This document shows, piece by piece, positions 1 to 64,000 of a DNA stretch of 64,000 bases; the first letter of the stretch is position 1; every line of letters starts with the position of its first letter. Position numbers and translations under genes: made by a program. The notes under the pieces were generated by a model. It did not search any database. It was not told the origin of the DNA and saw only the letters and a list, made by a program, of their open reading frames with translations. The DNA comes from Candidatus Sericytochromatia bacterium (GTDB lineage: Bacteria; Cyanobacteriota; Sericytochromatia; S15B-MN24; UBA4093): NCBI GenBank assembly GCA_036676985.1, contig JAKFBU010000043.1:38668-102667 (forward strand), given 5' to 3'.

Positions 1-1405
1 ACGTCACGGCCGTGCGCACCACGGCACGCAGGGACTCGAAGTCGAAGCGCCCGTCCGCGTCGACCAAGGCCGGGAGGTTGATCGAACCCAGGTTGCAGAC
101 GGCCGTCTCGCTGGAGCTCGTGACTTCCAGGATTTCGGTGCAGAGGTTGCTGGAGTGGATGACATTGCGGGGCAGCCGGGTCTGGGCGGATCGCCTGTTG
201 GCCGTGTCCTTGAAGCACATCCAGCCGTTGCCAGTCTCGGCGAGGGCCTGGATCATCCGAGCGTAAAGCGCCCGGGCGCTCACCTGCCGGCGGGCCAGTC
301 CCCGTTCCTCCAAGTTCGTGTAGGCCGCATCGAACGCGTCGCCCCACAGGTCGACCAGTTCGGGCGTCTCGGAGGGGCAGAACAGGCTCCAAGCCTCGTC
401 CGCCTCCACCCGTTTCATGAACAGGTCGGGGATCCACAGGGCCAAGTTCAGGTGGTGGGTTCTACGCTCCTCGGCGCCAGTGTTGTTGCGCAATTCGAGG
501 AAGGCCTCGATGTCGACGTGCCAAGGCTGCACGTAGATGGCAGCGGCTCCCTTCCGCTTGCCGCCCTGGTTCACGGCATGGACCGAGGAGTCGAGCACCT
601 TGAGGAAGGGGACGAGCCCGCTGCTGATCCCGTTGTTCCCGTTGATGAGCGAGCCAGAGCCGCGAACCTGCGTCCAGTCGATGCCGATGCCCCCGGACCA
701 CTTGGAGAGGCGGGCGCAGTCCGCGTAGGCCTTGTAGATCGCCTCCAGGCTGTCCTCGCCCACCGTGAGCAGGTAGCACGAGGACATCTGAGGATGCCGC
801 GTGCCCGAATTGAAGAGGGTGGGCGAGGCCGTCATGTACCGGAAGGTGCTCAGCGTCTCATACAGTTCGATCGCTTCAGAGACGCTCTCGGCGAGGCCGA
901 GGGCCACGCGCATGAACATCCACTGGGGACGCTCGATGACCTGCCGCCCTCGCGGATGTCGCAGCAGGTATCGATCGTAAACCGTCTTGAGCCCGAAGTA
1001 TTCGAACAGGCGATCACGCGAATGATCGATGGCCGCGACGAGCCTGGGCAGGTCGGTCTCGGCTCGGATCCGGACCTCGGGATCGAGCAGCTTGAGCGCG
1101 ATGCCGTCCGCCAGGTACTGGTCAAAGGAGCGGTCCTGGCCGACCTCCTCGGCGATGTACTCGGCCAGGAGGCGCGCGCCGACCAGGGAATAGTTCGGCT
1201 CCTCGGCGACCAACATGACGGCGGTTGCAATCGAGCGCTCATCAAGCTCGCGCGTGGTGCTGCCCTCGTGCAGCCCGCTGATGGTCTGCTTGGCCACTTC
1301 GACGGCGTCGACCCCTTCTAGACCCTCGCAGGCGTGGCTGACGGCCCGCAGAATCTTCTCGAACTTGACGTCTTCCTTGGAACCATTGCGTTTAATGACT
1401 TGCAT
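1..1405 (-). CDS. nrdA: Ribonucleoside-diphosphate reductase class Ia alpha subunit (3' part beyond window)
   Basis: Translated by hand, absent from the ORF track. N-terminal ATP cone MQVIKRNG; motifs SPTLFNSG, QMSSCYL, NQGGKRKGA and HSSNLCTEI with the catalytic N-x-C-x-E. Confidence 0.95.
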   Translation of the reverse strand, partial: MQVIKRNGSKEDVKFEKILRAVSHACEGLEGVDAVEVAKQTISGLHEGSTTRELDERSIATAVMLVAEEPNYSLVGARLLAEYIAEEVGQDRSFDQYLADGIALKLLDPEVRIRAETDLPRLVAAIDHSRDRLFEYFGLKTVYDRYLLRHPRGRQVIERPQWMFMRVALGLAESVSEAIELYETLSTFRYMTASPTLFNSGTRHPQMSSCYLLTVGEDSLEAIYKAYADCARLSKWSGGIGIDWTQVRGSGSLINGNNGISSGLVPFLKVLDSSVHAVNQGGKRKGAAAIYVQPWHVDIEAFLELRNNTGAEERRTHHLNLALWIPDLFMKRVEADEAWSLFCPSETPELVDLWGDAFDAAYTNLEERGLARRQVSARALYARMIQALAETGNGWMCFKDTANRRSAQTRLPRNVIHSSNLCTEILEVTSSSETAVCNLGSINLPALVDADGRFDFESLRAVVRTAVT

Positions 1406-1433
1406 AGCGGCTCATCTCTTTCGGTGAGGGGGG

Positions 1434-2468
1434 TCATGCGCGGCTCGACGCGATCGCGTCGAGCCGCGCGCGAAGGGATGAATGGTGGCGGATCAGCTGC
1501 AAGGCACGCTCGGGCGCCTCGGGCAGGAGGCCGAACCCGATCAGCATTCGAACGTCACGCCCGACCACTTCGGCCCCAAGCGCCGCCGCCTGGAAGGAGG
1601 TGGCCATGTTGAAGAAGTAGACCTCGCCGTTGTCGCGGCAGCAGGCGACGGCAGCGGTCTCCGTGCCAGGCCTGTTCGCACAATCGACGACGACGTCCGC
1701 AAGCGCTTCGCCCGTGATGGCTAGGAAGCGCTCTAGCACGCTGGGCGGTCGGGTCGCATCCGCCACCAGCGGGGTCACCCAGGGAGGCAGCCCCTCGAGG
1801 CATGCGACTTGCTCGGAGAGGGGAACCAGCGCGATCACCTGGCCGGTGGGGCCAACCTGGTCGGCAGCGGCATAGGTGGCGAGTAGCCCGGCCTTGCCGG
1901 CGGCGCCGATGACGAGGATGCGAGCACCCGGCTGTGCCAGGCGCTGGGTCTGGGGAACGACCCCACACACATCGAAGAGGCTCAGGGCCAGCGAGAAGGG
2001 CAGGTCCTCGGGGATGAGAGCATACTTGGCCGCCGGAGAGAGAACGGCCCTCCCTTCGACCCAGACCTGGTGGTTCTCCGGGGTGAGGTGTCGAACTCGG
2101 CGCAAGGTGAGGGGGACCAAGGTGTTGGAGACGAGGGTCGCCACACTGGATCCAAGGGGCACCTCACCCTGACGACCTCGCCCCAGGGCCACGATGCGCC
2201 CGGCCATGACGCCGCCCGAGCCTGTTCGCGGGTTGTGCAACTTTCCGCGCTCGGCAACGATCGCCAAGATCTCGGAGGTGATCGCCTCGTGATCCCCCCC
2301 ATGCTGGCGCATGAGGTCTTGAAAGCTCGTGGCATCGAGGTTGAGGACCGTCACGTCCATGGCAAGCTCATCGGGCTCGAGATCGGGGGCCGGGTCGAGA
2401 CGCCAGGCATGGTAGGGAGTGGCTCCCACCGGGGAGACAATCCGGTTGAGCCCTGCGAAGCTACTCAT
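1434..2468 (-). CDS. kdd: L-erythro-3,5-diaminohexanoate dehydrogenase-like protein (Kdd family)
   Basis: Kdd-type motifs AWRLD, LNLDATSF, RGKLHNPRTGSGG, ATLVS..L.PL, FFNMATSFQAAALGAE; Rossmann GAAGKAG. Confidence 0.8.
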   Translation of the reverse strand: MSSFAGLNRIVSPVGATPYHAWRLDPAPDLEPDELAMDVTVLNLDATSFQDLMRQHGGDHEAITSEILAIVAERGKLHNPRTGSGGVMAGRIVALGRGRQGEVPLGSSVATLVSNTLVPLTLRRVRHLTPENHQVWVEGRAVLSPAAKYALIPEDLPFSLALSLFDVCGVVPQTQRLAQPGARILVIGAAGKAGLLATYAAADQVGPTGQVIALVPLSEQVACLEGLPPWVTPLVADATRPPSVLERFLAITGEALADVVVDCANRPGTETAAVACCRDNGEVYFFNMATSFQAAALGAEVVGRDVRMLIGFGLLPEAPERALQLIRHHSSLRARLDAIASSRA

Positions 2469-2943
2469 GGCGCCTCCCTTGCGGACAGTTGTTGCGCAGG
2501 CGCTCGGCGATCACCCATTCCTCCCTTGCCTCTGGACTGTTTAGCAAGAGGGCAGGGACCTCGCTGGGATGACCGTCGTCCGAGAGGGCGACCATGTGAA
2601 AGTAGCCGCTCGTCGCATGCTCACGGCTGCCGCCGATGGGGTCCTCGGCGAAGAGCTCGACCTTAACAGTCAAGGACGTTCGCCCCGCATAGACGACCTG
2701 GGCGACGAGTTCGACCAGGTGCCCGTGTTTGATGGGCAGGTGAAAGTCAATGCGTTCCGTGGAGGCCGTCACGATGGCCTTTTGGGCATACCGGGAGGCG
2801 GCCAGGAAGGCCGCTCGGTCCATGAGATCCAGGACCTTGCCCCCGAACATGGTGCCGTAGTGGTTGGTGGCGTTGGGGAAGACCATTTCGGCCAGCCGAA
2901 CGGGTTCGGCCTGGCGTGCCGCGAGGGCAGTAGGCGAAGACAT
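2461..2943 (-). CDS. Acyl-CoA thioesterase, hotdog fold (YciA/TE6 family)
   Basis: VFPNATNHYGTMFGGKVLDLMD; GRTSLTV; GAGGAG RBS before the ATG at 2943. Confidence 0.9.
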   Translation of the reverse strand: MSSPTALAARQAEPVRLAEMVFPNATNHYGTMFGGKVLDLMDRAAFLAASRYAQKAIVTASTERIDFHLPIKHGHLVELVAQVVYAGRTSLTVKVELFAEDPIGGSREHATSGYFHMVALSDDGHPSEVPALLLNSPEAREEWVIAERLRNNCPQGRRHE

Positions 2944-3077
2944 GCAGAGCTCCTCACTCGTGAGCCGCGGCCACAAGCCGGCAACAACGAGTCTGGGAGC
3001 CCTAAATGACGGCGTGAAGGGACATGGACCTTCAAGCGTGCGGCTCTCTGAACCTCGAAGAGCGGGTGGCACGCGTC

Positions 3078-3180
3078 ATACCTGGTAGGCGATCGGGCTC
3101 ACGAGCGAAGGCTCGCATACCGTTGCGGGACAGCACCGGATTCTCACCGGATTTCCCCTGGGCCAGGCGACAATACGTAG
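3078..3180 (-). promoter_or_regulatory. Cobalamin (B12) riboswitch
   Basis: Minus strand reads GGGAAATCCGGTGAGAATCCGGTGCTGTCCCGCAACGGT...GAGCCCGATCGCCTACC, matching the aptamer core and B12 box; lies upstream of a class Ia nrdA operon. Confidence 0.88.
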
Positions 3181-3184
3181 CACT

Positions 3185-3213
3185 ACGGTATTTAAGCTTG
3201 CTGGCTTTGTCAA
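3185..3213 (-). promoter_or_regulatory. sigma70-type promoter of the riboswitch operon
   Basis: TTGACA-17 nt-TACCGT immediately 5' of the riboswitch. Confidence 0.6.
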
Positions 3214-3628
3214 TCACCAAGCGACGGCGAGCCCGGGCCCATGTGAGGCAGAAGCAGGGCGTTGAACAACGATCACCGGCAGTTTTGGCGTCTCGACGGC
3301 AGGTGGTAGGTACCGGGGTTGCATTCCCGCCGCTCCGACCGCCCCCCTGCTCTGTGAGGACGAGCGAGAGTCATGGCACGATTTGGTCGTAGCGTCAGTT
3401 TGAGGCTGTAAGAGTAGCCCTGCCAGCAGGGCCCGTCGTTGTCCGTGGCGAGGCGGCGATGGGGAGAAAGTTCAGAACCAATCAGTCCGCTGTCTTGCCT
3501 CGGGTGGTTATTATTCTGGTCAAGGTCATAACCGGATTCGAACTAAGGAAATTCCCAAGAAACCCGATCTATCCTGGATCGAAAGGAGACCAAAGACGCG
3601 CAGCCAGCACCACGCTCTTAAACAATGA

Positions 3629-3666
3629 ACCCCCGAAACGCGATCTTCCTCGCGTTTCGGGGGGAC
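3629..3666 (-). terminator. Hairpin downstream of the tRNA operon
   Basis: CCCCCGAAACGCGA...TCGCGTTTCGGGGG inverted repeat. Confidence 0.6.
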
Positions 3667-3669
3667 TAG

Positions 3670-3743
3670 TGGGCACAACTGGATTCGAACCAGTGACCTC
3701 ATCGATGTCAACGATGCGCTCTAACCAACTGAGCTATGCGCCC
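3670..3743 (-). tRNA. tRNA-Val(GAC)
   Basis: GGGCGCATAGCTCAGTTGGTTAGAGCG-CATCG TT GAC AT CGATG-...GGTTCGAATCC...GTGCCCA; CCA not encoded. Confidence 0.96.
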
Positions 3744-3766
3744 TGAATTCCTTGGAATTCAAGGAG

Positions 3767-3837
3767 AGGCGGCACCCAGATTCGAACTGGGGGTGGAGCT
3801 TTTGCAGAGCTCTGCCTTACCACTTGGCTATGCCGCC
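3767..3837 (-). tRNA. tRNA-Cys(GCA)
   Basis: GGCGGCATAGCCAAGTGGTAAGGCA...CTGCAAA...GTTCGAAT...GTGCCGCCT. Confidence 0.96.
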
Positions 3838-3888
3838 GAAATGCTTCGGCCCGCGATTCCCCCAAAGGAACCTTCGGGCCGACGCGAG

Positions 3889-3961
3889 AGCGGGTGACGC
3901 GATTCGAACGCGCGACAGCCTGCTTGGGAAGCAGGTACTCTACCAGCTGAGTTACACCCGC
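3889..3961 (-). tRNA. tRNA-Gly(CCC)
   Basis: GCGGGTGTAACTCAGCTGGTAGAGT-CCTGC TT CCC AA GCAGG-...GTTCGAAT...CACCCGCT. Confidence 0.96.
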
Positions 3962-3973
3962 GAAGCGAATTCC

Positions 3974-4002
3974 AAGATACCGAAGGTCCCGGCGATTGTC
4001 AA
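3974..4002 (-). promoter_or_regulatory. sigma70 promoter of the tRNA operon
   Basis: TTGACA-17 nt-TATCTT just upstream of tRNA-Gly. Confidence 0.7.
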
Positions 4003-4200
4003 CCGAGCGCTGCTGTCGCCCGAGGAGGATTAACTTAATATTTCTTGACACTCCCGCTCTGCGGCCCTTAGGATCGTCCCGTAATGTTACCTGGGTGCCG
4101 CATGGTTGCTTGCTCGGGGCCCAATCGCACGGGTCGGGGGTACGGTCCAGCGCCGTCCCCTCCGTTCAGCGACCGCAGCCGATTGAGAGGAGGGTCTTTC

Positions 4201-4971
4201 ATGGCGATCGAACTGAAGCCTCAGGTCGTCGCACATGTCGCAGAGCCCATCGCCAAGGTCGAAGCCACGCCTCGCATCACCGACCGCGTCGCGATCCGTG
4301 TCCTCAACACCCCCAACTTCCAGGAAGCCACGCTCCGCAAGCTCATCACCCCCAAGATCGAGGTCGACCAGGCCGAGGGCCTGGTCTCGATCGTCAGCCA
4401 GGGGTTGAGCCTCACCGAGGAGAAGCGCACGGAGGGCGACGAGGCGATCCTGATCGAGGTCGCCGCCCGCTACCGCCGCGGCGAGGGCGCCATCAAGCAG
4501 CTCTACCGCTTCCTGGTCTTCCAGGAGAACGGCACCACCTACTGCCAGCGCCTGCCCATGGGCTCTTGGGCCCCCACCGACCCCGATACCTGCTTCGAGT
4601 GGCTCGGCCGGGGCGGTCACCAGCAGGGCGACTTCGTCCTCTTGCCCCGCAAACGTCTGCCCTCGGGCGTCATCGAGATCGAGCGCCCCAAGGCCCTCAG
4701 CGCCTGGAAGCGCGCCGTCGAGAACCTCAAGAACCTCTTCAGCGACTCGCTGTTCAACGACGAGGTGATGAGCACCGAGTGGGGTCGCCTCATCGGCCGG
4801 CACAACCCGGTGGACTGCACGGTCTACCGCAAGGACAACCGCCTCTACCTGGTGGCTCCGCACGACACCGAGGTGCAGCACCCCGAGCACGCGACCCTCT
4901 CGATCCCCAAGGGCACCTACGAGATCGTCGAGGACCGCGCGAGTAGCTACTGGCGCAAGGCGATCGACTAG
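4201..4971 (+). CDS. Hypothetical protein with C-terminal QGD...H...HPEH motif
   Basis: GAGGAGG RBS, strong coding codon bias; QQGDFVL...RHNP...HPEHATLSIPKGTY. Confidence 0.8.
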   Translation: MAIELKPQVVAHVAEPIAKVEATPRITDRVAIRVLNTPNFQEATLRKLITPKIEVDQAEGLVSIVSQGLSLTEEKRTEGDEAILIEVAARYRRGEGAIKQLYRFLVFQENGTTYCQRLPMGSWAPTDPDTCFEWLGRGGHQQGDFVLLPRKRLPSGVIEIERPKALSAWKRAVENLKNLFSDSLFNDEVMSTEWGRLIGRHNPVDCTVYRKDNRLYLVAPHDTEVQHPEHATLSIPKGTYEIVEDRASSYWRKAID

Positions 4972-4985
4972 GTACGCCCATCGCC

Positions 4986-5510
4986 ATGCGGCACCGGTTT
5001 GGAGCGATCGCCCTGGCGGCGATCGCTCTCTCCCTTTCGCTACCGGCCGAGGCCGAGGTCTATCGCATCCAGGCCAGGCCCCTGTCCCCCTTCAAGTCCC
5101 GCGCCGTCCAGCCGGACCTGAGCCCCGATGCGCCAGCGGCGATCGAGGTGCCGGACTGGCTCGACTGGGCGCTGCGCCTCATGGACGGCCGGGCCTTCAC
5201 CTTCGCCCAGCCGTCCTGGGACGGGACGCTCGTGCCCGGCCTGAACTGGCGAATGGGGCTCGAGGCCGGGCTCAAGGGGCGCATGGACCTCGGCTATGGG
5301 CCGGCGCTGGTCGTCAGCGGCCGGCTGAGCGGGCCATGGGGAGCCGTCGACAACGCCAGCACGGTGCTGGCGAGCGCCGGGGGCATGGCGTGGCTGTCGG
5401 AGGTGACGCTCGGACGCGGGCCCTGGGCCCTCAATATGCGGGCCTGGGACAGCCCGGGGGTCAGCTCGGTTGGTCGGTCGGCGACTCTGACGCTGCGGCA
5501 AGGCTTCTAG
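4986..5510 (+). CDS. Hypothetical exported protein, possibly beta-rich outer-membrane
   Basis: Signal peptide ending AEA; C-terminal alternating strand ending in Phe (TLTLRQGF). Confidence 0.6.
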   Translation: MRHRFGAIALAAIALSLSLPAEAEVYRIQARPLSPFKSRAVQPDLSPDAPAAIEVPDWLDWALRLMDGRAFTFAQPSWDGTLVPGLNWRMGLEAGLKGRMDLGYGPALVVSGRLSGPWGAVDNASTVLASAGGMAWLSEVTLGRGPWALNMRAWDSPGVSSVGRSATLTLRQGF

Positions 5511-6282
5511 CCTCGGGCCGCGCGTGCATGTACAGCACCGTCAGGGCGATGGTGCTCCAGACGTGGATCCAGATCATCGCCATCCAGCCGAAGACGCCGA
5601 TGGGGAAGGGCAGGATCCCGAGAATGGCCGCCAAGAGGTAGCCCACGGCCTGCAGCGACAGCAAGCCGATGATCAGGCCGAAGTGCGCCTTGACCACCGC
5701 CAGGCTGTCCTTGAAGGCCTGCGTCCAGGGCTTGTTCGCGAGCACCACGGCCTGCTTCCAGAAGAGCAGCCCGAGCGTGACGAGCCCGTACCAGAGCACC
5801 GCCAACAGGGCCATCATGAGCAGGCGATCGACGGCGAGGATGAGGGCCGGATCCGCGTTGAGCAAGACGTCCGGCTGGGTCTGGGCCTTCTCGAGGAGCT
5901 GGGGCAGCTCCTTCTGGAGCCGCAGGAGCATGGGCTCGCCCACCCACGTGGCGCCGGCGTAGATGAGGGGCAGGGCCACCAGGCCCACCAGCGCCAGGAA
6001 GGCGACGGTGCCCATGAGGAGCCCGCTGAAGTGCCGCCCGATGGCCACGAAGAAGTCGTCCCACTGGGGCTTCTGGTCCGCCTCGGCGCGCGCGATGAGC
6101 GCGTACCAGCCCGCCGTGACCGCCAGGTTGACGAGCCCCGTGATGAGGAGGCCGAAGCCGGGGGCGCCCGTGGGGATCATGAGGCTCGTGAAGAGGGCGA
6201 CGCCGAGCGGCGGGGTCCAGAGGATCGGTTGGGTCCGAAGCAGGGTGGCTGCGCGACCGACAAGTTGCTTGAGGGAGAGCAT
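5461..6282 (-). CDS. Hypothetical multi-pass membrane protein
   Basis: About 6 hydrophobic segments; overlaps the convergent upstream ORF by about 50 nt. Confidence 0.75.
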   Translation of the reverse strand: MLSLKQLVGRAATLLRTQPILWTPPLGVALFTSLMIPTGAPGFGLLITGLVNLAVTAGWYALIARAEADQKPQWDDFFVAIGRHFSGLLMGTVAFLALVGLVALPLIYAGATWVGEPMLLRLQKELPQLLEKAQTQPDVLLNADPALILAVDRLLMMALLAVLWYGLVTLGLLFWKQAVVLANKPWTQAFKDSLAVVKAHFGLIIGLLSLQAVGYLLAAILGILPFPIGVFGWMAMIWIHVWSTIALTVLYMHARPEARSLAAASESPTDQPS

Positions 6283-6397
6283 CAGGGTATCCTTGAGGGT
6301 AGATGGCGGCGCCGGCGCGCCCGGGCGGGGTTTTACGACCCATCGTACCGAGCGGACGGCGGGCTGTCCACACGAGCGACCCCTTTTGGAGGCGACC

Positions 6398-6907
6398 TTG
6401 ACCGCGACGCTGCTGGACCTGTTCGGCGTGCTGATCCTCGCCTATAACGTCCTGAGAGGCCTGACCACGGGCCTCATCCGCACGTCGGTGGGGGCCATCG
6501 CCGTGGTGCTCGCGACCTTTGCCGCCTTCCAGTACCAGGAGGTCGCGGCTCCGCTCGTGGATCCCTGGGTCCCACCGAGCTTCCCCATGGCGTTCCTCTT
6601 GCGCCCTCTCATCATCTGGCTTATGGCCTACGTGGGCATCAACCTCGTGGGCTGGGCTCTGCGCTGGGCAGTGCGCGTGACCCCCCTGGTGCTCGCGGAC
6701 CGCATCGGCGGGGCCGTGTTCGGCTTCTTCACCGGGGTGGTGGTGCTCGCGATCCCGATGATCCTGATCGCGAACTTCCCGCTGCTGCAGCAGATCCCCT
6801 TCATCCAGGACGCGCTCGCGCACTCGGCGATCGCGGGCATGCTGACGCCCGTGGTCCACCTGGTGCTGGGGCTGGTGCCGGTGTTGCCGCCGGTGGAGAT
6901 GATCTAG
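6398..6907 (+). CDS. cvpA: CvpA (colicin V production) family membrane protein
   Basis: LD..G...GL..GLI and ADRIGGAVFG motifs; GGAGG plus TTG start. Confidence 0.8.
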   Translation: MTATLLDLFGVLILAYNVLRGLTTGLIRTSVGAIAVVLATFAAFQYQEVAAPLVDPWVPPSFPMAFLLRPLIIWLMAYVGINLVGWALRWAVRVTPLVLADRIGGAVFGFFTGVVVLAIPMILIANFPLLQQIPFIQDALAHSAIAGMLTPVVHLVLGLVPVLPPVEMI

Positions 6908-6944
6908 GGGGCCGTCCGAGCTTGCGGGACCGGTCATGCACGGG

Positions 6945-7110
6945 AGGAACCGTTTGCCTTTCGACCAGGCTCAAGACAAACGGTTTTATTGTGGGGGAAC
7001 GGGGTTGTTGAGGATGTCCTGAGTGGCATGTCCTAGGCTTGAATAGCCACCCATTGAGACCCACAACACAACCGTTCACCTTGAGCCTGGTCGAAAGGCG
7101 AACGGTTCCT
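6945..7110. repeat. Inverted pair of REP-like palindromes flanking a core of about 85 bp
   Basis: AGGAACCGTTTGCCTTTCGACCAGGCTCAAGACAAACGGTT matches the reverse complement of 7070-7110 at 37/41; each arm is self-palindromic; lies between convergent genes. Confidence 0.75.
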
Positions 7111-7126
7111 TTTAGAAAAGCGCCGT

Positions 7127-8170
7127 TCAGGCGATCGGCTCGTAGAACGCCGGTTTGAGGTTGGGCTCTTCCTTCTGGAGCGCCGCTCCGAAGGGCATGC
7201 GGATGGTCAGGAGCGTGTCCCGCACCAAGAGGTGATCCGCCGTGAGCAGGGTGAAGCCCGCGGCCTCCAGCGTCTCGGTCTTGGCCGGCTGGTAGTCCGG
7301 GCTCCAGGCGAGCACGATGTTCTCCGGGAAGCCCCGGAGCTTGCCCAGCCCGAACCGCAAGAGCGTCTCGTACAGGTGCTCGTAGCCGGGGTGGACCATG
7401 AGCCGCAGGCTCTGCGGCAGGGGCTTGAAGTGGCCCTGGATGCGCAGGTAGCCCACGATCTGGCGATCGGGCGTCTCGAGCACGTAGCGCAGATCCTCGA
7501 ACAGGCCCAGCTTGCGCCGCCACCGGGACAGCGTGTGCTCGATGAAGCCCTGCTCGAAGTCCCCCACCGAGCGCGAGTCGACGAGCCGCACGCTCGCGGG
7601 CGTGCAGGCGCTGTAGAGGTCCAAGAGGGCCGCCGCGTCCTTGGGACGGTAGGGCCTGAGGCCCTCGGGCGGCTCGACGGGCTCGAACTCGCGCAGGTTG
7701 TCCGGGGCGAGCTCGTAGTAGGAGAGCGTCGCGTACTTGCGGAAGCCCTTCTTGGCGTAGAGGCCCATGGCCGCCAGGTTGCGGGTGTCCACCTCGAGCG
7801 TGAAGCAGCGCGCCCCCATGGTGCCGTAGCGCTCGAACACGTAGTCGAGCATCTCGCCCGCGACGCCCCGGTGCCGGTAGTCGGGGGCGACCGCCACGTA
7901 GTCGATGTGCCAGCGGGTCTGCTGATGGTTGCCCGGACTCGCCTGGATGAAGCCCACGATCCCCGTCTCCGCCTCGGAGACGTGCAGGTTCATGGTGTAC
8001 TGGTAAGGGTTGGGGAAGAGGGAGAGGGCGCGGACCAGGGGGTACATCTTCTGCCAGCGCGCGAACTGGCCTGTCAGGTCGACGCCGCGGCGCTCGAACT
8101 CCTCGGTGAACGACCGGTCGAAGATCGTCTTCAGCGCAGGCAGGTCCATGAAGCGGACCGGACGGATCAT
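7127..8170 (-). CDS. Tandem GNAT family N-acetyltransferase
   Basis: VAVAPDYRHRGVA and N..A.GLYAKKGF motifs; second degenerate GNAT domain. Confidence 0.85.
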   Translation of the reverse strand: MIRPVRFMDLPALKTIFDRSFTEEFERRGVDLTGQFARWQKMYPLVRALSLFPNPYQYTMNLHVSEAETGIVGFIQASPGNHQQTRWHIDYVAVAPDYRHRGVAGEMLDYVFERYGTMGARCFTLEVDTRNLAAMGLYAKKGFRKYATLSYYELAPDNLREFEPVEPPEGLRPYRPKDAAALLDLYSACTPASVRLVDSRSVGDFEQGFIEHTLSRWRRKLGLFEDLRYVLETPDRQIVGYLRIQGHFKPLPQSLRLMVHPGYEHLYETLLRFGLGKLRGFPENIVLAWSPDYQPAKTETLEAAGFTLLTADHLLVRDTLLTIRMPFGAALQKEEPNLKPAFYEPIA

Positions 8171-8367
8171 CGCTAGGCTCCCTGGCACAAATGCGCCCGC
8201 TACAGGGCTTGGCGCTATCGGGCCCCTTGCGCCAAGCGGTCGAAGACTCGATAATGATGGCGTTATTTTACCAAGGTTGGAACTGAGAATCAACAGGCCT
8301 CGAACCCGCACGCCAAGCGATTCCGAGCCCCCGAATCCCGGTTTCGGTCGATGCTAGCAGGTAACCA

Positions 8368-8844
8368 ATGGCTACGACTACCCGCAAATCAAGCCTGATC
8401 GCCGACAATCGCCGGGCGCACCACGAGTACCACATCCTCGAGACCTTCGAGACGGGCATCGCGCTCACGGGTACCGAGGTCAAGAGCCTGCGCATGGGGC
8501 GCGCCAACCTCTCCGACAGCTTCGCCCGCATCGAGCAGGGCGAGGTCTGGCTGCACCACATGCACGTGGCCCCCTACACCCACGGCAACCGCTACAACGT
8601 CGATCCCATGCGGCCCCGCAAGCTCCTGATGCACAAGCGCGAGATCTCGCGCCTCATCGGCAAGACCAAGGAGCAGGGCCTCACGCTCGTGCCCCTCAAG
8701 CTCTACTGGCACGGGGACTGGGCCAAGGTCGAGCTCGGCCTCGCCAAGGGTAAGCAGCTCTTCGACAAGCGCGACGCCATCGCCGCCAAGTCCACCAAGC
8801 GCGACATCGAGCGGGCCCTCAAGGAGCGCTCCAAGGGAGATTAG
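8368..8844 (+). CDS. smpB: SsrA-binding protein SmpB
   Basis: NRRAHHEY, GIALTGTEVKSLR, RKLLMHKREI, GKQLFDKR. Confidence 0.98.
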   Translation: MATTTRKSSLIADNRRAHHEYHILETFETGIALTGTEVKSLRMGRANLSDSFARIEQGEVWLHHMHVAPYTHGNRYNVDPMRPRKLLMHKREISRLIGKTKEQGLTLVPLKLYWHGDWAKVELGLAKGKQLFDKRDAIAAKSTKRDIERALKERSKGD

Positions 8845-8948
8845 GGCGTCCCGCGAGACGGTTCCGCCCGGCCGCCGAAGGGCGCCCACCGACGTCCCTG
8901 CCGGGTCTCGGGGGTGACGTTAAGGCGCGGCAAACGCCGCGTTATGCC

Positions 8949-8976
8949 TTGACAAAGGTGCTGCCGGTGCTATACT
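8949..8976 (+). promoter_or_regulatory. sigma70 promoter of the yceD-rpmF-fab operon
   Basis: TTGACA-16 nt-TATACT with extended -10 TG. Confidence 0.75.
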
Positions 8977-9084
8977 GGTCCGGCGGAATTACGCGTCCGC
9001 CCTGGATCCGGCAGCCTGCCACGGGGCGGGTTTTGCGGATTCAAGCGTCTCATCTGGAATCGGTAGCCTGAAAGGAGGTCCCGC

Positions 9085-9582
9085 GTGTTGATCGATGTGG
9101 AGACTCTGCTGCAGGCCCAGGACAAGGACACCCTCGTCGACTTCGCCGAGGCCGTGGACTTTCCCGCCGATCTCGGAGCGCTCAAGCGTCCCCTGTCGGG
9201 CACGGTGCACATCGAGCGATCGATGGACGACCACATGCTGCGGCTGACGGGCCGGATGTCCACCTTGGTGGACCTGGTCTGCGATCGCTGCCTCGGCCCG
9301 ACACCGACCGAGGTCGCCTTCGACCTGGACGAGACGCTCGAGGTGACGGACACGCCCAGCGAGGCGCTGGAAGTCGATGACGCCATCGCGGCGACCGGGG
9401 ATCTCGATCTGTCGGATCTGCTGCGCCAAAACCTGTTGTTGCACCTGCCCAGCCGCAGCCTCTGCGGTTGCGAGCCGGCGTATCTGGCTGAGCACAAGCG
9501 CATCGACCCGCGCTGGCGCAAGCTGGAAGCCTTGCTTAACCGAACGACCGAGGAGGAATCCAAGACCCATGGCACAACCTAA
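9085..9582 (+). CDS. yceD: YceD/DUF177 family protein
   Basis: CDRCL, DLSDLLRQNLLL, IDPRW; directly precedes rpmF. Confidence 0.9.
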   Translation: MLIDVETLLQAQDKDTLVDFAEAVDFPADLGALKRPLSGTVHIERSMDDHMLRLTGRMSTLVDLVCDRCLGPTPTEVAFDLDETLEVTDTPSEALEVDDAIAATGDLDLSDLLRQNLLLHLPSRSLCGCEPAYLAEHKRIDPRWRKLEALLNRTTEEESKTHGTT

Positions 9583-9748
9583 GAAGAAGACGTCCAACTC
9601 CAAGCAGTGGCACCGCCGCTCGCACTGGAAGGCCGAAGCCCCCAACCTCACCACCTGCAAGAACTGCCGCGCTCCCAAGCTGCAGCACACCGTCTGCCGT
9701 ACCTGCGGCTACTACAACGGCAAGCAGGTCCTTCAGGTCGCTCAGTAA
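9569..9748 (+). CDS. rpmF: 50S ribosomal protein L32
   Basis: MAQPKKKTS...CKNC...HTVCRTCGYY. Confidence 0.97.
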   Translation: MAQPKKKTSNSKQWHRRSHWKAEAPNLTTCKNCRAPKLQHTVCRTCGYYNGKQVLQVAQ

Positions 9749-9778
9749 CCTGAACTCCCTTCATCGCCGGATCGCCAC

Positions 9779-10801
9779 ATGACCGACGTTCGCATTGCCC
9801 TGGACGCCATGGGCGGGGATCACGCCCCGGCCGAGATCGTCAAGGGCGCCGTGATCGCGCTCAAGGGCGATCCGGCGTTGTCGTTGACCCTGGTCGGGGA
9901 CGAGGTGCGCATCCGCGCCGAGCTCCAGGGCCAGGACGCCCCCATGGATCGGCTCTCGGTGGTGCATGCCTCCGAGGTCGTCGCCATGGACGAGGCCGCC
10001 ACGGCCGTCCGTAAGAAGAAGGACGCCTCGATCGTCGTCGCCATGGACCAGGTCAAGGCGGGTCACTGCCAGGGCGTGGTCGCGGCGGGCTCCACCGGGG
10101 CCGCCATGGCCGCCGCCCTCTTGCGGCTGGGCCGCATCCCGGGCATCGAGCGCCCCGCCATCGCGGTGGTGCTGCCCACCCTGCGGGGGCCCGCGATCCT
10201 CCTGGACGTGGGCGCCAACGTGGACTGCAAGCCCCAGTACCTCCAGCAATTCGCCGTCATGGGCAACGCCTACGCCCAGGCCGTCCTCAAGATCGAGCGG
10301 CCGCGCGTGGGGCTCGTGAACATCGGCGAGGAGCCCGGCAAGGGCAACGAGCAGACGCTCGAGGCGTACCGCCTGCTATCCGAGACCGAGGCCATCCACT
10401 TCATGGGCAACCTGGAGGGGCGGGACCTCGCGCGCGGGGCCGCGGACGTGGCGGTGGCGGACGGTTTCGTCGGCAACGTGATGCTCAAGTTTGCCGAGGG
10501 TCTCGGGGAGCTCTTTACAGGGCTCCTGAAAGACGAGATCATGAAGAGCGGCTTCATCGGCGCCCTGGGCGCGCTCCTGTTGAGGCCGACCTTCCGCCGC
10601 TTCAAGCGACGGCTCGATTACGCGGAGTACGGCGGCGCCCTCCTCCTGGGGGTCAACGGCGTCTGCGTCATCAGCCACGGCTCCAGCAAGGCGCACGCCA
10701 TCGTCAACGCCATCCGCGTCTCCAAGGAGGCCATCCTGGCCGGCACCCTGGAGCGGATTGCCGAGCCCATCGCGGCCATGTCCACGAGCGCCCCCCAGTA
10801 G
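9779..10801 (+). CDS. plsX: Phosphate acyltransferase PlsX
   Basis: IALDAMGGDHAP, LDVGANVD, DGFVGN, SHGSS. Confidence 0.97.
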   Translation: MTDVRIALDAMGGDHAPAEIVKGAVIALKGDPALSLTLVGDEVRIRAELQGQDAPMDRLSVVHASEVVAMDEAATAVRKKKDASIVVAMDQVKAGHCQGVVAAGSTGAAMAAALLRLGRIPGIERPAIAVVLPTLRGPAILLDVGANVDCKPQYLQQFAVMGNAYAQAVLKIERPRVGLVNIGEEPGKGNEQTLEAYRLLSETEAIHFMGNLEGRDLARGAADVAVADGFVGNVMLKFAEGLGELFTGLLKDEIMKSGFIGALGALLLRPTFRRFKRRLDYAEYGGALLLGVNGVCVISHGSSKAHAIVNAIRVSKEAILAGTLERIAEPIAAMSTSAPQ

Positions 10802-10811
10802 AAAGTCCCTC

Positions 10812-11828
10812 ATGACCACTTCCTTGCTTCCTGTGTCCATCGTCGGCTGCGGCTACCACGTGCCGGAGCGGATCGTGACCAACGCCGACTTCGAGCAGGT
10901 CATGGACACCAACGACGCGTGGATCCAGGATCGCACCGGCATCCGCGAGCGCCGCTTCGTGCACGAGGACCAGGCCCTGAGCGACCTGGCCATCCCCGCC
11001 GCGCGCCAGGCCCTCGCCCATGCGGGCCTGCAGGCCGCGGACGTGGACCTCATCATCGTCGCGACCTCCACGCCGGACATGTGCATGCCCAACACGGCCG
11101 CCCTGGTCCAGCACGCCATCGGCGCCCCGCGCGCGGCCTGCTTCGACATGGAGGCCGCCTGCAGCGGCTTCGTCTACGGCATGATCACCGCCGCCCAGTT
11201 CCTCGCGACGGGCATGTACCGGACGGCCATCGTCATCGGCGGCGACGTCCTCTCCAAGTTCCTCAACATGACCGATCGCACCACCGCCATCCTATTCGGC
11301 GACGCCTGCGGCGCGGTGGTCATGCAGGGCGGCGGCGAAGAGGGCCTCATCGCCTCGTACATGGGGGCGGACGGCGCCGGCGCCGAGTGCATCACCATTC
11401 CCATGGGCTCCCGGCGGCCGCCCACCGCCGAGACCGTGGCGGCCTTCGAGCACACCGTGCACATGAACGGCCGCGAGACCTACAAGTTCGCCGTCGACAT
11501 CGTGCCCAAGTCCATCCAGGCCGTGCTCGACCAGGCACAGCTGACGGTGGAGGCGGTGGACCACTTCATCCTCCACCAGGCGAACCTGCGGATCATGGAC
11601 GCCGCCGCCAAGCGCATGGGCGTTTCCATGGACAAGTTCGTCGTCAACATCGATCGCATGGCCAACTCGAGCGCGGGCACGGTTCCTTTGGCGCTCGCCG
11701 AGGCCGTCGAGGAGGGCCGGATCAAGCATGGCGACCTGCTGTGCCTGGTCGGCTTCGGCTCCGGCCTCACGTGGGCGAGCGCGCTGGTGCGCTGGACGTG
11801 CGATCGCCCCTTCCCCAACGCCAACTAG
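10812..11828 (+). CDS. fabH: 3-oxoacyl-ACP synthase III
   Basis: AACSGF, HQAN, NSSAG catalytic triad. Confidence 0.96.
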   Translation: MTTSLLPVSIVGCGYHVPERIVTNADFEQVMDTNDAWIQDRTGIRERRFVHEDQALSDLAIPAARQALAHAGLQAADVDLIIVATSTPDMCMPNTAALVQHAIGAPRAACFDMEAACSGFVYGMITAAQFLATGMYRTAIVIGGDVLSKFLNMTDRTTAILFGDACGAVVMQGGGEEGLIASYMGADGAGAECITIPMGSRRPPTAETVAAFEHTVHMNGRETYKFAVDIVPKSIQAVLDQAQLTVEAVDHFILHQANLRIMDAAAKRMGVSMDKFVVNIDRMANSSAGTVPLALAEAVEEGRIKHGDLLCLVGFGSGLTWASALVRWTCDRPFPNAN

Positions 11829-11847
11829 ACATCCCGACAGAGGTGCC

Positions 11848-12780
11848 ATGAACGTCGTCTATTTGTTCCCCGGCCAAGGCTCCCAGGTGGTCGGCATGGG
11901 CCAGGCGCTCGCCGCCGAGTTTCCCGAAGCCGCCCGCACCTTCGAGGAAGCCGAGGACGTCCTCGGCCTCCCGGTCCGCCAGCTCTGCTGGGAGGGCCCG
12001 GAAGACACGCTGCGCGCCACCGAGAACGCCCAGGTGGCCCTCTTCGTGACCTCCATGGCCGCCCTGCGCGCCCTGCGGGCCCAGGGGGCCCCCGAGCCCG
12101 CCTTCGTCGCCGGTCACAGCCTGGGCGAGTACTCGGCCGCCTGTGCGGCGGGTGCCATCGACTTCGCCCCCGCCCTCAAGCTCGTCCGCCTGCGCGGGGA
12201 GCTCATGGCGCGCGCCGAGGCGGGCACCATGGCGGCCGTCCTGGGCCTCGACGAGCAGGTGCTCGAGGGTATCTGCCGCGGTGCTGCCTCCACCGTCGTC
12301 ATCGCCAACTACAACTCGCCCGACCAGCTGGTCATCTCGGGCACGCCCGAGGGCGTGGCCGAGGCGAGCCAGAAGGCCACCGAGGCGGGCGCCAAGCGCG
12401 TCGTGCCCCTCACGGTCGCGGGCGCCTTCCACTCGCCCCTCATGGAGGTGGCCTCGGCCGAGCTGACGCAGGCCCTCAAGGCCGCGCCGTGGCGTGACAG
12501 CCGCGTGCCCGTCATTGCGAACGTGGACGCCCTGCCCACCACCCGGGCCGCCGAGTTCGCCGACAAGCTCGCGCGCCAGCTGGCCTCCAGCGTCCGCTGG
12601 ACCGACACCATGCGCTGGATGGTCGGCCAGGGTCCCGCCACCTTCGTCGAGGTGGGCAGCGGCAAGGTGCTCTCGGGCCTGGTCAAGAAGATCGACCGGA
12701 AGCTGCCGACGGCCGCGACCGAGGATCCCGAGGCGCTGCGCAAGGCCCTCGAGACCCTGTCGGCCACCGCCGAGGCCTGA
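11848..12780 (+). CDS. fabD: Malonyl-CoA:ACP transacylase
   Basis: FPGQGSQ, GHSLGEY, AFHS. Confidence 0.97.
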   Translation: MNVVYLFPGQGSQVVGMGQALAAEFPEAARTFEEAEDVLGLPVRQLCWEGPEDTLRATENAQVALFVTSMAALRALRAQGAPEPAFVAGHSLGEYSAACAAGAIDFAPALKLVRLRGELMARAEAGTMAAVLGLDEQVLEGICRGAASTVVIANYNSPDQLVISGTPEGVAEASQKATEAGAKRVVPLTVAGAFHSPLMEVASAELTQALKAAPWRDSRVPVIANVDALPTTRAAEFADKLARQLASSVRWTDTMRWMVGQGPATFVEVGSGKVLSGLVKKIDRKLPTAATEDPEALRKALETLSATAEA

Positions 12781-12876
12781 CCTGCTGCCGCAACCCTCGG
12801 TTGCGTGGTAAAATCTCAAATCTTTCGCCCACACATCCCCGACCCACCACCACACGAAAGCCACTAGAGACCCAGC

Positions 12877-13620
12877 ATGAAGCCACTTGAAGGTAAGGTT
12901 GCCCTCGTCACCGGCGGTTCCCGCGGCATCGGCCGCGCCACCGCCCTGGCGCTCGCCGAGGCGGGTGCCAAGGTGGCCGTCAACTACGTCAGCAACTCGT
13001 CGGCGGCCGACTCGGTCGTCGCAGAGATCGCGCAGCGGGGCGGCGAGGCCAAGGCCATCCAGGCCAACGTCTCGCTGGCGGCCGACGTCGAGCGCCTCGT
13101 CTCCGAGGTGACGGCCTGGGGCGGCCGGATCGACGTGGTCGTCAACAACGCGGGCATCACCCGCGACACCCTGCTGATGCGCATGAGCGAGGACGACTGG
13201 GACGCGGTCATGGACACCAACCTCAAGAGTGTCTACCTGGTCTCCAAGGCCGTGACCAAGCCCATGATGAAGCAGCGCTCGGGCCGCATCATCAACGTCT
13301 CGAGCGTGGTGGGCGTGATGGGCAACGCCGGACAGGCCAACTACGCGGCCTCCAAGGCGGGCATCATCGGCTTCACCAAGAGCCTGGCCAAGGAATTGGG
13401 CAGCCGCAACGTCCTGGTCAACGCGGTGACGCCCGGCTTCATCAAGTCCGAGATGACCGAAAAGCTGTCGGAAGACGTCCAGAAGTCCTACGTCGAGGCG
13501 CTCCCCCTGGGACGCTTCGGTGAGCCCGAAGAAGTGGCCGCACTCGTCGTGTTCCTCGCGACCGGCGGCAGCTACATCACCGGGCAGGTCTTCGGCGTCG
13601 ACGGCGGCATGCACATGTAA
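12877..13620 (+). CDS. fabG: 3-oxoacyl-ACP reductase
   Basis: [21 protein letters not shown]. Confidence 0.97.
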
Positions 13621-13650
13621 CCCCCCCACACGGAAGGATACCTACCAAAA

Positions 13651-13896
13651 ATGAACGAGCAAGAACTCTTTGAGAAGGTCAAGCAGGTTATCGTCGAGCA
13701 GCTCGGCGTCAACGCCGACGAAGTGACGCAGGACAGCTCCTTCACCGAGGACCTGGGCGCGGACTCGCTCGACACCGTCGAGCTCGTCATGGCGCTCGAG
13801 GAGACCTTCGAGATGGAGATCCCCGACGAGGACGCCGAGAAGCTCACGACCGTCCGCGCCGTGCTGGACTACATCAAGAAGCATCAGCCGGCCTAA
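13651..13896 (+). CDS. acpP: Acyl carrier protein
   Basis: [14 protein letters not shown]. Confidence 0.98.
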
Positions 13897-13906
13897 GTCA
13901 GGCCTT

Positions 13907-13936
13907 GCGATCGCGCCCGTTCGTGGGCGCGATCGC
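13907..13936 (+). terminator. Hairpin after acpP
   Basis: GCGATCGCGCCC-GTTCGT-GGGCGCGATCGC. Confidence 0.5.
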
Positions 13937-14030
13937 CGTAGTGGCGCCGCTTTTCCCCCTGCGATAGAATGGGGGATCCGGGTCTGCGTGCCCCGCGGTT
14001 TGCCACGCTAGTTGGGAGTTTTCCAGTTCC

Positions 14031-15269
14031 ATGAAACATCGCGTCGTCGTCACGGGCCTGGGGGCCCTTACCCCCCTGGGGACGTCCGTGGACCAATTCT
14101 GGTCCGCCATCCAGGAAGGCCAGAGCGGCATCGGTCCCATCACCCTGGTGGATGCCTCCGCCCTGCCGGTGCAGTTCGCCGGTGAGGTGAAGGGCTTCGA
14201 CCCCACCCTCTACATGGACCGCAAGGAAGCCAAGCGCTCCGCGCGCTTCACGCAGTTCGCCATCGCCGCCGCCAAGCAGGCCTGGGAGAACGCCGGCCTC
14301 AGCCTCGACCAGGTCGACCCCGAGCGGGTGGGCGTGTTCATCGGCAGCGGCATGGGCGGCCTCGACGTCATCGAAGAAGAGGTCGGCAAGCTGCGCGACA
14401 AGGGCGCGAGCCGCGTGAGCCCCTTCCTCATCCCGACGGTCATCGTCAACATGGCGGGCGGCAACGTCGCCATCCAGCTGGGCCTCAAGGGCCCCAACCT
14501 GTGCCACGTCTCGGCCTGCTCGACGGGCGCGCACGCCATCGGCGACGCCTTCCGCCAGCTGCAGTACGGCAGCGTCGACGTCATGCTCGCGGGCGGCACC
14601 GAGGCCAGCATCACCCCGCTCGCCATCGCGGGCTTCGCGGCGGCCAAGGCGCTCTCGCTGGGCCACGCCTCGGGCGATCCCACCAAGGCGAGCCGGCCCT
14701 TCGACGCCGAGCGGAACGGCTTCGTGATGGCCGAGGGCGCGGGCGTCGTCGTGCTCGAGACCCTCGAGCACGCCCAGAAGCGCGGCGCCAAGATCCTCGC
14801 CGAGGTCGTCGGCTACGGCATGTCGGACGACGCCCACCACATCACGAGCCCCGCCCCCGAGGGCGAGGGCGCCCAGCGCGCCATGCGCCTCGCGCTCAAG
14901 GACGCGGGCCTGACGGCTGCGGATGTCAGCTACATCAACGCCCACGGCACCTCGACCGAGGCCAACGACAAGTACGAGTCGGCGGCCTACCAGGGCGTGT
15001 TCGGCGACCAGGTGCCGCCCGTCTCGAGCACCAAGAGCATGATCGGGCACCTCCTGGGCGCTGCGGGCGCGGTGGAGGCGATCACCTGCGTGCTCGCCAT
15101 CCGGGACGGCGTCATGCCCCCGACCATCAACTACGAGAACCCGGATCCCGAGTGCAAGCTGGACTACATCCCCAACCAGGCCCGCAAGGCCCCCGTGAAC
15201 GTCTGCATGTCCAACAACATGGGCTTCGGCGGCCACAACGCGAGCCTGGTCATCCGCAAGTTCCAGTGA
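14031..15269 (+). CDS. fabF: 3-oxoacyl-ACP synthase II
   Basis: SACST, AHGTST, GHLLGAAG, GFGGHN. Confidence 0.97.
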   Translation: MKHRVVVTGLGALTPLGTSVDQFWSAIQEGQSGIGPITLVDASALPVQFAGEVKGFDPTLYMDRKEAKRSARFTQFAIAAAKQAWENAGLSLDQVDPERVGVFIGSGMGGLDVIEEEVGKLRDKGASRVSPFLIPTVIVNMAGGNVAIQLGLKGPNLCHVSACSTGAHAIGDAFRQLQYGSVDVMLAGGTEASITPLAIAGFAAAKALSLGHASGDPTKASRPFDAERNGFVMAEGAGVVVLETLEHAQKRGAKILAEVVGYGMSDDAHHITSPAPEGEGAQRAMRLALKDAGLTAADVSYINAHGTSTEANDKYESAAYQGVFGDQVPPVSSTKSMIGHLLGAAGAVEAITCVLAIRDGVMPPTINYENPDPECKLDYIPNQARKAPVNVCMSNNMGFGGHNASLVIRKFQ

Positions 15270-15946
15270 GACCCGTCTCCGACTTCGTCTCCCTCCTCGG
15301 CCTCCCTCCAGGGGCCGAGGAGCTTTTTGAGCAGGCCCTGACGCACTCGTCGGTGGGCGACAGGCCCCACTACGAGCGGCTGGAGTTTCTCGGCGACGCC
15401 GTGTTGAAGCTCGTCATCGCCGAGTGGATCTACGCGCGCTTCCCGAGCCTGCCCGAGGGCGAGCTCACGAAGATCCTGACGCGCGTGGTCTCGGACGCGA
15501 CCCTGGGGGCGATCGCCCGCGAGCTCGATCTGGGCTCGTTCATCCGCCTGGGCCGGGCCGAGGCCAAGTCCGGCGGCGCGCGCAAGGTGGGCACGCTCGC
15601 GGCCTCCCTGGAGGCCGTGCTCGCTGTGGTCTACCAGACGCACGGGCATGCCGCGGTCGCCGCGCTCATCCAGCGGCTCTGGGATGCGGAGCTCACGGCG
15701 GCCGCCGCCGCTCCGGGGGCCGAGAATTACAAGGCGCGGCTCCAGGAGGAGACGCAGGAGCGCTTCGGGACCCTGCCCACCTATCGCGTGGTGGGCGGCG
15801 AGGGCCCCCTGCACCAGTACATCTTCTTCGTCGAGGTCGAGGTCGAGGGCAAGGTCCTCGGTCACGGCCGGGGCGCCTCCAAGAAGCAGGCCGAGCAGGC
15901 CGCGGCTTCCGAGGCGCTGACTGCCCTCGGGAGGACGTCGTCATGA
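15266..15946 (+). CDS. rnc: Ribonuclease III
   Basis: [11 protein letters not shown]; C-terminal dsRBD ([18 protein letters not shown]); GTG start overlaps the fabF stop. Confidence 0.95.
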
Positions 15947-16608
15947 CCCCCATTCTCGTCGCTCCGTCGGTGCTCTCGGCGGACTTCTCGCAGCTGGGCG
16001 CCGAGCTGCGGCGCATCGAGCACGCCGGCGCCGACTGGATGCACCTGGACGTGATGGATGGGCAGTTCGTGCCCAACCTGACCTTCGGCCCGCCCGTCAT
16101 CGCGGCCATGCGCTCGCACTGCACCGTGCCCTTCGACGTGCACCTGATGATCGAGCGTCCCGAGCTGTCCCTGGCGGCCTACAAGGAGGCGGGGGCCGAC
16201 ATGCTCACGGTGCATGCCGAGACGTGCCCGCACCTGCACCGGACGGTGCACGCCATCAAGGAGCTCGGCCTCAAGGCGGGCGTCTCCCTGAACCCCTCCA
16301 CGAGCGAGGAGGCCCTGCGCTACGTCATCCAGGACGTGGACCTGGTGCTCGTCATGAGCGTCAACCCGGGCTTCGGGGGGCAGTCGTTCATCCCGGCCGT
16401 GCTGCCCAAGATCCGGGCCCTCCGGGGGCTGATCGCGGAGACCGGCCGGGACGTCCGGATCAGCGTGGATGGGGGCATGAACAACAAAACCGCCCCTCTC
16501 GTGGTCGAGGCCGGGGCGGATGTGTTGGTGGCGGGTTCGTTTGTCTTCGGCGCGCCGGATGCGGCGCAGGCCATCGCCTCCCTCAGGGGGAGACCCGCTG
16601 GGACTTAA
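15943..16608 (+). CDS. rpe: Ribulose-phosphate 3-epimerase
   Basis: [26 protein letters not shown]. Confidence 0.97.
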
Positions 16609-16784
16609 GTGTCCCGGTGCGATCGCCAGTTGGAGCGATCGGAGTCGCCCTTGTCACCGCGGTTGATGGGGCCGAAGTTGTCGGCCGGCGCCGCGGTCTG
16701 CTTGGGCGCAGGGGCGGGGAAACCCGCCTTCTTGATCGGCGTGCGGCGCACCCGATCGAATCGTGATGTTGGCTCCATTGCCAT
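16605..16784 (-). CDS. Small hypothetical protein (59 aa), not in ORF track
   Basis: AAGGAGGT RBS 4 nt before ATG; [59 protein letters not shown]. Confidence 0.65.
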
Positions 16785-17030
16785 ACATACCTCCTTGTCG
16801 GTCTCCGGAAAATGATACCGTGCAACCGTGTCAAAAACGGTGTGCGACGCACACTCCGAGCCTTCATTAACCTACCAATCTTAATATATCTTTGCGGAAC
16901 CGTCAAGCCTTGACCCGGCCTTAACAAATCGCAAGCCGGGAGGCGTTCCAAACGGCTCTGATCGAGGAATAAACCTAATTAGCGCCCCGTGACGGGGTTG
17001 GGATGCGCTTAGTTAGGGGATTTTGACAGA

Positions 17031-17684
17031 GTGCTGCCTAAGAGACTTCTAATCGCCGCGCTGGCGGCCATGACGATGGGGTGCGGTGCGCCGCAGACCC
17101 TGGCCATGGTGGGGCCCGCGCCGACGGCTCCCGAGGCCTTCTTCATCACGCAGTACACCCACCCGCGCTTCCACCCGGAGACGGTCCCCCTCTACAACGC
17201 GAACTGCGGACCGACGAGCCTCGCGATGGCCGTGGCGGCCTTCGGCAAGGCTCCCGCGAGCGCCTCCGAGAGCCGCGAGGAGCTCATCATGTCGGTGCGC
17301 GAGGCCATGACGGGCGGACGCGACAGCAACACCTGGACCTATCCGTCCCAGTTCCCGACGGCCGCGCACCGCTTCGGGCTCGAGGCGCAGATCGTGCGCG
17401 GCGGGGCCGCGGGCGTGCTCGCGCAGCTCGCCATCCCGGGGCGCATGGTGATCGTCAACGTGAACCCGAGCCCGGCCTATGCGTCGAGGCTGACGTACAA
17501 CCTGGACGGCGGGCACTTCGCGCTCGTGACGGGCTACGACGGCGAGCGCGTGCACCTCAACGATCCGCTGGCGGACGGTCCGATGACCATCAGCCGCGAG
17601 GAGCTGGAGACGGCCCTCAACACGCCGCTGGGGCCGGGGATCGCCCCCTACCGGGGCGGGATCGCCGTCTGGAGCAAGTCTTAG
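17031..17684 (+). CDS. C39-like papain-fold cysteine peptidase, probable lipoprotein
   Basis: NCGPTSLAM (Cys), GGHFALVTGYD (His), LNDP (Asp); lipobox-like TMGC. Confidence 0.8.
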   Translation: MLPKRLLIAALAAMTMGCGAPQTLAMVGPAPTAPEAFFITQYTHPRFHPETVPLYNANCGPTSLAMAVAAFGKAPASASESREELIMSVREAMTGGRDSNTWTYPSQFPTAAHRFGLEAQIVRGGAAGVLAQLAIPGRMVIVNVNPSPAYASRLTYNLDGGHFALVTGYDGERVHLNDPLADGPMTISREELETALNTPLGPGIAPYRGGIAVWSKS

Positions 17685-17699
17685 CGCCTTTCCAAGACA

Positions 17700-17735
17700 C
17701 GAGCGCCAGGGCCTGGGCCCTGGCGCTCGTTTTTT
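17700..17735 (+). terminator. Rho-independent terminator
   Basis: GAGCGCCAGGGC-CTGG-GCCCTGGCGCTC followed by GTTTTTT. Confidence 0.85.
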
Positions 17736-17783
17736 CAGCGGGTCGATTAGGGTGCGACGACGTCCGTGCGCTCCGGGGCGGGC

Positions 17784-18899
17784 TCAGATCTCGGGGAAGG
17801 CCTTGGGCAGGGACGGCTCCACGGCGGTCGGCGGCGGGGCCGGCGCCTCGATCAGGTGATCGCGCTCGCGCTGCTGCTTCAGCCAGAACCGCAGGGTCGT
17901 GACGAGCACGGCCGTGACCGGGATGGCGAGCAGGATGCCCAGGAAGCCCGCGACCTTGCCGCCCGTGAGGACCGCCGCGATGATGAGCACCGGGTGCAGG
18001 CCGGTGGTGTGGCTCATGACGCGCGGCGCGATGATGTTGTCCTTGATCCACCAGATGAGGAGCCCCGCGAAGAGCACCTTGCCGAGCACCGCGCCCCCCT
18101 GCAGCCCCGCGAGCAGGAGCGCCGTGCCGAGGCCGATGTAGAGCCCGAAGTAGGGGATGATCTCGGCGGTGCCCCAGATGAGGCCCGCGACGATGCCGTA
18201 GTCCATGCCGATCAGCGTGAAGGAGGTCGAGGCCGCGACCATGACCACGCTCGCGTTGATGAGCTGACCGCGCAGGTAGCGGTTGAGGCTGTGGTCGAGC
18301 TCGACGCGCAGGTACTCGCCCTGGGTGGCGACCCGCAGCGGCATCAGGTCCATGAGGCTCCGCCAGAGGCGCGGGCCGTCCTTGAGGAAGTAGAAGGCGC
18401 ACACCAGGATCATCGCCATGCCGAAGAAGCCCGAGAAGGAGCCCATCAGGAGGCCCGGCAGGTTGGTGGCGGCGCTCTGGCCGATGGACTCGAGCCGGGG
18501 CAAGAGCCATGTATCCAGGCGCAAGTCCGCCTGGATCTGACGCGAGGCGAGGCGCTCGCTCAGCTGATTGAGCTGGGACTGGAGGTTGACGAGCTCGCCG
18601 GGCAGGTGGCCCAGGAGCATCTGGATCTGGCCCACCAGCATGGGGACCAGAAGGGAGACGCCGATGCCTCCGACCAGCACGAAGACCATCACCACCAGGC
18701 CGACGGCGAGCCAGCGCGGCATGCGGCGACTGAGGGGCTCGACGGCCATCTGCAGCACGTAGGCCACCAGCATGGCGCTCACGAGGATCGTGAGGACGTC
18801 CTGCAGGTAGCCCGTGGCTCGCCAGACGACGTAGCCCAGGCCGATCCACAGCAGGATCGTGGCGGTGCGGAAGAATCGTTCAGACCAGTTGTGGTTCAT
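17784..18899 (-). CDS. AI-2E (PerM) family transporter
   Basis: FYFLKDG, YLRGQL, IPYFG, PRVM...GLHPV motifs. Confidence 0.92.
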   Translation of the reverse strand: MNHNWSERFFRTATILLWIGLGYVVWRATGYLQDVLTILVSAMLVAYVLQMAVEPLSRRMPRWLAVGLVVMVFVLVGGIGVSLLVPMLVGQIQMLLGHLPGELVNLQSQLNQLSERLASRQIQADLRLDTWLLPRLESIGQSAATNLPGLLMGSFSGFFGMAMILVCAFYFLKDGPRLWRSLMDLMPLRVATQGEYLRVELDHSLNRYLRGQLINASVVMVAASTSFTLIGMDYGIVAGLIWGTAEIIPYFGLYIGLGTALLLAGLQGGAVLGKVLFAGLLIWWIKDNIIAPRVMSHTTGLHPVLIIAAVLTGGKVAGFLGILLAIPVTAVLVTTLRFWLKQQRERDHLIEAPAPPPTAVEPSLPKAFPEI

Positions 18900-21067
18900 G
18901 CCCTCGCCAGATACGGATCACACCACAGGGACGCCCATTGCATCGGGTTCTTGACGGGCACCGGATCCTGGCACGAGGCGAGGTTCGGCGCGGAGTTGAC
19001 CCCCTCAGGAAGGCTCAGGATCTCGCTGGCGTAGAAGACCGCGCCTTCCTCGACCTGGTGGGCGAGGTTGGTGTCGAGGATCTCCTGGATCGCCGCGTCT
19101 GCTCCCAACTCCGAGAGGATGCGCAGCAAGTGGGGCGTCTCGCGCGGCCAGCAGACGGCTTCGTGGTACTGCTCGTCGCCTAAGAAGACCCGCTCGGCAC
19201 TATCCTTGGCGATGACGCCGAAGGCGGCCGGGCGGCCTCCCCGGCTGCGGCTCACCAGCAGGTGCGATCGCACGGTCGACCAGACCGACGACAGCTCCTG
19301 GCGGGTGAAGACGCGGCTTCCCAACAATGCCACCGCCTCGATGCCAGGCGACGTCACCATCGGGTCGGGTCGACCCTCCTTGGTGATGAGATTATACAGG
19401 AAGCCGACGCCCGAGTTCCAGAAAAGCCGCTTGTAATTGGCGATCGCCCGATCGTAGAGGCTCCGAATCTTGAGCGCGAGCGCCTCGTCGGCCACGAGAT
19501 CGGCGAGGCTCAGCCCCACCTCCAGCATGCGGATCCACTGGGCGTTGATCTCGGGCAGGTAGAAGCTGCTCTCCTGGTACTGCGCATGGGCATAGTGGCC
19601 GTCCTGGTAGTGCTGGATCTCCTCGATCTGCCACTGGCGATCCACCCGGATGGGCAGGTCGACCACCTTGAGGCCGTCCACCTCCAAGGTGCGGCGGCCG
19701 TTGAGCCAGGAGTAATGGGCCGTCGTCAGCAAGAGGCCGGTGCCTGCGAGCCGCGGAGCCCCCGGCGAGACGGGCGCCTCGAAGGCGGCGAGGGCCTTGG
19801 CGAAAAGCGCGTAGAGGTCCTGGGCCACCTGCGGCTCATGCAGATAGGCCGGATGCTCGGACAGGAGCACGAAGAGCATCAGCAGCGGATCGGCCGACTG
19901 GTAGAAGTCGGACGGCAGGCGGCCGGTGCGCTGGAAGTGCGCGAGGTCGGCCGTGTGGTCGGGCAAGCGATTGGGGAGCCGTCCCGATTCGGGGTCCTGG
20001 TAGCGCAGCGCGAGGCGGATGGCCTCGCGGATGCGCCCGGCGCGCCCGAGCCGCGTCAGCGTCTCGTGGTTGTGCAGGAGGCTCGCGAACAGGGGCCGCA
20101 GCCAGGCCGTGCGGAACCACCAGCCGCCTGCCTCGGGCACGCGGTAGCCGCCCACCGGCAGGCCGTACTTCTCGGCCATGACGTAGCTGCGGGCGACGAC
20201 CTCGGGCGAGGCCCCCGGAAGGGCTCGCGCGCAGGCCTCGTAGGCCGCGGCCTGGGCCTTGGCGAGGCTCGTGTGCTCCACCTGGACGTAGCGGGCGGCC
20301 TGCACGGCCTCGTCCTCGCTGGGGGCGGCCGCCACCGTCAGGAGGACCGGACGCTCGAGGTCGAGCACGAGCCGCCCGAGGGTGACGCCGCGGAAGAACT
20401 CGCGCTTGAACTGGAGCTGGCCCTGGACCTGCTCGCGATCGCCTGACCCCAGCCGGTAGTACAGATCCCACACCTGGCGCTCGCTCTCGAACGAGTGGGC
20501 GGCACTGGTGGCGAGGGCCACGTGCCGGTGGTTGGCGATGGTGAGGAGGCGCGACTCCTTCTGCAAGACTTGATGGCCCTCGGGATCCGAGTAGTAGAAC
20601 ATGTGCCGCATGTCGAAGATGGGCTTGAGGATTAGCTGGGCCGGCTCGTCACCCTCGCCCTGCCAGCGGTAGCTCGCGGCGAGCACGCCCGTGTCGGCGG
20701 CCGAGAAGAGCTGGTAGTGGATCTCGAACCGTCCCTCGGGCGCGGAGTAGCGATAGACGGCCCAGTCGGGCGAGGCGGAGACGGGCTCCGGCATGAGCTC
20801 GACTGGAGCTCCCGCCACGAGCACCTGGAAGCCGATCCGATCCAGGATCTTCCAGTTTTCGCCGTGCATGAGGGCGAGCATGCCCTCGTAGGCGTAGTCC
20901 GTCCGGTGATACAGCAGGCCGTCCAGCTCGCGAAAGGTCAGGGACGATTGGCACCACTCGGCGCTCGGCACCCGGAGGGCCAAGCGCCGGGTGCGCGCAT
21001 GGTCCCAGTCCGCATTCTCCAGGGGGGGAAACGTCGTGGCATCGACCTGGCGATGACTGTCGATCAT
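18896..21067 (-). CDS. Amylo-alpha-1,6-glucosidase/glycogen debranching-like protein, possibly inactive
   Basis: AG.WWF...W.R, GRLPN, PEINAQW, YH....WP, SEI and Q.WS-like elements of the (alpha/alpha)6 GDE C-terminal family. Confidence 0.7.
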   Translation of the reverse strand: MIDSHRQVDATTFPPLENADWDHARTRRLALRVPSAEWCQSSLTFRELDGLLYHRTDYAYEGMLALMHGENWKILDRIGFQVLVAGAPVELMPEPVSASPDWAVYRYSAPEGRFEIHYQLFSAADTGVLAASYRWQGEGDEPAQLILKPIFDMRHMFYYSDPEGHQVLQKESRLLTIANHRHVALATSAAHSFESERQVWDLYYRLGSGDREQVQGQLQFKREFFRGVTLGRLVLDLERPVLLTVAAAPSEDEAVQAARYVQVEHTSLAKAQAAAYEACARALPGASPEVVARSYVMAEKYGLPVGGYRVPEAGGWWFRTAWLRPLFASLLHNHETLTRLGRAGRIREAIRLALRYQDPESGRLPNRLPDHTADLAHFQRTGRLPSDFYQSADPLLMLFVLLSEHPAYLHEPQVAQDLYALFAKALAAFEAPVSPGAPRLAGTGLLLTTAHYSWLNGRRTLEVDGLKVVDLPIRVDRQWQIEEIQHYQDGHYAHAQYQESSFYLPEINAQWIRMLEVGLSLADLVADEALALKIRSLYDRAIANYKRLFWNSGVGFLYNLITKEGRPDPMVTSPGIEAVALLGSRVFTRQELSSVWSTVRSHLLVSRSRGGRPAAFGVIAKDSAERVFLGDEQYHEAVCWPRETPHLLRILSELGADAAIQEILDTNLAHQVEEGAVFYASEILSLPEGVNSAPNLASCQDPVPVKNPMQWASLWCDPYLARA

Positions 21068-21179
21068 CGGTCTGCTTGCCTCCTCTTCGAGTGCAAGGGC
21101 GCGGACAGCGATGAAAAGCGCTTGTTACGACAGTATATGACGAATTATGAATGGAGGCTACGGAGTTCTTACCGAGATG

Positions 21180-21917
21180 TTACGACCGCGCGAGCAGATC
21201 CAGGGAGCGAAGCGGACGTTCCGTCCGGGTCGTGAGCGCGGCCTTGAGGGCCGAACGCCCGTGGGCCAGGAGCCCGGGCTGAAGGGTGTGGCCCAACAGC
21301 TCGCCCAGCTCGACCGCGGCCAGGCGCTGCAAAAGGGTGAGGCCCTTGGCATGTAGCCGCATGCCGCCCGCCACCGCGTAGCAGCCGTCGCACAGGGCTC
21401 CGCCGCCTTCGCCGGAGAAGCCGCAGCCCTCCGTGCCGAGGGCGGCACCGCACTGGACGCAGGCGGAGAGCTCCAGCTCGTAGCCGAGCCCGTGCAAGAA
21501 GGTCAGCTCGAACCATGCCGTGACGAGCTCGGGGCTCTCGGCCACCTCAAGGGCGAGCAGGCTCGCGGCGAAGAGGTCGAAGAGCTCGGGATGGGCCTCG
21601 CCCTCCTCGAGGAAGGCCTCGATAAGCTCGGCGAGGTACATGCCGTGCAGGAGCCGGTCCAGGTCCGCGCGCAGGGCCCGGTGGGCGTGGTCGGTCTCGC
21701 ACTGGGACACGACGTCCATGTTCTTGCCGGTGGCGAGGAACCAGGTGGCCTTGTAGAGGGGCTCGCTCTTGCCGCCGAGCTTGCTCTTGGCGCGGCGGGC
21801 GCCCTTGGCGACGACCCGCTTGAGCCCGTGCTCGCGCGTGAAGAGCACCAGGATCTTGTCGTACTCGCCGAGGGCGTGTTGCTTGAGCGTGATGCCGGTC
21901 GTGGTGTAGGTCGCCAT
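21180..21917 (-). CDS. recO: DNA repair protein RecO
   Basis: GEYDKILVLFTREHG..AKGARR.KS; CxxC...CxxC zinc finger. Confidence 0.93.
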   Translation of the reverse strand: MATYTTTGITLKQHALGEYDKILVLFTREHGLKRVVAKGARRAKSKLGGKSEPLYKATWFLATGKNMDVVSQCETDHAHRALRADLDRLLHGMYLAELIEAFLEEGEAHPELFDLFAASLLALEVAESPELVTAWFELTFLHGLGYELELSACVQCGAALGTEGCGFSGEGGGALCDGCYAVAGGMRLHAKGLTLLQRLAAVELGELLGHTLQPGLLAHGRSALKAALTTRTERPLRSLDLLARS

Positions 21918-22073
21918 GCGTCTCTCCTCTCCTTCATTATCCCACGCGGGGCGCCCCAAGACCAGTCATCATGCGGTTGCGGGCGCTTTCGGGCGTGGGG
22001 CGGGAACGGACGGCTGATTACCCGGGCCACGGGTGGGTAAGAAGCAAATGTTAGGCGCTCTAAGGAGGCTGGA

Positions 22074-22892
22074 TTGAGGATGCTGCGCACGTTTTCCTGG
22101 ATGCTTATCCCCGCGATGGTCCTGGGGCTGGCCCCTGCGGCCTTGGCGGACGTCGTGATCACCAAGAGCGGCGAGCGCGTGTACGGCACGGTCCTGACCG
22201 AGACGCCGGTGGGCGTGTCCATCCTGGAGCCCGGCGGCCTGATGCGCGGCTTCCACGTGGACGAGGTGCAGGAGGTCCGGCGCGACCCCGCGACCCGGAC
22301 CGCGGCCGGGGTGGCCGAGGTGCTGGAGCGCGATCGCGTGGCCTACGAGGCCGAGTGGGCCAGGCTCCAGGCGGTCCAGAGCCAGCGCGAGTCTTTCTTC
22401 CACCTGGGGCACCAGCTGACGGCCGGGGTCCTGGGCGTGACCGCAGGCTCGCTGATGGTGGGGGGCGGGGCCAAGTACCGCCTCCTGGTGGGGCCTTACC
22501 TCGCGGCCTACACGGGCGTCGGCTACGGCATGGGCCTCGGTCGCCTCAAGCAGGGCAACTTCGACGAGGACGGCAACCTGGTGGACACCACGAACGTCAC
22601 GGCGACCGCGCTCGAGGTCCCCTTCGGCCTGGAGCTGCGCTTCGCGGGCCTCTACGTGGGCGGTGGCGCGGCGTACCTGATGGCGAACAACGTCCCCACC
22701 AAGGACGAGTTCGTGGTCGCGAACCACGCGGCGGTGGTGCCGCAGGTGGTCCTGGGCTACCAGTACCAGTTCAAGCAGGGGCCGCTCGCGGTGGGGCCGG
22801 TGGTGGGCCTCGATCTGCGCTACACCCCGGCCGCCCGGAACCTCGCCAACGGTTACTATGGGGGCGGGATCTTCGGGGGCTGGACGTTTTAG
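22074..22892 (+). CDS. Hypothetical outer-membrane beta-barrel protein
   Basis: Signal peptide (ALA-D); amphipathic Gly/Tyr-rich strands; terminal GWTF. Confidence 0.7.
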   Translation: MRMLRTFSWMLIPAMVLGLAPAALADVVITKSGERVYGTVLTETPVGVSILEPGGLMRGFHVDEVQEVRRDPATRTAAGVAEVLERDRVAYEAEWARLQAVQSQRESFFHLGHQLTAGVLGVTAGSLMVGGGAKYRLLVGPYLAAYTGVGYGMGLGRLKQGNFDEDGNLVDTTNVTATALEVPFGLELRFAGLYVGGGAAYLMANNVPTKDEFVVANHAAVVPQVVLGYQYQFKQGPLAVGPVVGLDLRYTPAARNLANGYYGGGIFGGWTF

Positions 22893-22903
22893 CCTTTGGA
22901 ATA

Positions 22904-22975
22904 AGGAACCGTTCGCCCATCCAGGGGCTCATGCAGGAAACCCGTTCGCCCAATGTCTCGGGTGAACGGGTTTCT
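22904..22975. repeat. REP-like palindrome related to the 6945-7110 element
   Basis: AGGAACCGTTCGCCC half-copy, then hairpin GAAACCCGTTCGCCC-8 nt-GGGTGAACGGGTTTC; lies between convergent genes. Confidence 0.65.
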
Positions 22976-23001
22976 AGTACTCAGGGACTTTCTAAGGTCG
23001 G

Positions 23002-23892
23002 CTAATCGACTACGTAGCCCAGCTGCTTGAGGCTCTTTGCCTGCTTGCGCCAGTTGGGCAGCACCTTGACCCAGAGCTCCAGGTAGACGCTGCGATCCAG
23101 GGCCTTTTCGATGGACTGACGGGCGGCCGCGCCGATTTCCTTGAGCTTCGAGCCCTTCTCGCCGATCAAGATGCCCTTCTGGCTGTCCCGCTCCACGAAG
23201 ATCGTGGCCTGGATGAAGGTCTTGCCCCCATCCCGCTCCTTGAACTCGTCCACCCGCACCGCCACGGCATGCGGCACCTCTTCGGAGGTCTGACGCAACA
23301 CCGCCTCGCGTACGAGCTCACCCGCCAGGTCCCGCTCGGACTGGTCCGTGACCTCGTCCTCGCTGTAGAAGGGCGGACCTTCCGGCATGCGCTCGACGAT
23401 CTCCTTCAACAGGGGCTGCACGCCCTTGCCGTAGAGCGCCGAGATCACGTGCACCGAGACGTGCTCGCCGAGAGCCTCGTAGCTCTGGAGTACCTCGGGA
23501 TCGACCTTGAGCGAGTCGACCTTGTTCAGGACGAAGACGACGGGCTTGTTGACCTTGGAGAGCAAGTCGGCCACGTACTTGTCGCCGCGCCCCGCGCTCG
23601 TGCGGCCATCCAACAGGAACAGGATGAGGTCCACCTCCGAGAGCGAGTCGACCGCGGTCTTGACCAACTGCTCGCCAAGGAGATGCAGGGGCTTGTGGAT
23701 GCCCGGCGTGTCGACGAAGACCACCTGCGCATCGTCCTCGGAGTGGATGCCCTTGATGCGGTGGCGCGTGGTCTGGGCCTTGCTCGAGACGATCGCCACC
23801 TTCTGGCCGAGGACCTTGTTCAGGAAGGTCGACTTGCCCACGTTGGGGCGACCGACGATGGCAACGAAGCCCGAGCGGTAGGCCTTAGGCAT
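23002..23892 (-). CDS. era: GTPase Era
   Basis: GRPNVGKST, QTTR, DTPG, NKVD, KH domain. Confidence 0.98.
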   Translation of the reverse strand: MPKAYRSGFVAIVGRPNVGKSTFLNKVLGQKVAIVSSKAQTTRHRIKGIHSEDDAQVVFVDTPGIHKPLHLLGEQLVKTAVDSLSEVDLILFLLDGRTSAGRGDKYVADLLSKVNKPVVFVLNKVDSLKVDPEVLQSYEALGEHVSVHVISALYGKGVQPLLKEIVERMPEGPPFYSEDEVTDQSERDLAGELVREAVLRQTSEEVPHAVAVRVDEFKERDGGKTFIQATIFVERDSQKGILIGEKGSKLKEIGAAARQSIEKALDRSVYLELWVKVLPNWRKQAKSLKQLGYVVD

Positions 23893-24306
23893 CGACGACT
23901 CCTTCGAGATCGCGGCTGGTGAAGCTGAAGGGCAAGAGCTCGTCCAGGCCAAGCTCCCAGGGCTCGCCGGGCTGGGCGAGCACGACCTGCATGGGGCCGA
24001 ACTCCGCGAGCACCTGGCGGCAGGCGCCGCAGGGCGTGCAGGGAGCGGCCTTCTCGGCCACGATGGCCACCGCCACGAAGCGCTGGATGCCCTCGGAGAC
24101 CGCCTTGCCGATGGCCACGCGCTCGGCGCACATGGTCAGGGGGTAGGAGGCGTTCTCGATGTTGCAGCCCGTGAAGACCCGGCCGTCCTCGGTCAGGAGG
24201 GCGGCGCCCACCGGAAAGCGGGAGTAGGGGACGTGGGCATGCCGCATGGCCTCACGGGCTTGCTCGATCAGGGCCTGGCGGTCGAAGCCGCCGGTGCGCG
24301 CGCTCA

Positions 24307-24307
<1 letters not shown>
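23885..24307 (-). CDS. cdd: Cytidine deaminase (homotetrameric type)
   Basis: PYSRFPVGAA, CAER, PCGACRQ. Confidence 0.97.
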
Positions 24308-25962
<1,655 letters not shown>

Positions 25963-26021
25963 TTAACCCTAGAGTATATCGTACTTTCGCCCATGATTCT
26001 CGCTTCGAGGCGGCCTTTCGC

Positions 26022-27368
26022 CTAGCTTGCCTCCGCCGAGGGGTCTTCCGGCAGCCCGAGGGGGCCGGTTCCGTCCCGGTAGATGCGCACGCGCGTGAGG
26101 CGGCGCGCCTTGACGGCCTCGGCGACCAGGTAGAGGCGCTCGTAGGTGACGGACTCGCCGGGCGCCGGCGCCCGGCCCAGGAGGCCCACGACGAAGCCGC
26201 CCAGCGTGTCGAACTCCGCGTCGGGAAGCTGCAGCTTGAGCGCCTCGTTGACCTCGTGGATGGAGAGGCCGCCGTCCACGAGGATCGAGCCGTCCGGCTG
26301 CGGCTCGATGGCCTTGGCCGCCACGTCGTCGTATTCGTCGTGGATCTCGCCGACGATCTCCTCGAGGATGTCCTCGATGGTGAGCAGCCCTGCCGTGCCG
26401 CCGTACTCGTCCATGACCACGGCCATGGGGAGGCGATCGCGCCGCATCTCCCGCAAGAGCTCGTCCACCCGCTTCGACTCGGGGATGAAGAAGGCGGGGC
26501 GCAGGAAGGTGCGGGGAATCCGCTTGGGCCGCTCCTCGGTCGTGAGGAAGGCCAGCAGGTCCTTGACGTAGAGGATGCCCGTGATGTGGTCGAGCGTCTC
26601 GTGGTAGACGGGGATGCGCGAGTGGCCCTCGGTCAGGGCCAGGTGCAGGGCCTCCTCGAAGGTGGCGTCGTCGCCGAGCGTGACCATGTCGATGCGCGGG
26701 ACCATGATCGCGCGGGCGATGGTGTCGCCCAGCGCGAAGATGGACTGGATCATCTCCGTCTCGTCCGACGCGAGGTCGCCCGCGGCCTGCCCCACGTCCA
26801 CCAGCAAGCGGATCTCGTCGCGGGTGGCCAGCGAGGTCGTGCGATCGCCCATGCGCAGGATCCGGTTGGTGCCCGCGACGAGCGCGTTGGTGAGCCCCGT
26901 GACGGCCCAGACGGCCGGGGAGGCGAGGGCCATGATCGCCATCATGGGCCGCGCCACCCCCATGGCGTAGCGCTCCGAGTGCTGGGCCGCGAAGGTCTTG
27001 GGGGCGATCCGGGTGAAGACCACGATCAGGAAGGTCATCACCAACGAGGCGACGGCCACGGGCCATTCGCTCTCGGCGGAGCGCAGGTAGCGGGTGGCGA
27101 GCACCGTGAAGATCGCCGTGGCGATGACGATCAGGGCGTTCTCCAGGAGCAGGATGGTGCCGAAGAGCCGATCGTGCTGGGAGACGAGGCGCTGCACGGC
27201 CTGGGCCGAGCGCGAGCCCTTCTCGGCCAGGCTCGCGATGCGCAGCTTGTTCACGGAGATGATCGCCGCCTCGGAGCTTGAAAAGAAGCCGATGCCCAGG
27301 AGGCAAAGCAAGAGGACGCCGAATCCCGTGAGCTCGTCCACGGGGCCTAGTGGGACGCTACCATCCAT
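26022..27368 (-). CDS. CNNM/CBS/CorC_HlyC (hemolysin-family) transporter
   Basis: FFSSSEAA, HSRIPVY, VMDEYGGTAGLLTIEDILEEIVGEI.DE.D. Confidence 0.93.
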   Translation of the reverse strand: MDGSVPLGPVDELTGFGVLLLCLLGIGFFSSSEAAIISVNKLRIASLAEKGSRSAQAVQRLVSQHDRLFGTILLLENALIVIATAIFTVLATRYLRSAESEWPVAVASLVMTFLIVVFTRIAPKTFAAQHSERYAMGVARPMMAIMALASPAVWAVTGLTNALVAGTNRILRMGDRTTSLATRDEIRLLVDVGQAAGDLASDETEMIQSIFALGDTIARAIMVPRIDMVTLGDDATFEEALHLALTEGHSRIPVYHETLDHITGILYVKDLLAFLTTEERPKRIPRTFLRPAFFIPESKRVDELLREMRRDRLPMAVVMDEYGGTAGLLTIEDILEEIVGEIHDEYDDVAAKAIEPQPDGSILVDGGLSIHEVNEALKLQLPDAEFDTLGGFVVGLLGRAPAPGESVTYERLYLVAEAVKARRLTRVRIYRDGTGPLGLPEDPSAEAS

Positions 27369-27511
27369 TCGTCGGGGGCCATCCTCTCCGCGTGCTTGGC
27401 AACCGAGGAATATTTATACCCCGGCCTGGCCGCATGGATGGTTCACGAAACTTAATGACCTGATATCATGGCGTCGGTGTCGAACGAGGCACCCTGGCAA
27501 AGGAGGCCTCC

Positions 27512-28654
27512 ATGGCCGAGACCGCCCTGTTGAGCCTGCCCGAGGCCATCCGGCCCCTGGCGGACGCGTATCAGGCCGCGCTGTGTCGCTTCGTTCGCGA
27601 GCCGAGCGAGGCGGATCGGGCTTGGGCCCATGAGATGGGCGAGCGCCTGATCCAGGCCGCATGCGGCCCCGAGGCCCTCCTGGAGATGCATGCCAACGCC
27701 CTGCGGCACTGTGAGGTCCAAGACGGCCACACGCTCGTATCGCGGGCCAACCAGTTCCTGGCCGAGGCCTCCGGCGCCTTCATCACCGAGTACCGGCACC
27801 ATGCCGAGCAGCAGTCCGAGGGCTCCAACTGCTATCAGTGCTACGCGCGCATGCTCGAGGTCCTCAACGAGAACGTCATGCGCCTGAACCAGGAGCTGGG
27901 CGAGCGCCACGACGAGCTGCAGAAGGCCCATGACGAGCAGGTCGTCCTCAACCAGCAGAAGACCGACCTCCTGAACATGATCAGCCACGAGATCCGCACG
28001 CCCCTGACGGCCCTCCTGGGCTACGGCGAGTTCCTCGAGGAGGGGACCTACGGCCCGCTCAATCCCGAGCAGCTCGAGGTGCTGCACAAGATGATGCAGA
28101 GCGGCAAGGACCTGCTGCTACTGCTCAACAACCTGCTCGACATGTCCCGCCTCGAGGCGGGACGCCTCACGCTGGACCGCCAGCCGACGCCCCTCAGGGA
28201 GCTGATCGATCACGCCGTGGAGCAGGTCGAGTTCCTGGCGCGGCGCAAGGAGCTTGCGATCGACGTGTGCTGCGTGCCGGAGGATCTGCCCCTGGTCTGG
28301 GTGGACCCCATCCGCATCATCCAGGTGCTGGTCAACCTCCTGGGCAACGCCATTCGCTTCACCGACGCCCACGGCACCATCACGATCGGGGCCGAACCGC
28401 AGGGGGACATGGTGGAGGTCTGGGTGCGCGACACCGGCATCGGCATCACGCCCGAGGCCCAGCAGCGCCTCTTCCAGCGCTTCTCGCAGGTGGAGAGCGT
28501 CAAGCGTTATGGCGGCACTGGCCTCGGTCTCTCCATCACCAAGGAGCTCTTGGCCCTGCACGGCGGCGCCATCCGGGTCGAGAGCGAGCCCGGAAAGGGC
28601 GCCACCTTCCGCTTCACCCTGCCCGTCTGGAACGAACTGGACCACCCCGCCTAG
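27512..28654 (+). CDS. Soluble histidine kinase with RsbU N-terminal-like domain
   Basis: H-box SHEIRTPLT, N-box NLLGNAIRF, G-boxes DTGIGI and GGTGLGL; no TM helix; N-terminus Y..AL..F...PSE...GPEALLEMH. Confidence 0.88.
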   Translation: MAETALLSLPEAIRPLADAYQAALCRFVREPSEADRAWAHEMGERLIQAACGPEALLEMHANALRHCEVQDGHTLVSRANQFLAEASGAFITEYRHHAEQQSEGSNCYQCYARMLEVLNENVMRLNQELGERHDELQKAHDEQVVLNQQKTDLLNMISHEIRTPLTALLGYGEFLEEGTYGPLNPEQLEVLHKMMQSGKDLLLLLNNLLDMSRLEAGRLTLDRQPTPLRELIDHAVEQVEFLARRKELAIDVCCVPEDLPLVWVDPIRIIQVLVNLLGNAIRFTDAHGTITIGAEPQGDMVEVWVRDTGIGITPEAQQRLFQRFSQVESVKRYGGTGLGLSITKELLALHGGAIRVESEPGKGATFRFTLPVWNELDHPA

Positions 28655-28697
28655 TCCCTGCAGGTCCGCCTGCCTCGACCTGGAAAGGAGCCCGCCC

Positions 28698-29294
28698 ATG
28701 CCCAGACCCTTGCTTCCGTCAGCCCTCGTCCTCGCGCTGCTCGCGCCGGCCTCCGCGGCCTGGGCGCTCCCCGCCCCCTACCGGATCGCCGCCACCTACG
28801 CCTCAAAGCTGGACCAGCAGCTGCTCGTGGCGGTCTTCAAGTCGGATCCCGAATGGGTCGACCAGCTGCTCGCGGCCGGGGCGAGCCCGAATGCCCGGTT
28901 CTACGGAGACGCCTTCGGGGAGGAGGACGCGCTCGACTTCGGCGTCGGGATCATGGAGGACTTTCCGGCCTACGTCCGGCTCGTCCAGGCCAACGACGGG
29001 CGCATGACGGCCCTCATGCTCGCGACCCTGAACGGCAACCCGCCCATCGTCGCGCGGCTCCTGGCCCGGCGGGCCGACCCCAACCGGCGCTCCGGCGACG
29101 CCAAGGACACCGCCCTCATGGCGGCCGTTCGGAAGGGCCAGCGGGAGATCGCCCTGCAGCTGTTGGCGGCGGGGACGGACGTGACGCTCAAGAACGCCGC
29201 GGGAGAGACGGCGCTCGTGCTCGCCGAGCGGTACGCTCAGCGGGAGCTCGCGGAGCTCCTGCGGGCCAAGGCCCAGGAGGTCACGGTCGGATAA
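28698..29294 (+). CDS. Secreted ankyrin-repeat protein
   Basis: Signal peptide (AWA); TALMLA..NGN, TALMAAVRKG, GETALVLA repeats. Confidence 0.85.
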   Translation: MPRPLLPSALVLALLAPASAAWALPAPYRIAATYASKLDQQLLVAVFKSDPEWVDQLLAAGASPNARFYGDAFGEEDALDFGVGIMEDFPAYVRLVQANDGRMTALMLATLNGNPPIVARLLARRADPNRRSGDAKDTALMAAVRKGQREIALQLLAAGTDVTLKNAAGETALVLAERYAQRELAELLRAKAQEVTVG

Positions 29295-29655
29295 GGCGCC
29301 ACAGGGGCGGACCCAGCAGCAGGACGCCCACCACGATGGCGTTGAGGGCGGCGGCCATCACCGCCCCCGCGGCCACGTCCTTGGCGGCCTTGGCGAGCGG
29401 GTGGCGGCGATGCGTCGCGAGGTCCACGGCGTTCTCGATGGCCGTATTGAACATCTCGCAGATGACCACCAAGCTGCAGACCACGGCGATGAGCGCCAGC
29501 TGCAGGGGCGGGAGCTTGAGGCCCACGGCCAGCGCGAAGACGGCGATGCCGCTGACGGTGTGGATGCGCATGTTCCGCTGGGTGCGGAGCATGAAGTAGA
29601 GGCCCGCCGACGCGTACTTGAAGCTCGCAAAGAGACTGTGCGCCTTGAACCTCAA
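29281..29655 (-). CDS. dgkA: Diacylglycerol/undecaprenol kinase
   Basis: SFKYA..GL, QRNMRIH, EMFNTAIENAVD, AKAAKDVAAGAV; TTG start overlaps the ybeY stop. Confidence 0.92.
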   Translation of the reverse strand: MRFKAHSLFASFKYASAGLYFMLRTQRNMRIHTVSGIAVFALAVGLKLPPLQLALIAVVCSLVVICEMFNTAIENAVDLATHRRHPLAKAAKDVAAGAVMAAALNAIVVGVLLLGPPLWRLIRP

Positions 29656-30113
29656 GCGTCCTCCTCGCGGCCCAGGCCGACGGCCGCGAGCAGCTCGCGC
29701 TGCCGCGCGCGCATCTCGGCCTCCTCGTCGGGCGTCATGTGGTCGTAGCCCAGGAGGTGCAGGAGGCCGTGGGCGAGCAAAAAGCCCAGCTCCCGGTCGA
29801 AGCCGTGGCCATACTCCTTGGCCTGGCGCTCGGTGGTCTCCAGGGAGATCACCACGTCGCCCAGGGGATAGGGCAGGGGCTCGGGCGGGAGCTCCTCGTC
29901 GGGCTCGAACTGCGGGAAGCTCAGGACGTCGGTCGGGCGATCCACGGCGCGGTGCTCGCGGTTGAGCTCGTGGATGGTCGCATCGTCCACGAACGTCACG
30001 GAGATCTCCGCCCGCGGCTCGACCTCGGCGGCCTCGAGCATGCGGGCGATGACGTCCTGCCACCGGGCGAGATCCAGGTCCCGTTCGGTCTCGTTAGCGA
30101 GCTGGATGTCCAA
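29652..30113 (-). CDS. ybeY: Endoribonuclease YbeY
   Basis: PTDVLSF, HGLLHLLGYDH. Confidence 0.97.
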   Translation of the reverse strand: MDIQLANETERDLDLARWQDVIARMLEAAEVEPRAEISVTFVDDATIHELNREHRAVDRPTDVLSFPQFEPDEELPPEPLPYPLGDVVISLETTERQAKEYGHGFDRELGFLLAHGLLHLLGYDHMTPDEEAEMRARQRELLAAVGLGREEDA

Positions 30114-31641
30114 CTTTCTTTCCTTCGCTCTTCTTGGAGCCCAGGTCGTTGAGCAGCTGATCGGGGTACTCGATGCGCTGGTGGTAGAGGCCCTGGGTGA
30201 TCCGGATGAAGGTCTGGGCGACGATCTCGAGCTCCTGCAGGGTCAGCGGGCTCTCGGAGAGCTCGCCGTCCGACAGGCGCTTGCTGATGATCCGGCGCAC
30301 CGTCGCCTCGATCTGGTCCACGGTGGGGCTCTTGAGGGAGCGCATGGTGGCCTCGGTGGCGTCGGCGAGCATGACGATCGCCTGCTCCTTGGTCCAGGGC
30401 CGCGGGCCCGGGTACCGGAAGCCTTCTTCGGCCACGGAGTCCGGCCCCTCGGCCTGGCCCGCCTGGTGGAAGAAGTAGCTCACCAGGCTCTTGCCGTGGT
30501 GCGTGATGATGAAGTCCGAGATGTCCTTGGGCAGCTTGTGCGCGCGCGCGAGCTCCATGCCCTCCTCCACGTGCGCGATGATGACGCGCGCCGACAGACG
30601 GGGATTGAGCTTGTCGTGGGCGTTGTCCAGGCCCAGCTGGTTCTCGACGAAGAAGACGGGCCGCTTGACCTTGCCGATGTCGTGGTAGTAGGCGCCGACG
30701 CGGACCAGGAGGGCGTCCGCCCCGATGGCCTCGGCCGCGGCCTCGGCGAGGTTGCCCACCATGATCGAGTGGTGGTAGGTGCCGGGTGCCTTGGTGAGCA
30801 CCAGCCGCAAGAGGGGCTGCGACGGATTGGCGAGCTCCAGGAGCTTGAAGGGCGTCACGATGTCGAAGATGGCCTCGAAGTAGGGCAGGATGCCCACGGC
30901 GAGGATGGCCGAGCCGACGCCGCCCAGCGCCCCCCAGGCCGCCTTGAGGCCCCACTCGCGGACCTCCGCGGGGCCGCCGCCGCCCGACAGCGCACCGAGG
31001 GCGAGGATGAGGGCGACGTTGGCGAGGCTCGCGAACAGGCCCGCCCGCGCGAGGTCGGCGCGCGCCCGGATGCGGAAGACGGCGAAGACGGCCGCCACGG
31101 ACCCGCCGATCTGGACGAGCACGGCCCCCGCGCCCTCGAGGGCCGAGGGGGCGCCCGCCCCGATGGTCGCGCCCGCCGTGAGGGCCATCAGGAGGATGGT
31201 GAACAGGGCGATGCGCGGGTTGAGGAAGACGGCCAGGAGGATGGCCGCGGCCGGCATGGGCGAGAGGTAGGGTGAGGCCTTGAGGAGCTCCAGCACCCAC
31301 ACGGCCGTGAAGACCATGAGCGTGACCAGGGATAGTACGTAGAGCCGTCGGGGCTCCCGGATGAGGTTGGGTTCGAAGAAGCGCAGGTAGCCCGCGTACA
31401 GGCTGACGAGCGTGGCCACGGCGATGACGACGCCCAGCGCCGGCACGTAGGCCGAGGGGTGAGACGTCGTCTGGGGCATCCACGCCACGTGGATCTGCAG
31501 CAGGAGGACGACCAGGAGGATGCCCGTGCCGCCGCACGCGATCCACTGGTGGGTCTCGATCCGCTGGAGCCGCTCGCGCAGCGCCTCGGGGATGCGCTCT
31601 CCGGCGCTAGCGCGCAGCTTGTCGAGCGTGAGCTGAATCAT
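30094..31641 (-). CDS. 7TM-HD phosphohydrolase (PgpH-like, HDIG domain)
   Basis: TM block followed by LLELAN, APGTYHHS, YYHDIGK, HHG, FRYPGPRP, MLAD..EA. Confidence 0.9.
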   Translation of the reverse strand: MIQLTLDKLRASAGERIPEALRERLQRIETHQWIACGGTGILLVVLLLQIHVAWMPQTTSHPSAYVPALGVVIAVATLVSLYAGYLRFFEPNLIREPRRLYVLSLVTLMVFTAVWVLELLKASPYLSPMPAAAILLAVFLNPRIALFTILLMALTAGATIGAGAPSALEGAGAVLVQIGGSVAAVFAVFRIRARADLARAGLFASLANVALILALGALSGGGGPAEVREWGLKAAWGALGGVGSAILAVGILPYFEAIFDIVTPFKLLELANPSQPLLRLVLTKAPGTYHHSIMVGNLAEAAAEAIGADALLVRVGAYYHDIGKVKRPVFFVENQLGLDNAHDKLNPRLSARVIIAHVEEGMELARAHKLPKDISDFIITHHGKSLVSYFFHQAGQAEGPDSVAEEGFRYPGPRPWTKEQAIVMLADATEATMRSLKSPTVDQIEATVRRIISKRLSDGELSESPLTLQELEIVAQTFIRITQGLYHQRIEYPDQLLNDLGSKKSEGKKVGHPAR

Positions 31642-32599
31642 CGATCCGTCGGGCCTCGTAGGACTCGTAGGCGGACACGATCCGGCGAACCAGATCGTGC
31701 CGGACCACGTCGGCTTGCGTGAAGGTCACAAAAGAGATGTCGGGAATTTTTCCCAGCAGTTGCTCGATGTTCAGGAGTCCCGACGTCTTGCCGCGGGGCA
31801 GGTCCGTCTGGGTGGCATCGCCCGTGACGACCACCTTGGAGCCGAAGCCGATGCGCGTCAGGAACATCTTCATCTGCTCGGGGGTGGTGTTCTGGGCTTC
31901 GTCCAGGATGATGAACGCGTCGTTGAGCGTGCGGCCCCGCATGTAGGCGAGGGGCGCGATCTCGATGGTCCCGCGTTCGAGGTATTTCTGGAAGCGCTCC
32001 TGGTCGAGCATCTCGTAGAGCGCGTCGTAGAGGGGGCGGAAGTAGGGATCGACCTTGGCCTGGAAGTCGCCGGGCAGAAAGCCGAGGCTCTCGCCCGCCT
32101 CGACGGCCGGACGGGTCAGGATGAGGCGGCTCACGCGCTTGTCGCGCAGGGCCTGCACGGCCATGGCCACCGCGAGGAAGCTCTTGCCGGTGCCCGCAGG
32201 CCCCAGGCCGAAGGTGAGCGTGTTCTCGTGGATCGCCTGGACGTAAGCCTTCTGGTGCAGGGTCTTGGCCCGGATGGGCTTGCCGCGCTGGGTCGTGACG
32301 ATGGTCTCGGTGTAGAGCGACCCGATGGGCGCTTCGGGGTTCTTGATGAGCTGCTGGAGGGCGTAGGTGAGCTCGGAGGCCTTGAGGGCCTGCTTGTCCT
32401 GCCACGAGTCCAGCTCGGCGAAGAGGCGCCGCCCCAGCTCCACGGGCTCCATGGCGCCCGTCAGGATGATCTCGTCTCCCCGCATGGTGGCCTGGATGCC
32501 GAGCTCGGTCTCGACGAGGCGTAGGTTCTCCTCGTTGGTACCCGTCAGCAAGAGGGCGCTGTGGTGGTCTTTGAGGGGGATGCGGATCTCCGTGGACAT
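31607..32599 (-). CDS. phoH: PhoH-like ATPase
   Basis: GPAGTGKS, TRPAVEAGE, MRGRTL, DEAQN. Confidence 0.96.
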   Translation of the reverse strand: MSTEIRIPLKDHHSALLLTGTNEENLRLVETELGIQATMRGDEIILTGAMEPVELGRRLFAELDSWQDKQALKASELTYALQQLIKNPEAPIGSLYTETIVTTQRGKPIRAKTLHQKAYVQAIHENTLTFGLGPAGTGKSFLAVAMAVQALRDKRVSRLILTRPAVEAGESLGFLPGDFQAKVDPYFRPLYDALYEMLDQERFQKYLERGTIEIAPLAYMRGRTLNDAFIILDEAQNTTPEQMKMFLTRIGFGSKVVVTGDATQTDLPRGKTSGLLNIEQLLGKIPDISFVTFTQADVVRHDLVRRIVSAYESYEARRIDDSAHARQAAR

Positions 32600-32649
32600 G
32601 CGTTCTCTCTAGGGCAGTTAAACCGGGGCGCTGTCCCGGCATGATACCA

Positions 32650-32687
32650 GAAAAAGCAGCACGGAGCCCACGTTGTGGGCTCCGTGC
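32650..32687 (-). terminator. Terminator after rpsU
   Basis: GCACGGAGCCCAC-GTT-GTGGGCTCCGTGC hairpin with a U-tract on the minus strand. Confidence 0.75.
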
Positions 32688-32707
32688 GGACGAACTAGGC
32701 CAGTGGT

Positions 32708-32881
32708 CTAGCTGCGGCGCTTGCGAGCGGCTTCCGACTTGCGCTTGCGGCGCACGCTGGGCTTCTCGTAGCGCTCACGGCGCTTGATCTCCGACAGGAT
32801 ACCGGCCTTCTGAATCTTCTTCTTGAAACGCTTGAGGGCGCTCTCGATCGACTCGTTTTCGCCGAGACGAACTTCTGCCAA
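32708..32881 (-). CDS. rpsU: 30S ribosomal protein S21 (not in ORF track)
   Basis: TTG start; [57 protein letters not shown]. Confidence 0.96.
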
Positions 32882-33004
32882 GGAATTTCACCCCCTCTGA
32901 AACGGCAATTCCTGAGCTCGGTGCTCAGAGGGATCGATCTTAACCGACCAGCGGGGAAAAGGCAACTCCCTCCGATCTCCGGGAGATCGGGCTCGGCCAT
33001 CTCC

Positions 33005-33340
33005 TTAACCCGGCGGCCACTGCAGGGCCCGCCCCCCGAGGACGTGCCAGTGCAGGTGCGGCACCGTCTGCTGGGCGTCGCGGCCCACGTTGGTGACGAC
33101 CCGGTAGCCGCTCTCGGCGATCCCCTCTTGCCGGGCGACCGCGTTGACGGCCTCGGTGAGGTGGTGGCAGCCCTCGCCGGACAGCTCGGCGAGACTCGGG
33201 ACGTGGCGGCGGGGGATCACCAGGACGTGCACCGGCGCCTGCGGGTTGATGTCCCGAAAGGCGACGGTGTGCTCATCCTGGTACACGAGCTGGGCCGGGA
33301 TGGCCCCCTCGACGATCTTGCAGAAAAGGCAGTCGGACAT
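33005..33340 (-). CDS. hinT: Histidine triad (HIT) nucleotide-binding protein
   Basis: DCLFCKI, DINPQAPVH, HLHWHVLGG. Confidence 0.95.
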   Translation of the reverse strand: MSDCLFCKIVEGAIPAQLVYQDEHTVAFRDINPQAPVHVLVIPRRHVPSLAELSGEGCHHLTEAVNAVARQEGIAESGYRVVTNVGRDAQQTVPHLHWHVLGGRALQWPPG

Positions 33341-33367
33341 GGCGAGGTTCCTTGCGACGATGCGGGC

Positions 33368-33592
33368 TTAGCGCTTGGGGTGCGGGGTCGGCGTGGGCGA
33401 GGGGGTCGGGGAGGGGGCCGACTGAACCTTGTAGCTACGCAGGGGCGGCGCCTCGATGTGGGTGACGCCCTCGGGCATGTTGCGGTCCACGGTGACGCCG
33501 CGGATCGGCAGGCCCGGCTTGGGGGTGGGCTCGGCGGCCATGGCGGGGGCCGCGGCGACGAGCGTGGTGGCGATCGCGATCGCAGAAAGCAT
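33368..33592 (-). CDS. Small secreted Pro-rich protein
   Basis: Signal peptide (AMA); PSPTPSPTPTP tail; operonic spacing with neighbours. Confidence 0.65.
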   Translation of the reverse strand: MLSAIAIATTLVAAAPAMAAEPTPKPGLPIRGVTVDRNMPEGVTHIEAPPLRSYKVQSAPSPTPSPTPTPHPKR

Positions 33593-33596
33593 CGGT

Positions 33597-34319
33597 TTAT
33601 CCCTCTCGGACGAAGGTGGCGGACAACTGGACGGGGACGACGAGGCCCTGCCGCCCTTCGACGGGCAGGACGATCTTGGTGGACTTGGCGAACTGGTTCT
33701 TGCGGACCGTCGCCAGGATCTCGTATTTGCCGGGCTGGACGCCGCGCACCGTGATGGGCACGACGGTCTTGCCGCGCTTCAAGGAGCCTTCCCAGCTGAT
33801 TTCCCGGGCGTCGACCGGCTGGTTGTTGGCGTCGACGAACTCCAGGCCGTCGGGCAGGTCGATGGTGAAGGTCACCTGGTCGACGTCCTCGGCCATGTCG
33901 AAGCCGATGTTGACGGCGGTGGGCGTCGCCACCGAGACCGCTGCGGTCTGGATGGTGGGCAAGGGGGCCTGGGTGCGCAGCGCCATGGTGCCCACCGTGA
34001 GGAGGAGGGCCGCGGCGACGGCGCCGGCGGCGAGGCTCGGCCAGTTGATGAGGGTCGCGACCCGGCCCAGGACCTTTCGCTCGGCCTGAACGGGCGCGGG
34101 CTCGGCGTCGAGCCGGGTGCGGATCCGGTCCATGAGGTCCGCGGGCGCGTCGGGCGCCTTGCGGCTCTTGAGCATGGCGATCACGGCCTGGAGCTCGGCG
34201 AGGTGCTCGGCGCAGCCGGGGCACGCGGCCAGGTGCTGGGCGATCGCCTCGCGCGGCACGTCCGGGTCGGTCGGATCCAGGAAGTCGGACAGGTGATCTT
34301 GGATTTGCTCGCAGGTCAT
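33597..34319 (-). CDS. Zinc-binding anti-sigma factor (zf-HC2) with TM helix and extracytoplasmic beta domain
   Basis: C...HLAACPGC (HxxxCxxC); one TM helix; follows the ECF sigma gene. Confidence 0.85.
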   Translation of the reverse strand: MTCEQIQDHLSDFLDPTDPDVPREAIAQHLAACPGCAEHLAELQAVIAMLKSRKAPDAPADLMDRIRTRLDAEPAPVQAERKVLGRVATLINWPSLAAGAVAAALLLTVGTMALRTQAPLPTIQTAAVSVATPTAVNIGFDMAEDVDQVTFTIDLPDGLEFVDANNQPVDAREISWEGSLKRGKTVVPITVRGVQPGKYEILATVRKNQFAKSTKIVLPVEGRQGLVVPVQLSATFVREG

Positions 34320-34327
34320 GGTTGCCT

Positions 34328-34912
34328 CTATCCGCCTTGATACTCGCTCGGAAGGTATCCGGCGAGCTTTGACTTCTGGCCCATCAGGCGCTGCCTGAGG
34401 GTCTCGCGTGCCCGGTTGAGACGGCTCTTGACGGTGCCCAGGTTGATGTCGAGCATCGAGGCGATCTCGTCGTAGCTGTAGCCCTCGATGTCGTAGAGCA
34501 CCAGGGGCTCGCGGAGCTTGTCCGAGAGCGTCCCGATGGCCTCGGCCATGATGCCCTGGAGCTCGTTCTGCTCGGTGGGCTGGTCGAGGCTGGGGCCCAT
34601 GGCCTCGGGCAGGACCTCGGTGGCCTCTTCGTGCTTGCGCACGGCGCGCTTGAGCTCGTCGAGCGCGGTATTCCGCACGATGCGGCCGACCCAGGTGGCG
34701 AAGCCCGCCTGTTGCCGGAAGGAGGCCATCGACCGATAGGCCTTGATCATGGCGTCCTGGACGATGTCGGCGGCGTCGTCCTGGTTGCCCATCATCTGAT
34801 AGGCCAAGCCGTAGAAGCGGTTGAGGTGGGGGGCGATGAGCTGCTCGAAGGCCGCCTTGTCCCCCGCCTGGGCCCGCCGCAACAGCTCGGGCTCCTCTGC
34901 GGAGTTGGCCAC
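34328..34912 (-). CDS. ECF RNA polymerase sigma factor
   Basis: AQAGDKAAFEQL, DAADIVQD, FATWVGRI, GYSYDEIA...GTVKSRLNRAR. Confidence 0.95.
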   Translation of the reverse strand: MANSAEEPELLRRAQAGDKAAFEQLIAPHLNRFYGLAYQMMGNQDDAADIVQDAMIKAYRSMASFRQQAGFATWVGRIVRNTALDELKRAVRKHEEATEVLPEAMGPSLDQPTEQNELQGIMAEAIGTLSDKLREPLVLYDIEGYSYDEIASMLDINLGTVKSRLNRARETLRQRLMGQKSKLAGYLPSEYQGG

Positions 34913-35218
34913 GCCGTGTCCTTTCGCTGGAGTCGAGGGGGTAGACGAAGCCTTCATTCTACCGGACTCAACCTCCCCCCACAACTTGGGGGCGGACGGG
35001 CGCAGGATGGCAATCGCGTTGGATCCGATCATAGGGTCCCTCTTGGTGCGTGAACCGTTCCTGCTCCTCTGACGAGAGCGGGGGCCGAGATGTTCGATCC
35101 GCCCTGCGGGGCGGCCGCGCGCCCAGGGGCGTGATATAATGAGGTGTTTCCCACCATGGACAGAAACGGGCACGTTGACAGGCGTCAAGGGTGCCTGCAA
35201 CACAGAAAGGGGCGACCG

Positions 35219-35563
35219 ATGCGCGGCGGAATGGGCGGTATGGGTGGCATGGACCTCCAGAAGCTGATGAAGCAGGCCCAGAAGATGCAGGAGGACCTCC
35301 TCAAGGCCCAGGAGAACCTGGGTTCCCAGACGGTCGAGGGCACCTCGGGCGGCGGGGCGGTGACGGTGACGGCCAACGGCCACAAGGAGATCACCGCGGT
35401 GCGCCTCAAGCCCGAAGCGGTCGATCCGGACGACATCGAGACGCTCGAGGACCTGGTCCTCACGGCCATTCGCGATGCCCAGGCCAAGGCCAACGCGCTC
35501 GCCGAGAACCAGATGGGCAACATGATGCCCCCCGGCATGAACCTCCCCGGCTTCGGACGGTAA
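35219..35563 (+). CDS. ybaB: YbaB/EbfC nucleoid-associated protein
   Basis: [26 protein letters not shown]; upstream of recR. Confidence 0.95.
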
Positions 35564-35581
35564 CGCCTAGAAGGAACGTCG

Positions 35582-36178
35582 GTGTTCTACTCCAAACCCC
35601 TCGCTCAGCTCATCGAGGAGCTGCAGAAGCTCCCCGGTATCGGGCCCAAGAGCGCTCAGCGCCTGGCGTTCCACCTGCTCAAGCAGCCGGACGGGGACGT
35701 CAAGCGCCTGGCGCAGAGCCTGATCGACGCCAAGGAGCAGATCCGGCTCTGCTCGGTCTGCTCGAACCTGAGCGTGAACGACCCCTGCGAGCTGTGCGCG
35801 CACCCGACGCGGGACGTGTCCACGGTCTGCGTGGTGGCCGAGCCCAAGGACCTGGTCGCCGTCGAACGGACCAAGGAGTACAAGGGCCGGTATCACGTGT
35901 TGCAGGGCCTCATCTCGCCCATGGACGGCGTGGGTCCGGACCAGCTCAAGATCAAGGAGCTGCTGGACCGGGTGGGCTCGGGGGAGATCCAGGAGATCAT
36001 CCTGGCCATCAACCCGACCATCGAAGGAGAGGTCACGACCCTCTACCTGAGCCGCATGCTTAAACCCCTGGGCGTCCGCGTCACGCGCATCGCCTTCGGC
36101 CTGCCCATGGGCGGCGACCTGGAATACGCGGACGAGATGACGCTCGTCAAGGCCCTCGAGGGCCGGCGCGAGGTCTAG
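35582..36178 (+). CDS. recR: Recombination protein RecR
   Basis: [14 protein letters not shown]4 zinc finger, Toprim domain. Confidence 0.98.
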
Positions 36179-36200
36179 TTCCGGCGGTTTCCAAGAACGA

Positions 36201-36234
36201 ACAGCGCCCCCGACCGAGGTCGGGGGCGCTGCTT
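36201..36234. terminator. Bidirectional terminator hairpin
   Basis: CAGCGCCCCCGACC-GA-GGTCGGGGGCGCTG between convergent genes. Confidence 0.75.
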
Positions 36235-36243
36235 TGCAGGAGG

Positions 36244-36939
36244 CTACTTGCGAACGGTGCTGCGGGTGAGCTGGCCGAGCGATCGCTTGCTGGCATCGTA
36301 GGTGCCCATCACGATCTGCTCGCGGGGCCCCATGATCGTCTGCGACACGATGCGGGCCTTGAACGTGTAGACGCTGCCCATGCCGGCCAGGGTCTCGATG
36401 AGGCGGACCTCGATGCCGGAATCCGGGCCCTTGGGCTCGGAGGCCTCGAGCGTCTCGATCAGGTCGCGGCGGACCAGGATGCGCTCGGGGTAGCCCGTCG
36501 TCACCTGGAAGTCCTGGATCTCGAGGGCGTAGCTGAACTTCTTGTCCGTCACGCCGACGCGCTTGACGACCGTGCCCGTGACGAAGGCGCTGCGGACCAC
36601 CTCGGTGAGGTTGTCGTTGCAGGCGGCCATCAGGCCCTTGTGGTTGCGGATCGGGAGCAGGGCGCCGGTTTCGTCGCGCAGGAACGCGCCGCTACCGTCC
36701 ATGTTGATGGTGTAGACGCTCTCGATGCGGGGGTTGCAGGCTACGACCTGGATCTTCTGGCCGACCATCTGCTCGAGGTTGCGGCTCGCCTCGACGAGCA
36801 TGAGGGCCGTCGCCGGGACGTCCTTGGCCTGGGTCTTGGCCGTGGTGGCCTTGAGGGGCTGGGTGGGGGCGACGCCGCAGCCCGAAAGGGTGAAGGCGGC
36901 GGCGGTTATGATAAGAAGCAAAGGCTTGATAATGTTCAT
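36244..36939 (-). CDS. Hypothetical lipoprotein
   Basis: Lipobox LSGC; coding codon bias. Confidence 0.75.
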   Translation of the reverse strand: MNIIKPLLLIITAAAFTLSGCGVAPTQPLKATTAKTQAKDVPATALMLVEASRNLEQMVGQKIQVVACNPRIESVYTINMDGSGAFLRDETGALLPIRNHKGLMAACNDNLTEVVRSAFVTGTVVKRVGVTDKKFSYALEIQDFQVTTGYPERILVRRDLIETLEASEPKGPDSGIEVRLIETLAGMGSVYTFKARIVSQTIMGPREQIVMGTYDASKRSLGQLTRSTVRK

Positions 36940-37085
36940 AGGGGAATCTCCTCACTTAACGTGTCTTTATGATGACAAACCCCGCACACGCCAAGGTATA
37001 GGACTATTTATATCAAGTTAAAGATTTGGTTAAGGCGTCGTGGGTCTGGTAGGCTGCTGGTGGAAACGCTCGAAAGGAGCTTGCG

Positions 37086-37805
37086 ATGAAGAAACCCCTG
37101 GGTGTGTTGCTCTTGCACGGGTTCACCGGCCTGCCGGAGACGGTGAACGGCCTGGTGCCGCATCTCGAGGCGGCGGGCCTGCCCTACCGCATGCCGGCCA
37201 TGCGGGGTCACTTCAGCAAGCCCGAGGACCTGGTCGGCGTCACGTGGCCGGACTGGGTCGCGGACGCCGGAGCGGCCCTGGACGACCTGCTCGCCGAGGT
37301 GGATCAGGTGGTGGTCGTCGCCCTCTCCATGGGCGGCCTCGTGGCGCTCAAGCTCGCCATGGATCGTCCGGAGCGCCTGGCGGGCCTGGTGCTGGTGGCG
37401 CCGGCCCTGCGCTTCGTCGACCCGTTGACCTCGCTGACGCCGCTCCTGTCGATGGTCGCGAAGTTCTGGGCCATGCCCAAGGCTCCCAAGGACTGTGCGT
37501 ACGAGGCCCGGAACTACGCGTACTTCCCCACCAAGACGTTCGCGTCCTTCCAGGACTTCGCGCGCCACGTGGAGGTCAACCTGCCGCGGGTCAAGACGCC
37601 CATCTGCCTCATGCACTCCAAGGTCGACCGGACCATCCAGTGGATCTCGTCGCAGATCATCCACGATCGCGTCTCGTCGGAGGTCAAGGAGCTCCACTGG
37701 TTCGAGCGCTCGGGCCACGAGATGATGATGGATCGGGAGAAGGATCGGGTCTTCGAGCTGACGATGGCCTTCGTCCAGACCCGCACGCCCGCGGTGGAGG
37801 CTTAA
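37086..37805 (+). CDS. Alpha/beta-hydrolase carboxylesterase
   Basis: LLHGFTG, ALSMGG nucleophile elbow, Asp and SGH. Confidence 0.9.
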   Translation: MKKPLGVLLLHGFTGLPETVNGLVPHLEAAGLPYRMPAMRGHFSKPEDLVGVTWPDWVADAGAALDDLLAEVDQVVVVALSMGGLVALKLAMDRPERLAGLVLVAPALRFVDPLTSLTPLLSMVAKFWAMPKAPKDCAYEARNYAYFPTKTFASFQDFARHVEVNLPRVKTPICLMHSKVDRTIQWISSQIIHDRVSSEVKELHWFERSGHEMMMDREKDRVFELTMAFVQTRTPAVEA

Positions 37806-37880
37806 CCGGAAGCAAGTTCGAGCTTAAACTGGCTATAAAGAGATCATTGAAGTCTAAAACCCTGAAAGGTTGATATACAG

Positions 37881-38963
37881 ATGATCTCGGCTATTTCCGG
37901 TTTCCGGTTCACTTCCCTGACCCAGGCTCCCAAGGCGATCGCCCTCGCTGCTCCGCAGGCAGCCGCATCGGGCGATCGCCTCGCCATTTCGGCGCGCCCC
38001 AACTGGATCTCCGTGGTTCCCGGCAAGGACAGCCTGTCCCTGCGGGTCGAGCCCGGCACGACCCTGTGGAGCCTCGCGTCGCTCTACGCCACCGACTACA
38101 AGCAGGACAACCAGTTCGGCCAGCGTGACGCCCGCGACACGGCGCCCTTCGTGACGGATCTCCAGAAGGCGAACGGCCTCAAGAACAGCACCCTGCGGGT
38201 GGGGCAGACCCTCAAGGTCCCCACGAGCAAGGTTGGCACCAACCTCAACCTGGACCTGGCGATCGCGGTCCAGAAGTCCGTCGATGCCCGCCGCAAGGCC
38301 GGTCAGCAGCTGCCCGAGCTGGACTTCACGTCGCTGCGCGTCGGTCCTGGTCCCGTCGACTCGTACCTGGTCGAGGTCAAGAAGCGCGGCTCCAAGGACT
38401 TCCAGCGCTTCCACGTGTCGGACGACCTGAGCGGTGAGCGTCCGAACTCGTTCCTGGTGCACCTGCCCAGCGAGACGCCGTTCGAGGCGCCCAAGCCGTC
38501 GACGTTCTTCCAGGCGGGCAAGGATCAGCTCAACCTGACGGTGTCCTACAACGTGACCCTCTGGGGCCTGGCGAGCAAGTTCGCCACCGACCTCGGCGGC
38601 GACGGCAAGGTGGACGGCGCGGACATCAAGGCCTACATCGAGACGGTGAAGAAGGCCAATGGGCTGAAGAGCGACATGATCCGGGAGGGGCAGTCCCTGG
38701 TGCTGCCCACGGCGGCAAAGGGAACGAATGCGAACCTCGAGGCGGCCATCGTGATCCAGAAGGCCTTCGATGCCCGGGTCAAAGCGGGTGAGCCGATGCC
38801 TTACGCGGACTACACGAAGCTGACGGTGACGAAGGCTCCGGACGGCACGATGCTCGTGGCGCTGCCGCTGTTCGAGGATCCGGCGGTCATCGGCGTGGTC
38901 GTGAAGCCCGACCAGTCGGGGCAGTATCCCGGCGGGTACGACGTGAAGCTCGCGCACGAGTAA
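37881..38963 (+). CDS. Protein with two LysM-like repeat units
   Basis: TLWSLA...KANGL...LRVGQTLKVP and TLWGLA...KANGL...IREGQSLVLP. Confidence 0.8.
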   Translation: MISAISGFRFTSLTQAPKAIALAAPQAAASGDRLAISARPNWISVVPGKDSLSLRVEPGTTLWSLASLYATDYKQDNQFGQRDARDTAPFVTDLQKANGLKNSTLRVGQTLKVPTSKVGTNLNLDLAIAVQKSVDARRKAGQQLPELDFTSLRVGPGPVDSYLVEVKKRGSKDFQRFHVSDDLSGERPNSFLVHLPSETPFEAPKPSTFFQAGKDQLNLTVSYNVTLWGLASKFATDLGGDGKVDGADIKAYIETVKKANGLKSDMIREGQSLVLPTAAKGTNANLEAAIVIQKAFDARVKAGEPMPYADYTKLTVTKAPDGTMLVALPLFEDPAVIGVVVKPDQSGQYPGGYDVKLAHE

Positions 38964-39024
38964 GGGTTGAAGTGAAGAGGGGGCACGCGGTTTAGCGTGC
39001 CCCATTTGTTCCTCATAAAGAGCG

Positions 39025-39924
39025 TTAGGTCGAAAGACGCTTGGCACCACGGTGGTACAGCTGGACCGCCAGCACCACCCCGACCAGGGCCACCAGGCCG
39101 TCGCCGAACATCAGCGCCCCGTGCAGCACCGACCCCGCAATCGAGATGATGCGGCCCCAGGGGGCCGTGACGGGCGCAAAGGGAATGGTGAGCTGCATGA
39201 GCAGGAGCTTCGCCGCATACCAGCCGAGCACCAGGCAGCCCATCTTCGAGAAAAAGCTCCCGCCTTTGGCTGCCTTGAACACCGCCCGGCTGCGCGCGGG
39301 GATGCTCAGAAAGCGCGTCTGCGGCTCGACCACCGCGACCACGCCCATCATGACGCTCGCCGACAGGACGTAGAGCCCTGCCACCACCGCCAGCAGGAAG
39401 CCGCCACCCGCCGCCATGGGCAAGGCGAGCCCCGACCAGCCGTCCCCCAGACCGCCCGCGAGCCAGGCTCGCACCGACTGGGCCAAGAGCAGGGCGAGAC
39501 CCGCCAAGGTGCCGCCCACCACGCTCGCCACCGCGCCGAACCAGAAGATGGCCCGACCCGAGTGGAGCACGCCGTCGTTCCAGTCCTCGGGCCGCGGAGC
39601 GCGATCCTGAACCAGGGCATGGGCCGTGTTGATCCAGCCGCCGACCGTGAAGAGCAACAGCGTAAGCAGCAAGAGCGCCGTCGTGACCGCAGGGCGGCTC
39701 GGATCGGGCATGCCCTGGACCGCCGCCACGAAGGCCGCGACCCCGTCGCGCCACAGCGTGCGCACGGCGAGGGTTTCGGCGATCGCATACGGCGCGTTGA
39801 AGCCGACCTCGAAGCCCGCGATCGCGAGCACCAGGGCGACATACGGGCTTGCGCCGGGCGGGTGCAGGAGCACCCCGGCGTTACGCCTCAACAGGCCCAT
39901 GGAATGGCGCAGCCCTTCGGTCAC
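39025..39924 (-). CDS. Hypothetical multi-pass membrane protein
   Basis: About 6 hydrophobic helices; 3 nt downstream of lysS. Confidence 0.7.
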   Translation of the reverse strand: MTEGLRHSMGLLRRNAGVLLHPPGASPYVALVLAIAGFEVGFNAPYAIAETLAVRTLWRDGVAAFVAAVQGMPDPSRPAVTTALLLLTLLLFTVGGWINTAHALVQDRAPRPEDWNDGVLHSGRAIFWFGAVASVVGGTLAGLALLLAQSVRAWLAGGLGDGWSGLALPMAAGGGFLLAVVAGLYVLSASVMMGVVAVVEPQTRFLSIPARSRAVFKAAKGGSFFSKMGCLVLGWYAAKLLLMQLTIPFAPVTAPWGRIISIAGSVLHGALMFGDGLVALVGVVLAVQLYHRGAKRLST

Positions 39925-39927
39925 CGG

Positions 39928-41427
39928 CTAGTCCCGCGGCTTGTTGTGCGGGAAGAGGAGCACGTCGCGGATCGAGGCGGAGTTCGTCAGGAGCATCACC
40001 AGACGGTCGATGCCGATGCCCAGACCGCCCGTGGGCGGCATGCCGTGCTCGAGGGCCGTCAGGAAGTCCTCGTCGATCCGGTGCGCCTCGTCGTTGCCCA
40101 TCTCGCGCTCGCGCAGCTGATCCTCGAAGCGGCCGCGCTGATCGAGGGGATCGTTGAGCTCGCTGAAGGCGTTAGCCAGCTCGCGGCCCACGATGAAGGC
40201 CTCGAAGCGCTCGGTGAGCACCTCGTTGTCGCGATGGCGCTTGGCCAGGGGCGAGATCTCGATGGGCATATCGATGATGAAGGTCGGCTGGATGAGCGTG
40301 TCGCAGACGAGCACGTCGAAGATCTCGTTGATGAGGCGGCCGCGGGTGTGCTCCTTGGGCAGGGGCACGTGCAGCTCCTCGGCGAGCTTGACGAGCGCGG
40401 GCACGTCCAGGTCCACGACCTTGCGTCCGAGCTGCTTCTCGATGGCCTGCTCCATGGTCATGCGCGACCAGGGCGGCGTGAGGTCGATGGTCTGGTCGCC
40501 GTAGGGAATGACCATGGTGCCGAGCACCTGCTGGGCCACGGAGCTGACCAGCTCCTCGGTGAGGCGCATGACGTCCTGGTAGTCCGCGTAGGCCTCATAC
40601 ACCTCGATCATCGAGAATTCGGGGTTGTGTCGGGTCGAGATGCCCTCGTTGCGGAAGCTGCGGTTGAGCTCGTAGACCTTCTCGAAGCCGCCCACGATGA
40701 GGCGCTTGAGGTAGAGCTCCGGCGAGATGCGCAGGTGCAGCTCCATGTCGAGCGCGTTGTGGTGGGTGTTGAAGGGACGGGCCGCGGCGCCGCCGGGGAT
40801 GGCGTGCAGCATGGGCGTGTCCACTTCCATGAACCCGCGATCGTCGAGGAAGCGGCGCACGGCCTTGATGATGGCGGTGCGCTTCTTGAAGGTGTCGCGG
40901 ACCTCGTCGTTGACCATGAGGTCCAGGTAGCGCTGGCGGTAGCGCGCCTCGACGTCCGTGAGGCCGTGCCACTTGTCGGGCATTGGGCGAAGGCTCTTGC
41001 TGAGGAGCGTCCACGAGGTCACGGCCACCGAGAGCTCGCCGCGCTTGGTGCGGCGGATGGTCCCCTCGACGCCGATGAAGTCGCCCAGGTCTAGGAGGCT
41101 CAGGTTCTCGAAGGCCTCCTCGCCGATGGTGCCCTGCGACAGGAACAGCTGAATCTTGCCGGTGCCGTCCTGCAGGTCGACGAAGTTGAGCTTTCCGGAC
41201 TCGCGGCGGCCCATGATGCGACCGGCGACGCGAACCACGTCCGTGGTCTCCTCGCCGTTGGTCAGGTGCGCATACTTTTCCTGCAGGTCACCCGCAACGT
41301 GCGTGCGATCCCACTTGGCGGGATAGGGCTCGATGCCCTTGGCGCGGATCGCTTCGAGTTTCTGGCGACGGACCTGCTCTTGCTCGGACAGTTCGGCCTT
41401 CGGCAGGGTGGTCGACGTGGGTTCCAA
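39928..41427 (-). CDS. lysS: Lysine--tRNA ligase (class II)
   Basis: YRQRYLDL, GGAAARPF.THHN, FRNEGIS.RHNPEF, GMPPTGGLGIGIDRL. Confidence 0.98.
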   Translation of the reverse strand: MEPTSTTLPKAELSEQEQVRRQKLEAIRAKGIEPYPAKWDRTHVAGDLQEKYAHLTNGEETTDVVRVAGRIMGRRESGKLNFVDLQDGTGKIQLFLSQGTIGEEAFENLSLLDLGDFIGVEGTIRRTKRGELSVAVTSWTLLSKSLRPMPDKWHGLTDVEARYRQRYLDLMVNDEVRDTFKKRTAIIKAVRRFLDDRGFMEVDTPMLHAIPGGAAARPFNTHHNALDMELHLRISPELYLKRLIVGGFEKVYELNRSFRNEGISTRHNPEFSMIEVYEAYADYQDVMRLTEELVSSVAQQVLGTMVIPYGDQTIDLTPPWSRMTMEQAIEKQLGRKVVDLDVPALVKLAEELHVPLPKEHTRGRLINEIFDVLVCDTLIQPTFIIDMPIEISPLAKRHRDNEVLTERFEAFIVGRELANAFSELNDPLDQRGRFEDQLREREMGNDEAHRIDEDFLTALEHGMPPTGGLGIGIDRLVMLLTNSASIRDVLLFPHNKPRD

Positions 41428-41520
41428 GGTGGCCTCCTGGTATGCGTCTAGAACGGCTGAGAGAGCTTTGATTATAGCATGAGGGCCCTCTGAGGGCCCG
41501 AGGCGACGGGGTTTGCCGCC

Positions 41521-42591
41521 TTAATACCAACGGTAGGAAATGTTGTCGGTGGTATCGACCGCACCGAACCGTTGCGGCTGCGTGCCGGTCAGTTCGGTGT
41601 ACTTGGGCGAATACCAGTCGCAGTCGACGATCTTGCTGCCGTTCTTGGCGGTCACCGAGATGGCGGCCGCCACGTCGCCGCCCGCGATCTGCGACTGCAC
41701 GCGCCGCTTGATGACCTCCCGCAGGTCGTCGGCGTTGAACTCGTCCACCTTGAGGCGCAGCGTGATCGTGTGGGCGCGGGCGTTACCATTGCCGACCCGT
41801 TTAACGGTGGTCTCGAACTGCGCGTCCGTCAGGCGCTGCCCCATCATGGACTGCGCCGTGAAAGCCTTGTCGAACGAGACCTCGAAGGCGTTCGGCCCCG
41901 ACATGGCGGCCGAGAAGCGCGCCTTGAGGCCCTGCTCCACGCGGACGGCCTGGATGGCCTCCGGTGTGAAGTCCACGGCCAGGTTCCGCTCGGGCAGGTA
42001 CAGCGTGTAAGTGCGCGCCGCGCGGTTGTAAAGGATGCGCCCCTGGGGAGCCAGCGCCCGGAGGACGCCCGGGTCACCGCCGATCTGGACGCCGGGCAGG
42101 TTGAGAACACCCATCGCCTCGGCGGGCACGCCCCCGCCCGAGTAGCTGATCGACTCCAGCACCAGCTTACCGCCCGCCGGACGGTACTTGAGCTCGAGGC
42201 CGAGGGAGGTGTAGCGGAAGCGGTGGTCCTTCATGGCGAGGTCCGGCGCCCCCAGGACGGCCTTGACCTTGGAGTCCGGCAGGCCGAGCTCCAGGTCCTC
42301 GAGCTTCATGATCTTGGCCGGCTTGGAGGGATCCGACGCCTCGCTGATGGCGTCCTTGGGCGGCGGAGTCTCGGCCCGTGCGGTCGCCTTCGGCTGGATG
42401 GCCGCGAGTAGGGCCCGCTGGCGCTCCTCTTCCTCGAGTCGCATCTCGTTCAGCGCGATCGCCCCCACCGTGACGAACGTACCCATGACCAGACCCGCGC
42501 CGATGAGCGCGTTGCGGATCCGGACCTTGCGGGCGTCTTGCTTCTTCTTGCGCCGGCGCTTGCCGGACTTGGGGCGCTTGCTGGGAGGCAT
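41521..42591 (-). CDS. Hypothetical membrane-anchored protein
   Basis: Basic N-terminus, single TM helix, periplasmic domain with LG...KVKAVLGAP-type repeat. Confidence 0.75.
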   Translation of the reverse strand: MPPSKRPKSGKRRRKKKQDARKVRIRNALIGAGLVMGTFVTVGAIALNEMRLEEEERQRALLAAIQPKATARAETPPPKDAISEASDPSKPAKIMKLEDLELGLPDSKVKAVLGAPDLAMKDHRFRYTSLGLELKYRPAGGKLVLESISYSGGGVPAEAMGVLNLPGVQIGGDPGVLRALAPQGRILYNRAARTYTLYLPERNLAVDFTPEAIQAVRVEQGLKARFSAAMSGPNAFEVSFDKAFTAQSMMGQRLTDAQFETTVKRVGNGNARAHTITLRLKVDEFNADDLREVIKRRVQSQIAGGDVAAAISVTAKNGSKIVDCDWYSPKYTELTGTQPQRFGAVDTTDNISYRWY

Positions 42592-42632
42592 GGCGATTCT
42601 CCTCCAGGCTTCCTACCCGAGCGGACGGGCGA

Positions 42633-42668
42633 ACGAAACGGGCCCCGGCGATCGCCGGGGCCCGTTCC
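42633..42668 (-). terminator. Terminator hairpin
   Basis: AACGGGCCCCGGCGATCGCCGGGGCCCGTT palindrome. Confidence 0.7.
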
Positions 42669-42681
42669 TTCCGGATGGTGC

Positions 42682-43449
42682 TTAGACGGTCGCGAGGGTC
42701 GCGCCGGCCGAGCGGACGCTCTCCAGGGCCTTGACCACGTTCGTCGAGACATTCTCCATCTCGGCGGCGGTGTGGCAGCGGCTGACCGCGCGGCCCACGC
42801 CCACGCCGTTGGCGCCCGCGGCGATCGCGAAGGCGGCGTTGGCCGGGGTGATGCCGCCCGCAACGAACAGGGGCAGCTCGATGACGCGGCGGATCTCGGC
42901 GGCGTTCGCGAGAGCGGCCGTGATCGAGGCGATCGCGCTCTGGGTGTCGACGACGTCGACCGAGCTCTGGACGCCCTCGGACTGGATGAGGTCCGCACCG
43001 GCGGCCTGGAGGCTGGTCGCGAGGTCCAGCTGGGTCGCGAGCGACAGGCGGCCCGAGATCGTCACGCACAGGGGCAGGCGATCGCCCACCGCGGCCTTGA
43101 TCTCGCGGGTCCAGTTGAGGATCTCCTCGGCCGTGGGCTCGATGCCGCGGGCGTAGAGGGCATCGAAGTTGCCGAGCTCGAGGACGTCGGCGCCCGCCTC
43201 AGCGGCGGCGACGAGCTTCGCGGGCTCGGTGGACGAGACGAACACGGCCAGGTTGGTCGAGGCCTTCACCTTGGCGATGAGCTGGGCGTCGGCGGCGATG
43301 TCCACGGCGTGGGCGCCGGCCGCGGTGGCGGCCTCCACCACGTTCAGGACGTTGGCGACATCGTAGTTCTCGATCCCGGCGATCACCTTCACGAAGGTGC
43401 GGCTGGCGAGCGCCTGGTTCATGCGGGTCATGGCTGCGTTGGAGTGCAT
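42682..43449 (-). CDS. ycf23: DUF561/Ycf23 family TIM-barrel protein
   Basis: KVIAGIENYD, AVDIAAD, AGADVLELGNFDALY, GADLIQSEG, AGANGVGVG. Confidence 0.85.
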   Translation of the reverse strand: MHSNAAMTRMNQALASRTFVKVIAGIENYDVANVLNVVEAATAAGAHAVDIAADAQLIAKVKASTNLAVFVSSTEPAKLVAAAEAGADVLELGNFDALYARGIEPTAEEILNWTREIKAAVGDRLPLCVTISGRLSLATQLDLATSLQAAGADLIQSEGVQSSVDVVDTQSAIASITAALANAAEIRRVIELPLFVAGGITPANAAFAIAAGANGVGVGRAVSRCHTAAEMENVSTNVVKALESVRSAGATLATV

Positions 43450-43527
43450 GGCGACTTCTCCCTAATCAAAGTGCTCAAAAGACAAGCGAGCTTTGATTAT
43501 AGGGGCCGCGCGCTCCTGTTGTACAGC

Positions 43528-44235
43528 CTAGCCCAGCAGGCCCTCCTCGCCTTCCTCCTGGAACCCGCCCCGGTGTCCGCCCGGGAAGTCGTTGGGGTCG
43601 AGGATGGGATCCTGCAGCTCCGGGTTCTGGGTGCGGGCCGAGGTCTCGTCCCGCTCGAAGACGTAGTCCGCGTCCTCCTGCGCCTCTTCCTCCATGCGCC
43701 GGAGGCCCTGCACGGAGGCGAGCGTCACCGTCGTGATCTTGTCCGGGATCACGATCTCGTCGCCCCGGAACTCCATGTCCGTGCTCGGCGCCAGGATCTG
43801 GGTCTTGCGGTGCTCGGTCTCGATGGCGTCGTTGGTCACCTCGTAGCCGAGAATGGCGCCGTCCTCCTCGTCCACGAAGAAGTCGACCACGGTCCCCAGG
43901 CGCTTGCCGCTCCGGGTCACGATCGGGTGGTCGAGCAGCGTGCCGGTGGCCGAGACCAGGGAGTCGTCGCCGTAGTTCAGCAGATCGAGCCCTGCCGTCT
44001 CGGCGATCTCGTCCGAGACAACAGCCTGGTGCGGATCGAAGCTCGCGATCTGGGTGAAGGGCAGGTCGTTGTCGGAGCCCGAGACCTGCCGGTTGTCCAT
44101 CACCCAGGTGATACCAAGCTTGACGACGCGCTGCTCAGCCGGATCGAGGAACGCGTCGGTGATGTCACCCATGTGGACCTGGCGCTCGGTGACCACCGGA
44201 AGGTCCATCAGATTGCGGCCGCCTCGAATTCTCAC
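43528..44235 (-). CDS. Tandem PRC-barrel protein
   Basis: LMDLPVV...MGDITDAFLD and LLDHPIVTRSGKRLGTVVDFFVD. Confidence 0.8.
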   Translation of the reverse strand: MRIRGGRNLMDLPVVTERQVHMGDITDAFLDPAEQRVVKLGITWVMDNRQVSGSDNDLPFTQIASFDPHQAVVSDEIAETAGLDLLNYGDDSLVSATGTLLDHPIVTRSGKRLGTVVDFFVDEEDGAILGYEVTNDAIETEHRKTQILAPSTDMEFRGDEIVIPDKITTVTLASVQGLRRMEEEAQEDADYVFERDETSARTQNPELQDPILDPNDFPGGHRGGFQEEGEEGLLG

Positions 44236-44343
44236 GCTGTCACTCCTTCCGCACTGCTGTTGGGCGTTAATATAACGTTACGTGCATGGGAGTACAACAG
44301 CCGAACGGACCGGGCCGGAGGCCCTACCGGAAGGCGTTTGCGG

Positions 44344-44937
44344 TTACTTCTTGAGGGGATCGAGGAAGTCGGTGCCGCCGGTTCCGCTCTTCTGGACACC
44401 TGCGACCTTCTTGATGAGCAGGAACAGGCGCGTCAGGTCGTTGCGGAACTCCTGGGCCTTGAACTCGAGCTGGCGGAGGCGCTCCTCGAGGTGTTCGGGC
44501 AGCTCGGCGCCGCTGTGCTCGAGCAGGATTTGCTTGCGCTCGCCGAGCAGCATGTTCAGCTGCTCCTGCGTGTAATCCCGCTCGTTCGAGATGAGCTTGT
44601 ACATGTATTGCGGGTTCTGGAACTCGGGGATGAGCGTGGGCGTGGCCTCGTAGGCGGCGATCAGGTAGCGCCGCTCCTCGGACTGCTTGGCCTTCTCTTC
44701 CGGGCTCAAGGGAGCCGTGACGGCCTTCTTCTCGCCGATGGGACCGGTCGAGCCACCCTCGGTGGGGCCCGTCTTGGAGCGCACGAACTGCTCGCCGGTC
44801 CCGGGCTTCTTCACCATGGGGCCGGTGTTGCCCGTGCGGCCGCGCGAGGGCGTAGGAGCAGGGGCCGGCTCGGCCTTCTTGAGGCCCAGGGAGCCGAGGA
44901 TGTTGTCGAAGAAGCCGGGTTTCTTGTCGTTGGCCAT
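44344..44937 (-). CDS. Hypothetical protein
   Basis: Coding codon bias; disordered N-terminus with TGP repeats; helical C-terminus. Confidence 0.75.
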   Translation of the reverse strand: MANDKKPGFFDNILGSLGLKKAEPAPAPTPSRGRTGNTGPMVKKPGTGEQFVRSKTGPTEGGSTGPIGEKKAVTAPLSPEEKAKQSEERRYLIAAYEATPTLIPEFQNPQYMYKLISNERDYTQEQLNMLLGERKQILLEHSGAELPEHLEERLRQLEFKAQEFRNDLTRLFLLIKKVAGVQKSGTGGTDFLDPLKK

Positions 44938-45029
44938 GCTGCGCCTCTAGCCCCGGATCCGGGTGCAGCTTACCTATACCCTCGTTGCCTGCCTTTGTCA
45001 CCAGGGGGCGGCAAGGCGCTCCCCGTCAC

Positions 45030-45061
45030 GAAAAAGGTCCCCCCGACGTGCGGGGGGACCT
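45030..45061 (-). terminator. Rho-independent terminator
   Basis: GGTCCCCCC-GACGTGC-GGGGGGACC followed by TTTTT on the minus strand. Confidence 0.8.
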
Positions 45062-45075
45062 CAGGACCGGTTCGA

Positions 45076-47688
45076 CTAGGTGAACAGGTGGGTGATCGTG
45101 TCGTAGATGCCCGTGTTGCGGAACATGCGGTCGAAGGCCATATAGCCGAGGATGCCGATGGCACCCGCCGCGATCGTCAGCGGCCAGCCCACCACACCCA
45201 GGGCGCCGAGGGCCGCGATCGCCCCACCCGAGGCCAGGGCCGAGACCACGCCGCCGACGGCACCGCCGAGCGTGTCGCCGAAGACGTTGCCGAGAGCCTT
45301 GCGCCAGGTGCGCTCGCCTTTGAGCATGAAGAAGAGGTTCTCGGCGACCGAGAAGACGGCCGAGAAGATGGCGCTCGACTTGAAGGCCTTGCCGAGCCCG
45401 GGCAGCATCTTGGCGAACCCTTGCTTGATGGTCTGCCAGCCGGCCGAGTTGCTCGCACCCTTGGTGAACTTGCCGAAGAAGCCCTTGACGGACTCGCCGA
45501 CCTTGGAGAGCGCACCCTTGGCCTTGCCGAGGATGCCCTTGGCGCCGTTCATGATCCCGTTGGCGGCGCCACCGCCCGCTTCGGCGGCGACGGCGACGTC
45601 CTTGGCGGCCTCGGCCACGGCCTTGGCACCCTTACCGGCCTTGGCGGCCTTGGTCGCGACCTCGGTGGCCTTCTCGGCGGTCTGAACGACCTCGGCGGCG
45701 GCCTTTGCGCCCTTGCCGGCGCGAGAGGCCTTGGCGGCCGTCTCGGTGACCTTCTCGGCGGTCTGGACCACGTCCTTGGCGGCCTTGGTCGTCTTCACGC
45801 CCTTGGCGACCCGAGCAGAGCTCGTGGCGGTACGGCCGGCGACCTCGGTGGCCTGGGCGGCCTTCGAGGCCTTGGCGGAACGGGTGACGGTGGTGGCCAC
45901 GGTGCCCGACTCGGCGGCGACGGTCGCGCCCTTACCGGCCTTCGCGGCCTTGGTCGCGGTCTCGACCGCCTTCTCGGCCGTGGCGACGACCTCGCCTCCT
46001 GCCTTGACGGTGGCCTGAGCAGCTCCCTTGGCGGCCTTGGTGGTGGCGACGCCCTGCTTGCCGAAGGCCGCCATGACCTCGTCGGCCTTGTCGCTCAGGC
46101 GCAGGGCTTCTTGCACCTGCGGGTTGGCAAGGCCGAGCTTGTTCTTGGCATGCACCATGCGGAAGGCGGCCGGAGTGTTGCCCTGCTGGTAGAGCTCCTT
46201 TGCCCGCTTCATGCGGTCGGCCAGGTCGGTGAGCGTCTTGGCCTCGGCCACGTTGCCCGTCTTGGTGAGGACCTTGGCGCGCTCGGTCAGGCGCTTGGCC
46301 ACATCCGTGAACTCGCCCGCGCCCTTGAGGTTCGCGACCTTGACGGGGACCTTGGCCCCGTTGGTCAATACCTGCGCTGCCTTGCCGTTGCTCGCCGTCT
46401 TGCCGAAGGCCGCGACCACGTCATCCGCACGGTTGCTGAGCCGGAGGGCCTCCTGCACCTGCGGGTTGCGCAGGCCAATCTTGTTCTTGGCGTGCAGCAT
46501 CCGGAAGGCGGCCGGGGTGTTGCCTTGCTGGTAGAGCTCCTTGGCCCGCTTCATGCGACCGGCCAGGTCGGTGAGGGTCTTGGCCTCGGCAGCATTACCC
46601 GTTTGCGCGAGGACCTTGGCACGCTCGGTCAGGCGCTTGGAGACGTCGGTGAACTCGGCGGCACCCTTGAGGTTCGGGACCTTGACGGGCACCTTGGCGC
46701 CATTGGTCAGGACCTGTGCGGCCTTGCCGTTGCTCGCCGTCTTGCCGAAGGCGGCCAAGACGTCGTCGGCCTTGTCGCTCAGGCGCAGGGCTTCCTGGAC
46801 CTGCGGGTTGGCAAGGCCGAGCTTGTTCTTGGCATGCAGCATGCGGAAGGCGGCCGGGGTGTTGCCCTGCTGGTAGAGCTCCTTGGCGCGCTTCATGCGA
46901 TCGGCCAGGTCGGTGAGGGTCTTGGCCTCGGCGACGTTGCCAGTCTGCGTGAGGACCTTGGCGCGCTCGGTCAGGCGCTTGGAGACGTCGGTGAACTCGG
47001 CGGCACCCTTGAGGTTCGGGACCTTGACGGGCACCTTGGCGCCGTTCTTGAGAACGGTCGAGGCCTTGGGCGCGACGGGTGCTGCCGGCACGGCAGGCGC
47101 CGGAGCCACCGGAGTCGCGGGCACGGAGGGCTTGGTCGCGACGCGGCGCGCGCCGGTGGCCACGCGGGTGGTGGTCTTGGGGGCGCGGGGGCGCGGAACG
47201 GTCTTGGTGACCTGGGTCGGGATCTCGCCCGGCGTGACGGGGGGCTTCTCGATGGGCACCACGGGAGGCTCCACGTTCACCGGGGGCTTCTTGGGCCGCG
47301 CGGTGGTGGAGGCGTCCTTGATGGCGTTGCCGATGGGGTCCTTTGGGGTCGCCGGCTTGCCCTTGGGCACCTTGGTGGCCGGGTCCTTGATGATGTTGGC
47401 GGCAGGATCCTTGGCGCCCGGGGAAATCTCGACGTGGTCACCCGGCTGGAAGCCGGTGAGCTCGCCCACGCCCTTGCCGACGAGCTTCCAGCCCTCGGCG
47501 ACCTGCTCGTTGGCGAGGACCGACCTGGCGCCGTCCTCGAGCGTATGAGGGAGATCCTTGAGCGCGGCCTGGGCCTTTTCCGGCAGGTTTCCGAGCGACT
47601 CGGGCAGGTTGGACGCCAGCGAGCCCGCCTGTGAGGGGAGCTGCTTGATGCGCGCCATGAACGTCTGACCCCAGTTGCGGATATCCAT
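45076..47688 (-). CDS. Large repeat protein with C-terminal glycine-zipper hydrophobic region
   Basis: GGAGG RBS; Pro-rich linker; three 114-aa repeats; Ala/Lys/Thr repeats; GGAVGGVVSALASGGAIAALGALG. Confidence 0.85.
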   Translation of the reverse strand: MDIRNWGQTFMARIKQLPSQAGSLASNLPESLGNLPEKAQAALKDLPHTLEDGARSVLANEQVAEGWKLVGKGVGELTGFQPGDHVEISPGAKDPAANIIKDPATKVPKGKPATPKDPIGNAIKDASTTARPKKPPVNVEPPVVPIEKPPVTPGEIPTQVTKTVPRPRAPKTTTRVATGARRVATKPSVPATPVAPAPAVPAAPVAPKASTVLKNGAKVPVKVPNLKGAAEFTDVSKRLTERAKVLTQTGNVAEAKTLTDLADRMKRAKELYQQGNTPAAFRMLHAKNKLGLANPQVQEALRLSDKADDVLAAFGKTASNGKAAQVLTNGAKVPVKVPNLKGAAEFTDVSKRLTERAKVLAQTGNAAEAKTLTDLAGRMKRAKELYQQGNTPAAFRMLHAKNKIGLRNPQVQEALRLSNRADDVVAAFGKTASNGKAAQVLTNGAKVPVKVANLKGAGEFTDVAKRLTERAKVLTKTGNVAEAKTLTDLADRMKRAKELYQQGNTPAAFRMVHAKNKLGLANPQVQEALRLSDKADEVMAAFGKQGVATTKAAKGAAQATVKAGGEVVATAEKAVETATKAAKAGKGATVAAESGTVATTVTRSAKASKAAQATEVAGRTATSSARVAKGVKTTKAAKDVVQTAEKVTETAAKASRAGKGAKAAAEVVQTAEKATEVATKAAKAGKGAKAVAEAAKDVAVAAEAGGGAANGIMNGAKGILGKAKGALSKVGESVKGFFGKFTKGASNSAGWQTIKQGFAKMLPGLGKAFKSSAIFSAVFSVAENLFFMLKGERTWRKALGNVFGDTLGGAVGGVVSALASGGAIAALGALGVVGWPLTIAAGAIGILGYMAFDRMFRNTGIYDTITHLFT
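46055..47050 (-). repeat. Three intragenic tandem repeats, 342 bp period
   Basis: NGAKVPVKV.NLKGA.EFTDV.KRLTERAKVL unit begins near 47042, 46700 and 46358. Confidence 0.95.
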
Positions 47689-47783
47689 GCGTGTTCCTCC
47701 GGACGGTCCTTCTTATGTATCCCCCAAAAGGCCCGCTTTCTTTCCTATTTTTCGGTTAATTGTCTGTAAAAGTCCAAGGCAAG

Positions 47784-47850
47784 AGCCGGCTCCCAGACGG
47801 GAGCCGGCTAATGGGGTGGGGTTGGGGGTTGGGGTTGGGGTTGGGGGAGG
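47784..47850. repeat. Hairpin plus (GGGGTT)n G-tract array
   Basis: AGCCGGCTCCC-AGAC-GGGAGCCGGCT, then six runs of 4-5 G. Confidence 0.85.
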
Positions 47851-47858
47851 AAAGCTGA

Positions 47859-48722
47859 TTAGCGGGCCGGGGCGAAGGCGGGCTCGGTGCGCTGCGAGAA
47901 GTCGACCATGTCCTGGCCCACCTCGCCGATGCCGCGGACGACGCTGCGGGCAGCCGCCTTGGGCACCTCGACGGCCTGGGTGCCGAGCCAGTTGAGGCCC
48001 TCGACCGTGGAGTTGTAGGCATCGTTCACGCCCTTGGCGAGCACGGTGCCGGCGTTGCGGACGGCCTGGCCGGCGGCCCGCGAACCGTTCTGGATGGCGA
48101 TACCGGTCTGCTCGATGCCCTTGCCGATGGCGACGCCGGTCGAGACGAAGCCGTCGAGGACGTAGTTGGCGCCGTGGTTGATCAGGCGGCCGAGCGACTG
48201 GAAAGCACCCCGGATGCCCTTGGCGGCGTTGTTGATGCCGGCGGAGATCTGACCACCGACCCAGCTCGCGCCGTCGGCGATCGCCCGACCGGCATTGCTG
48301 ACGGCCTTGACCATCGGCAGCTCGCCGACTTCCTTGCGGGCGGCAGCGGCCTCGGCGTCCATGATCTTCTGAGCGGCGATCTTCCACTTGCCCTGGGGAT
48401 CCATCGGCAGGTTCCAGATCTTCTCGAGGGCGGCCTTCTTGTGACGGGCGTGGATGGCCGCGATCTCGGCGACGAGCACCGGGGGCAGCGTCTCGGCGAC
48501 CAGGTGGAGGCCGGTGAGGGCCGAGTTCATCTTCTTGTCGAACTCACCCTTCACGTACTCGCCGACCGTCGGGTAGCTGGCCTCGGTCGAAAGCTGAATC
48601 GAATCGCCCTGGAGCGCCCGGCTCTGAGCCTGGGGCTTGGGGGCGGCGACGACCTCGCCCTGCTGGGCGGTCGCGCGGACCTTGGCGGTCTGAGTGTTGT
48701 TGAAGCTGCGAATCTCGAACAT
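47859..48722 (-). CDS. Hypothetical protein, paralogue of 48963-50090
   Basis: Shared YPTVGEYVKG...HKKAAL..IW.LPMDPQGKWK domain; amphipathic C-terminal repeats. Confidence 0.85.
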   Translation of the reverse strand: MFEIRSFNNTQTAKVRATAQQGEVVAAPKPQAQSRALQGDSIQLSTEASYPTVGEYVKGEFDKKMNSALTGLHLVAETLPPVLVAEIAAIHARHKKAALEKIWNLPMDPQGKWKIAAQKIMDAEAAAARKEVGELPMVKAVSNAGRAIADGASWVGGQISAGINNAAKGIRGAFQSLGRLINHGANYVLDGFVSTGVAIGKGIEQTGIAIQNGSRAAGQAVRNAGTVLAKGVNDAYNSTVEGLNWLGTQAVEVPKAAARSVVRGIGEVGQDMVDFSQRTEPAFAPAR

Positions 48723-48860
48723 ATCCCTTTTCCTCCTATCCCCTGCGGGGTCCCCACCCCGCACCAGGTCATTAACGCCTCGCTAACACCTGGTGATTCT
48801 CTTATCCGGAGATCGGCCGGGAACTTGCCTAAAACCAGTTGAAAGTTGGGTTAAACATGG

Positions 48861-48960
48861 CCAGCCGGCTCCCTTTCGGGAACCGGCTGGTCGGGGATGG
48901 GGATGGGAGTTGGGGATTCGGGGGTTGGGGAGAGGGGGAGGATTGGGGAACGGTGGGGGC
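48861..48960. repeat. Hairpin plus G-tract array (second copy)
   Basis: CCAGCCGGCTCCC-TTTC-GGGAACCGGCTGG, then about nine G-runs. Confidence 0.8.
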
Positions 48961-48962
48961 GC

Positions 48963-50090
48963 CTAGTCGAGACCGCCGAGCGCCCACTTCGAGAAGCGGA
49001 CCAGGCCGCTGCCGACACCTTCGACGCCGTGGAGGACACCGCGAGCGGCGGCCTTGGGGGCTTCGACGGCCTGCTTGCCGACCCAGACGGCGCCATCGAC
49101 CACCGCGTCACCGGCGGCGACGATGCCGCGGCCCGCGGCCCGGGCGCCGGCCTCGATCTGCTGGCCGGTCCACTCGACGCCCTTGCCGATGGCGACACCC
49201 GTGTCGACGGCGGCATCGAGCACCGCGTCGGCGCCCTTGGCGACCTGGCGGCCGGTCCAGACGACCCCGTCACCGATCGCCTCGCCGGCGGCCGAGATGG
49301 CACGCACGCCGGGCAGGGCGCGGATTTCGGCGTTGGCCTTGGCGGACTCCTCGTCGCTGATCTTGCGAGCGACTTCCTTCCACTTGCCCTGGGGATCCAT
49401 CGGGAGATCCCAGACGCGATCGAGGGCGGCCTTCTTGTGCTTGGCCTTGATGGCGGCGATCTCGCCCAGGAGGAGCGGGGGGAAGGCGATCTCGGCGGCG
49501 CCGTGCAGGCCGGTGAGGGTGTCGTCGACCGCGTTGTCGATGCGGCCCTTCACGTACTCGCCAACCGTGGGGTACTGGGGATCGGCCGGCTTCTGGGTGG
49601 TCGGCGGCGTCACGGGAGCCGGGGTGGGCTCGGCGGGCTTGGGCTCCGCGGGCTTCTGCTGGGTGGGCTCCGTCGGCTTGGGCTCGGCGGGCTTGGTCGG
49701 CTTGGGCTCGAAAGGATTGGCCGGCTTGGGCTCGGGCTTGGTGCCGACCGGAGCGGGCTTGGTCGGCTTGGGCTGCGGCTTGATCACGACGGGCTTGCCG
49801 GGCTTCTTGGCCGGGGGCAGGCGGAGCGTGGTGCCGGGGAAGATCAGGTCGGGGTCCTTGATCTTGTCCTTGTTGAGGGCGAAGATCTCGGGCCAGCGGG
49901 TGGCATCGCCGAGCGTCTTCTTCGCGATGCCCCAGAGGCTGTCGGCATTGCGGACGACGTAGGTGCCGCCGAGCTGCACGCTGTCACGGCTGCCGACGGT
50001 GCCGCGAGTGTTCATCTCGGGCGTCGCGCAGAACTCGAAGCGGCGCGGCTGGACCGGGGTCGTGGCCTGGTTGGCGAAGAAGTTGATCAT
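48963..50090 (-). CDS. LysM-domain protein with Pro/Lys linker and amphipathic repeats
   Basis: YVVRNADSLWGIAKKTLGDATRWPEIFALNKDKIKDPDLIFPGTTLRLP; PKPTKPAE repeats. Confidence 0.88.
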   Translation of the reverse strand: MINFFANQATTPVQPRRFEFCATPEMNTRGTVGSRDSVQLGGTYVVRNADSLWGIAKKTLGDATRWPEIFALNKDKIKDPDLIFPGTTLRLPPAKKPGKPVVIKPQPKPTKPAPVGTKPEPKPANPFEPKPTKPAEPKPTEPTQQKPAEPKPAEPTPAPVTPPTTQKPADPQYPTVGEYVKGRIDNAVDDTLTGLHGAAEIAFPPLLLGEIAAIKAKHKKAALDRVWDLPMDPQGKWKEVARKISDEESAKANAEIRALPGVRAISAAGEAIGDGVVWTGRQVAKGADAVLDAAVDTGVAIGKGVEWTGQQIEAGARAAGRGIVAAGDAVVDGAVWVGKQAVEAPKAAARGVLHGVEGVGSGLVRFSKWALGGLD

Positions 50091-50195
50091 GACGTTACCC
50101 TCCCGAGGTAAAAACTGTTTTTCCATCCCATCCACGGGTCTTATCGGGAGGATGCGACCGGATTCGGTAAAACCGCCGTTAACTTTGATTGAAAG

Positions 50196-50226
50196 TTAAG
50201 GCCGGCGCGAGCGCGCCGGCCTTAAC
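50196..50226 (-). terminator. Hairpin after the acyl-CoA dehydrogenase gene
   Basis: GTTAAGGCCGGCGCG-A-GCGCGCCGGCCTTAAC near-perfect palindrome. Confidence 0.65.
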
Positions 50227-50245
50227 TTAGGGGTGAAGGATCGCT

Positions 50246-51424
50246 CTACAGGCCGATCTGACGGCCGATGACGATCCGCTGGATCTGGCTGGTGCCCTCG
50301 CCGATCTCGCACAACTTGGCGTCGCGCATCATGCGCTCGACCGGGTAGTCGCGGGTGTAGCCGTAGCCGCCGAGGATCTGGACGGCATTGGCGGCCACGC
50401 GGCTCGCGACCTCGGAGGCGTAGAGCTTGGCCTGGGCGCCCGCGAGCGTGTGGGGCGCGCCGGCGTCCTTGAGGCGGGCGGCGTGGTAGATCATCAGGCG
50501 CGCCGCGTGGATCTCGGTGGCGGCGTTGGCGAGCATCTCGGTGACCATCTGGAACTTGCCGATGGTCTGGCCGAAGGCCTCGCGCTCCTTGGCGTAGGCG
50601 AGGGCGTTCTCGTAGGCGCCCTGCGCGATGCCCAGGGAGAGGGCCGCGATGGAGATCCGGCCGCCGTCGAGGGTCTTCATGGCCTGGACGAAGCCGGTGC
50701 CTTCGTCGCTGATGCGGTTGGCCACGGGGATCCGCACGTTCTGGAACGAGAGGGCCGTGGTGGGCGACCCACGCATGCCCATCTTCTTCTCATGCTTGTC
50801 GATCGAGAAGCCGGGGGCGTCGGTGGGGACGATGAAGCTCGAGATGCCCTTGTTGCCCTTGCTCTTGTCGGTCATGGCCATGACGATGACGTACTTGGCG
50901 TGGGTGGCGTTGGTGATGAAGTTCTTGGCGCCCTGGATCACGTAGTGGTCGCCGTCGAGGGTGGCCGTCGTCTGCTGGCGGGCCGAGTCGGAGCCGGCCT
51001 GCGGCTCGGTGAGTGCCCACGAGCCCATGAACTGGCCCGAGGTCACGAAGGGCAGCCACTGCTGCTTCTGCTCTTCGGTGCCGAAGTAGACCAGGGGCAT
51101 GGAGCCGAGCGAGATGTGCGCGGCGTAGGACAGGCCGGTCGAGCCGCAGACCTTGGCGATCTCCTCGACGGCGAGCACGTAGGTCAGGGTGTCGGCGCCG
51201 GCGCCGCCGTACTCGGCGGGCACGGGGATGCCCATGATGCCGAGGTCGGCCATCTTCTTGAAGGTCTCAACGGGGAAACGCTCGTTCTCGTCGATCTCCC
51301 GGGCGATCGGGGCGATCTCGCGCTGGGCGAACTCGCGCACCATCTCCTGGACCTGGAGCTGCTCTTCGGTGAGCCCGTAGATATTGGAAGCCGAGTATTG
51401 GCTCTTGGTCATCGTCGTGGCCAT
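50246..51424 (-). CDS. Acyl-CoA dehydrogenase
   Basis: [38 protein letters not shown]...[20 protein letters not shown]. Confidence 0.95.
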
Positions 51425-51533
51425 GGGGTTCCTCTCTGGGGTGGGCTGTGCGGGGCACGGTAATGCGCTCCACACCTGCATCGGCGCAAGCCACCATTAT
51501 AGGATCCGCCAAGGCGTTGATCAACCAAGCAGT

Positions 51534-51848
51534 TTACCTGGGCTTAACCCCGTCCCGGCCGCGGGGGCGCAGCCAGCCCGCGAGCTCCTGTCCCACCCAC
51601 ACGACGCCCACCAGCAGGTAGAGCGGATCGCTGAAGAAGGCGGGCTTGTTGCCCTCGATGCGGTGCCCGATGAACTGCAGGATCCAGCCGAGGACGAACA
51701 TGGCGAGGCCCACCGGCCACCGCCCCACCATCACGGGCAGGCTCAGGACGATGAGCGGGATCCCGACGACATGCGTCAGCTTGGTCCCGAGCTTGGTGTG
51801 CTCGGCCTGGTAGGAGGCCATGTACGCACGGAAGCGCTGAGTCTTCAT
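51534..51848 (-). CDS. DUF962/Mpo1-like membrane protein
   Basis: Y..EH...THVVGIP, GWILQFIGHRIEGNKPAF. Confidence 0.85.
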   Translation of the reverse strand: MKTQRFRAYMASYQAEHTKLGTKLTHVVGIPLIVLSLPVMVGRWPVGLAMFVLGWILQFIGHRIEGNKPAFFSDPLYLLVGVVWVGQELAGWLRPRGRDGVKPR

Positions 51849-52048
51849 GGCGCCATTATAGGTCCGGCGCCGGACCATGGTCTGGCGACGATTATACGGA
51901 AAAGTCACGGATTGCACGGGTCTTGGCCGGGCGATATACTTATGATCTAGTAAACGGGACGTTTCAGGGATAACCGAAGCTCCAAGGCGGAGCCGAAACC
52001 ATCCGCTCCCAATCGTTTCGACTTTTGGTCCGAAAGGATGGTTATTCA

Positions 52049-52225
52049 ATGTCGATTACCATGGCAGAAGTACAGCAGGCGGGCATCGCCCTGGCGCTCT
52101 CGTTGAGCATCGGCCTGGCGTGCCGGTTTTTCAACCTGCCCCTGCCCGCTCCCCCGACCTTCATCGGCGTTCTCATGATCGCGGGCCTCGCCCTGGGTTA
52201 CTTCCTGGGCGGCTTCTGGCGCTAG
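52049..52225 (+). CDS. XapX/DUF1427 family small membrane protein
   Basis: GLAC...LPLPAPPTFIG...GLALGY. Confidence 0.8.
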   Translation: MSITMAEVQQAGIALALSLSIGLACRFFNLPLPAPPTFIGVLMIAGLALGYFLGGFWR

Positions 52226-52280
52226 GCCACTACCTGCTCATTAGACGAAAGGCGAGCCGACCGGCTCGCCTTCATTCGTT

Positions 52281-53099
52281 TTAGAACTCGAGTGTCAACT
52301 GGACCTGCTGCCCGAGCCGGCGGAAGCCCGTCTTCTCGTAGAGCCTGAGCGCTGCCTCGTTGGTCTCGAGCACGAAGAGATCGATGGTCTCGGCTCCACG
52401 GGTGGCGAACCAGTTGAAGGAATCCTGCACGAGTGCCTTGGCGATGCCCTGGCGCTGGAAGCCGGGATGAACGGCCAGCCCTTCGAAGAGACCCTGCTGC
52501 TCGATCTGCCGGAAGTGGGTGTAGCCCCCGATCTGGCCCTCGATCTCCAGCACGCGCGTATCGACCGTTTTGAGCCAGTCCTCGTAGGCACGGCGGCTCA
52601 GCTGCCAGTCGGTCTCGGAGGTCTGGTGGTGGATCTCCAGCAGCGTGTCCAGATCCTCCGGGCGGTAGGGACGGATGCGCGCATCCACGGTCCCCGGCTG
52701 GGGAGCGTCGTAGCGGTACCAGGCCATCTCGTCGCCCAGGCGGAAGCCCAGCCGGCCGAGGACCTTGGCCTCCTCCATGTGTCCCGCCCACACCTCGACG
52801 ATCTTGACGCCCCGGATCTGCAGCCGGCGGCTGTAGTCCGCCCAGAGGCGCTGCATGCCGTCGTTGAAGCGCTCCGAGGTGTCGGCCGCATAATGGAAGT
52901 AGGCCTTGGGCTCGACCCCCACGTGCTGCGAGTGCAGCATCAGGCCGGGCTCATGCATCGTCAACTCCGGCAGCCTGGGAAGCTGATCGAGCAGGTGGTT
53001 GCGGAAGTTGGTGAAGCTGCGTCGGGCCGAATGGACGGGCCAGCCCTCGATCTGAGAGACCCAGTCGTCGGAGGTTTGCGGCGCGGAAACGTCAGGCAT
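52281..53099 (-). CDS. GNAT family N-acetyltransferase
   Basis: LAVHPGFQRQGIA; N.AALRLYEKTGF. Confidence 0.85.
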   Translation of the reverse strand: MPDVSAPQTSDDWVSQIEGWPVHSARRSFTNFRNHLLDQLPRLPELTMHEPGLMLHSQHVGVEPKAYFHYAADTSERFNDGMQRLWADYSRRLQIRGVKIVEVWAGHMEEAKVLGRLGFRLGDEMAWYRYDAPQPGTVDARIRPYRPEDLDTLLEIHHQTSETDWQLSRRAYEDWLKTVDTRVLEIEGQIGGYTHFRQIEQQGLFEGLAVHPGFQRQGIAKALVQDSFNWFATRGAETIDLFVLETNEAALRLYEKTGFRRLGQQVQLTLEF

Positions 53100-53306
53100 G
53101 AACAGTCCTCAAGGTCGGGGCCCAGTGTTTCATTCTACCCCAAATGCGCCTCAATGTTGCGCATGCGCCTGCCAGGCCCCACGATCTTCCCGGATCCGTT
53201 CCACTGGGCCTCGTATGCTATAGTGACGAGAGGCTCGGTTGCATTCTTGCCGGGCCTTTCCCGTCCCGAGGGACGTCGAGCCCTCGGTGCCGCGCAGGAG
53301 TTGCAC

Positions 53307-54671
53307 GTGCCCGATACGGACCTTTTTCTGAAGAGCCGCCGAGTCGTGACGCCGGACGGCGAGCGCCCGGCGACGCTGCACGTCAGAGACGGCCGGATCC
53401 ACGAGATCCTGGACCCTTTGGCCCTCTCCCCGGACGTCCCGGCCCACGACCTCGGCGACCTGGTCATCATGCCCGGCGTGGTGGACACGCACGTCCACGT
53501 CAACGAGCCCGGCCGCACCGAGTGGGAGGGGTTCGAGACGGCCACGCGCGCCGCGGCCATGGGCGGCATCACGACGCTCGTCGACATGCCCCTCAACAGC
53601 ATGCCCGTGACGACCACGCTCGCCGCCCTCGAGGTCAAGGAGGCGGCAGCCCGGGGCAAGGGTTGGATCGACTACGGCTTCTGGGGCGGCGTGGTCCCCG
53701 GCAACGCCGCCGAGCTCGAGCCGATGATCCGCGCGGGGGCCATGGGCTTCAAGGCCTTCCTGTGCCACTCGGGCATCGACGACTTCCCGGACGTCTCGGA
53801 TGCCGACCTGCGTCAGGTCATGCCCATCCTCGCCCGGCACGGCATCCCGCTCCTCGTGCATGCCGAGCTGCCCATCCACCCGGCCCCCGAGGACGGAGAC
53901 CCCCGTAGCTACGCCACGTTCCTCGCGTCGCGCCCGAGCAGCTGGGAGGTGGCGGCGGTCCGGCGGATGATCGAGTTGTGCCGCGAGTACCGCACCCCGG
54001 TGCACATCGTCCACCTCTCGGCGGCCGACGCCCTGCCGGATCTGGCGGCTGCCAAGCGGGAGGGCCTGCCCATCTCGGTCGAGACCTGCCCCCACTATCT
54101 CGTCTTTTCGGCCGAGGAGATCCCCGACGGTGCCACACACTTCAAGTGCGCTCCGCCGATCCGCGAGGCCTCCAACCGCGAGCTCCTCTGGCGGGGCCTG
54201 GAGGATGGGGTGATCGACTTCGTCGCGTGCGACCACTCCCCTTGCACCCCTGACCTCAAGCTGATGGACGAGGGGGACTTCATGCGGGCCTGGGGCGGCG
54301 TGTCGTCGTTGCAGTTCAGCTTGCCGGTGGTCTGGACCCACGCCCACGAGCGGGGGCTGCCCCTGGAGCGGGTTGTTGGTTGGCTATGCGGGCGCACGGC
54401 AGCCTTCGCGGGCCTCGCGGGCAAGAAGGGGGCGATCGCCCCCGGTCACGACGCGGACCTGGTCGTCTGGGATCCCCTGGCGCCGTTCGTCATCGAACCG
54501 GGGATGATCCAGCACCGGCACAAGGTGACGCCTTACGCGGGCCGGACGCTGCTGGGCACGATCGAGGCCACGTATCTCAGAGGTAGGAAGATCGTCGAGC
54601 GCGGGCAGTTCCTGGGCGGACCCCAGGGCGATCGCCTGGTTCGACACGTTGCGGCAAGGGAGTTGGCATGA
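53307..54671 (+). CDS. allB: Allantoinase
   Basis: DTHVHVNEPGRTEWEGF, DMPLNS, FKCAPPIR, DHSPC, AWGG. Confidence 0.95.
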   Translation: MPDTDLFLKSRRVVTPDGERPATLHVRDGRIHEILDPLALSPDVPAHDLGDLVIMPGVVDTHVHVNEPGRTEWEGFETATRAAAMGGITTLVDMPLNSMPVTTTLAALEVKEAAARGKGWIDYGFWGGVVPGNAAELEPMIRAGAMGFKAFLCHSGIDDFPDVSDADLRQVMPILARHGIPLLVHAELPIHPAPEDGDPRSYATFLASRPSSWEVAAVRRMIELCREYRTPVHIVHLSAADALPDLAAAKREGLPISVETCPHYLVFSAEEIPDGATHFKCAPPIREASNRELLWRGLEDGVIDFVACDHSPCTPDLKLMDEGDFMRAWGGVSSLQFSLPVVWTHAHERGLPLERVVGWLCGRTAAFAGLAGKKGAIAPGHDADLVVWDPLAPFVIEPGMIQHRHKVTPYAGRTLLGTIEATYLRGRKIVERGQFLGGPQGDRLVRHVAARELA

Positions 54672-55726
54672 TGGACTTCACGGATCTGATCGACCTGGCG
54701 TCGGAGCGCGTCGGCGGCGCGGCCCTGTTTGCGACCGACGAGTTCTTCGCGGAGAAGGAGAACCTCCTCAAGCCGGGCCGCGGCGTCTTCATCGCGGACA
54801 AGTACACCGAGAACGGCAAGTGGATGGACGGCTGGGAGAGCCGCCGCAAGCGTGGCCCCGGCCATGACTGGGTGATCATCAAGCTGGGCCTGCCGGGCAA
54901 GATCCGGGGCGTGGACGTGGACACCAACTTCTTCCTCGGCAACTATCCCGAGCATTGCTCGATCGAGGCCTGCAGCCTCCCGGGCGATCCCTCGCTGGAC
55001 GTATTGACGGGCGATCGCACCCAGTGGACCGAGCTCCTGCCCATCTCCCGGCTCGAGGGCGGCAGCCAGAACCTGTTCGAGATTCAGAGCGAGGAGCGCT
55101 GGACCCACGTGCGCCTGCACATCTACCCGGACGGCGGCGTGGCGCGCTTCCGCGTCCACGGTGAGGTGGTGCCGGACTGGGCCTCGATCCTCGGCAACGG
55201 CGAACTCATCGACCTCGCGGCTGTCCAGAACGGGGGCGTCTCGGTGCTCGCCAACGACATGTTCTTCAGCCACCGCAACAACCTCCTGATGCCCGGTCGC
55301 GCCGAGAACATGGGCGATGGCTGGGAGACCAAGCGTAAGCGCGGTCCTGGCAACGACTGGGTGATCATCCAGCTGGGCGCCCCCGGCTTCATCTCCATGG
55401 CCGAGGTGGACACCAACCACTTCAAGGGCAACTTCCCGGACAGCTGCTCGCTCGAGGGGGCCTACCTCGGTGATGTGCCCGCGGACTACCTCACGAGCCG
55501 CAGCATCGAGTGGACGGAGCTGTTGCCCCAGACGAAGCTGCAGGCGCACACGCGCCATTACTTCGAAAAGGAGCTGCACCCGGTGGGGCCGTTCACGCAC
55601 ATCCGCCTGAACATCTTCCCGGATGGCGGCATCAGCCGCCTGCGCCTGTTCGGCAGCGTGGCCGAGCGCGTAGGGTCGGGCCGCCCACAGTTCGAGAGCT
55701 TGCTGGAAGGGCAGGAGCGTCGATGA
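54668..55726 (+). CDS. alc: Allantoicase
   Basis: Duplicated DGWE.RR/K, DTN.F.GN.P, PDGG.AR motifs. Confidence 0.96.
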   Translation: MMDFTDLIDLASERVGGAALFATDEFFAEKENLLKPGRGVFIADKYTENGKWMDGWESRRKRGPGHDWVIIKLGLPGKIRGVDVDTNFFLGNYPEHCSIEACSLPGDPSLDVLTGDRTQWTELLPISRLEGGSQNLFEIQSEERWTHVRLHIYPDGGVARFRVHGEVVPDWASILGNGELIDLAAVQNGGVSVLANDMFFSHRNNLLMPGRAENMGDGWETKRKRGPGNDWVIIQLGAPGFISMAEVDTNHFKGNFPDSCSLEGAYLGDVPADYLTSRSIEWTELLPQTKLQAHTRHYFEKELHPVGPFTHIRLNIFPDGGISRLRLFGSVAERVGSGRPQFESLLEGQERR

Positions 55727-56232
55727 CGCTGGACGCCTTCAACCGCCTGGAGCCCCAGGCCGCCATCGACGAACTGATGCGCTGCTGCGGCTCCCTGCGC
55801 TGGGCGACCATCATGGCCTCGTCGCGGCCCTTCCGTTCGGAGCAGGACCTCTATGACGCGGCCGATCGGGTCTGGGAGTCCCTGACGAGCGAGGACTGGC
55901 TCGAGGCCTTCGGCCACCACCCCCGCATCGGGGATGTGGAGGGGCTGCGCAGCAAGTTCGCGACCACCCGCGCCTGGGCTTCCAACGAGCAGGCCGGCGC
56001 GGCCGTGGCCTCCGATGAGGTCCTGGAGGCCCTGGCGGCGGGCAACCGCGCCTACGAGGAGCGCTTCGGGTACATCTTCATCGTGTGTGCCACCGGGAAG
56101 GGCGCCGACGAGATGCTCGCGATCCTGCGCGATCGCCTGGACAACGACCCCAAGACCGAGCTGCCGGTGGCGGCTCGCGAGCAGAGCAAGATCACGCGAC
56201 TGAGACTGGAGAAGCTGCTGAGCCATGACTAG
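55723..56232 (+). CDS. uraD: OHCU decarboxylase
   Basis: HPRIG, EQAG, N..YEERFGYIFIVCA, EQ.KI..LRL. Confidence 0.95.
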   Translation: MTLDAFNRLEPQAAIDELMRCCGSLRWATIMASSRPFRSEQDLYDAADRVWESLTSEDWLEAFGHHPRIGDVEGLRSKFATTRAWASNEQAGAAVASDEVLEALAAGNRAYEERFGYIFIVCATGKGADEMLAILRDRLDNDPKTELPVAAREQSKITRLRLEKLLSHD

Positions 56233-56572
56233 CCCGATCACGACCCATGTCCTCGACACCATGCAGGGCAAGCCCGCGGTCGGCGTGCCCATCGCCCTGG
56301 AGCACCTCGACTCGTCCGGCAAGTGGGTCGAGCTCGCCCGGGGCACCACGGACTCGGATGGCCGCATCAAGAATCTGCTGCCCAACGGTCGACTCCTCGC
56401 CTCTGGAACCTACCGGATGAACTTCGAGACCGCGGCCTACTTCGAGGCGAGCGGGATCAAGGGCTTCTACCCGTCGGTGCCCGTGATCTTCGAGCTGCAG
56501 CAGCCCGGGGAGCACTACCACATCCCACTGCTCCTGAGCCCGTACGGGTATTCGACGTACCGGGGGAGCTAG
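56225..56572 (+). CDS. uraH: 5-hydroxyisourate hydrolase
   Basis: ITTHVLD, HYHIPLLLSPYGYSTYRGS. Confidence 0.97.
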   Translation: MTSPITTHVLDTMQGKPAVGVPIALEHLDSSGKWVELARGTTDSDGRIKNLLPNGRLLASGTYRMNFETAAYFEASGIKGFYPSVPVIFELQQPGEHYHIPLLLSPYGYSTYRGS

Positions 56573-56576
56573 CTCC

Positions 56577-57899
56577 TCAAGGAGCCACCTGGCCTGTCGC
56601 CACCAGGCGCTTGTAGAGGTCCATGTAATGTCGCTTGCGGCGGGTGTAGACCTGCTCGTTGTAGAGCTCGCCGAATAGGTACATCAGCCCCTCTTCCAGC
56701 TGCCGCACGGTCATTCCCTTTGGCCTGAAGGTCACATCGAAGAGCGTGCAGCGGTCCCAGTATTCATCCTGCAATAGGCGCCCCTCGGCCTTCAGGCGGT
56801 GGTAGAGGCGGGTATTGGGGAAGGGCGTGAGGACCGTGACCTGGCTCTCCAGCAGGTTCGAGTCCAGGATGAAGTCCCGCACCACCTCGAACGTGTCGGG
56901 CGTATCCCCGTCCAGACCCAGGATGAAGCACCCGTTGACCGTGATGCCCTTGGACTGGATGGTCTCGATGGCCTTGCGGTAGCCGTCGAGCCGCTTGCGT
57001 TTCCAGTTGGACCGGTCGATCCCGTCCAGGTTCTCGGGCGCCACGCTCTCGAGCCCGATGAGGATCTGCTGGCAGCCGCTCTGTGCCAGCAGCTCAAGCA
57101 TCTCCGGGTCGTCGGCGACCGAGATGTCCGTCTCGGTGAACCAGCGGATGTCGCGCTCGGCCATCTCGCGCAGGAAGCGCTTGGCCCACTCCTTGTTCAC
57201 GAAGGTGTTGTCGTCCGCGAGCTCGATGAACGGGTTCTTCCAGACCGCCTCGATGGCGTCGATCTCGCGCATGAGCTGCTCGACTGGTTTGATCCGGTAG
57301 CGTCCGTAGATCTTGGAGGCCGCGCAGAACTCGCAGTCCAGGGGACAGCCGCGCGAGGTCTGGACCGTCAGTCGGTTGTAACGATCGAGGTCGAGCAGGT
57401 CGTAGCGCGGTATGGGCGTGGTCGAGAGGTCGTACGACCCGGGCTTCGCCTCTCGGTAGTAGGGCTTTAGTTGCCCCTTGCGCGCATCCTCCAGGATGAG
57501 GGGCCATTGCGACTCGCCCTCGCCCACGCAGATGGCGTCCGCATGCCGCTTGGCCTCCTCGGGCATCAGGGTGGCATGCAGCCCGCCGATGACCACGGGG
57601 ATGCCCGCCGCCCGGTACTGGTCGGCGAGGTCGTAGCACTCGTAGGCCATGGCCGTGAACGTGGACAGCCCCACCAGATCGAAGTCCGTGCGCAGCCCAT
57701 GCTGCTGGAGGTCGGCCACCTCGAGGTACTCGACCTCCACCTCCGGCGGCGTGACGGCCGCCAGCGTGAGCATGGCGAGGCTGGGCAGGGACGCGATGAC
57801 CTTACCGCGCTGGACGAAGCCCGGCAGGCTCACGCCGAGGGCGGCGAGCTCCTCCGAACGTACCCGCACCCCGCTCATGGAGATGAGCCCGACGCGCAT
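56577..57899 (-). CDS. B12-binding-domain radical SAM protein
   Basis: VVIGGLHATL and VGEGE (B12 domain); QTSRGCPLDCEFC; DDN, GLES, FILGLDGD, TPFPNT. Confidence 0.92.
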   Translation of the reverse strand: MRVGLISMSGVRVRSEELAALGVSLPGFVQRGKVIASLPSLAMLTLAAVTPPEVEVEYLEVADLQQHGLRTDFDLVGLSTFTAMAYECYDLADQYRAAGIPVVIGGLHATLMPEEAKRHADAICVGEGESQWPLILEDARKGQLKPYYREAKPGSYDLSTTPIPRYDLLDLDRYNRLTVQTSRGCPLDCEFCAASKIYGRYRIKPVEQLMREIDAIEAVWKNPFIELADDNTFVNKEWAKRFLREMAERDIRWFTETDISVADDPEMLELLAQSGCQQILIGLESVAPENLDGIDRSNWKRKRLDGYRKAIETIQSKGITVNGCFILGLDGDTPDTFEVVRDFILDSNLLESQVTVLTPFPNTRLYHRLKAEGRLLQDEYWDRCTLFDVTFRPKGMTVRQLEEGLMYLFGELYNEQVYTRRKRHYMDLYKRLVATGQVAP

Positions 57900-57900
57900 G

Positions 57901-58161
57901 CTAGGCCTCCTTTACGACACCGTCCGAGCGGCGCGCCCCGTCGATGGCCTCGGCGATGCGCCGCAGCGTGTTGAGGTGCATCAGCTCGTGGTCCGGAATC
58001 GTGATGCCGTAGCGCTGCTCCAGGAGGGCGAGGAGCTTAAGGCCCTCCAGCGAGTCGATGCCGTAGTCCATGAACAGGTCGGCGTCGAGCTCGATGGCCT
58101 GCGGGTCGACCTTGGCACTCTTGGCGAGGACCGGGCGGATCTCGGCGAGCAGCGTGTCCAT
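57901..58161 (-). CDS. Acyl carrier protein (secondary)
   Basis: DYGIDSL phosphopantetheine motif; 86 aa, acidic. Confidence 0.88.
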   Translation of the reverse strand: MDTLLAEIRPVLAKSAKVDPQAIELDADLFMDYGIDSLEGLKLLALLEQRYGITIPDHELMHLNTLRRIAEAIDGARRSDGVVKEA

Positions 58162-58171
58162 GGGGCGCTCC

Positions 58172-58597
58172 TTACTTCAGCAGGTAGCCCGAGGCGATGA
58201 TCAGGTTGCCGATGAGGATGGCCGAGGCCGGCACGCCCAGCAGGATCTTGATGGGCCGGTAGAAGGCCGCGGTGAAGCACAGGATGGGCACGCCCACGGC
58301 CCCGAAGATCATGGCGTACGAGCCCGCGACCTTCCAGGTCGTGCTGAGGGTCGTCTCATCGATGTACTGCCCGAAGAGGATGTTCAGGACCGGCAGCATG
58401 ATGAAGGCCACGTGCCCCAGGCGGATCAGCCGGCGCGGAATGGAGCTGTAGCCGTCGAGCCAGGTGGGGCCTTCCTTCATGGTGTTGAGGCCGAACTGTT
58501 CGGCCTTGAGGCCCATCAGCAAGCCTGTGATGAACCCCATGTTCATCCAGACCCAGCCGAACACGATGTTGAGGTAGCCTACGGGGTGTGCGTCCAA
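58172..58597 (-). CDS. Small multi-pass membrane protein with RRLIRLGH motif
   Basis: About 4 TM helices; WLDGYSSIPRRLIRLGHVAF; TTG start after AAGGA (start uncertain). Confidence 0.75.
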   Translation of the reverse strand: MDAHPVGYLNIVFGWVWMNMGFITGLLMGLKAEQFGLNTMKEGPTWLDGYSSIPRRLIRLGHVAFIMLPVLNILFGQYIDETTLSTTWKVAGSYAMIFGAVGVPILCFTAAFYRPIKILLGVPASAILIGNLIIASGYLLK

Positions 58598-58760
58598 GCC
58601 GTTACCGTCCTTAAATGAACCATGCAGGGGCCGCCTCAGGTATTCCCGCCGAGCGGCCGCATCAAACACTTGCTCGCAAGCGCCGCGTGACGGCTCAGAA
58701 GGGGCGATAAATGGCGATCTTGCCCCGTTTGAGGGTATACTGTGGGGGCTCAACCTGGTT

Positions 58761-59924
58761 TTGAGAGGCATCGACGTCGTGCGCACCTTCTTGATCTACC
58801 TGGCCATCATCACCGGCTTCCTCAACCTGTTCCTGCAGGTCCCCCTGACGCCGGTTTACGCCCGGGGCCTCACGACCGACCTCCTGCTCGTCGCCCTCGC
58901 GGTCTCCGCCTACTCCATTGCGAACCTCGTCGGCAACCTCTTCTCGGGCCTGGTCGTCGATCGCTTCAACAAGGTCACGGTCCTCGTGGGCGGCCTGCTG
59001 CTCGGGGCCCTTGCCATGTGGGGCTCCGGCAGCGTCTCGACCATCCAGGGCCTCATTCCCTTCCTGATGCTCAACGGCCTGGCCATCTCGGTGGTGACGC
59101 CCGCGGCCTACACGCTCTTGAGCCGCCACCTGAGCGACGAGGAGCGCGGCCCGGGCATGGCCCGCTCCGGCGTGACCATCGGCTTGGCGGCCATGATGGG
59201 GCCGCCCATCGCGGGCCTCATGGCCGATCGCCTCGGCGAGCCCGGTGCCTACCGGGCCATCGGCGCCTTCCTGGCCGTCATGGCCGTGGTCATGGCCGTG
59301 TCCCTCAAGCGCCCCGAACAGGACGAGAACGCGGACGTGGGTCTCTCGGACCTCTGGGCCATCCTGGGCGATCGCAAGCTTTTCCTCGCCTGGGTGGGCG
59401 CGTTCACCCTCATGTTCGTCAACGGCGGCCTCGTCTTCGCGCTGCCTTCCTACGTGAAGGGCATGGGCTACTCGGCCGCGATGGTGGGCGCGCTGTTCAG
59501 CACGTTCGCCATCAGTGCGATCGCCGTCTTCGTCACACCCCTGGGCAACCTGGCCAAGCGAGTGGGGCCCGCGCGGGCGCTCGCGGCCGGTGCGGCTCTC
59601 ATGGCGGTGGGCTGCGGGGCGCTCTCCCTGCTCCACCCCCTGCCCGCCCTGATCGCGGCCATGGCCGTCTACGGCGTGGGCTTCGGCCTGGTCTTCCCGG
59701 CGGCCCTCGCGGCGCTCGTCACCAACGCACCCGAGCATGCGCGCGGCTCGGCCTTCGGCATCTTCTACGCCATCTTCTCCTTGGGGGCGATCGCCGGACC
59801 CTTCGCCCTCTCGCAGGCGGGCCCCCTGCACGTCAGCCCCTTCATCCTGGCGGCGGCGTTGCCGGTCCTCTTCTCGCTGATCCTGACCGTCCTGGGGCGG
59901 CGCCTCATCAGCATCGTCGGCTAG
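58761..59924 (+). CDS. MFS transporter
   Basis: About 12 TM helices; GLVVDRFNK, GPPIAGLMADRLG. Confidence 0.9.
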   Translation: MRGIDVVRTFLIYLAIITGFLNLFLQVPLTPVYARGLTTDLLLVALAVSAYSIANLVGNLFSGLVVDRFNKVTVLVGGLLLGALAMWGSGSVSTIQGLIPFLMLNGLAISVVTPAAYTLLSRHLSDEERGPGMARSGVTIGLAAMMGPPIAGLMADRLGEPGAYRAIGAFLAVMAVVMAVSLKRPEQDENADVGLSDLWAILGDRKLFLAWVGAFTLMFVNGGLVFALPSYVKGMGYSAAMVGALFSTFAISAIAVFVTPLGNLAKRVGPARALAAGAALMAVGCGALSLLHPLPALIAAMAVYGVGFGLVFPAALAALVTNAPEHARGSAFGIFYAIFSLGAIAGPFALSQAGPLHVSPFILAAALPVLFSLILTVLGRRLISIVG

Positions 59925-59946
59925 CCGAGGGGGGCCCGAGGAATGG

Positions 59947-59976
59947 AAAAGCCCCCGGCCGGAGCCGGGGGCTTTC
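59947..59976. terminator. Bidirectional terminator
   Basis: AAAAGCCCCCGGC-CGGA-GCCGGGGGCTTT. Confidence 0.8.
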
Positions 59977-59989
59977 AATGTAACCGCGC

Positions 59990-61450
59990 CTACTTGCGGG
60001 TGCGGGCGTTGAGGATCTTCACGAACGAGCGGCTGCGGATCTCCTCGATCGAGAGGCCCGTCACGAGGGCCTCCTCCTCGGTGATGGCGCCGCAGCTGAT
60101 GCCGCGCAGGAAGAAGTTCAACAGGCCCTGGCCGGTCGCCGCGTCGTCGAAGACGTCGCCCACGAGCGTGGCCTGGGCGGCCTTCTCGATGAAGTTCTTG
60201 AGGCGCGCCGAGGCCGCCTCCAGCCCTTCGAGGAAGAAGGCGTAGACCGCGCCGTAGCGGGTCGGCAGCTGGCCGGGGTTGAGATCCCAGCCCTGGTAGA
60301 AGCCGTTGACGAGCGAGTGGCGCACGTCGTCGTAGTGGTGCTTCCACGCGCGGTGCACGATCGTCCGGTTCTCGAGGACCTGCTCGGGGGTGAGCGGCGT
60401 GCCGTCCGCCCCGACGCGGTGGGGACCGATGGGCATGACGGTCGTGGCGCCGTCCGAGATCATGACGCCCGTGCCGGCCAAGGAGACCTGCATGACGTGC
60501 TTGGCGAAGTCGCAGGCGGCATGCTGCATGTGCTGGTAGGCCGCGGTGATGTTGCAGCCCGCCGTGTAGTCGTAGGTGCCGAAGTGGGCGCCGGTGCAGC
60601 GGCCCTTGGCGGCCTGGACCAGCCCGGGCAGGGCGACCTGGCCCGAGTGGCTGATGATGGACTGCGGCATCTCGACCATCAGCTCCATCTTGAGGCTGCC
60701 GGGTGCCAGGCCGAGCTTGGACTCGAGCAGGTCGAAGAGCACGACGAGGACTTCGACCTGCTCGGGGATGGTGACCTTGGGCAGCGTCACGACGAAGTTG
60801 TCGGGGAGCTTGCCCTGGGTCTCGCCCACGAGCGTGGTGATGAAGATGTCGAGGGTGCGGATGCTGCGGGTGCGCAGCTCCTCGGTGAAGGGTTTGATGC
60901 GGATCCCGAGGAAGGGGGGCAGCGTGCCGTTCGCCATGCCCTTTGCCACTTCCTGGGCGGTGAAGGCGGCGTGGTGGTCCTCCTCCTCGTCCGGGCGGTT
61001 GCCGTAGCCGTCCTCGAAGTCGATGCGGTAGTCCTCGACCGCCTCGCGGGTGAGCTTTTCGACCACGCGCGTGTACAGGGTGTACGCGAGCCACGCGGGC
61101 TGGTTGCTCGTGCGGGCATGCGGGTCCTTGCCGATGCGCTCCTCGAGGGCCGCGATCTCGGTCAGGCTCTCGGGCAGCGACTCAGCGCCGGGCAGGCCGA
61201 TCACCTTGGCGAAGGACACGGAGTTGGGAGCGTACTCTTGCAGGGTCTTGAGCGCGATGCCGCTGATCTTGCGGGCGGTGTCCGACTTGAAGAGCTGGGC
61301 GCCGCCGTAGACCGTGTGCACCGGCTGGCGATCGCCCGAGTCTCCGGGATAGTGGCCGGTGAAGGTCGTGTTGGCGGCATGCAGCTTGGCGAGAATGCCC
61401 TGGGTGGCCTCAGCGGTCAGGCTGAACTTGGGAGTGACGGTGGTCGCCAT
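59990..61450 (-). CDS. HpcH/CitE/malate-synthase-superfamily TIM-barrel enzyme (DUF6986-like)
   Basis: RQPVHTVYGGA, RIDFEDGYG, TLPKV, MVEMPQ, HFGTYDY, GWDLNPGQ. Confidence 0.75.
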   Translation of the reverse strand: MATTVTPKFSLTAEATQGILAKLHAANTTFTGHYPGDSGDRQPVHTVYGGAQLFKSDTARKISGIALKTLQEYAPNSVSFAKVIGLPGAESLPESLTEIAALEERIGKDPHARTSNQPAWLAYTLYTRVVEKLTREAVEDYRIDFEDGYGNRPDEEEDHHAAFTAQEVAKGMANGTLPPFLGIRIKPFTEELRTRSIRTLDIFITTLVGETQGKLPDNFVVTLPKVTIPEQVEVLVVLFDLLESKLGLAPGSLKMELMVEMPQSIISHSGQVALPGLVQAAKGRCTGAHFGTYDYTAGCNITAAYQHMQHAACDFAKHVMQVSLAGTGVMISDGATTVMPIGPHRVGADGTPLTPEQVLENRTIVHRAWKHHYDDVRHSLVNGFYQGWDLNPGQLPTRYGAVYAFFLEGLEAASARLKNFIEKAAQATLVGDVFDDAATGQGLLNFFLRGISCGAITEEEALVTGLSIEEIRSRSFVKILNARTRK

Positions 61451-61581
61451 CGATCATCTCCTTTGAGGATCAGGTCAGGGGGGTCCACAACAGACAGTAA
61501 GGGCCATTATCCCGCAAATCATGCGCCCTGTCGATCGCTCGACGACACGAGCGAATGGCTGTCAAGTCGACTAGGCGCGCT

Positions 61582-62466
61582 TTAGGGGCGATCGCCCATG
61601 CTGTCCGCCGCCTGAGTAGCCTCGCTACCCGCCGCGCCGAGGACCTGAGCCGCCCACAGCTTGAGCTCCGGCCCGAGGGAAGAGTCATCCGGCACGGGCG
61701 TGGGATGACCCGCGAGCGTTCGAGCCGCCGCATGGAGGATGGGACGGGCGCCGTCCGCCTCTCGGATCCACAGGTCCTTGCCGAAGTGCAGGATGCGTTG
61801 CAGCCGATCGACCTCCATGCGGTGGGCGGCGAGCACGCTCGCCAGGTCGCGGGAGCGGAAGAGCAGCTCCCGGCTCGCGTCGCGCAGGTCGGAGGCGAGG
61901 GTGTTGACCGTGCCAAGCGCCGCGTCGAACCCGACGTCCTGCCGGAAGGCCGCCGCCGTCCACTCTCGGGCGACGCGGATCCGGCGTCGGAAGAGCGAGC
62001 GGTACAAAAGGGCGCTCAGCAGGAAGTTGACGAGAAAGGCCGCCGCGGCGCCGATGAGCACCGCGAGCACGCGGGTCTCGAAGTGCTCGGGGGCGGAGGT
62101 CGGGCCGAGGATGACCACGAAGAGCGCGGTGAAGGCCGAGACGATGTGGGCGTCCTTGAGCTTGGCGAGTCCCGAGAGGAGGACCGATAGTCCGACGGCG
62201 AGTCCCAGGGCCGACGGCCCGCGGAAGCCGGCATACAGCAGGAGGGTGGCCACGAGTCCGCCGACGAGGCTGCCCGAGACCTGCTGGACCGAGCGCTTGA
62301 GGCCCGTGACGACCGTGGGCGAGGTGCAGACGACGGCGACGAACGTGGCCGAGATGGCGTCGTTGACGTGCAGGTAGTTGGTCGCCACCAGCGCCAAGGC
62401 GGAGGCGAGGCCGACCTTGAGGCTATAGACGGGCCAGTTGGTCAGGGGGAGCGGTAAGTTCGCCAT
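61582..62466 (-). CDS. Aromatic acid exporter/FUSC-like membrane protein
   Basis: KVGLASALA, A...AVV..SPT...GL, R...VLIG. Confidence 0.75.
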   Translation of the reverse strand: MANLPLPLTNWPVYSLKVGLASALALVATNYLHVNDAISATFVAVVCTSPTVVTGLKRSVQQVSGSLVGGLVATLLLYAGFRGPSALGLAVGLSVLLSGLAKLKDAHIVSAFTALFVVILGPTSAPEHFETRVLAVLIGAAAAFLVNFLLSALLYRSLFRRRIRVAREWTAAAFRQDVGFDAALGTVNTLASDLRDASRELLFRSRDLASVLAAHRMEVDRLQRILHFGKDLWIREADGARPILHAAARTLAGHPTPVPDDSSLGPELKLWAAQVLGAAGSEATQAADSMGDRP

Positions 62467-62655
62467 GTAGACACCTCAGGCTCCCATGTTAAGGGTCTCA
62501 AAATACCTGTCGGTGATGCTGATCAAGCATCTATGCGAGTCTTGTGTCTTGTGACAGAACCATGACATTCTGCAAGCCCGCCCATGACATGGCCTGTCTA
62601 AGATAAAGAGAGGGCCTGTTGCGGGGCCTGTTTGATATATAAAGGTGGTAACAAC

Positions 62656-63924
62656 TTGGCACGACTCGATGATTATCGGCTGACCCTCGGGTCCAATGAA
62701 TACGTTCCGCTCGTCATCGGCGGCATGGGCGTCGACATCTCGACCTCCAAGCTCGCCCTGGAGGCGGCTCGCCTCGGCGGCATCGGTCACATCTCCGACG
62801 CGCTCGTCCTGTCCGTCTCGGACCGCTACTTCAAGACGGCGTTCCTGCGCGAGAAGACCACCCGTTACAAGGACGTGGCGACCATGGAGCACAAGCGCGA
62901 GGTCCAGTTCGACCTCGCGGCCGTCCGCGAGGCCCAGATGCGCCACGTGGGCGCCGCCATGGACGCCAAGCGCGGCCCGGGCGCCATCTTCGTGAACGTC
63001 ATGGAGAAGCTGACAATGAACGCGCCCAAGGAGACGCTCCGGACGCGCATGGCGGCGGCGATGGACGCCGGCGTGGACGGCATCACCCTCAGCGCCGGCC
63101 TGCACCTGGGCTCGCTGGAGCTCGTCGCGGACCATCCGCGCTTCCGGGACGTGAAGTTCGGCATCATCGTCTCGTCGTCGCGGGCCCTCGCGCTCTTCCT
63201 CAAGCGGGCCAAGCGCGTCGATCGCATGCCGGACTACGTCGTGGTCGAGGGGCCGCTCGCGGGCGGTCACCTGGGCTTCGGCATCGACGACTGGCAGAAG
63301 GCGGACCTGCCCACCATCATGGACGAGGTCATCGCGTTCCTCGCCAAGGAAGGCCTCACGATTCCCGTGATCGCCGCGGGCGGCGTCTTCACGGGCACGG
63401 ACGCGGTGCAGTACATGCAGCGGGGGGCTGCGGCCGTCCAGGTCGCGACGCGCTTCACCATCACCCAGGAGTGCGGCCTGCCCGACGCGGTCAAGCAGAC
63501 CTACCTGGGCGCGGGCCTCGAGGACGTCGAGGTGAACACCCAGTCGCCCACGGGCTACCCCATGCGCATGCTCAAGTCGTCGCCCGCCATCGGGTCCAAC
63601 CTCAAGCCCAACTGCGAGACCTTCGGCTACCTGCTGGACTCGGAGGGCGGTTGCGGGTACCTGGATGCCTACAACAAGACGGGCTACGACCCCGAGACGG
63701 GCAACAAGCTGCCCGTGCAGGACAAGACCTGCCTGTGCACGCACATGAACGCCTTCAAGGTGTACACCTGCGGGCACTACGTCTACCGCCTCAAGGAGAC
63801 GACGGTATTGGAGGCCCCTGGTCGCTACCACCTGCCCACGGCGGAGCACGTGTTCTGGGACTACCAGTACAGCGAGGACCACAAGATCGCGCTGCCCAAG
63901 GCGCCTAGCCTCGTGACCGTCTAG
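62656..63924 (+). CDS. Nitronate monooxygenase/FabX-like FMN enzyme
   Basis: IGGMGVDIS, LSAGL, EGPLAGGHLGF, IAAGG, QVATRF...ECG; Cys-rich C-terminus. Confidence 0.85.
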   Translation: MARLDDYRLTLGSNEYVPLVIGGMGVDISTSKLALEAARLGGIGHISDALVLSVSDRYFKTAFLREKTTRYKDVATMEHKREVQFDLAAVREAQMRHVGAAMDAKRGPGAIFVNVMEKLTMNAPKETLRTRMAAAMDAGVDGITLSAGLHLGSLELVADHPRFRDVKFGIIVSSSRALALFLKRAKRVDRMPDYVVVEGPLAGGHLGFGIDDWQKADLPTIMDEVIAFLAKEGLTIPVIAAGGVFTGTDAVQYMQRGAAAVQVATRFTITQECGLPDAVKQTYLGAGLEDVEVNTQSPTGYPMRMLKSSPAIGSNLKPNCETFGYLLDSEGGCGYLDAYNKTGYDPETGNKLPVQDKTCLCTHMNAFKVYTCGHYVYRLKETTVLEAPGRYHLPTAEHVFWDYQYSEDHKIALPKAPSLVTV

Positions 63925-64000
63925 CCACCGCCTCCGCGTACGCCGCGGGGTCGTTCAAATCCAACCAGGGAGCGTCGAGGTCCAACGGGATCTCGACGCT

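Follow-up and report, generated by a model that had tools for sequence, protein, structure and literature searches.

Class I ribonucleotide reductase genes can stand under the control of a B12 riboswitch alongside a B12-dependent NrdJ, as in nrdABS of Streptomyces. A B12-independent route for beta-lysine has reportedly been described in Pseudomonas B4, leading from N6-acetyl-beta-lysine via 3-keto-6-acetamidohexanoate and acetyl-CoA cleavage to a deacetylase-thiolesterase; its C3 step is said to be a transaminase, and we know of no gene assignments for this pathway. Here we describe a locus in a window of 64,000 nucleotides from a Candidatus Sericytochromatia bacterium that, like nrdABS, combines a cobalamin riboswitch in the nrdAB leader with NrdJ in the genome, but that belongs to a different lineage and carries a thioesterase gene and a Kdd-like gene (KddL) between riboswitch and nrdA, in a riboswitch-thioesterase unit that is also known without nrdAB. 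The order on the minus strand is promoter, AdoCbl riboswitch, thioesterase, KddL, nrdA and nrdB, and with moderate confidence we read the whole as a B12-repressed operon. An earlier note on this DNA had described a co-oriented array from promoter to nrdA, with an 8-nt overlap between thioesterase and kdd-like gene and 28 nt to nrdA; all of its elements lie on the minus strand and both spacings are borne out.

The riboswitch is, by covariance model, an AdoCbl-type B12 element, in agreement with the earlier note, with ligand binding predicted from the sequence. The aptamer (3033..3180, minus strand) matches RF01482 (Rfam clan CL00101) over the full model (1-149) with 47.1 bits (E 2.2e-7; genome-wide E 2.8e-7), and it is overlooked at the gathering threshold because this score falls just below 50 bits; the orthologous elements in L038, L070, L071, L072 and L073 score 55.3-65 bits. 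Long invariant aptamer blocks are common to six loci in the 5'-region alignment, and 61 base pairs are predicted from the alignment of orthologous leaders, 7 of which show compensatory changes. The aptamer is located in the 5' leader, 90 nt ahead of the first ATG, and is followed by a predicted expression platform hairpin (2944..3032, minus strand) that would hide the Shine-Dalgarno GAGGAG (2955-2950) and the AUG. In the predicted fold of 2930-3040 on this strand (MFE -46.6 kcal/mol, z -3.2), UAGGGCUCC pairs with GGAGCUCUG, and the anti-SD/SD helix is conserved (alignment columns 283-289/318-324). No terminator-like site was found between aptamer and ATG, nor a U-tract terminator. A single other B12 riboswitch occurs in the genome and precedes a TonB-dependent (BtuB-like) receptor.

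Just upstream of the aptamer we read a promoter-like site (3185..3213, minus strand), with a -35 TTGACA (3213-3208), a 17-nt spacer and a -10 TACCGT (3190-3185). A consensus promoter scan gave no match at 3185..3213, because the -10 hexamer agrees with the consensus at only three of six positions. TTGACA is kept whole in five of the six aligned 5' regions (L074 has TAGACT), and all six share four -35 bases (T, G, A, C) as well as the TA...T of the -10.

The first gene of the operon (2461..2943, minus strand) encodes a protein of 160 aa that Pfam and PDB matches identify as a hotdog-fold acyl-CoA thioesterase (YciA/Acot7-like). Its start is the ATG at 2943, with GAGGAG 6 nt upstream, and orthologue N-termini concur; a longer frame from the GTG at 3072 was rejected, as it would run into the aptamer. 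PF03061 (4HBT) scores 67.5 bits on the protein (gathering score 20.6), and there are 27 matches to PDB sequences at E <=0.001, the best being 2gvh (E 1.5e-60). With the YciA/Acot7 thioesterases (PDB 2gvh, 2eis, 1vpm, 5szu, 6vfy and others) the protein shares the 4HBT domain, and it resembles solved acyl-CoA hydrolases strongly in sequence, but it remains below the cut-off of the YciA equivalog NF007970 (54.9 versus 162 bits) and is, as judged from its leader, riboswitch controlled. The block VFPNxTNHYGTxFGGKVL..MDRAAF, kept in nine thioesterase orthologues, presumably contains the catalytic Asn and Asp. An assignment as Kal (3-aminobutyryl-CoA ammonia lyase, NF052388) was rejected at 19.6-20.4 bits against a cut-off of 160, and a genuine Kal is found on contig C75 (180.8 bits). 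The most likely function is that of a broad short-chain acyl-CoA hydrolase.

The second gene (1434..2468, minus strand), the start of which overlaps the thioesterase stop by 8 nt (ATGAGTAG), encodes KddL, a divergent paralogue of 344 aa in the Kdd (beta-amino-acid dehydrogenase) family. PDB 7dl3 matches its residues 6-332 (E 7.8e-56), and its predicted structure (pLDDT 87.8) aligns with 7DL0/3/7 chains at TM 0.80-0.87. KddL thus shares the fold of canonical Kdd (NF052381; Cloacamonas 7DL0/7DL1/7DL3/7DL7), at 33-34% identity, but scores 169.5-171.4 bits against the Kdd equivalog NF052381, below its cut-off of 200, and has a thioesterase and a B12 riboswitch as neighbours instead of kce or kamDE. 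In a Kdd phylogeny, which the earlier note had suggested, KddL forms a separate clade of 27 rows versus 94 canonical ones, with an SH-aLRT of 100 on both sides. The two clades differ (KddL/canonical) at T47/A, N115/L, V118/T, VVP170-172/APA, D262/N, N287/S, L314/Y and A318/H, each of these approximately 10 clade-specific positions being 95-100% conserved within its own clade. None of the seven canonical-invariant residues A47, L115, T118, N262, S287, Y314 and H318 is present in KddL (T, N, V, D, N, L and A instead), and the same holds across the whole 27-row clade. In the predicted model, D262, N287, L314 and A318 lie where Rossmann strands D, E and F end or just past that point, and they adjoin E300 and G313 of KddL, which by alignment are the counterparts of E310 and G323 of 7DL3. 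Section 4.1 of PMC9902596 places E310 and G323 at the NADPH amide. The fold, the Rossmann GxGxxG and an N-terminal block (R74-G75-K76, N79, T82, S84-G86) are retained. KddL thus belongs to a rare, well-separated clade that, by sequence and predicted model, is altered around the nicotinamide site.

The 5' part of nrdA (1..1405, minus strand; ATP cone, all-alpha and barrel regions of a class I RNR alpha subunit by Pfam) starts at 1405, 28 nt past the KddL stop, and continues past the window edge to give a full protein of 766 aa. It carries the Pfam domains ATP-cone (44.5 bits), Ribonuc_red_lgN and lgC, and the full NrdA scores 699 bits against TIGR02506 (cut-off 341); nrdB follows outside the window (PF00268, 254.4 bits). 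By these profile matches the pair is a class I ribonucleotide reductase, with NrdA scoring 282.6 against the E. coli-type Ia model NF006578 (cut-off 813) and 251 against the Ib model TIGR04170 (cut-off 750); an ATP cone is present, and nrdI and nrdH are absent from the operon. Since the genome also encodes NrdJ (716.6 bits), nrdAB matches the classic case of an isozyme that needs no B12 and is repressed by it. NrdJ is likewise found in G007 and G027, both of which carry the cassette. NrdAB as a B12-repressed backup of NrdJ is a textbook case and already known.

Besides nrdJ, the earlier note had named kamDE and a second kdd as genes to look for, and all are present in the genome. A search of the window for kamA, kamD and kce found none, as that note had stated; the three are located on contig C56. 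The complete canonical lysine set (kamA, kamD/E, kdd, kce and kal) lies on other contigs than the window operon, with a canonical kdd of 236.7-239.4 bits (cut-off 200) beside kce and near kamD/kamE and kamA, and the nearest relatives of this Kdd carry the names of Sericytochromatia or Cyanobacteria MAGs. This makes the window gene a second kdd, divergent from the canonical one. Further B12 enzymes in the genome are a MetH-like protein, MCM, a fused MCM, an IcmF-like protein and KamE; the genome has three or four acyl-CoA mutases besides KamDE. There are two BKACE genes, the second of which adjoins an SDR outside the operon.

With respect to gene context, we surveyed nine loci with a thioesterase orthologue at >=61% identity, which, since L070-L073 and G007 are closely related, represent about five independent lineages. 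A B12 riboswitch is found directly upstream of the thioesterase at all nine, scoring above the gathering score at six and below it in the window, L074 and L126 (where the element is incomplete). KddL lies directly downstream of the thioesterase at seven of the nine loci and nrdA downstream at six, the L072 locus being too short to judge; all seven KddL loci with a readable upstream side have the thioesterase and B12 riboswitch in front. G027 combines riboswitch-thioesterase and nrdAB in the absence of KddL, L074 has riboswitch-thioesterase-KddL in the absence of nrdAB, with a riboswitch core identical over 16 nt, and G093 has riboswitch-thioesterase with neither. The constant partner of the riboswitch is the thioesterase, not Kdd, and KddL is dispensable. 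This neighbourhood survey, another step proposed in the earlier note, shows that other lineages keep the riboswitch link too, in one case in the absence of nrdAB. We observe nine further thioesterase/KddL pairs on contigs of equal size, one of which, P0140/P0003, is included above as the G007 pair. Canonical kdd has kce directly upstream in L076-L078 (at the cut contig start in L079) or 1.1-4.8 kb downstream in L083, L084, L088 and L092; no kce was found near KddL in loci L038 and L070-L075.

The distribution is patchy: of 401 sampled genomes of the phylum, 4 have the thioesterase orthologue, while KddL occurs in 2 of 41 genomes and the nrdA type of this operon in 3 of 31. Thioesterase homologues at 55-69% identity are present in other phyla, where the riboswitch link may not hold. 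Contigs from other runs, one of them from another study, span 1023-1467 and 1440-3140/3695, so that the order of the genes does not stem from misassembly. The cassette has different flanks in G000 and G007 and a lower G+C content, and a mobile-block history, rather than shared function, may therefore partly explain its gene combination.

In the reading that we favor, plentiful AdoCbl would most likely lead the aptamer, by analogy with other B12 riboswitches, to favor the hairpin that masks both ribosome-binding site and start codon of the thioesterase gene, and the downstream genes would then be silenced by transcript polarity and, across the 8-nt overlap, by translational coupling. Under B12 scarcity, the operon would be expressed, the oxygen-dependent class I NrdAB would substitute for the B12-dependent NrdJ, and the thioesterase would free CoA from thioesters stalled while AdoCbl enzymes idle. 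The thioesterase orthologue is rare and B12-dependent mutases are presumably common, so this is not a general solution. Both thioesterase and KddL probably also serve the cell under B12 shortage. The remodelled pocket of KddL, as seen in sequence and model, means that its substrate most likely differs from 3,5-diaminohexanoate, and we regard an NAD(P)-dependent beta-amino-acid dehydrogenase acting in one pathway with the thioesterase as most likely; as its substrate, beta-lysine or N6-acetyl-beta-lysine would be the most coherent guess.

Three other explanations bear on parts of this reading. A decaying aptamer with a constitutive operon in this genome is very improbable: the score of 47.1 bits under the gathering score of 50 and an outer P1 helix that is gapped in the alignment to the model would suit such decay, but the core is identical to that of orthologues scoring 55-65 bits, the platform hairpin is intact (z -3.2) and the RF01482 element is significant genome-wide. 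That the riboswitch serves nrdAB, with thioesterase and KddL hitch-hiking in a mobile cassette without a tie to B12 and KddL perhaps an ordinary 3,5-diaminohexanoate dehydrogenase isozyme, seems unlikely to us, even though the patchy occurrence of all three genes, the differing flanks in G000 and G007, the lower G+C content and the retention of all shared catalytic-scaffold residues in KddL are in its favor. Riboswitch-thioesterase-KddL without nrdAB in L074, with its identical 16-nt core, and riboswitch-thioesterase without either partner in G093 argue against hitch-hiking, as do the 10 near-invariant positions at which KddL departs from the 94 canonical Kdds and its score below the curated Kdd cut-off.

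The earlier note had proposed that KddL may bypass KamDE when B12 is scarce. Spelled out, KddL would oxidatively deaminate beta-lysine or N6-acetyl-beta-lysine at C3, a BKACE (Kce or the second paralogue) would cleave the 3-keto acid with acetyl-CoA, and the thioesterase would hydrolyse 4-amino- or 4-acetamidobutyryl-CoA to GABA or 4-acetamidobutyrate, allowing KamA lysine catabolism without the B12-dependent KamDE. The earlier note would have given up the idea if this were the only kdd in the genome, and on that count it stands; the pathway as a whole we consider doubtful. By its gene content (a kamA-type gene) the genome would make beta-lysine, two BKACE genes are available, KddL always has a thioesterase in front of it, and the changes near the nicotinamide site, with an Asp gained (D262) and a Tyr and a His lost (L314, A318), would suit a substrate that is longer and ends in an amine, but this pocket reading derives entirely from sequence and secondary structure. 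Canonical kdd also occurs in both KddL genomes checked, a co-occurrence that covers two genomes. The route reported for Pseudomonas B4 is similar in its C3 oxidation of a beta-lysine derivative, Kce-like cleavage, thioesterase step and independence of B12, but reportedly employs a C3 transaminase where the bypass would use the dehydrogenase KddL. Against the bypass, the second BKACE adjoins an SDR and is not in the operon, we found no acetyltransferase among the genes of the operon, and in G027 and G093 the thioesterase follows the riboswitch in the absence of KddL, so that its role is wider than this pathway.

The NrdJ/NrdAB part of the operon is ordinary. B12 riboswitch regulons serve to predict stand-ins for B12-dependent enzymes, and the constant first-gene thioesterase and the rare KddL subfamily, a pair that we did not find in print as members of a B12 regulon, would add two members to this list. 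According to section 4.1 of PMC9902596, 3,5-DAHDH is the only reported beta-amino-acid dehydrogenase and is strictly specific; a natural clade with a remodelled pocket such as KddL is therefore also a candidate biocatalyst and, if the bypass is true, KddL would for the first time extend natural beta-amino-acid dehydrogenases beyond 3,5-diaminohexanoate as substrate. For the organism, thioesterase and KddL hint at an effect of B12 shortage that extends beyond methionine and dNTP supply to acyl-CoA or beta-amino-acid handling.

All elements of the operon described in the earlier note are present in the ORF list and in the sequence, on the minus strand, and the operon is real and conserved. The thioesterase ORF most likely begins at the ATG at 2943 and ends at 2461 (minus strand), judging from the GAGGAG 6 nt upstream of this ATG and from nine orthologues that align from its Met; the alternative longer frame, from the GTG at 3072, would extend into the aptamer. 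The gene for KddL, a 344-aa paralogue of canonical L-erythro-3,5-diaminohexanoate dehydrogenase (Kdd), occupies 1434..2468 (minus strand), with an 8-nt overlap between the thioesterase stop and its own start (common sequence ATGAGTAG). The nrdA ORF starts at 1405 on the same strand, 28 nt after the KddL stop, and encodes 766 aa in full, extending past the window edge, with nrdB next. As a check on the assembly, contigs of other sequencing runs, one of them from a different study, span 1023-1467 and 1440-3140/3695 with few differences. At window position 1428, one base of the 28-nt KddL/nrdA spacer is missing in contigs of two other runs, which represents intergenic strain variation.

Just upstream of the aptamer, on the minus strand, we observe a -35 element (TTGACA, 3213-3208) and a -10 element (TACCGT, 3190-3185) separated by a 17-nt spacer. 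A consensus promoter scan returned no sites, and the promoter was taken from the conserved alignment, in which the -35 hexamer is whole in five of six loci; all six carry four of its bases unchanged, as well as the TA...T of the -10. Directly upstream of the operon lie a cluster of tRNA-Val(GAC), tRNA-Cys(GCA) and tRNA-Gly(CCC) genes (3669-3961, minus strand) and a strong terminator-like hairpin (3630-3663, minus strand), indicating that the operon has its own start.

At the Rfam gathering threshold, only three tRNAs were returned and the riboswitch was missed. With an E-value threshold, the B12 riboswitch proposed in the earlier note is borne out by the covariance model RF01482 (AdoCbl), which matches along its whole length at 3033..3180 on the minus strand (47.1 bits versus a gathering score of 50, E 2.2e-7; E 2.8e-7 in the whole-genome search). 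That the aptamer of the window falls below the gathering score counts against the B12-regulated reading. Downstream of the aptamer, the alignment reveals a conserved anti-SD/SD helix, and the predicted fold of the window forms a hairpin hiding both GGAG and AUG (MFE -46.6 kcal/mol, z -3.2); a terminator was sought between aptamer and ATG, and none was found. AdoCbl binding would favor the sequestered hairpin and leave the thioesterase untranslated, and the downstream genes would be silenced via translational coupling and polarity. When B12 is scarce, NrdAB would act as a B12-independent stand-in for NrdJ, the B12-dependent ribonucleotide reductase. Control of nrdAB by a B12 riboswitch beside NrdJ follows an established logic.

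With respect to the conservation of the cassette, KddL occurs in only one of 41 relatives, G007 (64% identity), which also carries a canonical copy and shows the order of the window: AdoCbl riboswitch (62.7 bits), thioesterase, KddL (8-nt overlap), nrdA and nrdB. The metagenome contigs L070, L071 and L073 have the same order as G007, and L072 stops after KddL. Locus L074 consists of riboswitch, thioesterase (61%) and KddL (50%) without nrdAB; its riboswitch scores weakly (RF00174, 27.1 bits), with core blocks identical in the alignment. There, KddL is followed by a 581-aa protein (2314-4059, plus strand) with neither a Pfam nor a PDB match and then by arginine-succinyltransferase-pathway genes; beyond these comes a weak cspA-thermoregulator-like match (41.8 bits against a gathering score of 78). 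At locus L075, a convergent gene follows KddL. The genome G027, from the same class and another family, has the riboswitch (RF00174, 40.2 bits), thioesterase (65%), nrdA and nrdB without KddL, and G093 has a riboswitch clipped by the contig end (45.2 bits), thioesterase (61%) and hemerythrin, with neither KddL nor nrdAB. At this last locus (L126, 1-2715 of G093 contig C293), the hemerythrin gene (793-1269) is followed by genes for two proteins (1297-2259 and 2359-2715) of 320 aa and 118 aa, neither with a Pfam match and the former without a PDB match; the gene set is possibly another B12-repressed group.

Taken across this neighborhood survey, the riboswitch is directly upstream of the thioesterase orthologue at all nine loci, while KddL is found downstream of it at seven of nine and nrdA at six of nine, L072 stopping before that point. 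As L070-L073 are close to G007 and the loci are thus not independent, they represent about five lineages. Another nine thioesterase/KddL pairs have source contigs equal in length (one is the G007 pair already counted), which suggests that the two genes go together across the whole KddL clade, its second subclade included. Of 401 genomes sampled within the phylum, 4 carry the thioesterase orthologue; it was found neither in five genomes of other phyla with canonical kdd nor in any of 93 genomes from G401's phylum. Many homologues with 55-69% identity, some of them named Bdellovibrionia or Oligoflexia, occur in other phyla. The nrdA type of the window is present in 3 of 31 relatives, two more having a 45-46% identical nrdA, and NrdJ is present in both G007 and G027.

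Against the Kdd equivalog model, KddL reaches 169.5 bits, below the cut-off of 200, and it matches the solved Cloacamonas enzyme 7dl3 with an E value of 7.8e-56; its AlphaFold model (pLDDT 87.8) has TM scores of 0.80-0.87 to 7DL0/7DL3/7DL7. By identity to KddL, the homologues form two groups, one of about 26 proteins at 46-67% and a large remainder at 40-47%. In a tree of 121 rows (the 120 listed matches minus the 229-aa fragment P0005, plus both genome copies), the window copy is placed in a separate clade, with 27 KddL-type rows against 94 canonical rows (SH-aLRT 100 on both sides), the latter including the genome's own canonical Kdd. Both clades keep R74-G75-K76, N79, T82, S84-G86, GxGxxG, E300 and G313. 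Positions that differ between the clades are 95-100% fixed inside each (window numbering; KddL versus canonical residue): T versus A at 47, N versus L at 115, V versus T at 118, V-V-P versus A-P-A at 170-172, D versus N at 262, N versus S at 287, L versus Y at 314 and A versus H at 318; R99 is fixed in the KddL clade only. In the model, D262 is at the end of Rossmann strand D, N287 after strand E, and L314 and A318 after strand F, and E300/G313 align with E310/G323 of 7DL3, residues that a passage of PMC9902596 places at the NADPH amide. The clade-differing residues would line the substrate and nicotinamide site, and the KddL clade would thus keep beta-amino-acid dehydrogenase chemistry with another substrate.

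When 1.84 billion representatives were searched with a profile, 268 family members were recovered at E <= 1e-30. The best 150 of these comprise 78 with the canonical signature, 5 with the KddL signature, 41 with other signatures and 26 fragments; besides the 5, a single fragment shows the KddL signature in part. A scan of a genome-contig collection with the KddL alignment gave 31 loci, each of the canonical type with at most 47% identity, and no more KddL genomes. Among nine long forms examined, the Kdd-family domain is fused to sigma-54 activator modules in four (P0272, P0299, P0364 and P0382) and to acetyl-CoA-synthetase-like AMP-binding enzymes in three (P0316, P0332 and P0349). P0316 and P0349 share a third active-site signature (..LVPNSVQ) with a wider group of single-domain forms.

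Elsewhere in the genome, in which the window spans 38668-102667 of contig C43, the look-up suggested in the earlier note recovered nrdJ, kamDE and a second kdd, all away from the window. NrdJ lies on contig C23 (716.6 bits versus a cut-off of 400), and canonical kdd (239.4 bits) adjoins kce (390.6 bits versus 382) on C56. KddL is therefore not the only Kdd of the genome, as a canonical lysine set with its own kdd is encoded outside the window (kamD, 770 bits; kamE; a kamA-family gene, 232.6 bits), with kal on C75 (180.8 bits). The canonical kamA-kamDE-kce-kdd cluster (C56:208025-217690) precedes a gene of the methylmalonyl-CoA carboxyltransferase type (TIGR01117, 834 bits) and lies about 20 kb from a gene for a 1230-aa IcmF-like fused acyl-CoA mutase (C56:237492-240866). 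A second paralogue of BKACE, the Kce-type keto acid cleavage family, is near an SDR gene and off the lysine cluster (C38:164924-165754, minus strand; L103 7916-8767). The only other B12 riboswitch in the genome precedes a TonB-dependent receptor gene. B12 enzymes include a MetH-sized protein, MCM, fused MCM, the IcmF-like protein, KamE and B12-radical-SAM proteins; within the window, a B12-binding radical SAM protein is encoded at 56577-57899 (minus strand; domains Radical_SAM, B12-binding and DUF4070).

The thioesterase belongs to the hotdog enzymes of the YciA/Acot7 type; as a candidate Kal it was rejected (20 bits versus 160), the true Kal being elsewhere in the genome. Its constancy as the riboswitch target at nine loci leads us to count it among the genuine members of the B12 regulon. 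The cassette flanks differ between the source genome and G007, and the G+C content of the cassette is 63.4% (nrdB 58.9%) versus 67.3% for the genome, so the cassette may be an acquired block. Its mobile, patchy nature allows the reading that thioesterase and KddL are passengers. In the literature we found no B12 riboswitch tied to a thioesterase or Kdd-family gene, although such cases could be listed in the supplementary tables of regulons that accompany comparative studies of riboswitches; nor did we find a link between B12 riboswitch, acyl-CoA thioesterase and methylmalonyl-CoA, or between cobalamin riboswitch, thioesterase and ribonucleotide reductase. A passage of PMC4465626 places thioesterases in siderophore clusters and cobalamin riboswitches in B12-synthesis/uptake clusters.

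At the level of gene content, KddL is dependent on the thioesterase, and the reverse does not hold. A pathway needing both enzymes is weakened by the occurrence of the thioesterase independently of KddL. The two enzymes probably work in a single pathway, KddL either preceding or following the thioesterase, and the substrate of KddL would be some beta-amino acid different from 3,5-diaminohexanoate. Among specific schemes, the most coherent one, which we consider improbable, is a B12-independent beta-lysine route of C3 oxidation by KddL, BKACE cleavage and hydrolysis of 4-amino-/4-acetamidobutyryl-CoA; it resembles a pathway described in Pseudomonas B4. For the thioesterase, the most likely role is the one suggested in the earlier note, a CoA-releasing hydrolase for thioesters that would pile up while AdoCbl enzymes idle. 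Given the fusions and signatures found in the Kdd family, it is functionally more varied than its single name implies.
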